Origin: Thermodesulfovibrionia bacterium
GTDB taxonomy: Bacteria; Nitrospirota; Thermodesulfovibrionia; UBA6902
Direction: 5' to 3'
DNA length: 24,559 nt
Assembly: GCA_964195875.1 (NCBI GenBank)
Contig: CAXMSH010000001.1
Location: 1-24,559 of the forward strand
Part shown: one piece after another, positions 1 to 24,559 of the stretch
How positions within the stretch are numbered: position 1 is the first letter of the stretch
Layout of the letters: each line of letters opens with the position of its first letter
Made by a program: the position numbers and the translations under genes
Notes under the pieces: model-generated
What the model was told of the DNA's origin: nothing
Databases searched by the model: none
The model's input: the letters and a program-made list of their open reading frames with translations, nothing else

Positions 1-65
1 GTCAACATGGCCATTCACTCCCAATCGGCCATTGGTCAGAACCTCATATGACGTTTTATTGAACG

Positions 66-212
66 TTAGATTCGGGCCCACATGTTGACTTGTCGTTTGC
101 TCTTCTTTGTCTTCTTGATATCCAGCACAACCCCGGCCCTCTTATTTAAGAACCGGAGTATCTTAAGGTCAATGTCATCGATTTTACTTCGCAGATCGTC
201 TAGTTCGGACAT
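66..212 (-). pseudogene. pheA: Truncated chorismate mutase (AroQ/CM_2) N-terminus, probably the start of pheA
   Basis: My translation is MSELDDLRSKIDDIDLKILRFLNKRAGVVLDIKKTKKSKRQVNMWARI*, with AGAGG upstream of the ATG. The first ~39 aa fit the AroQ helix-1 pattern (L.LR.ID.ID..IL.LLN.RA). Similarity is lost at about position 89 and a TAA follows at 66-68. Not in the ORF track (under 60 aa). Confidence 0.7.
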
Positions 213-352
213 AATTATCCTCTTTGAACGGAAAATTTGAAGTAATACTTCAGAAAGCTAATGTATCAATATTCCTCAGTTTTTTCAAGGGTTCAGACAT
301 AAAGAAATTATACCTGAAATATATTTTACCTGCGAGGCTCATGCATCTGATC

Positions 353-611
353 TGTCATTCCCGAAGTTATTTATCAGGAATCCAGTGGTCTTTTAAATCA
401 CTTTTGCCGTCATTCCGGCTTGTCCGGAATCTTTTTGCAAAAGGGTTTCCCGACGCACGGAGCCCTAGTCGCCTTTGGCTCCGCCATAGGCGGGTAAACC
501 TGTCCCGGCTTGACCGGGGCTTGCGGGACAGGCCCGAGGCCTCCAAAGCCTTATGTGTCATTCCGCACTTGATGCGGAATCCAGTTCCATGATCTGTTGA
601 TCTGGAATCCG
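353..611. repeat. Cluster of GTCATTCC-N-GGAATC REP-like hairpins with nested modules
   Basis: TGTCATTCCCGAAGTTATTTATCAGGAATCCAG (353-385), GTCATTCCGGCTTGTCCGGAATC (409-431), module CCTAGTCG..CCGCCATAGGCGGGTAAAC (464-499), hairpin CCTGTCCCG..CGGGACAGG (499-532), TGTCATTCCGCACTTGATGCGGAATCCAG (556-584). Confidence 0.85.
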
Positions 612-612
612 A

Positions 613-699
613 TTCTCTAAAATTAAAGACATTCTAGAGGGTAGCGCGCATTCTCATGAAGATGCAGTAAAAAGGCTGTCAAAAAAATGGCAGAACTGA
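613..699 (+). pseudogene. C-terminal remnant of a type II antitoxin
   Basis: Frame reads ..SKIKDILEGSAHSHEDAVKRLSKKWQN* and overlaps the toxin start. It resembles antitoxin C-termini found upstream of ParE/RelE genes. There is no start codon; an in-frame TGA lies at 598-600 within the repeats. Confidence 0.55.
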
Positions 700-782
700 T
701 ATGGTCCGAAAGAGCCATTTCAGATCTGGAAAGCATCTATGATTATATTGCTCAGGAAATATTAAAAGAAAGAAAACAATAA
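687..782 (+). pseudogene. N-terminal remnant of a RelE/ParE-family toxin
   Basis: MAELIWSERAISDLESIYDYIAQEILKERKQ* matches the ParE/RelE N-terminal pattern (..W...A..DL..I.DYIA.D) but stops after 31 aa; ~95 aa would be expected. Confidence 0.7.
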
Positions 783-790
783 TTAATAAT

Positions 791-905
791 TAGACAGGAT
801 ATACAGGATATATAAAAAAAAGAAAAAGAGAATAATCTTCTGTATCTTGTTAATCCTGTCAGAAAGGAAAAGGGAAATCTTTTGTATCCTGTTAATCCTG
901 TCAGA
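791..905. repeat. 9-nt-periodic inverted element (GACAGGAT.. / ..ATCCTGTC) with duplicated right arm
   Basis: Left arm GACAGGATA-TACAGGATA; right arms TGTATCTTGTTAATCCTGTCAG (~825-846) and TGTATCCTGTTAATCCTGTCAG (~883-904); A-rich spacers. Confidence 0.8.
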
Positions 906-915
906 GAAGTCTTTA

Positions 916-1752
916 TTAACCCCTCTTTATGGCATCCGCAATCTTTGCCACTCTGAACATTTCCTTTACGTCATGCACTCTTATGATATTTGCGCCGTTA
1001 AATATTCCTATTGCGACCGCTGCCGCTGTCCCCTGTAGTCTATCTGTTACAGGAAGGTCGCCCAGCAGTTTGCCGATAAATGACTTTCTTGATGGGCCTA
1101 TAAGAATGGGTTTCTGATAACCTGTAAATTCGTTAAGGCGCCTGATGATCTCCAGGTTGTGCTCTAATGTTTTTCCAAAACCGATACCGGGGTCGATAAT
1201 AATCATATTGTCGGGTATCCCGGCATTACGTGCCGTGATGATCGACTCATTCAGATAATCCATAATCTCGGGGATGAGGCTTTTATATACCGGCTTCTTC
1301 TGCATATCCCGCGGTCTCCCTTTGATATGCATTATCACAACCGGCACCTTATGCCTTGCCACAATACCCGGCATTTTGGTATCAAATCTTAAACCGCTAA
1401 TGTCATTAATAATAGACGCACCTGCCTGTATGGCTGCCTCTGCAACTACTGATTTATAAGTATCGATTGAGATCGGGATATTTACCTTCCCTGCAAGCTT
1501 TTCAATCACGGGCAAAACACGCTTGATTTCTTCTCTGAAGGTTATAGCCCCGGAACCCGGCCTGGTTGACTCACCGCCGATATCGATAATGTCGGCGCCT
1601 TCATCCTGCATCCTGAGCGCCTGATCAACTGCTCTGTCCTTATTAAGGAAGACTCCGCCGTCAGAAAAGGAATCCGGCGTGACATTCAGGATACCCATTA
1701 AATAGGTCTTTGATAAGAAATCAAAACTGAAATTTTTCCAGACAAGCTTCAA
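916..1752 (-). CDS. folP: Dihydropteroate synthase
   Basis: 278 aa with MGILNVTPDSFSDGG, DIGGESTRPG, SIDT, INDISG, DPGIGFGK, SRKSF and RVHDV motifs; TTG start. Confidence 0.97.
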   Translation of the reverse strand: MKLVWKNFSFDFLSKTYLMGILNVTPDSFSDGGVFLNKDRAVDQALRMQDEGADIIDIGGESTRPGSGAITFREEIKRVLPVIEKLAGKVNIPISIDTYKSVVAEAAIQAGASIINDISGLRFDTKMPGIVARHKVPVVIMHIKGRPRDMQKKPVYKSLIPEIMDYLNESIITARNAGIPDNMIIIDPGIGFGKTLEHNLEIIRRLNEFTGYQKPILIGPSRKSFIGKLLGDLPVTDRLQGTAAAVAIGIFNGANIIRVHDVKEMFRVAKIADAIKRG

Positions 1753-1863
1753 TTCTGCTCCGGACGTTCTTTACCCATTTGTTGGGGAATAAGGTTCTAG
1801 TGTAGTGTCGCTCAAATAACTGGACAATTGAAAGTCTCAAAATTATATGCACCTGATTGTCAG

Positions 1864-1969
1864 AAAATCTCTCCTAACCTCCCTTTACCAAAGGGAGGAA
1901 TATTGCCCCTCTTTTTCTCCTCGGCGAATCCGCCTGAAGCGGAGGCAAAGAGGGGTGTGGGGAGATTTT
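1864..1969. repeat. CCCCTCTTT/AAAGAGGGG hairpin element with nested insert
   Basis: AAAATCTCTCCTAACCTCCCTTTACCAAAGGGAGG, then CCCCTCTTT-[~29-nt insert containing TCCGC-CTGAA-GCGGA]-GGCAAAGAGGGG..GGGGAGATTTT. An uninterrupted sibling is at 24094-24180. Confidence 0.8.
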
Positions 1970-2097
1970 CAGGCTAATGAGTATTCAATAATGCGTCCTT
2001 TAATAGCAACCGAAGAGAAAACGAGCGTCAGAATATGGACGTGAACATTCTATAGTTGTTTACCGGACAGTACACTCGTGTCATTTCAAGTGTAAAG

Positions 2098-2144
2098 TGT
2101 CATTCCGGCCCTGGGCGCCGAAGGCGCCCAGGGCCGGAATGACA
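2098..2144. repeat. Perfect 22-bp-stem palindrome of the GTCATTCC family
   Basis: TGTCATTCCGGCCCTGGGCGCC-GAA-GGCGCCCAGGGCCGGAATGACA, ~100 bp downstream of the trpB2 stop. Confidence 0.9.
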
Positions 2145-2244
2145 GACCTTAGTTTTCAGTTATCAGACTAGCAACAAACAACTGACAACTGAATATTTTG
2201 TTTTCTGTGTCCTATCCCCTATGCTCTTTGCTCTACGCCCTTCG

Positions 2245-3621
2245 TTAGCGGCTCTTAAGATGTTCCGGCTTTGGATAATCCCTGAATATCTCTTCTGACT
2301 TCTCAATCTCTTCATCAGACAGGGCATAGTCTTCCAGCTCACCGGAAAAGTATTTACTGTAAGCGCCGAGGTCGAGAAGGCCGTGCCCGCTGAAATTCGC
2401 AAGGATAACCTTCTCCTTGCCCTCTTCCTTTGCTTTTTCAGCTTCACTCACAACACATGCTAACGCGTGATTGGTCTCCGGTGCGGGGATAATACCCTCT
2501 GTCCGGGCCCACAGCACCCCTGCTTTATATGCCTCAAGCTGGGTTACAGCCTTTGGATTAATAAGACCTTCATCAACAAGCTGGCATACCGTCGGCGCCA
2601 TGCCGTGATACCGTAATCCTCCCGCGTGGATCGGGGCAGGGATAAAGGCATGTCCGAGGCTGTGCATCGCCAGAAGAGGGGTATAACCCGCCATATCACC
2701 GTGGTCATAGACAAAAGGAGACTTGGTAAGGGTAGGACAGGCGGTAGGTTCAACAGGGATGATCTCTATCTCTTTGCCATTTATCTTGTCAAGGACAAAA
2801 GGAAACGCGAGCCCGGCAAAGTTACTGCCGCCCCCGGCACAGCCGATAACTATATCAGGATACGCCCCTACCTTCTCAAGCTGTTTTTTTGCTTCCAGCC
2901 CTATAATAGTCTGATGAAGAATAACGTGGTTAAGAACACTGCCGAGAGAGTAGCGTGTTTCACCTGACTTGTCGCTTACCGCGGCCTCTACCGCTTCACT
3001 GATAGCAATACCCAGACTGCCCGGAGTATCAGGGTACTTTTCAAGAATCTGACGGCCCGCGTTGGTTGTGTCGCTCGGGCTGGGGATGCAGTCAGCCCCC
3101 CATGCCTGCATCAGGGTTTTACGATGAGGTTTTTGATCAAAACTTATACGCACCATATAGACTTTGCATTCAAGGCCGAATTGACTGCACGCAAAAGCAA
3201 GAGCGCTGCCCCATTGCCCGGCGCCTGTCTCGGTAGACAGTTTCTTGATTCCGAATGCCTTGTTGTAATATGCCTGTGCAACGGCGGTGTTGGGCTTATG
3301 GCTCCCTGCCGGGCTCACGCTCTCGTTCTTGATATAGATCTTTGCCGGTGTAGCAAGGGCCTTCTCTAAATTATAGGCCCTGATCAAGGGGGTTGATCGC
3401 CACATTGAGAGTACATCCAGTACTTCATCAGGTATATCTATCCACCTTTCGGTGCTTACCTCCTGTTCTATCAGGTTCATGGGGAATACAGGCGCCAATG
3501 AATCAGGCCCGATAGGATTTCCTTCCCTGTCAACAGGAGGGTTCATTTTTATGTCAGCAAGTATGTTGTACCATTTCCTTGGCATCTCATCGTCGGTGAG
3601 CATTATCTTTCTCTGTTTCAT
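2245..3621 (-). CDS. trpB2: TrpB2-type tryptophan synthase beta chain (TrpB-like PLP enzyme)
   Basis: 458 aa; N-terminal PRKWYNI extension typical of TrpB2, [11 protein letters not shown] (PLP lysine), [37 protein letters not shown]. No trpA in the window. Confidence 0.93.
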
Positions 3622-3959
3622 GATTATTCTCCTTTAATGTTTTCTTTGTTAATAAAACCGGATTATAGAAAGATTTTATAGGCATAAAGGCAAATTGTCA
3701 ATTCAGGAATTCTGTCTGCAGCTTTTCTTCATATATATCAGCTTTCCGTTTTGTCATGCGTTTCATCGGCAGAACAGGCTTCGGCAGGGCTATTACCCGG
3801 AAATCCGTCAGTCCGGGTTAACGTTTTACCAGTGAATTAATTACTGTTGCTATAGAGCATATGACCTGAACCTGTACTACCGCCCTGACCATATATGATT
3901 AACTGCTATAATATTAACTAAATGAACATTTCAATAATTGCAGTAAAAACTGGTTTATT

Positions 3960-5165
3960 ATGAATATACCTGAGCTGGTTGCACCGGCAGGAAACCCTGA
4001 AAAGCTGACGACAGCGCTTCATTACGGAGCTGACGCCGTATTTCTGGGGTTGTCCGAATTCAGCTTGAGGGCAAAGGCAGACAACTTCTCAGAGAATGAT
4101 CTCAAAGAAGCGATATGTTTTGTTCACAACAAAGGGAAAAAGGCCTATGTAACCGTAAATATATTCCCTCACAGCAGGGATATATCAGCCATAAAAGACC
4201 ACCTTTTATTCCTCAAGGGGACTGAACCTGACGGCATAATCGTCTCGGACACAGGCGCCTTTGAGATGGCCGCCGAGATCTCACCTGATATTCCTATCCA
4301 TATCAGTACACAGGCAAATATCACCAACTTCAGGTCCGCAAGGTTCTGGGAAAAGCTTGGGGCAAAAAGGCTTGTGCTCTCAAGGGAACTAACGATTGAT
4401 GAGATAAGGGGTATACGTGATAATGTCTCTATTGAGCTGGAGTGTTTTGTTCACGGGGCGATATGCATATCATATTCAGGCAGATGCTATATAAGCAGCT
4501 TTCAGGCAAACAGGTCCGCAAACAGGGGGGAATGCACCAATTCATGCAGGTGGAACTATACGCTGATGGAGGAGAAACGTCAGGGGGAGTTTTCTCCGGT
4601 ATATGAGAATGACAGGGGGACGTTTATACTTAGTTCGAAAGACCTGTGCATGATTGAGCACCTTGACAAGCTTACTGATGCAGGGGTAAACAGTTTCAAG
4701 ATCGAGGGCAGAACCAAGGGTATAAATTATGTTGCCGGGGTTGTAAAGACGTATAGAGAGGCGATCGACAGTCTCGGAAAGGGACCTTACATTGTAAATG
4801 GGGATTGGCTAAGGGAACTCTCCATGTTTTCTAACAGGGGTTATACAACCGGTATGTTCTTTGGACCACAACCTGATAAAGGTTACAACCATGATGAGAA
4901 AGGTATTTACTCGATGAGCCATGAACTTGTCGGTGTCGTCAGGTCTGTCAGTAATGGAAAAGGCCTTGTTGCCCTGAGGAATACATTGAAGCTTGGAGAT
5001 AATATTGAGTTTCTCTCTCAGGGGCTTGGGAAGAGCCTCTTCGAGGTCAAGGAGATCCTTGACGAGAAAGGGCGCCCTGTAGACTCAGGAAGGAATGAAG
5101 AGACGGTTTTGATACAGCTTCAGCCCGGGGTTAAAGAGAATGACCTGATAAGGAAACCAAAATAA
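3960..5165 (+). CDS. U32-family peptidase-like protein (TrhP/YegQ-like tRNA hydroxylase)
   Basis: 401 aa; PELVAPAG, GADAVF, HISTQAN, LSREL, FVHGAICISYSGRC..S, GECTNSCR (Fe-S cysteines), SFKIEGR. Confidence 0.9.
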   Translation: MNIPELVAPAGNPEKLTTALHYGADAVFLGLSEFSLRAKADNFSENDLKEAICFVHNKGKKAYVTVNIFPHSRDISAIKDHLLFLKGTEPDGIIVSDTGAFEMAAEISPDIPIHISTQANITNFRSARFWEKLGAKRLVLSRELTIDEIRGIRDNVSIELECFVHGAICISYSGRCYISSFQANRSANRGECTNSCRWNYTLMEEKRQGEFSPVYENDRGTFILSSKDLCMIEHLDKLTDAGVNSFKIEGRTKGINYVAGVVKTYREAIDSLGKGPYIVNGDWLRELSMFSNRGYTTGMFFGPQPDKGYNHDEKGIYSMSHELVGVVRSVSNGKGLVALRNTLKLGDNIEFLSQGLGKSLFEVKEILDEKGRPVDSGRNEETVLIQLQPGVKENDLIRKPK

Positions 5166-5191
5166 AATAAAAGGTGAAAGATCAAAATTAC

Positions 5192-5442
5192 TGTCATTCC
5201 GGCTTGCCTGCCCGCCGTTTTTTTGGAGGGTCCGGAATCGTTTTTAATAACAATGTCTAATGATAGATAAAAGCTTTGCATGGCTAATGTCGGACCAACT
5301 CTATATGTTGGGGAATAAGGAATAATCTTATTGGGAGATTATATGAACAGACAAGAGCAAATAGGCCTAATTAAACAAACCAATCCAACAATAATTAATA
5401 CGTCGATATTGGAGGAACGATTCCGGGCAAGCCGGAATGACA
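5192..5442. mobile_element. Inverted pair of GTCATTCC hairpins enclosing a decayed GIY-YIG gene
   Basis: Left TGTCATTCCGGCTTG-[24-nt insert]-TCCGGAATC (5192-5239); right GATTCCGGGCAAGCCGGAATGACA (5419-5442) in the opposite orientation. Confidence 0.7.
5280..5441 (+). pseudogene. Fragmented small stand-alone GIY-YIG nuclease
   Basis: Three collinear pieces in different frames: MANVGPTLYVG (from 5280), NNLIGRLYEQ (5321-5350) and RQEQIGLIKQTNPT (from 5349). They resemble LANxxxTLYxGVTNNLxRRxYEH and RxxKIxLIxxxNP of this family. The middle of the gene is missing. Confidence 0.6.
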
Positions 5443-5539
5443 GAATCAGAAATGAGATGACCTTTGAACCTTTTCCGCCCCGGTCGAAGACTCGCCGTGG
5501 AGAGCGGATTCGCTGAAGCGAAGAACCCTTATTTTGTAT

Positions 5540-7453
5540 CTATACCGCCGCTTCCGGAGTTGCTCCCATATTACTGCCCGGTTCCGGAGCGTCTGGTTTA
5601 CCTTCTTCTTTTTTAATTCCCTCTGTTTTAGTGGGGGTATCCTTATCGGTTTTTACCGGTTCAGGCTTGCTAACCTCCTTTCCCTCGATAACGGCGTCAA
5701 GATCGGCGGCGTCGATCGTCTCTCTATCAAGCAGTAACTCGGCTACTTTAAAAAGAATCGCCTTGTTTGCAGCAAGGAGGTCTTTAGCGTATCTGTATCT
5801 TTCGGTAATTATATTTTTCACTTCATGGTCTATCTCTTCAGCAGTCTTTTCAGAGTAGTCCTTATGCTGAGCAATCTCTCTGCCAAGAAATATCTGTTCC
5901 TGTTTCTTGCCGAATGTCAGTGGGCCCATCTTATCGCTCATTCCCCACTCACAGACCATCTTTCTAGCAAGTTCTGTCGCCCTTTCAAGGTCGTTTCCGG
6001 CGCCCGTCGTCATATGGTCGAGGGCGATCTCTTCCGCCGCTCTTCCACCCATAAAGACAGCAAGCGTGCTCAATAAATACCCTTTGGAATAGGTGTACTT
6101 GTCGTCAATCGGCAGCTGCTGCGTAACCCCAAGCGCCATACCCCTCGGCATTATACTTACCTTATGTATGGGATCGGTGTCCGGGGTCAGTCTTGCCACA
6201 AGCGCGTGACCGGCCTCATGATACGCGGTATTCTTCTTCTCTTCAGGCGATATTATCATGCTCTTACGCTCTTTACCCATCATGACCTTATCTTTTGCAG
6301 TTTCAAAGTCTATCATCTCGACCTTGATTTTGGACTGTCTGGCAGCCAGCAGGGCGGCTTCATTAATAAGGTTGGCAATGTCGGCGCCGGAAAAACCCGG
6401 CGTCCCCCTTGCAAGAACCTCTAATTTAACATCATCAGCAAGGGGTACATTTTTTATATGTACCTTGATTATCTCAAGCCTTCCTTTTACATCCGGAATC
6501 GAGACGATGACCTGCCTGTCGAACCTGCCGGGCCTCAGCAGAGCCGGGTCAAGAACATCAGGCCTGTTTGTAGCGGCAAGGACTATTATCCCCTCGTTCG
6601 AGTCAAAACCGTCCAGTTCAACGAGCAGCTGGTTAAGTGTCTGTTCGCGTTCATCATGTCCACCCCCTAAGCCCGCGCCCCTGTGGCGTCCGACCGCGTC
6701 AATCTCATCTATGAATATAATGCACGGAGCGTTCTTCTGTGCCTGGACAAAGAGGTCCCTCACCCGTGAGGCGCCAACCCCGACAAACATCTCACCAAAA
6801 GCAGACCCGCTGATGGAGAAGAAGGGGACTCCCGCCTCACCGGCGATGGCCCTTGCAAGCAGGGTCTTTCCTGTACCGGGCATACCTATCAGGAGAACAC
6901 CCTTGGGAATTTTACCGCCCAGCTTCTGGAACTTCTGAGGGTCTTTTAAAAAATCAATTATTTCCGTTACTTCCTCCTTTGCCTCTTCAACACCGGCTAC
7001 ATCCTTGAAGGTTATCTTGACAGCTTTTTCAGATGCGAGCTTTGCCTTGCTTTTGCCGAATGAGAGCGCCTTGTTTCCGCCGGCCTGCATCTGCTTCATG
7101 AAGAATACCCATAGCACTACCAGCAGCAGAATAGGCCCGAAATTAAAGAGCACGCTTATATACCAGGGGGTTTGATCGGGCTTTGCGCTAATCCTGACGC
7201 CCTTCTCACTCAACTCCTTAACAAGATCCGGATAATCAGGAGCATAGGCCCTGAACTTCTCACCACTTTTAAGAGTTCCGATTATCAGGTTCTCGGGCTG
7301 CTGTATAGTTACATCAATCACCTGCCCATCTTTAAGGTTCAGCAAAAAATCGGAGAATACCATCTCTTCTTCCTGCTTTGATGTATCGAGCATGTTGAAG
7401 GCCAGGATCATCATTAAGCCGAACACAACCCAGACTATAATACTTCTATTCAA
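5540..7453 (-). CDS. ftsH: ATP-dependent zinc metalloprotease FtsH
   Basis: 637 aa; two N-terminal TM segments, Walker A GMPGTGKT, Walker [37 protein letters not shown] zinc motif; TTG start with GGGAGG RBS. Confidence 0.98.
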
Positions 7454-7632
7454 ATGTGCAACCTCCCGAAATAATTTAGTTTATCCTTTGATATCCAGAC
7501 ATTATGTATCATTTAAGAGTAACATATTTCTTTTTCTATTTACAATATAATATGATAGTTACAAGCAACATATATAAGTCAGGATTTGCATTTACATGAG
7601 TTGTACAAGGTAGTCGTTACTTGATACGGTAA

Positions 7633-7837
7633 GGATTCAAGGGTTCAAGGATTCGAGGATTCGAGTTAACAGATTTAAAGATAAAAGATTCCGCCTTTAC
7701 AGACCTGCCTGCTGGCTGGCAGGTCTCTGCGAGCCCCGTTGTTTCGCCCCGAGGCGAGCGGGCAAGAATTTATTATTTTGAATCAGTTTTTTAATGTATT
7801 AATTCCGTTTTCAATGTTTTTCACTTGAATCCTTGAC
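7633..7837. repeat. 8-nt-periodic inverted element carrying nested hairpins
   Basis: GGATTCAA-GGGTTCAA-GGATTCGA-GGATTCGA ... TCACTTGAATCCTTGAC. Inside are AGACCTGCC/GGCAGGTCT (7701-7726) and a 24-nt module (7735-7758) that is the reverse complement of 13127-13150 with one mismatch. Confidence 0.8.
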
Positions 7838-7868
7838 ACATTACTGACTAAGATGTTAATTTTTAAGT

Positions 7869-8023
7869 TTGATGGCGTCGTAAAAAGTCCGAGCTACTGC
7901 GTTGCAGCGCATTTTGAAATCCTCGACATACTATTATGTATAGTCTCGGCTTTAAAAATACACTTAGCTTTGTATATCGACATTTTCACTTAGACATCCC
8001 ATGACTTTTTACTAGTGCATCAA
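7869..8023. mobile_element. MITE-like element with imperfect ~20-bp terminal inverted repeats
   Basis: Left TTGATGGCGTCGTAAAAAGTC; right GACTTTTTACTAGTGCATCAA (reverse complement TTGATGCACTAGTAAAAAGTC). Similar termini occur at 23308-23465. Confidence 0.65.
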
Positions 8024-8052
8024 GTTTAATTTAATATTATAAAAGGCTTGCT

Positions 8053-10851
8053 ATGTCAAAAGATTATAAAGAGACTCTGAATCTTCCAAAAACCGAATTC
8101 CCTATGAAGGCCAATCTCACCATGAAAGAGGTTGAGATGCTGAAATTCTGGGAAGAAGGCCGGATATATCAAAAGATGCAGGGGAGAAAAAGCTCGGGAA
8201 GCTATATACTGCATGACGGGCCTCCTTATGCCAACGGACATATTCATTTAGGGCATACACTCAATAAGGTCCTTAAGGACATAATCGTAAAGTATAAATC
8301 CATGAAGGGCTATTACGCTCCCTATGTCCCGGGCTGGGACTGTCACGGACTTCCGATTGAGCATCAGGTTGATAAGAAACTCGGCTCTAAAAAGGAAACA
8401 ACATCAATACTTGAGAAGAGAAAGTTGTGCAGGGAGTATGCAGGCAAGTTTCTGGATATACAGAGAGAGGAGTTCAAAAGACTCGGGGTCTTCGGTGACT
8501 GGAATAACCCATATATAACGATGTCCTTTAATTATGAGGCGTCGATAGTCAGGGAGCTTGGGAATTTTGTTGAAAAAGGGTATGTATACAAAGGGAAAAA
8601 ACCCGTACACTGGTGCCCGAACTGCGTAACGGCATTAGCAGAGGCAGAGGTAGAGTATGCCGATAAGAGATCACCTTCGATATACGTTAAATTCAGGGTA
8701 ATAAATCCTCAGGGCAAATTCAGTCCGGACCCGGTTAAAGGCACCTTTTTTGTTATCTGGACAACAACTCCATGGACAATTCCCGCTAACATGGCTTTGG
8801 CCCTGCATCCGCACTACTTGTACCGTCTTGTTAAGACACCCGACGGAGAGCTTATACTTGCGCAGGATCTGATAAAGGACTGTATGGAGAAGGCAGGTTA
8901 CAAGGAAGGTGAATACACAGTAACTGACGGGGCCTGGTCCGGAGCTGAACTGGAAGGGATTATATGCGTTCACCCCTGGATAGAGCGCGAGGTCAAGACA
9001 ATTCTTGGAGAGCATGTGACACTAGATCAGGGGACAGGTGTGGTTCATACCGCACCGGGCCATGGGGAAGAGGATTATGAGGTCGGTTTGAAGTACGGTC
9101 TTGACATATTTACACCAGTAAACCCCAAAGGGGTATTTACCCATGAGGTTAAGGATTTTGAGGGACAGTTTGTATATAAGGCCAACGAAGGTATAATCAA
9201 TCTGCTTAAGGATAGGGGGGCGCTTCTTGGCTCTCCTGATGAGACGACACACTCTTACCCTCACTGCTGGAGATGCAAAAAACCGGTCATCTTCAGGGCG
9301 ACCGAGCAGTGGTTCATTTCCGTTGAAGAAGGCAGCCTCAGGAAGAACGCGATAGAGGCTATAAAGGGGACAAAATGGATCCCTGAATGGGGCATGGAGA
9401 GAATGCGGGGTATGGTTGAAAAAAGGCCCGACTGGTGCATCTCAAGGCAGAGGGCATGGGGAGTGCCTATCACACTGTTTCAGTGTAAAGGATGCGGGGA
9501 ATTCATCACCGACAAGTCAGTTATAGACTCGGTTGTAAAAGAGGTGGAGAAATCAGGGGTTGATGTCTGGTTTGAAAAGCCGGCAAATGCTTTAATTCCA
9601 AGTGGTTATAAATGTTCTAAATGCAGTTCTACAGAGTTTGTTAAAGAGGCCGATATCCTTGATGTCTGGTTTGATTCAGGGGTTAGCCACGCCGCGGTAC
9701 TTGAAAAAGATGAGAGGCTGTCAAGCCCTGCCGACCTTTATCTTGAGGGCAGTGACCAGCACAGGGGTTGGTTTCAGTCATCGCTGCTCACCTCAGTAGC
9801 AACACGAGGGAGGGCGCCTTACAGGGCTGTGCTTACGCACGGTTTTGTGGTTGACGGCAAGGGCAAGAAGATGTCCAAGTCCATTGGAAATGTCATTTCA
9901 CCTCAGGAGATCACGAATAAGCACGGTGCGGAGATACTGAGGCTCTGGAGCTCATCAGCTGATTACAGAGAGGATATCAGGATCTCAAATGAGGTTATCG
10001 CTCGTCTCACAGAAGCTTACAGCAAAATAAGGAATACTTGCAGGTTCATGCTTGGCAATATAAATGATTTCGATTCATCCGGCGTATATAAGAAGGAAGA
10101 CCTTGCAGAGATAGACCTCCTGGCTATGAGTATGCTTCAGGGGCTTATTAAGAAGGTTGACAGGGCCTACGATACTTTTGCCTTTCACGAGGTATTTCAC
10201 TCAATTTATAACTTCTGCGTACTGGATATGAGCTCCTTTTACCTTGACATCTTAAAGGACCGTCTGTACACATTCCGAGCTGACTCGGATGAGAGGAGGT
10301 CAGCACAGTTTGTTCTGCATAACATATTGATTTCATTATCAAAAATGGTAGCACCGATACTTTCATTCACAGCTGAGGAGATCTGGGGACATCTTCCCGG
10401 AAGCGGTGAAGAGAGTGTCTTTTTGAGTGATTTTCCCGAGGTTAATGAAGAATATATCGATAATGATCTTGAAAAGAGATGGGAGGTCCTCATTAGGATT
10501 CGCAATGAGGTTAACAAGGCCCTTGAAATAAGGCGTCAGGAGAAGCTTATTGGGAACGCTCTTGAGGCAAAGGTGACGCTGTATCTTGATGACGCGTTAT
10601 ACATTTTAATTAAAGGATATTCAGACTATCTCCCGACCCTGTTCATAGTCTCTTCTGCTGAGGCCGTTAATAAGGATACCGCGGTTCCGGAAACGGCCTA
10701 TAAAAGCGAAGAGTTTGAAGGACTTGCGGTGCTTGTGGAGAGGGCTGAGGGTGAAAAATGCGGAAGGTGCTGGAACCGAAGCACGAGTGTTGGTGAATTT
10801 AAGGAACATCCCCAAATCTGTGAAAGATGCTGCAGGGTTGTAACATCTTGA
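8053..10851 (+). CDS. ileS: Isoleucine--tRNA ligase (type 1)
   Basis: 932 aa; LHDGPPYANGHIHLGH, PGWDCHGLPIE, WTTTPWT, DWCISRQR, EGSDQHRGWF, KMSKS, C-terminal CGRC..CERC zinc finger. Confidence 0.99.
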   Translation: MSKDYKETLNLPKTEFPMKANLTMKEVEMLKFWEEGRIYQKMQGRKSSGSYILHDGPPYANGHIHLGHTLNKVLKDIIVKYKSMKGYYAPYVPGWDCHGLPIEHQVDKKLGSKKETTSILEKRKLCREYAGKFLDIQREEFKRLGVFGDWNNPYITMSFNYEASIVRELGNFVEKGYVYKGKKPVHWCPNCVTALAEAEVEYADKRSPSIYVKFRVINPQGKFSPDPVKGTFFVIWTTTPWTIPANMALALHPHYLYRLVKTPDGELILAQDLIKDCMEKAGYKEGEYTVTDGAWSGAELEGIICVHPWIEREVKTILGEHVTLDQGTGVVHTAPGHGEEDYEVGLKYGLDIFTPVNPKGVFTHEVKDFEGQFVYKANEGIINLLKDRGALLGSPDETTHSYPHCWRCKKPVIFRATEQWFISVEEGSLRKNAIEAIKGTKWIPEWGMERMRGMVEKRPDWCISRQRAWGVPITLFQCKGCGEFITDKSVIDSVVKEVEKSGVDVWFEKPANALIPSGYKCSKCSSTEFVKEADILDVWFDSGVSHAAVLEKDERLSSPADLYLEGSDQHRGWFQSSLLTSVATRGRAPYRAVLTHGFVVDGKGKKMSKSIGNVISPQEITNKHGAEILRLWSSSADYREDIRISNEVIARLTEAYSKIRNTCRFMLGNINDFDSSGVYKKEDLAEIDLLAMSMLQGLIKKVDRAYDTFAFHEVFHSIYNFCVLDMSSFYLDILKDRLYTFRADSDERRSAQFVLHNILISLSKMVAPILSFTAEEIWGHLPGSGEESVFLSDFPEVNEEYIDNDLEKRWEVLIRIRNEVNKALEIRRQEKLIGNALEAKVTLYLDDALYILIKGYSDYLPTLFIVSSAEAVNKDTAVPETAYKSEEFEGLAVLVERAEGEKCGRCWNRSTSVGEFKEHPQICERCCRVVTS

Positions 10852-11315
10852 AAAAACAATCTTTTGTCCCGCTTATAGCCTCTCTGGTAGTAATCTCGGA
10901 TTTTATCACCAAGCAAATGATACTTAAATGGGTAAAGCCTTATGAGTCGATTGATATACTCCCTTTCATAAATATTGTGCATGTAAAAAACGAGGGGGCT
11001 GCATTCGGCATGTTTGCTGCCCTTGGCAACAGTGTATTTATAATAATATCTCTAATTGCTATAATAGTAATAATATCGTATCTTGCCAGGATTAAGGGAA
11101 GGTTAGAGATTTTCTCCATTTCACTAATTCTTGGCGGAGCAACAGGCAACCTGATTGACAGGCTTACAATCGGTAAAGTAGTTGATTTCGTTGACTTTTT
11201 TGTGGGCAAGTGGCACTGGCCGGCCTTTAATGTTGCGGATTCAGCTTTGACCGTCGGGATTATACTCTTCTTTCTGGCCAGTATCAGGGAAAGTAATAAA
11301 AAAGGATTCAAGTGA
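10848..11315 (+). CDS. lspA: Lipoprotein signal peptidase II
   Basis: NEGAAFG, GATGNLIDR, VVDF, WPAFNVADS motifs. The likely start is the TTG at 10848 overlapping the ileS stop (TTGA), not 10827. Confidence 0.96.
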   Translation: MKKQSFVPLIASLVVISDFITKQMILKWVKPYESIDILPFINIVHVKNEGAAFGMFAALGNSVFIIISLIAIIVIISYLARIKGRLEIFSISLILGGATGNLIDRLTIGKVVDFVDFFVGKWHWPAFNVADSALTVGIILFFLASIRESNKKGFK

Positions 11316-11398
11316 ACAAATTTAAGAAAATATCTAAATACCTGTACGTTGGAACCACCGCCTCCACCTTCGACCTGAAACCCTATCCTTTTTATTAA
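11312..11398 (+). CDS. Possible 28-aa ORF coupled to lspA, or the 5' part of the zinc-finger gene
   Basis: GTG overlaps the lspA TGA and AAAGGA lies upstream. Reads MNKFKKISKYLYVGTTASTFDLKPYPFY*. Removing one T from the T5 run near 11389-11393 fuses it in frame to the next ORF. Confidence 0.35.
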   Translation: MNKFKKISKYLYVGTTASTFDLKPYPFY

Positions 11399-11405
11399 GC
11401 AATTT

Positions 11406-11573
11406 ATGAAAAATTCTGAAGATACAACTTCTCTCCCTCTGAAGAAAGGTAAAAAAGGCCTTAAAGGGGCAATAGAGCGATTAAAACATGGTCCTCACAA
11501 ATGTTTCTTCTGTTCCGAGACCTTTGATGGAATAAAGACCCTGCTGTCACATTTGAAAGATCACTGCAGGTGA
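11406..11573 (+). CDS. Small basic protein with one classical C2H2 zinc finger
   Basis: MKNSEDTTSLPLKKGKKGLKGAIERLKHGPHKCFFCSETFDGIKTLLSHLKDHCR*; C33-x2-C36-x3-F40-x5-L46-x2-H49-x3-H53. It ends 14 bp before the tsaD stop. Not in the ORF track. Confidence 0.7.
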   Translation: MKNSEDTTSLPLKKGKKGLKGAIERLKHGPHKCFFCSETFDGIKTLLSHLKDHCR

Positions 11574-11587
11574 TAAGCCTCTTCAGG

Positions 11588-12589
11588 TCAGCCTTGAGCT
11601 GACCCAAGAGGCATGTAAGCCTTTGGATTTAAAGAATAATCTGATACAACTCCTTCTTTGAAGCGAAAATATCCCGCAGATGCTATCATGGCGGCATTGT
11701 CAGTGCACAGGCTTATAGAAGGCAGATAAACCTCAACCCCCTCTTCCTTTGCAATCTTCCTGATACCGCTTCTCAGGACACTGTTTGCTGAAACACCACC
11801 TGAAAGCATAATTCTGTTAATCTTCTCGGCCTTAGCCGCATCCAGGACCTTTCTGATAAGGATATCGACCACAGCCTTCTGAAAACTTGCCGCAATATCC
11901 TCTTTTTTTGATTCAGGAGATTTTTTTGTATGATTAAGTACAGCCGTCTTTAATCCGCTGAAACTGAAATCATGGCTTCCCGGAAGCTTTGCCCTTGGGA
12001 ACCTTATCGCGTCAGGATCACCCTCTGATGATATCTTATCTATTATAGGACCCCCGGGATAGCCAAAACCGAGCAGTTTTGCCACCTTATCAAACGCCTC
12101 ACCGGCCGCGTCATCCCTGGTCCTCCCAATTTCTGTATAAAGCCCGAACCCATCTACTCTATATATGCTTGTATGGCCACCGGATACGATAAGGGCCAGA
12201 AAAGGGTAATCCGGACTCGGCTCTTCAAGGTGTATCGAAGCCACGTGCCCTTCCAGGTGGTTTACAGCTATCATCGGTATCTGCTTTACATAAGACAGGG
12301 ATTTCGCAAAGCATACACCCACAAGGAGCGAACCAATCAGGCCAGGTCCGTGACTCACAGCTATTGCGGATATATCCTCAAGATTAGCCTTTGCGCCATT
12401 GAGCGCCTCATCAACTACAGGCCAAATCATCTCAATATGTCTGCGGGAAGCGAGTTCCGGTACAATGCCGCCATACTTATTATGGATCGCATCCTGGTTA
12501 GAGACTATGTTTGAGACGATCCTCGTTCCGTCTTCTACAACTGCGGCTGATGTATCATCGCATGAGGTGTCTATTCCCAGTACAAGCAT
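11588..12589 (-). CDS. tsaD: tRNA N6-adenosine threonylcarbamoyltransferase TsaD
   Basis: 333 aa; LGIDTSCDDT, GGIVPELASRRH, GPGLIGSL, NHLEGH, VSGGHT, DDAAGEAFDK, FSFSGLKT, CTDNAAMIA. Confidence 0.98.
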   Translation of the reverse strand: MLVLGIDTSCDDTSAAVVEDGTRIVSNIVSNQDAIHNKYGGIVPELASRRHIEMIWPVVDEALNGAKANLEDISAIAVSHGPGLIGSLLVGVCFAKSLSYVKQIPMIAVNHLEGHVASIHLEEPSPDYPFLALIVSGGHTSIYRVDGFGLYTEIGRTRDDAAGEAFDKVAKLLGFGYPGGPIIDKISSEGDPDAIRFPRAKLPGSHDFSFSGLKTAVLNHTKKSPESKKEDIAASFQKAVVDILIRKVLDAAKAEKINRIMLSGGVSANSVLRSGIRKIAKEEGVEVYLPSISLCTDNAAMIASAGYFRFKEGVVSDYSLNPKAYMPLGSAQG

Positions 12590-12710
12590 TACATTTTATA
12601 GCATAGCGGTAACTATTCAGTCAATGACTGAACTAAGGGACAAAGGTGCAGAGGAACAGAGGCACAAAGCCCTCACAGCACTATACGCATATTTTGTAGT
12701 CACGGTTGAT

Positions 12711-12743
12711 TTGTTAACAAGCTATTAACAAGTTGTTAACTCT
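12711..12743. promoter_or_regulatory. Three 11-bp-phased direct repeats resembling weak DnaA boxes
   Basis: TTGTTAACAAG-CTATTAACAAG-TTGTTAACTCT. The repeats are seen directly; the DnaA assignment is inference (consensus TTATNCACA, 2-3 mismatches). Confidence 0.4.
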
Positions 12744-12851
12744 TCAAGGCTTTTTCTCAAGCCTCTTGCCTTTAATCTGTCATTCCACGATAAATCGGGA
12801 CGGGATATCAAAACAATAAAGGGCTCATTGACTTTAACATACCTTTAACGA

Positions 12852-12892
12852 TGTCATTCCGGCTTGTCCGGAATCAAAGAGAAATAGGATTC
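12852..12892. repeat. Uninterrupted GTCATTCC hairpin unit with conserved 3' tail
   Basis: TGTCATTCCGGCTTGTCCGGAATC-AAAGAGAAATAGGATTC. A similar tail (TCAAAGAGG..AGGATTC) occurs at ~13189-13207 and, reversed, at ~15624-15642. Confidence 0.85.
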
Positions 12893-12976
12893 TGAAGTAT
12901 AATTAAATAGCAACTCAAACACCCAACATTACAAGTTTGACATGACCACAACAACAAATAGCTGATAACTTCACAA

Positions 12977-12992
12977 GGTTCCACGTGGAACA
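12977..12992. promoter_or_regulatory. parS centromere-like site
   Basis: GGTTCCACGTGGAACA, containing the 14-bp palindrome GTTCCACGTGGAAC, a known chromosomal parS variant. Confidence 0.8.
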
Positions 12993-13106
12993 TATACATC
13001 TAAGGGGTGCTTTTCAAGATATTACCAACAAAATGTTGATAACTATTGAAAAGTGTTGCCATTTCCCAGCATTTAAAAAAGGACTAGTGTTTAGTCAAGC
13101 GTAAAG

Positions 13107-13295
13107 TGTCATTCCGGCCCTGGTCGCTCGCCTCGGGGCGAAGCAACGGGCCTTCAGCGCCGCCATAGGCGGGTAAACTTGTCCGGAGTCAAAGAGGATC
13201 AGGATTCCTATAATCCCTGCTCCCGAAGAACAGGACAGGCAAGCAGGGAAAGACTATGCGGACTTGCCCCGCCTGTCCCGATTCTTCGGGAGTTT
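13107..13295. repeat. Three-level nested hairpin element plus adjacent modules
   Basis: Host TGTCATTCCGGC|TTGTCCGGAGTC split by a 36-nt module (32/36 identical to 464-499), itself split by a 24-nt module (13127-13150). Two opposed TCCCGAAGAA..GGACAGG modules follow at ~13230-13282. Confidence 0.8.
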
Positions 13296-13417
13296 ATCGG
13301 GAAATGCCAATTCAAACAACCCGACATTATCGAGGATATACAATCAAAGGAGGAGAGGCTTGAAATGATGATTATCTCGTAGAACCTTGGAGTGCAATAA
13401 TATCTACACAAATCAAC

Positions 13418-13433
13418 TGTTCCACGTGGAACA
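13418..13433. promoter_or_regulatory. parS centromere-like site
   Basis: Perfect 16-bp palindrome TGTTCCACGTGGAACA. Confidence 0.85.
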
Positions 13434-13960
13434 ATTTAGAGTAGGGATAAATAAATCACGAAGAGTGACATTGGAATAAATACCTTAAGCATATAACTAT
13501 TTGATTAATAAGTATAATTACAACACAATATAATCACCATATTATCATGGCAGGTATTATGTAAAATTGCATTTTGGTAAATTAAGTCATTTTAGTGCAG
13601 TTGGCAAGTTTTGGCGGAGGTTTTTATAACTGGTCTTCCCCATCAAAAAAATTATATCAAGTTAGAAAATCATATAATAATCCTTAAAATCTCACAATTA
13701 TATTGATATATGTAACTTTTTCTGATATAACTACATAAAACCTGCTGAGCTGGGTCGGACCAAGGCAAGTCTTTGATTTATAAGGAAAACATGCTATATA
13801 ACATACCGTATTCGGTTTTAGAAGGCGCTTTTTTGGGCCAAAATGGTTGTTTTATCTTGACTGGGATGGGGTCTACAATATTCATTTTGTGGATTCTGTG
13901 AATTTATGTAACTATCTGATACCATTTAATAACTTATTAGACCAATTATAGGAGGTTATC

Positions 13961-14565
13961 ATACTGATTGTTTACTACTCGATGTATGGACACATCTATA
14001 AAATGGCACGGGCCGTAGAGGAAGGGGCGTGAAGGTTGAGGGCGTTACGGTTGACCTTCGGCGCGCCCCGGAAACGTTACCTGAGGCTGTTCTGGAGAAG
14101 ATGGGCGCTGTTGAGCCACAGAAACAGCAGGCTAACGTGGCAATCTGCACGGTGGAAGAGCTGGGTGAAGCCGATGCGGTTATCTTTGGCACCCCCACGC
14201 GTTTTGGAAACATGTGCGGACAGATGAGGCAGTTCCTTGACTCGACCGGGAAGCTGTGGATGAGTGGTTCCCTGGTCGGTAAGGCGGGCAGTGTCTTCGT
14301 AAGCTCTAACACACAGCACGGTGGACAGGAATCTACCATCCTCAGCTTCTATAATACCCTTCTGCATCACGGCATGGTGATTGTCGGCCTGCCCTACGCG
14401 TTTCAGGGACAGATGACGACGGATGAGATCAGCGGCTGTTCCCCGTATGGCGCCTCAACGGTTGCCGGCAGTGACGGGAGCCGTGTCCCAAGCGAGAACG
14501 AACTTGCCGGTGCGCGTTTTCAGGGAGAGCATGTCGCCAAAATCGCTAAAAAGCTGACAGGATGA
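13961..14565 (+). pseudogene. wrbA: NAD(P)H:quinone oxidoreductase WrbA, start codon missing and frameshifted
   Basis: AGGAGG RBS is followed directly by [23 protein letters not shown] (13961-14032) with no ATG. The remainder ([27 protein letters not shown]) is in the -1 frame from 14029. Confidence 0.8.
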
Positions 14566-14580
14566 AAATTAATTCAAAAC

Positions 14581-14675
14581 AGGGTTCAAGGATTCCAGGA
14601 TTCGAGGGTTTGTTTTCTATATTTTATAGGCGCTTTTATCATTTCACTTGAATCCCTGACCCCTCGAACCCTTCA
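14581..14675. repeat. 8-nt-periodic inverted element, second copy
   Basis: GGGTTCAA-GGATTCCA-GGATTCGA-GGG ... TCACTTGAATCCCTGACCCCTCGAACCC; same family as 7633-7837. Confidence 0.8.
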
Positions 14676-14699
14676 AATTTACTAATCAAGGAGGATATT

Positions 14700-14861
14700 A
14701 TGGAGATCATCAAAATAATTTTCGCGATTTTACTGCCGCCTTTGGGAGTATTTCTCCAGGTTGGAATAGGAAAACATTTCTGGATTAATATCATCTTAAC
14801 TTTACTTGGTTTTGTCCCCGGCATTGTTCATGCCATATGGGTTATCGCAAAAAACAAATAA
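14700..14861 (+). CDS. yqaE: YqaE/Pmp3-family small membrane protein
   Basis: MEIIKIIFAILLPPLGVFLQVGIGKHFWINIILTLLGFVPGIVHAIWVIAKNK*, 53 aa, with LLPP.GV and LTLLG..PG..HA.W signatures and an AGGAGG RBS. Not in the ORF track. Confidence 0.93.
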   Translation: MEIIKIIFAILLPPLGVFLQVGIGKHFWINIILTLLGFVPGIVHAIWVIAKNK

Positions 14862-14939
14862 GCCGCTGCAGCTGAATGACACCTCATTTGGCAAAATCAG
14901 GGGTTAGCGGTTATTTTATTATTTTATTGGTCGTTTAAA

Positions 14940-15449
14940 ATGAATACAAAGAAGAATATCTTCCTGACCGGCGCCCCTTCATCCGGCAAGACCACCATAA
15001 TAAAAAAAGTGGTAAGCAGGCTGGATCATCCTTCAAACGGATTCTATACTGAAGAAGAGAGAGTAGAGGGCAAGAGGGTCGGATTCTTAATGAAGACCCT
15101 TGACGGCAAGACCGGTTATCTCGCTCATCAGGATATTACATCCAGCTTCCGTATAAGGCGATACGGTGTCAGTATTGAAAATATCGAAACCATCGCCGTG
15201 CCTGCAATTGCTCCTCTTAACAGGAACATTATAATACTCGATGAGATAGGTAAGATGGAGTGTTTTTCCAAAGTTTTCAGACAGGCGGCAATAACCGCTC
15301 TTGATTCAGACAATATTGTCATAGGCACAATTACCCTTGGCGGTGATGACTTTATTCAGGGGATAAAAGAGAGGGGAAACCTGGAGATACACGAAGTTAC
15401 CCCGGATAACAGGGATTCTCTTCCGGATGTGATATTAAGAAGACTGTGA
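14940..15449 (+). CDS. THEP1-like nucleoside triphosphatase (NTPase_1 family)
   Basis: 169 aa; IFLTGAPSSGKTT, GFYTEE.R..G.R.GF, ILDEIGKME. Confidence 0.9.
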   Translation: MNTKKNIFLTGAPSSGKTTIIKKVVSRLDHPSNGFYTEEERVEGKRVGFLMKTLDGKTGYLAHQDITSSFRIRRYGVSIENIETIAVPAIAPLNRNIIILDEIGKMECFSKVFRQAAITALDSDNIVIGTITLGGDDFIQGIKERGNLEIHEVTPDNRDSLPDVILRRL

Positions 15450-15511
15450 ATTCCGTGCCAGCACACCAATCCCGCATATTGGGTGATTCTTACTACTCTT
15501 TCCTTTATATG

Positions 15512-15663
15512 GTCATTCCCGCTTGCCTGCCCGCCGTTTTTTTTGGAGGGTCGGGAATCTTCCTTTTAAAAAGGATGCCGGGCAAACCCGCAGAGTCTGT
15601 CCCTGTTTGTCAGGAATTACGTGAATCCTGTTCCTCTTTGATTCCGGTCAAGCCGGAATGACA
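15512..15663. repeat. Inverted pair of GTCATTCC hairpins between convergent genes
   Basis: GTCATTCCCGCTTG-[25-nt insert]-TCGGGAATC (15512-15559) and GATTCCGGTCAAGCCGGAATGACA (15640-15663). Confidence 0.85.
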
Positions 15664-15716
15664 GGCCTTATTGATAGCATCAAAATACACATTACACACA
15701 AACCGTTAGAACTTTC

Positions 15717-18206
15717 TTATTCAGGTTTTAATGTTATCAGTAAGAGCGGCAGGAGTGTAAGGTTGGCAATCAGCGCCACGGTCATCGCCAGGCCGATTAG
15801 CAAACCAAAATATATTGTGGGGATGAAACTGGAAAGGACCAGAATGGAAAAGCCGACAATTATGGTAATCGATGTATAATACATTGCCCGCCCTATACTT
15901 GCATGAGAGCGCTTCATGGCAGCAATGTAATCATTGTCCTTATGGATTTCTGTCATAAAACGATGCATGTAATGAATGGTATCATCAACCGCGATACCGA
16001 TAGTAATAGCCGCAATGGTAATCGTCATAATATCTAAAGGTATCTTCATCCACCCCATAATACCGAGAACCACCCCGGCAGATATCAGGTTAGGAATAAT
16101 AGCGATGACAGCCAGTTTTATAGAGCGAAAAAGGATGATGAACATAAACATTATCGCCAGAAAGACCACTCCAATTGTCAGGATCTGTGATCGATACAGA
16201 CTTTGCAGCATGTTGTTGTACAATACAATCATGCCTGTAAGGTGGACCTGATCTTCTGACAATCCAATATTATTCACCAGATGATTACGGATTTTCTTCA
16301 ACAGCTCATTTCGGCGTAAGGAGACATCAGTTTCAAACACACGCGTTGAAAAACGGACCTGATTCCCATCCGCGGACATATATGGATCGAAAAGATTTTT
16401 CCTGATCTCTTCAGGTAATTTTTTATGGATAACAGATAGCGTGATATTATCCAGGGGCTTATCTTCATTTAATTGCCGCATCAATTTTAAAGTTGTAGCC
16501 ATGGAAAGAACTTTTCCCGTTTCCGGCAAGTCATCAAGATAATCATGTATGGCCTGAAGGGTATCTATCCTGAAGTCGTTATACCAGTAACTTGTGCCGC
16601 TTAAACCTGCTTCAGCATCCGATTCATCATCAAGCCCATCATCGAATTCGTCATCAAATATAATATCCTCCTCAGCTTCTGAAGCAAAAAAATCGGCAGG
16701 CGCGTCAACGATAATATCCAACGGGGCAGTTCCACCAAGCTCTTTATCTATCATCTCCATCCCGCGATAGATCTCTGTTGTCTTCTTGAAATGATCAATG
16801 AAACGGTTTTCGACTGTAAGCTTTGATATTCCCATGAGACTAAGTAACGCTATACCAATATATGAAACAAGGATCAATTTACCATGCTTTTGAACAAGGT
16901 TTGAGAATACGCGTGTCAGGTCGCCTATATAATCATGCCCGGGCAATGCCACCTTAGGTTTCATTAACATCAATGATGTAGGGAAAACCGTAAATGAGAT
17001 CAGGAAGGCAGCGCAAACACCGATCGACATCATCCAGCCAAAGTCTATAACCGGACGTATGCCGCTGACCATTAATGATCCAAACGCCACGATCGTAGTC
17101 AGGGCGGTATAAATGCTGGGTACGGCTTTGCTCTTCATCGTCTCTGATATCAGATAATGTTGATCGGCTCCGGTATGTTCTGTAAATAGTTCGTGGTATC
17201 GTACAATCAAATGTACTGTTAAAGATAAAGTTATGATAAGGAGCAATGAGGTGAAGTTGGAGGAGACAACCGTTACCCGCCATTGGACAAGACCAAGAAA
17301 ACCGAACATAAAGAGGACTGTGGCAAAACAGGAAACAAATGAGATAAAGACCCAGCGCGCTTTACGAAAAAATATTTCAAGCATTAAGATCAGGAAGCAC
17401 AATACGCCAAGTCCGAAAACACTGAGATCATGACGTATGAAGTTAATCATATCAGAGGTGATCATCGGAACTCCACCCAGAAAGAGTTTAGCCTTATCGC
17501 GGTATTTATCCATAATTTCACGTATCGTCGAGATATCCCTGCTTTCCCGGTCCATTAAGTCGGCTCTCCTCTCCTTATACCTATAGCTGACCCTGGTCAG
17601 TTCATCTGCTTCCTGACTCGTTAAATCAGCTCTCAGCTCTTTTTCCCTGAGTTCATCCCTTCTCTTCATTAGCGAGTGCAGGACTTCATCGCGTCTGAAG
17701 TTTACCCGCAAAGCCGTTGTACTGCCGTCCGGACTGACTATAAGGTTTTTATAAAGAGGACTGTTAAGGAGTTCCTTTTTTGCCAGTGATATATCCGTTG
17801 AAGGGTCTTCAAGCCTGCGAACCTCTTCTTTTACTTCAGATAAAGATATTGGAGGGCTGTTGATCAACGGGACATCAAGTATTGAAGTAACTGTTTCCAC
17901 TCTCTCAATCCGGGACAGGCTATCCCTTAATTCTCGCAGACCTGAGAGTGATTCTATTGAGAAGAGGTCCTTTTCCGGTGTGTAAGTTATTACAACGTTG
18001 TCATCAGATCCGTAACGAGCCTGAGTGGAACGATAATATCTTAAATCACTGTCATTCTCAAGTATGAGCGAATCAGCGGAAGCATCCAGCTTAAAATCCG
18101 ACACGTAGATGGAAAAGAAGATACTACATAATACAAATGCCGCTAACGTTAAAAGAGGCCTCTTTAATACGACCTTCTCATACAGCGCTGATATAGTTGA
18201 TAACAT
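15717..18206 (-). CDS. MMPL/RND-superfamily transporter
   Basis: 829 aa with two repeats of TM + large soluble loop + five TM; GxxMI/TG motifs, ALTTIVAFGSL, GIAVDDTIH, IVGFSIL. Confidence 0.88.
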   Translation of the reverse strand: MLSTISALYEKVVLKRPLLTLAAFVLCSIFFSIYVSDFKLDASADSLILENDSDLRYYRSTQARYGSDDNVVITYTPEKDLFSIESLSGLRELRDSLSRIERVETVTSILDVPLINSPPISLSEVKEEVRRLEDPSTDISLAKKELLNSPLYKNLIVSPDGSTTALRVNFRRDEVLHSLMKRRDELREKELRADLTSQEADELTRVSYRYKERRADLMDRESRDISTIREIMDKYRDKAKLFLGGVPMITSDMINFIRHDLSVFGLGVLCFLILMLEIFFRKARWVFISFVSCFATVLFMFGFLGLVQWRVTVVSSNFTSLLLIITLSLTVHLIVRYHELFTEHTGADQHYLISETMKSKAVPSIYTALTTIVAFGSLMVSGIRPVIDFGWMMSIGVCAAFLISFTVFPTSLMLMKPKVALPGHDYIGDLTRVFSNLVQKHGKLILVSYIGIALLSLMGISKLTVENRFIDHFKKTTEIYRGMEMIDKELGGTAPLDIIVDAPADFFASEAEEDIIFDDEFDDGLDDESDAEAGLSGTSYWYNDFRIDTLQAIHDYLDDLPETGKVLSMATTLKLMRQLNEDKPLDNITLSVIHKKLPEEIRKNLFDPYMSADGNQVRFSTRVFETDVSLRRNELLKKIRNHLVNNIGLSEDQVHLTGMIVLYNNMLQSLYRSQILTIGVVFLAIMFMFIILFRSIKLAVIAIIPNLISAGVVLGIMGWMKIPLDIMTITIAAITIGIAVDDTIHYMHRFMTEIHKDNDYIAAMKRSHASIGRAMYYTSITIIVGFSILVLSSFIPTIYFGLLIGLAMTVALIANLTLLPLLLITLKPE

Positions 18207-18339
18207 TTAATTTGCCGTTGACTCTGAATTCAGTATGTAATTGTTTTATATAATTATACTTAAACTCGTATCAATTTAAAGTTTCCCCCCCCCGGGGTTG
18301 TTTCCCCTAAGTGAATTCACTATAATTATTTTATAAAAT

Positions 18340-18693
18340 ATGATTAATTTTGATTTCATGTTTGACGATAAAAAAGAGGACTACAGGAAGATACTTGATG
18401 AACTGCGTGGGGGGGAAGCCCGGTTAATTGACATAAGAGAAGAGTCGGAATGGAATCAGAATCGATTTAAATGCGCCGCCCACATTCCGCTATCCGATCT
18501 TTCAAGAGGGATAGGGCTTGAAATCCTGAAAGAGATTAAGCAGTCAAACAAAAAAATATATCTTCATTGCCGGTCCGGCAACAGGGCACGGAAGGCCCAG
18601 GATATTCTTGCCCAATACGGCTGCACCGATATTAATGTTATACCGATAACTATGATGAAGATGCTCGAAGAGGGATTTAAACTCGATGAATGA
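18340..18693 (+). CDS. Rhodanese-like domain protein
   Basis: 117 aa; LIDIREESEW, AAHIPL, active-site loop LHCRSGNRA. Confidence 0.88.
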   Translation: MINFDFMFDDKKEDYRKILDELRGGEARLIDIREESEWNQNRFKCAAHIPLSDLSRGIGLEILKEIKQSNKKIYLHCRSGNRARKAQDILAQYGCTDINVIPITMMKMLEEGFKLDE

Positions 18694-18802
18694 GTCTTTG
18701 ATAAATGGAGATAGTAAATACAGTGAGGCTTATCATGATGTTACGTATCATATTACTCACGATTTTTAGCTGTTAGATACTTTACTTAAAAGGAGAATCA
18801 TA

Positions 18803-19345
18803 ATGTTTATCCCCCTTATTGAGAAAAGAAGAAGCATCAGGCGGTTTTTAAAGAGAAATATTGAACCGGAAAAAATAGACCTCCTTGTTGAGGCGGCGCT
18901 GCGGGCCCCGTCGTCAAGGGGTCTTAACCCGTGGGAATTTATAGTTGTCACGGAAAGGGAGACGCTTGATAGGCTCTCAATGGTAAAAATGCATGGTTCG
19001 TCATTCTTAAAGAACGCCATTCTTGGGATAGTGGTCTGTGCTGATCCAGAGAAGTGTGACGTCTGGGTTGAGGACGCCTCTATCGCGTCAATATTTATCC
19101 ACCTGGCCGCGTTATCACTGTGTCTTGGCAGCTGCTGGATACAGATAAGGGAGAGAATGCACAATGAGATTATGACTTCAGAAGAGTATATTTCTGGAAT
19201 CCTGAACATTCCCGCGAACTTAAAGGTTGAATCCATTGTTGCTGTTGGATATCCGGATGAGGAGAAGCCTCCCCACACAAAAGAAGAATTGCAGTATGAA
19301 AAGGTGCATAATAATGTATACGGGACAGCATTTGGCCACAGATAA
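18803..19345 (+). CDS. Nitroreductase-family protein
   Basis: 180 aa; RRSIRRF, RAPSS.G..PWEF, LGSCWIQ, VAVGYP; AGGAG RBS. Confidence 0.92.
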   Translation: MFIPLIEKRRSIRRFLKRNIEPEKIDLLVEAALRAPSSRGLNPWEFIVVTERETLDRLSMVKMHGSSFLKNAILGIVVCADPEKCDVWVEDASIASIFIHLAALSLCLGSCWIQIRERMHNEIMTSEEYISGILNIPANLKVESIVAVGYPDEEKPPHTKEELQYEKVHNNVYGTAFGHR

Positions 19346-19468
19346 ACGCGGATAAACACCGACAGAACAAAAACCTATGCTTGGTTTATATTTCACTGAA
19401 ATGGTGAAATATGAATTACTTTCAACTCATTGAAAAATCTGTGTCGATCTGCGCAAATCAGCGGCTAA
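19337..19468. repeat. 10-nt-periodic inverted element
   Basis: CACAGATAAA-CGCGGATAAA-CACCGAC ... ATCTGTGTCG-ATCTGCGCAA-ATCAGCGGCT; the left arm overlaps the nitroreductase stop. Confidence 0.7.
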
Positions 19469-19513
19469 CTGCCGTTTTTAGGTCTAAATAAGGAAATCTA
19501 AAGGGAAGAGTTT

Positions 19514-20446
19514 ATGCATATTCATACATTAGAAAAATGGCAGCACAGTCATGATTTCGTTGTTATTCACGAAAAAGGTGAGAAACGAACGAAACAGGTA
19601 CTCGTTCTCACCCTTATAACAATGATTTTAGAGATCCTTGCCGGCTTTGCATTTGGTTCTATGGCATTACTTGCTGATGGATGGCATATGGGGACTCATT
19701 CAGTAGCATTTGCCATAACCATATTCGCATATCATTATTCAAGGAAACATGCCAAGGATAAAAGATTCACGTTCGGAACAGGGAAAGTATCAGTCCTGGG
19801 AGGTTTCGCCAGCGCTATCGCTCTCGCTGCCGTGGCAATTTTCATTGCTATAGAATCCGTTCAACGTTTTATAAACCCGTCAATAATCCATTTTAATGAA
19901 GCGATTGCCGTAGCTGTGTTGGGGTTAACAGTTAATTTAGTGTGTGCTTTTTTATTATATGGACATCATGGACATTCAGATTCAGGGAAACACCGTCATG
20001 ATCATAATATCAGGGGCGCATATCTTCATGTCCTGGCAGATGCGCTCACCTCAATCCTGGCGATTTTTGCATTGTTTTCCGGAAAATTTTTTGGATGGAT
20101 CTGGCTTGATCCCTTGATCGGTATCGCAGGAGCGGTGTTAATTACACGTTGGTCCTATGGATTACTGATAGACACTAGTTCTATTCTGCTGGATAAGAAT
20201 ATCGCTTTAGAGAAGACCCGGGAGATAATAAATACTATTGAATCGGATTCAGACAACAGAATAGCTGATATTCACGTCTGGAAGGTTGGCCCGGCGGATT
20301 ACGCGGCCATAATATCACTGGTTACTCATTATCCAAAAAACACAGAACATTATAAAAAATTATTAAGCAAATATAATGAACTATCTCATATAAACATAGA
20401 GGTTAACCCCTGTGAAGATGAGCCCTGCATAGTGCCAAAAACATAG
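19514..20446 (+). CDS. dmeF: CDF-family Co/Ni/Zn efflux transporter, DmeF-like
   Basis: 310 aa; WQHSHDF N-terminus, SMALLADGWHM, FTFGTGKV..LGGF.SA, His-rich loop, AYLHVLADALTS, DIHVWKVGP. Confidence 0.88.
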   Translation: MHIHTLEKWQHSHDFVVIHEKGEKRTKQVLVLTLITMILEILAGFAFGSMALLADGWHMGTHSVAFAITIFAYHYSRKHAKDKRFTFGTGKVSVLGGFASAIALAAVAIFIAIESVQRFINPSIIHFNEAIAVAVLGLTVNLVCAFLLYGHHGHSDSGKHRHDHNIRGAYLHVLADALTSILAIFALFSGKFFGWIWLDPLIGIAGAVLITRWSYGLLIDTSSILLDKNIALEKTREIINTIESDSDNRIADIHVWKVGPADYAAIISLVTHYPKNTEHYKKLLSKYNELSHINIEVNPCEDEPCIVPKT

Positions 20447-20748
20447 ATCCTGCGGTGAACATATTATCAGGACGTTGTGAAGGCAATGTTACATTCCAGC
20501 ATGAATTAGTGGCTAATTTGCGGTAATATTCTCCTATGGAGTACTTCCTCTTGTTTTTGAATCTTACATCAGAATGCAATGTTTCAAATGGTAATCAATA
20601 AAACAACCTCAATCGTCTTATATGCTACTGGTATTGAATCTTTGATAATTATCTATCATAATACATAAGATGTTCAGAGGGATTTATTACATGTTTTGAT
20701 TGATCGAATTAATTATGAAATTATAACTTACCAAATAAGGAGGTAGTT

Positions 20749-21561
20749 GTGCAAAAAAAGTATTTATACCTTTTAATAGCTGTTTTTATCACTTTTATTA
20801 TAGGTGGTTGCGCCACGACGGATGATATTAAAAGCGTTGAGAAAAGCGTTGAGGTTGCACAGAGAGATTCTTTGCTGGTTGGGGTCACTCCCGATTTCCC
20901 CCCTCTGATCTATAAAAGAGGTAAGGAGATAATAGGAATTGAAGCTGATCTTGCTTACGTGCTTGCTGAAGAGATGAATAAGCAGATACAATTTGTTGAT
21001 CTACCGTGGAGTGAACAGATTCCCGCCCTGTTAAGAGGGGAAATTGATATTATAATGGCAGGAATGAGCATGACGGTGGGAAGAGAAGTCAGGATCAAAT
21101 TTTCTGATCACTATATGAAGAGCGGACTGGTTACCATGATGCGTGCCGAGGATAAAGCAAAATACAATTCAATGGAAATTATCAAGAAAAGCTTTCCAAA
21201 TACCGGAGTAGTTGCTGAAACGACAGGCGAGATATTCGTCAGGAGAAACTTTCCAAAAGCAACAAATGTTATCGCGTTACAGAAGTCGGACCACGCTCCT
21301 TCAGCTCTCAAGAGAAGGTCGATTGATATCTTTATATATGATGCTCCTCATATCCTCTGGCTTGTCTCAGAGAACGAAGCTGAACTTGCAGGTTTCTGGG
21401 AGCCCTTCAACGAGGAGAAACTCGCGTGGGCAGTCAGGCGGGATGACGGGGAGTTTCTGAATCAGGTTAACAGCATCCTTGATGGCATGAGAAAGGACGG
21501 GAGACTGGATCAGATTCTTCTCAAGTGGCTACCATCCGATTATCTGGAGCGATTCAGATAA
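20749..21561 (+). CDS. Family-3 (amino-acid-type) substrate-binding lipoprotein
   Basis: 270 aa; lipobox IGGC, LLVGVTPDFPPL, GIEADLA, L.RGEIDIIMAGMSMT..R, FSDHY; GTG start with AGGAGG RBS. Confidence 0.88.
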   Translation: MQKKYLYLLIAVFITFIIGGCATTDDIKSVEKSVEVAQRDSLLVGVTPDFPPLIYKRGKEIIGIEADLAYVLAEEMNKQIQFVDLPWSEQIPALLRGEIDIIMAGMSMTVGREVRIKFSDHYMKSGLVTMMRAEDKAKYNSMEIIKKSFPNTGVVAETTGEIFVRRNFPKATNVIALQKSDHAPSALKRRSIDIFIYDAPHILWLVSENEAELAGFWEPFNEEKLAWAVRRDDGEFLNQVNSILDGMRKDGRLDQILLKWLPSDYLERFR

Positions 21562-21846
21562 GTCAGAGATCTTTTGCTGGATGGAGGAGTCAACAACACA
21601 GGTAATGACTTCACAGCTATCGGTATCTGGTAGTTTATAATCATAATGATGACAAGAAGTGGCTTGGTAAATCCAAGCCCTTTCTAATTGTTTCATTCGT
21701 TAATCATCAACTTTTTCTCAGGCTCAATTAATTGCTTTGTAGGTGTACTCAACAATTCTGACGCCTTAAATTTCCTCAATAAATACCTATCCCCAATTAA
21801 GAGGGTGTTACAAAGCACATGCGTCGCGAGCGGACGGCGGATCAGA

Positions 21847-23271
21847 TCACTTCAGATCCAGGACCATCAACCGTAACTCGGTCATCTCCTCGATGGTGTA
21901 CCGTATCCCCTCTCTGCCAAAACCCGACATCTTTACACCGCCGTAAGGCATGTGGTCAACTCTGTAAGTAGGCACATCATTAATAATGACCCCTCCAACC
22001 TCAAGGGTCTCAAAAGCTTTATATGCCTTCTTCAGGCCTTCCGTGAAGATCCCGGCCTGCATACCGAAATCCGAGTTATTAACCGCGTCCAGTCCTTCTT
22101 CAAAACTCCTCACCTTTGACAGGGTAACAACCGGCGCAAAGACCTCCATGCAGTTCACCTTCATCCAGGGGTCAGTGTCAGAAAGAACGGTGGGCTCAAT
22201 AAAATTGTCCTTTCTCTTGCCTCCGGCAAGAACAGTTGCGCCTTTCTCAACCGCTTCATTAACCCATGCCTCAACCCGCTCAACATTCTCCTTATCTATC
22301 ATAGGACCGATAACAACGGTATCATCACGCGGGTCACCCATCTTTAGCTCACTGACCCTCTTGAGGAATAGCTCGCTGAACCTGTCGTAGACCTTCTCGT
22401 GAATATATATCCTCTGCACGGAGATGCAGACCTGTCCGCTGTACGCGAATGCTCCTGTAACACACCTGTCTACCGCTCTCTCAATATTACAGTCTTCATC
22501 AACCACAACACCTGCGTTTCCGCCAAGTTCAAGGATCACCTTCTTCTGATTGGCGACGGATTTCAGTCTCCAACCTACAGGGACACTTCCGGTAAAGCTG
22601 AATACCTTGATCCGTTCGTCAATGATAATCTTTTCGGCAACCTTCCCGCTGCACGGGAGCACGCTTATTCCACCTTCAGGAAGACCGGCTTCCACAATAA
22701 TGTCGCCAAGCATTAACGCTGTGATCGGGGTCTTTGATGCCGGCTTCAGAATAACAGGATTCCCCGCGGCGATTGAGGGCGCTATCTTATGAGCAACGAG
22801 GTTGAGGGGAAAGTTGAAGGGAGATACACCAAAAACAGGACCTGCCGGGAACCTCCTTGTAATACCCCATCTCTTTTCAGAAGCGGTATTCAGGTCAAGA
22901 GGAATAAACTCTCCGCTTATTCTCGATACCTCATCAGCGGATATACTGAAAGTCAGCGAGGCCCTGTCGACCTCGCCCCTTGAGGCTGATATCGGCTTGC
23001 CGCATTCAAGTGTTATGGTATTTGCAAGTTCTTCTTTATTATCGCTTATACCATCACTGATGCTTCTCAATATATCCAATCTCCTGTGCGAGGGTATCTC
23101 TTTAATCGCCTCTCTTGCCCTGTCAGCCAACTCAACCGCAAGAGCTGCCTCTTTGTCCGAAGCACTGCAGACCCCTGCTATGAGACCGCCATCATAAGGA
23201 TTTATTACATTAAGGGTATCCGGTGTCTCGACGTGCCTGCCTCCAAGAAGAAGTGGATATCGCTCTTTCAT
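21847..23271 (-). CDS. NAD(P)-dependent aldehyde dehydrogenase (ALDH family-21-like)
   Basis: 474 aa; PFNFPLNL, LKPA, FTGS, LELGGN, GQVCIS (catalytic Cys), EVFAP, PYGGVKMSG.GREG. Confidence 0.93.
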   Translation of the reverse strand: MKERYPLLLGGRHVETPDTLNVINPYDGGLIAGVCSASDKEAALAVELADRAREAIKEIPSHRRLDILRSISDGISDNKEELANTITLECGKPISASRGEVDRASLTFSISADEVSRISGEFIPLDLNTASEKRWGITRRFPAGPVFGVSPFNFPLNLVAHKIAPSIAAGNPVILKPASKTPITALMLGDIIVEAGLPEGGISVLPCSGKVAEKIIIDERIKVFSFTGSVPVGWRLKSVANQKKVILELGGNAGVVVDEDCNIERAVDRCVTGAFAYSGQVCISVQRIYIHEKVYDRFSELFLKRVSELKMGDPRDDTVVIGPMIDKENVERVEAWVNEAVEKGATVLAGGKRKDNFIEPTVLSDTDPWMKVNCMEVFAPVVTLSKVRSFEEGLDAVNNSDFGMQAGIFTEGLKKAYKAFETLEVGGVIINDVPTYRVDHMPYGGVKMSGFGREGIRYTIEEMTELRLMVLDLK

Positions 23272-23307
23272 AATTACCTCCCGATTTCGACCATCGTATT
23301 GCTAAAA

Positions 23308-23465
23308 TTGATGAACTTGTAAAAAGCCTTTTTTAATGCTGTCATTCCCGATGTTCTTAATCGGGAATCCAGACTATTAAAGAAGTTGTAACTTCCCTGG
23401 ATACCCGCCTCCGCCAACAGTAGGTGCCTTAAGCACGGGTATGACGATTTTTTGCGAGATTGTCA
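23308..23465. mobile_element. MITE-like element: degenerate TIRs enclosing an inverted GTCAT hairpin pair
   Basis: TTGATGAACTTGTAAAAAGC ... TGTCATTCCCGATGTTCTTAATCGGGAATCCAG (23340-23372) ... CTGGATACCCG..CGGGTATGAC ... GATTTTTTGCGAGATTGTCA (13/20 match to the left end). Confidence 0.6.
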
Positions 23466-23634
23466 GAAATAACCACCGCCAAAAGTAGGCGCTTTTATGC
23501 GAGAGCACTATGTAACGTATTCTGACAAGTGAAAACAGTAACGGGTATTGACTGTTCACCGTTTACTGTTCATCAGTTATTTAGTTATTGAGTCATTACT
23601 CCTAAGCTATATGCCCTACGCCCTTTGCCATTTA

Positions 23635-24036
23635 CTATAAGGTGTTAAGGTATGCAATAATGTTCAGAATATCCTCCTCAGAAAGATATGAAAAGGACGG
23701 CATAGACTTATAAGGTGTTCTGAGCTGTTTCGCAACATTTTCCGGCGTTGCGGCCATTTCACTTACAGGGAATTTGTCCACTTTTAGTATGCCCTTCATT
23801 CCGGGACCTACACCATTCTTTGTGCTGTTTGTTTTGTGGCAAAAATAGCACTTTGAATCAAAGATCTCTTTGCCTTTACCAATACTCTCGTCGTCAGTCC
23901 TTAGCATAATCCCGGTATTTTTCACGGCTTCAGCCATGGAAGGCTGCGCTTCCTTCTCGGACATGGCATTAATATGAAGGGGCATGATAAATACAGCTGT
24001 TAATGCGATTAATAATATAAACTTTAAGGTGTGCAT
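23635..24036 (-). CDS. Periplasmic monoheme class I cytochrome c
   Basis: 133 aa; Sec-type signal peptide, CYFCH heme motif, distal Met in KSMPSF, C-terminal IIAYLNTL. Confidence 0.9.
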   Translation of the reverse strand: MHTLKFILLIALTAVFIMPLHINAMSEKEAQPSMAEAVKNTGIMLRTDDESIGKGKEIFDSKCYFCHKTNSTKNGVGPGMKGILKVDKFPVSEMAATPENVAKQLRTPYKSMPSFSYLSEEDILNIIAYLNTL

Positions 24037-24093
24037 ATCTTCAGATCCTCCTTTTTGGATAATAATATTATAAATGATAATTCAATGTGTATT

Positions 24094-24180
24094 CCCCTCT
24101 TTGGCAAAGAGGGGTTAGGGGAGATTTTATAAAGAAATTATTCGTAAAATCCCCCTTAATCCCCCTTTCCCAAAGGGGGA
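24094..24180. repeat. CCCCTCTTT/AAAGAGGGG hairpin element, uninterrupted
   Basis: CCCCTCTTTGGCAAAGAGGGGTTAGGGGAGATTTT ... AAAATCCCCCTTAATCCCCCTTTCCCAAAGGGGGA. Confidence 0.85.
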
Positions 24181-24277
24181 GACTTGAAAGGAGAACTTTT
24201 CATCCCCGTTTACAAAATGGGGCATTCAAGTTCATTTTTCATAATATTAATTTTGATTGCTATGTCCCTGCAAATCT

Positions 24278-24559
<282 letters not shown>

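What the first reader, a model, noticed from the sequence alone, without database searches (positions are those of the whole stretch)
11312..11573. Unannotated microprotein with an exact classical C2H2 zinc finger at the end of the ileS-lspA operon
Seen: HKCFFCSETFDGIKTLLSHLKDH fits C-x2-C-x3-F-x5-L-x2-H-x3-H at all six positions and follows a Lys-rich stretch (KKGKKGLKG). Established: this 12-residue C-to-H spacing is the TFIIIA/Kruppel type (PF00096), whereas the characterised bacterial Ros/MucR finger has 9. The ORF fills the gap between lspA and the convergent tsaD. A 28-aa ORF coupled to lspA precedes it, and one T less in a T5 run would give a single 86-aa protein. Inference: a nucleic-acid-binding or regulatory microprotein co-transcribed with housekeeping genes and possibly undescribed. 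The RBS before ATG 11406 is weak.
Basis: partly seen in the sequence, partly recalled or inferred. Interest (0 to 1): 0.75.

Follow-up and report, generated by a model that had tools for sequence, protein, structure and literature searches.

The report
Conserved bacterial C2H2 zinc-finger microprotein
The 55-codon reading frame after lspA is a real, conserved gene for a tiny protein with one eukaryote-style C2H2 zinc finger; it is confined to one order of uncultured Thermodesulfovibrionia bacteria, always follows a lipoprotein-maturation gene, and its function is untested.

Summary
ORF 11406-11573 (+) encodes 55 aa with C-x2-C-x3-F-x5-L-x2-H-x3-H. The motif occurs once in the six-frame translation of this 1.58-Mb genome and in none of 5 shuffles.

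It is a real gene. Homologues of 50-64 aa occur in 38 of 49 genomes of the same family and in 4 of 12 genomes of two sister families. None was found in about 390 other Nitrospirota genomes. Every copy lies directly after lspA, or after lgt in two genomes, and usually converges on tsaD. dN/dS is 0.12 overall and about 0.05 in the finger. C33, C36, H49, H53 and a fifth residue, C54, are invariant in 40 sequences.

Profile, Pfam, PDB and fold searches return only classical C2H2 fingers, never Ros/MucR. All single-finger scores are below curated cut-offs. AlphaFold2 predicts a helix followed by a beta-beta-alpha finger.

That stretch is a genome-wide repeat copy whose core lies inverted in the sister genome.

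The most likely function is nucleic-acid binding by one finger plus a basic N-terminal arm, as in GAGA factor or SUPERMAN. This is inferred only. A role as a partner in lipoprotein maturation is the main rival. I rate it a new member of a known kind, of moderate interest.

The parts
11406..11573 (+). Coding sequence of the 55-aa zinc-finger microprotein (P0001), stop codon included
   Evidence: ORF and translation. Homologues in 43 of 64 genomes of the order. dN/dS 0.12 against the congeneric copy.
11502..11567 (+). Finger core, C33 to C54: C-x2-C-x12-H-x3-H-C. Predicted strands 30-32 and 39-41, helix 43-54.
   Evidence: C33, C36, H49, H53 and C54 invariant in 40 sequences. AF2 block pLDDT 73-78. 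Only C2H2 fingers matched in the PDB.
11442..11501 (+). Basic arm K13-K32 (net charge +7), with a predicted helix at residues 20-27 before the finger
   Evidence: The 20 residues before CxxC carry net +1 to +7 in all 22 members of A1. Helix in both AF2 models.
10827..11315 (+). lspA (signal peptidase II), the upstream gene on the same strand
   Evidence: Pfam Peptidase_A8 E 2.8e-37. lspA precedes the finger gene in 62 fetched loci plus 17 of 18 metagenome loci (the 18th is cut before it).
8053..10851 (+). ileS (isoleucyl-tRNA synthetase). Its end overlaps the listed lspA ORF.
   Evidence: ORF list. Conserved order ileS-lspA-finger gene.
11588..12589 (-). tsaD, convergent; its stop codon lies 14 nt from the finger gene's stop
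   Evidence: Pfam TsaD E 1.9e-96. Synteny.
11577..11612 (.). Strong hairpin just after the finger gene's stop, overlapping the last codons of tsaD. Possible terminator for the convergent transcripts; there is no T tract.
   Evidence: MFE -28.6 kcal/mol, z -3.67, 1 of 200 shuffles folds as well. Sequence conserved in G001.
11296..11398 (.). lspA-to-finger-gene spacer: a copy of a genome-wide repeat bounded by inverted arms (TAATAAAAAAGGAT / ATCCTTTTTATTA). It contains the spurious 28-aa ORF 11312-11398.
   Evidence: AAGGATTCAAGTG occurs 13 times on 12 contigs. The 51-nt core is 92% identical but in the opposite orientation in G001. The flanks do not align.

Best explanation
Window 11406-11573 encodes a translated 55-aa cytoplasmic microprotein. 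It is a lineage-specific core gene of one order of Thermodesulfovibrionia (Nitrospirota). The protein is a single classical beta-beta-alpha zinc finger (C33, C36, H49, and H53 or C54 holding one Zn), preceded by a basic, partly helical arm. The gene is the last one of the ileS-lspA transcription unit (ileS-lspA-lgt in one sister family). The most likely mechanism is that the Zn-folded finger and the basic arm together bind a nucleic acid. This would resemble the single-finger DNA-binding domains of GAGA factor and SUPERMAN, or the archaeal virus protein AFV1p06, and would make the protein a small regulator or nucleoid/RNA-associated factor. Shown here: the gene is real, conserved and under purifying selection; it is C2H2-type by sequence and by predicted fold; its synteny is fixed. 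Inferred only: zinc binding, co-transcription, and the ligand. My estimates: real gene 0.93, zinc finger fold 0.8, nucleic-acid binding about 0.45.
For: Homologues are found in 21 of 24 family genomes with one protein and in 38 of 49 with a profile. They are found in 0 of about 390 other Nitrospirota genomes. Gene order ileS-lspA-finger gene, convergent tsaD, holds in all but the two lgt genomes. The lspA-to-start gap has a median of 51 nt, and 5 cases overlap or abut lspA. dN/dS is 0.12, and about 0.05 in the finger. Five residues are invariant in 40 sequences, and the start (M1) is conserved in at least 90%. Alignment with the sister genome breaks down a few bases upstream of the ATG. A family profile retrieves eukaryotic multi-finger proteins (up to 38 stretches) and, in the PDB, only classical C2H2 proteins. 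zf-C2H2_4 is hit by 20 of 22 members. AF2 gives helix 20-27 plus beta-beta-alpha. Foldseek and VIA-align list almost only C2H2 fingers, including the GAGA factor-DNA complex and SUPERMAN. The arm is basic in all members. K51, between the two His, is nearly invariant; in DNA-binding fingers this position is a usual phosphate contact (established knowledge). AFV1p06, a small prokaryotic-world C2H2 protein, binds dsDNA at micromolar levels (PMC3541406).
Against: There is no experimental evidence of translation, zinc binding or any ligand. Every single-finger score is below the curated cut-off (18-24.7 bits against 27). Fold matches are weak (Foldseek E at least 0.67, Z at most 3.5), as expected for about 28 residues. 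Mean pLDDT is only 62-64. The canonical base-contact positions of the helix are small residues (G at -1; S/K/A at +2; A/T/E at +3; S/A at +6). Position +1 is a conserved hydrophobic residue, which suits a protein interface or packing of the N-terminal helix better than base reading. The window's own copy has no Shine-Dalgarno sequence. A repeat element lies between lspA and the gene.
Confidence: 0.5

Rival explanations
1. The microprotein is an accessory or regulatory partner of the lipoprotein-maturation machinery (LspA/Lgt) or of their substrates. The finger would then be a protein- or lipid-binding module rather than a nucleic-acid reader.
For: The gene always follows a lipoprotein-maturation gene. 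In two genomes of a sister family that gene is lgt, with start-stop overlaps of 26 and 8 nt. In G026 it stays with lgt although lspA, ileS and tsaD are not nearby. Several copies overlap or abut the lspA stop. The base-contact positions are small residues and a hydrophobic residue is conserved at helix +1. C2H2 fingers that bind proteins (EEA1-Rab5, UBZ) also appear among the fold matches.
Against: LspA and Lgt are near-universal, yet the microprotein is confined to one order. The lgt arrangement is seen in only 2 genomes and could be one insertion followed by one translocation of an operon tail. No cytoplasmic partner of LspA or Lgt turned up in the literature search. The ileS-lspA linkage itself is widespread and unexplained, so adjacency is weak evidence.
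Confidence: 0.25
2. It binds RNA, for example tRNA, in connection with its neighbours IleRS and TsaD, which both act on tRNA.
For: The gene sits between ileS and tsaD in nearly all loci. Weak hits to the dsRNA-binding C2H2 families zf-met (4 members) and zf-C2H2_jaz (3 members). The arm is basic.
Against: In G026 the gene has moved away from ileS and tsaD and stayed with lgt. The family hits are weak and are shared with the generic C2H2 families.
Confidence: 0.12
3. The ORF is not translated. The conservation reflects a 3' UTR, a terminator or an RNA element between convergent genes, and the motif is chance.
For: It is a short ORF with no Shine-Dalgarno sequence in this genome and no expression data. 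A strong hairpin lies just downstream.
Against: All 50 distinct homologues keep an open frame of 50-64 codons, although length differences are confined to the N-terminal part. Synonymous changes far outnumber replacements (pS 0.42 against pN 0.07). Cys and His codons are invariant. About half of the homologues have an SD-like run. There is no Rfam match. The motif is absent from the shuffles.
Confidence: 0.05
4. The true product is an 86-aa protein made by joining the 28-aa ORF (11312-11398) to the finger ORF, either through a sequencing error in the T5 run or through programmed frameshifting.
For: Removing one T does join the two frames. The GTG at 11312 overlaps the lspA stop.
Against: The 28-aa ORF lies inside a repeat copy whose core is inverted in the sister genome G001. 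In G001 a stop sits two codons before the ATG. No other genome has a similar peptide. The conserved N-terminus begins MK at the ATG in at least 90% of 40 sequences.
Confidence: 0.02

Closest known systems
Classical (TFIIIA/Krueppel-type) C2H2 zinc finger; Pfam PF00096, PF13894, PF13912
   Same: C-x2-C-x12-H-x3(4)-H spacing, hydrophobic core positions, predicted beta-beta-alpha fold. The family profile retrieves eukaryotic poly-finger proteins and only C2H2 chains in the PDB.
   Different: Bacterial, a single finger, and 50-64 aa in total. An extra invariant Cys directly follows the last His. The base-contact positions are small residues. Scores fall below the Pfam gathering cut-offs.
Ros/MucR prokaryotic zinc finger
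   Same: A bacterial protein with Cys2-His2-type ligands and a spare fifth ligand candidate next to the last His (HH in Ros, HC here) (PMC9779718).
   Different: [quoted passage not shown] No Ros/MucR hit appeared in the Pfam or PDB searches.
Single-finger DNA-binding domains with basic flanks: GAGA factor (1YUI/1YUJ) and SUPERMAN (1NJQ)
   Same: One C2H2 finger plus an N-terminal basic region in about 55-60 residues. Both appear among the fold or sequence matches. Most family members carry ALG[SA]H, which recalls the plant QALGGH motif.
   Different: These are eukaryotic domains of larger proteins. The Gln of QALGGH is absent, and the window's copy reads TLLSH. DNA binding was not tested here.
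AFV1p06 and other small archaeal or archaeal-virus C2H2 proteins
   Same: A small prokaryotic-world protein built around one classical finger with extensions. AFV1p06 binds dsDNA (PMC3541406). The nearest ESM Atlas clusters are single-C2H2 proteins of 43-74 aa, several of them archaeal.
   Different: AFV1p06 lacks the fourth His. That study found no bacterial homologues. No direct homology to this family was shown here.
Aprataxin-type C2HE finger (PF16278)
   Same: This is the best single Pfam E-value (6.8e-4), and the match covers the helix plus finger, residues 20-54.
   Different: The score is below the cut-off (20.4 against 30.1 bits). There is no HIT domain. The last ligand here is His or Cys, not Glu.
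One-domain zinc-finger micro-proteins of Haloferax volcanii (C(P)XCG type)
   Same: Proteins under 70 aa that consist of one zinc-binding domain (PMC6562870).
   Different: [quoted passage not shown] Here only the first pair is CPxC and the second pair is His.

Membership tests
Classical C2H2 zinc finger (PF00096 / PF13894 clan) | Ligand spacing C-x2-4-C-x12-H-x3-5-H | tested here: met
   C-x2-C-x12-H-x3-H in P0001. All 40 aligned homologues have x3 or x4 between the two His.
Classical C2H2 zinc finger (PF00096 / PF13894 clan) | Conserved hydrophobic core residues (aromatic or aliphatic four residues after Cys2; Leu-like three residues before His1) | tested here: met
   F40 column is F/L/I/V/Y in all but one of 40 sequences. 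L46 column is L/F/M, with Y in one member.
Classical C2H2 zinc finger (PF00096 / PF13894 clan) | Score above the curated Pfam gathering cut-off | tested here: not met
   18.0 bits for P0001, and at most 24.7 bits in any genome of the order, against a cut-off of 27. 20 of 22 members match at E < 0.01. One lone finger rarely reaches the whole-protein cut-off.
Classical C2H2 zinc finger (PF00096 / PF13894 clan) | Beta-beta-alpha fold | tested here: inconclusive
   AF2 predicts E30-32, E39-41 and H43-54 with pLDDT 73-78. The top Foldseek and VIA rows are C2H2 fingers (rmsd 0.7-1.0 A over 22-26 residues), but E is at least 0.67 and Z at most 3.5.
Classical C2H2 zinc finger (PF00096 / PF13894 clan) | Tetrahedral Zn(II) coordination | not testable with these tools
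   Needs metal analysis or spectroscopy.
Ros/MucR prokaryotic zinc finger | 9-residue spacer between Cys2 and His1 (C-x2-C-x9-H-x3-H-H), as described in PMC9779718 | tested here: not met
   The spacer is 12 in all 40 sequences (motif).
Ros/MucR prokaryotic zinc finger | [quoted passage not shown] | tested here: not met
   The proteins are 50-64 aa. No Ros/MucR family or chain appears among the Pfam or PDB hits.
Plant Q-type C2H2 (QALGGH) | Invariant QALGGH in the recognition helix | tested here: not met
   The family consensus is [SKA]A[LFM]G[SA]H and P0001 reads KTLLSH; there is no Gln. The resemblance is partial only.
CCHC variant of the classical finger (Cys as last ligand) | Fourth ligand is Cys rather than His | tested here: inconclusive
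   Both H53 and C54 are invariant, and they shift together in the H-x4-H-C variants. Sequence cannot tell which one binds zinc.
Aprataxin-type C2HE finger (PF16278) | Score above the cut-off, and attachment to a HIT domain | tested here: not met
   20.4 bits against 30.1. The protein stands alone at 55 aa.
C(P)XCG zinc-finger micro-proteins | Two C(P)XCG motifs (C4 coordination) | tested here: not met
   There is only one CxxC pair (CPxC in 90% of members). The second pair is H-x3-H.

The most novel reading that the evidence does not exclude
This is the first bacterial family of stand-alone, classical 12-spacer C2H2 (CCHHC) finger microproteins. It is vertically inherited as a core gene of one Thermodesulfovibrionia order. 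In the most novel reading it acts as a cytoplasmic factor tied to lipoprotein maturation (LspA/Lgt), or as a new type of minimal bacterial regulator. That would give a bacterial reference point, besides Ros/MucR, for the origin of the eukaryotic zinc finger.
Probability: 0.2. Interest if true: 0.7.

Novelty: new member of a known kind. Interest (0 to 1): 0.45.

Why it matters
Classical C2H2 fingers are treated as a eukaryotic hallmark. One paper describes them as "practically absent in bacteria" (PMC3541406), and the bacterial literature centres on the structurally different Ros/MucR domain (PMC9779718). Here a minimal one-finger protein is a conserved, selected, syntenic gene across a bacterial order. 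It offers a simple natural model for what a lone classical finger can do, and a data point for where the fold arose. Its fixed place behind lspA or lgt raises a testable link to lipoprotein maturation. The limits are that the fold itself is ordinary, relatives are already predicted as hypothetical proteins, a second C2H2 protein family exists in the same order, and the hosts are uncultured.

Tried and rejected
1. The 28-aa ORF and the 86-aa fusion are rejected.
2. A known RNA family in 11200-11700: none at E up to 1.
3. NCBIfam: no family for three members, apart from a chance L37ae hit at E 0.055.
4. The word-index protein search found only 2 relatives; the exhaustive profile search was needed.
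5. The search for related loci with the full alignment failed for lack of a conserved stretch; sub-alignments worked.
The contexts of the most divergent members (P0099, P0108, P0047) were therefore not seen.
7. Lipoprotein signal peptide: some homologues have [ST][AS]C[DE] near the N-terminus, but no hydrophobic segment precedes it and the window's copy has no Cys there. Rejected as a lipobox.
A weak TCGACC-17-TATTAA that would start a leaderless mRNA at the ATG was seen by eye but is not conserved in G001, so it was not pursued.
9. One JGI label on a relative, 'transcription elongation factor Elf1', was judged an automatic mislabel.
10. Literature searches for a zinc-finger protein linked to lspA or lgt, or for C2H2 fingers in Nitrospirae, found nothing relevant.
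11. My computed distances from the finger gene's stop to the tsaD stop are unreliable (negative values from a script flaw). Only the window's own 14 nt is used.

Full report
**1. Observation**

The window holds an ORF at 11406-11573 (+) that encodes 55 residues (P0001). Residues 33-53 read C-FF-C-SET-F-DGIKT-L-LS-H-LKD-H. This matches C-x2-C-x3-F-x5-L-x2-H-x3-H at all six positions. Cys54 follows directly, and a basic stretch (K13-K32, net +7) comes before.

Upstream on the same strand are ileS (8053-10851) and lspA (10827-11315; Peptidase_A8 E 2.8e-37). Downstream, convergent, is tsaD (11588-12589; TsaD E 1.9e-96). The strict motif occurs exactly once in the six-frame translation of the 1.58-Mb, 81%-complete genome, and in none of 5 shuffled genomes.

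**2. It is a gene**

Distribution:
- A search with the protein alone matched 21 of 24 other genomes of the same family, mostly different genera. Most matches lay in open frames of about 57-87 codons (one of 120).
- A profile of 22 homologues matched 38 of 49 genomes of that family, 2 of 7 and 2 of 5 genomes in two sister families, and 0 of 1 in each of two others.
- In a 401-genome sample of the phylum, it matched none of about 390 genomes outside these families. One further hit, at E 4e-4 in a 178-codon frame, was not examined.
- Record titles place the carriers among Thermodesulfovibrionia (Nitrospirota) MAGs.

Synteny:
- Among fetched loci carrying C-x2-C-x12-H-x3/4-H-C, 62 show ileS > lspA > finger gene > < tsaD.
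- Two further loci are truncated versions of that order.
- Four loci (two genomes, each fetched twice) show lgt > finger gene.
- 15 of 18 independent metagenome contigs show the full order, and the other three are cut versions of it.

Sequence and selection:
- I found 50 distinct protein sequences of 50-64 aa.
- Against the congeneric genome, dS is 0.62 and dN is 0.08 (ratio 0.12). In the finger, 8 synonymous changes stand against 3 replacements.
- In 40 aligned sequences C33, C36, H49, H53 and C54 are invariant. M1, P34, E38, G42 and K51 are at least 90% conserved.
- Alignment with the sister genome holds from a few bases before the ATG through to tsaD and breaks down just upstream. ATG 11406 is therefore the start.
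- The window's copy and its congener lack a Shine-Dalgarno run, but about half of the others have one.
- There is no Rfam match.

**3. What kind of domain**

- Pfam gives only sub-threshold hits: zf-C2HE E 6.8e-4 and zf-C2H2_4 E 4.5e-3 for P0001. zf-C2H2_4 is hit by 20 of 22 members, zf-C2H2_6 by 9 and zf-C2H2 by 9. The maximum is 24.7 bits against a cut-off of 27.
- The family profile, run against 1.84 billion representatives, finds about 25 full-length small relatives. It also finds hundreds of long proteins with many matched stretches (up to 38), that is, poly-finger proteins.
- Against PDB sequences, 31 of the 32 matches are classical C2H2 zinc-finger chains (Miz-1, HIC2, ZBTB7A, CTCF, SUPERMAN, Helios and others); the other is TFIIE-alpha. 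None is Ros.
- AlphaFold2 with 22 or 40 sequences gives the same picture: a disordered N-terminus, helix 20-27, strands 30-32 and 39-41, and helix 43-54. Mean pLDDT is 62-64, and 73-78 in the finger.
- Foldseek and the independent VIA-align search list almost only C2H2 fingers. These include the GAGA factor-DNA complex, SUPERMAN, aprataxin, and protein-binding fingers such as EEA1 and UBZ. The scores are weak (E at least 0.67, Z at most 3.5), as expected for about 28 residues.
- The nearest ESM Atlas clusters are single-C2H2 proteins of 43-74 aa, several of them archaeal.

The 12-residue spacer and the size exclude Ros/MucR, which has a 9-residue spacer, a 58-residue domain and about 142 aa (PMC9779718).

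**4. The upstream ORF**

The 28-aa ORF (11312-11398) exists, and removing one T would indeed fuse the frames. But the lspA-to-gene spacer is a copy of a repeat found across this genome. AAGGATTCAAGTG occurs 13 times on 12 contigs, often after runs of GGNTTCNAGG-like octamers. The spacer is bounded by inverted arms.

Its 51-nt core (11307-11357) is 92% identical in the sister genome G001 but lies in the opposite orientation there, inside a 261-nt spacer. In G001 a stop lies two codons before the ATG. No other genome has a similar peptide. The 28-aa ORF and the 86-aa version are rejected.

**5. Context and mechanism**

The gap from the lspA stop to the start of the finger gene has a median of 51 nt (range -4 to 278). 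Four copies overlap the lspA stop or start right at it, and a fifth starts 3 nt after it.

In two genomes of a sister family the upstream gene is lgt (LGT E 5e-75 and 9e-72), with overlaps of 8 and 26 nt. One genome reads ileS-lspA-lgt-finger gene. In the other, lgt and the finger gene sit before an ABC transporter, with no lspA, ileS or tsaD nearby. The gene therefore behaves as the tail of the upstream operon, and it is tied to lipoprotein-maturation genes in two arrangements. This genome's own lgt is on another contig.

A strong hairpin (11577-11612; -28.6 kcal/mol, z -3.7) follows the stop codon and overlaps the end of tsaD.

Function is inferred, not shown. For nucleic-acid binding:
- the fold family;
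- the conserved basic arm;
- the conserved Lys between the two His;
- the precedents of GAGA factor, SUPERMAN and AFV1p06.

Against canonical base reading, and for a protein interface:
- small residues at helix positions -1, +2, +3 and +6;
- a conserved hydrophobic residue at +1.

I put nucleic-acid binding at about 0.45, a lipoprotein-pathway partner at about 0.25, and an RNA/tRNA link at about 0.12.

The invariant HC pair leaves open whether the fourth ligand is H53 or C54. Ros has a comparable spare ligand (HH).

**6. Novelty**

Relatives are already predicted in NCBI and JGI records as 'hypothetical protein'. No paper found describes them. The fold is ordinary, and small one-finger proteins are known from archaea and their viruses.

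What is new is a classical-type, single-finger microprotein family that is a conserved, syntenic core gene of a bacterial order, with a CCHHC signature. I classify it as a new member of a known kind, with interest 0.45.

The scan's earlier notes on this window concern hairpin repeats, not this gene.

Noticed in passing
window 11296-11398; L002 1276-1547: The lspA-to-finger-gene spacer is a copy of a genome-wide repeat. AAGGATTCAAGTG occurs 13 times on 12 contigs, often preceded by tandem GGNTTCNAGG-like octamers. It is bounded by inverted arms. Its 51-nt core is 92% identical but inverted in the congeneric genome, which has a longer (261-nt) spacer. It could be an invertible or hairpin-type mobile element.
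   Followed up: partly
L057 1051-1668 (-) (G012:C123); also G005, G006, G013, G024, G036, G432, G023, G002, G433: A second, unrelated-looking family of about 190-250-aa proteins with two or three C2H2-like fingers (C-x2-C-x12-H-x4-H) occurs in at least 10 genomes of the same order. It was not found in this 81%-complete genome.
   Followed up: partly
window 11577-11612: A strong hairpin (-28.6 kcal/mol, z -3.7) lies between the convergent genes and overlaps the last codons of tsaD. It is conserved in the sister genome and has no T tract.
   Followed up: partly
Alignment A4, N-terminal third of the homologues: About 16 of 40 homologues carry a Cys near the N-terminus, often as [ST][AS]C[DE][IL]K. 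This loosely recalls a lipobox but has no hydrophobic segment before it, and it is absent from the window's copy.
   Followed up: no
L008 696-1632; L054 1498-2413: In two genomes of a sister family, lgt is inserted between lspA and the finger gene, or travels with the finger gene away from lspA. The stop-start overlaps are 26 and 8 nt.
   Followed up: yes
L038-L046 (Pyrinomonadaceae / Acidobacteriota contigs): The pattern scan returned nine acidobacterial loci with a 22-residue match (about 60% identity to residues 22-44) but without the full finger motif. They are probably unrelated CPxC-containing proteins.
   Followed up: no
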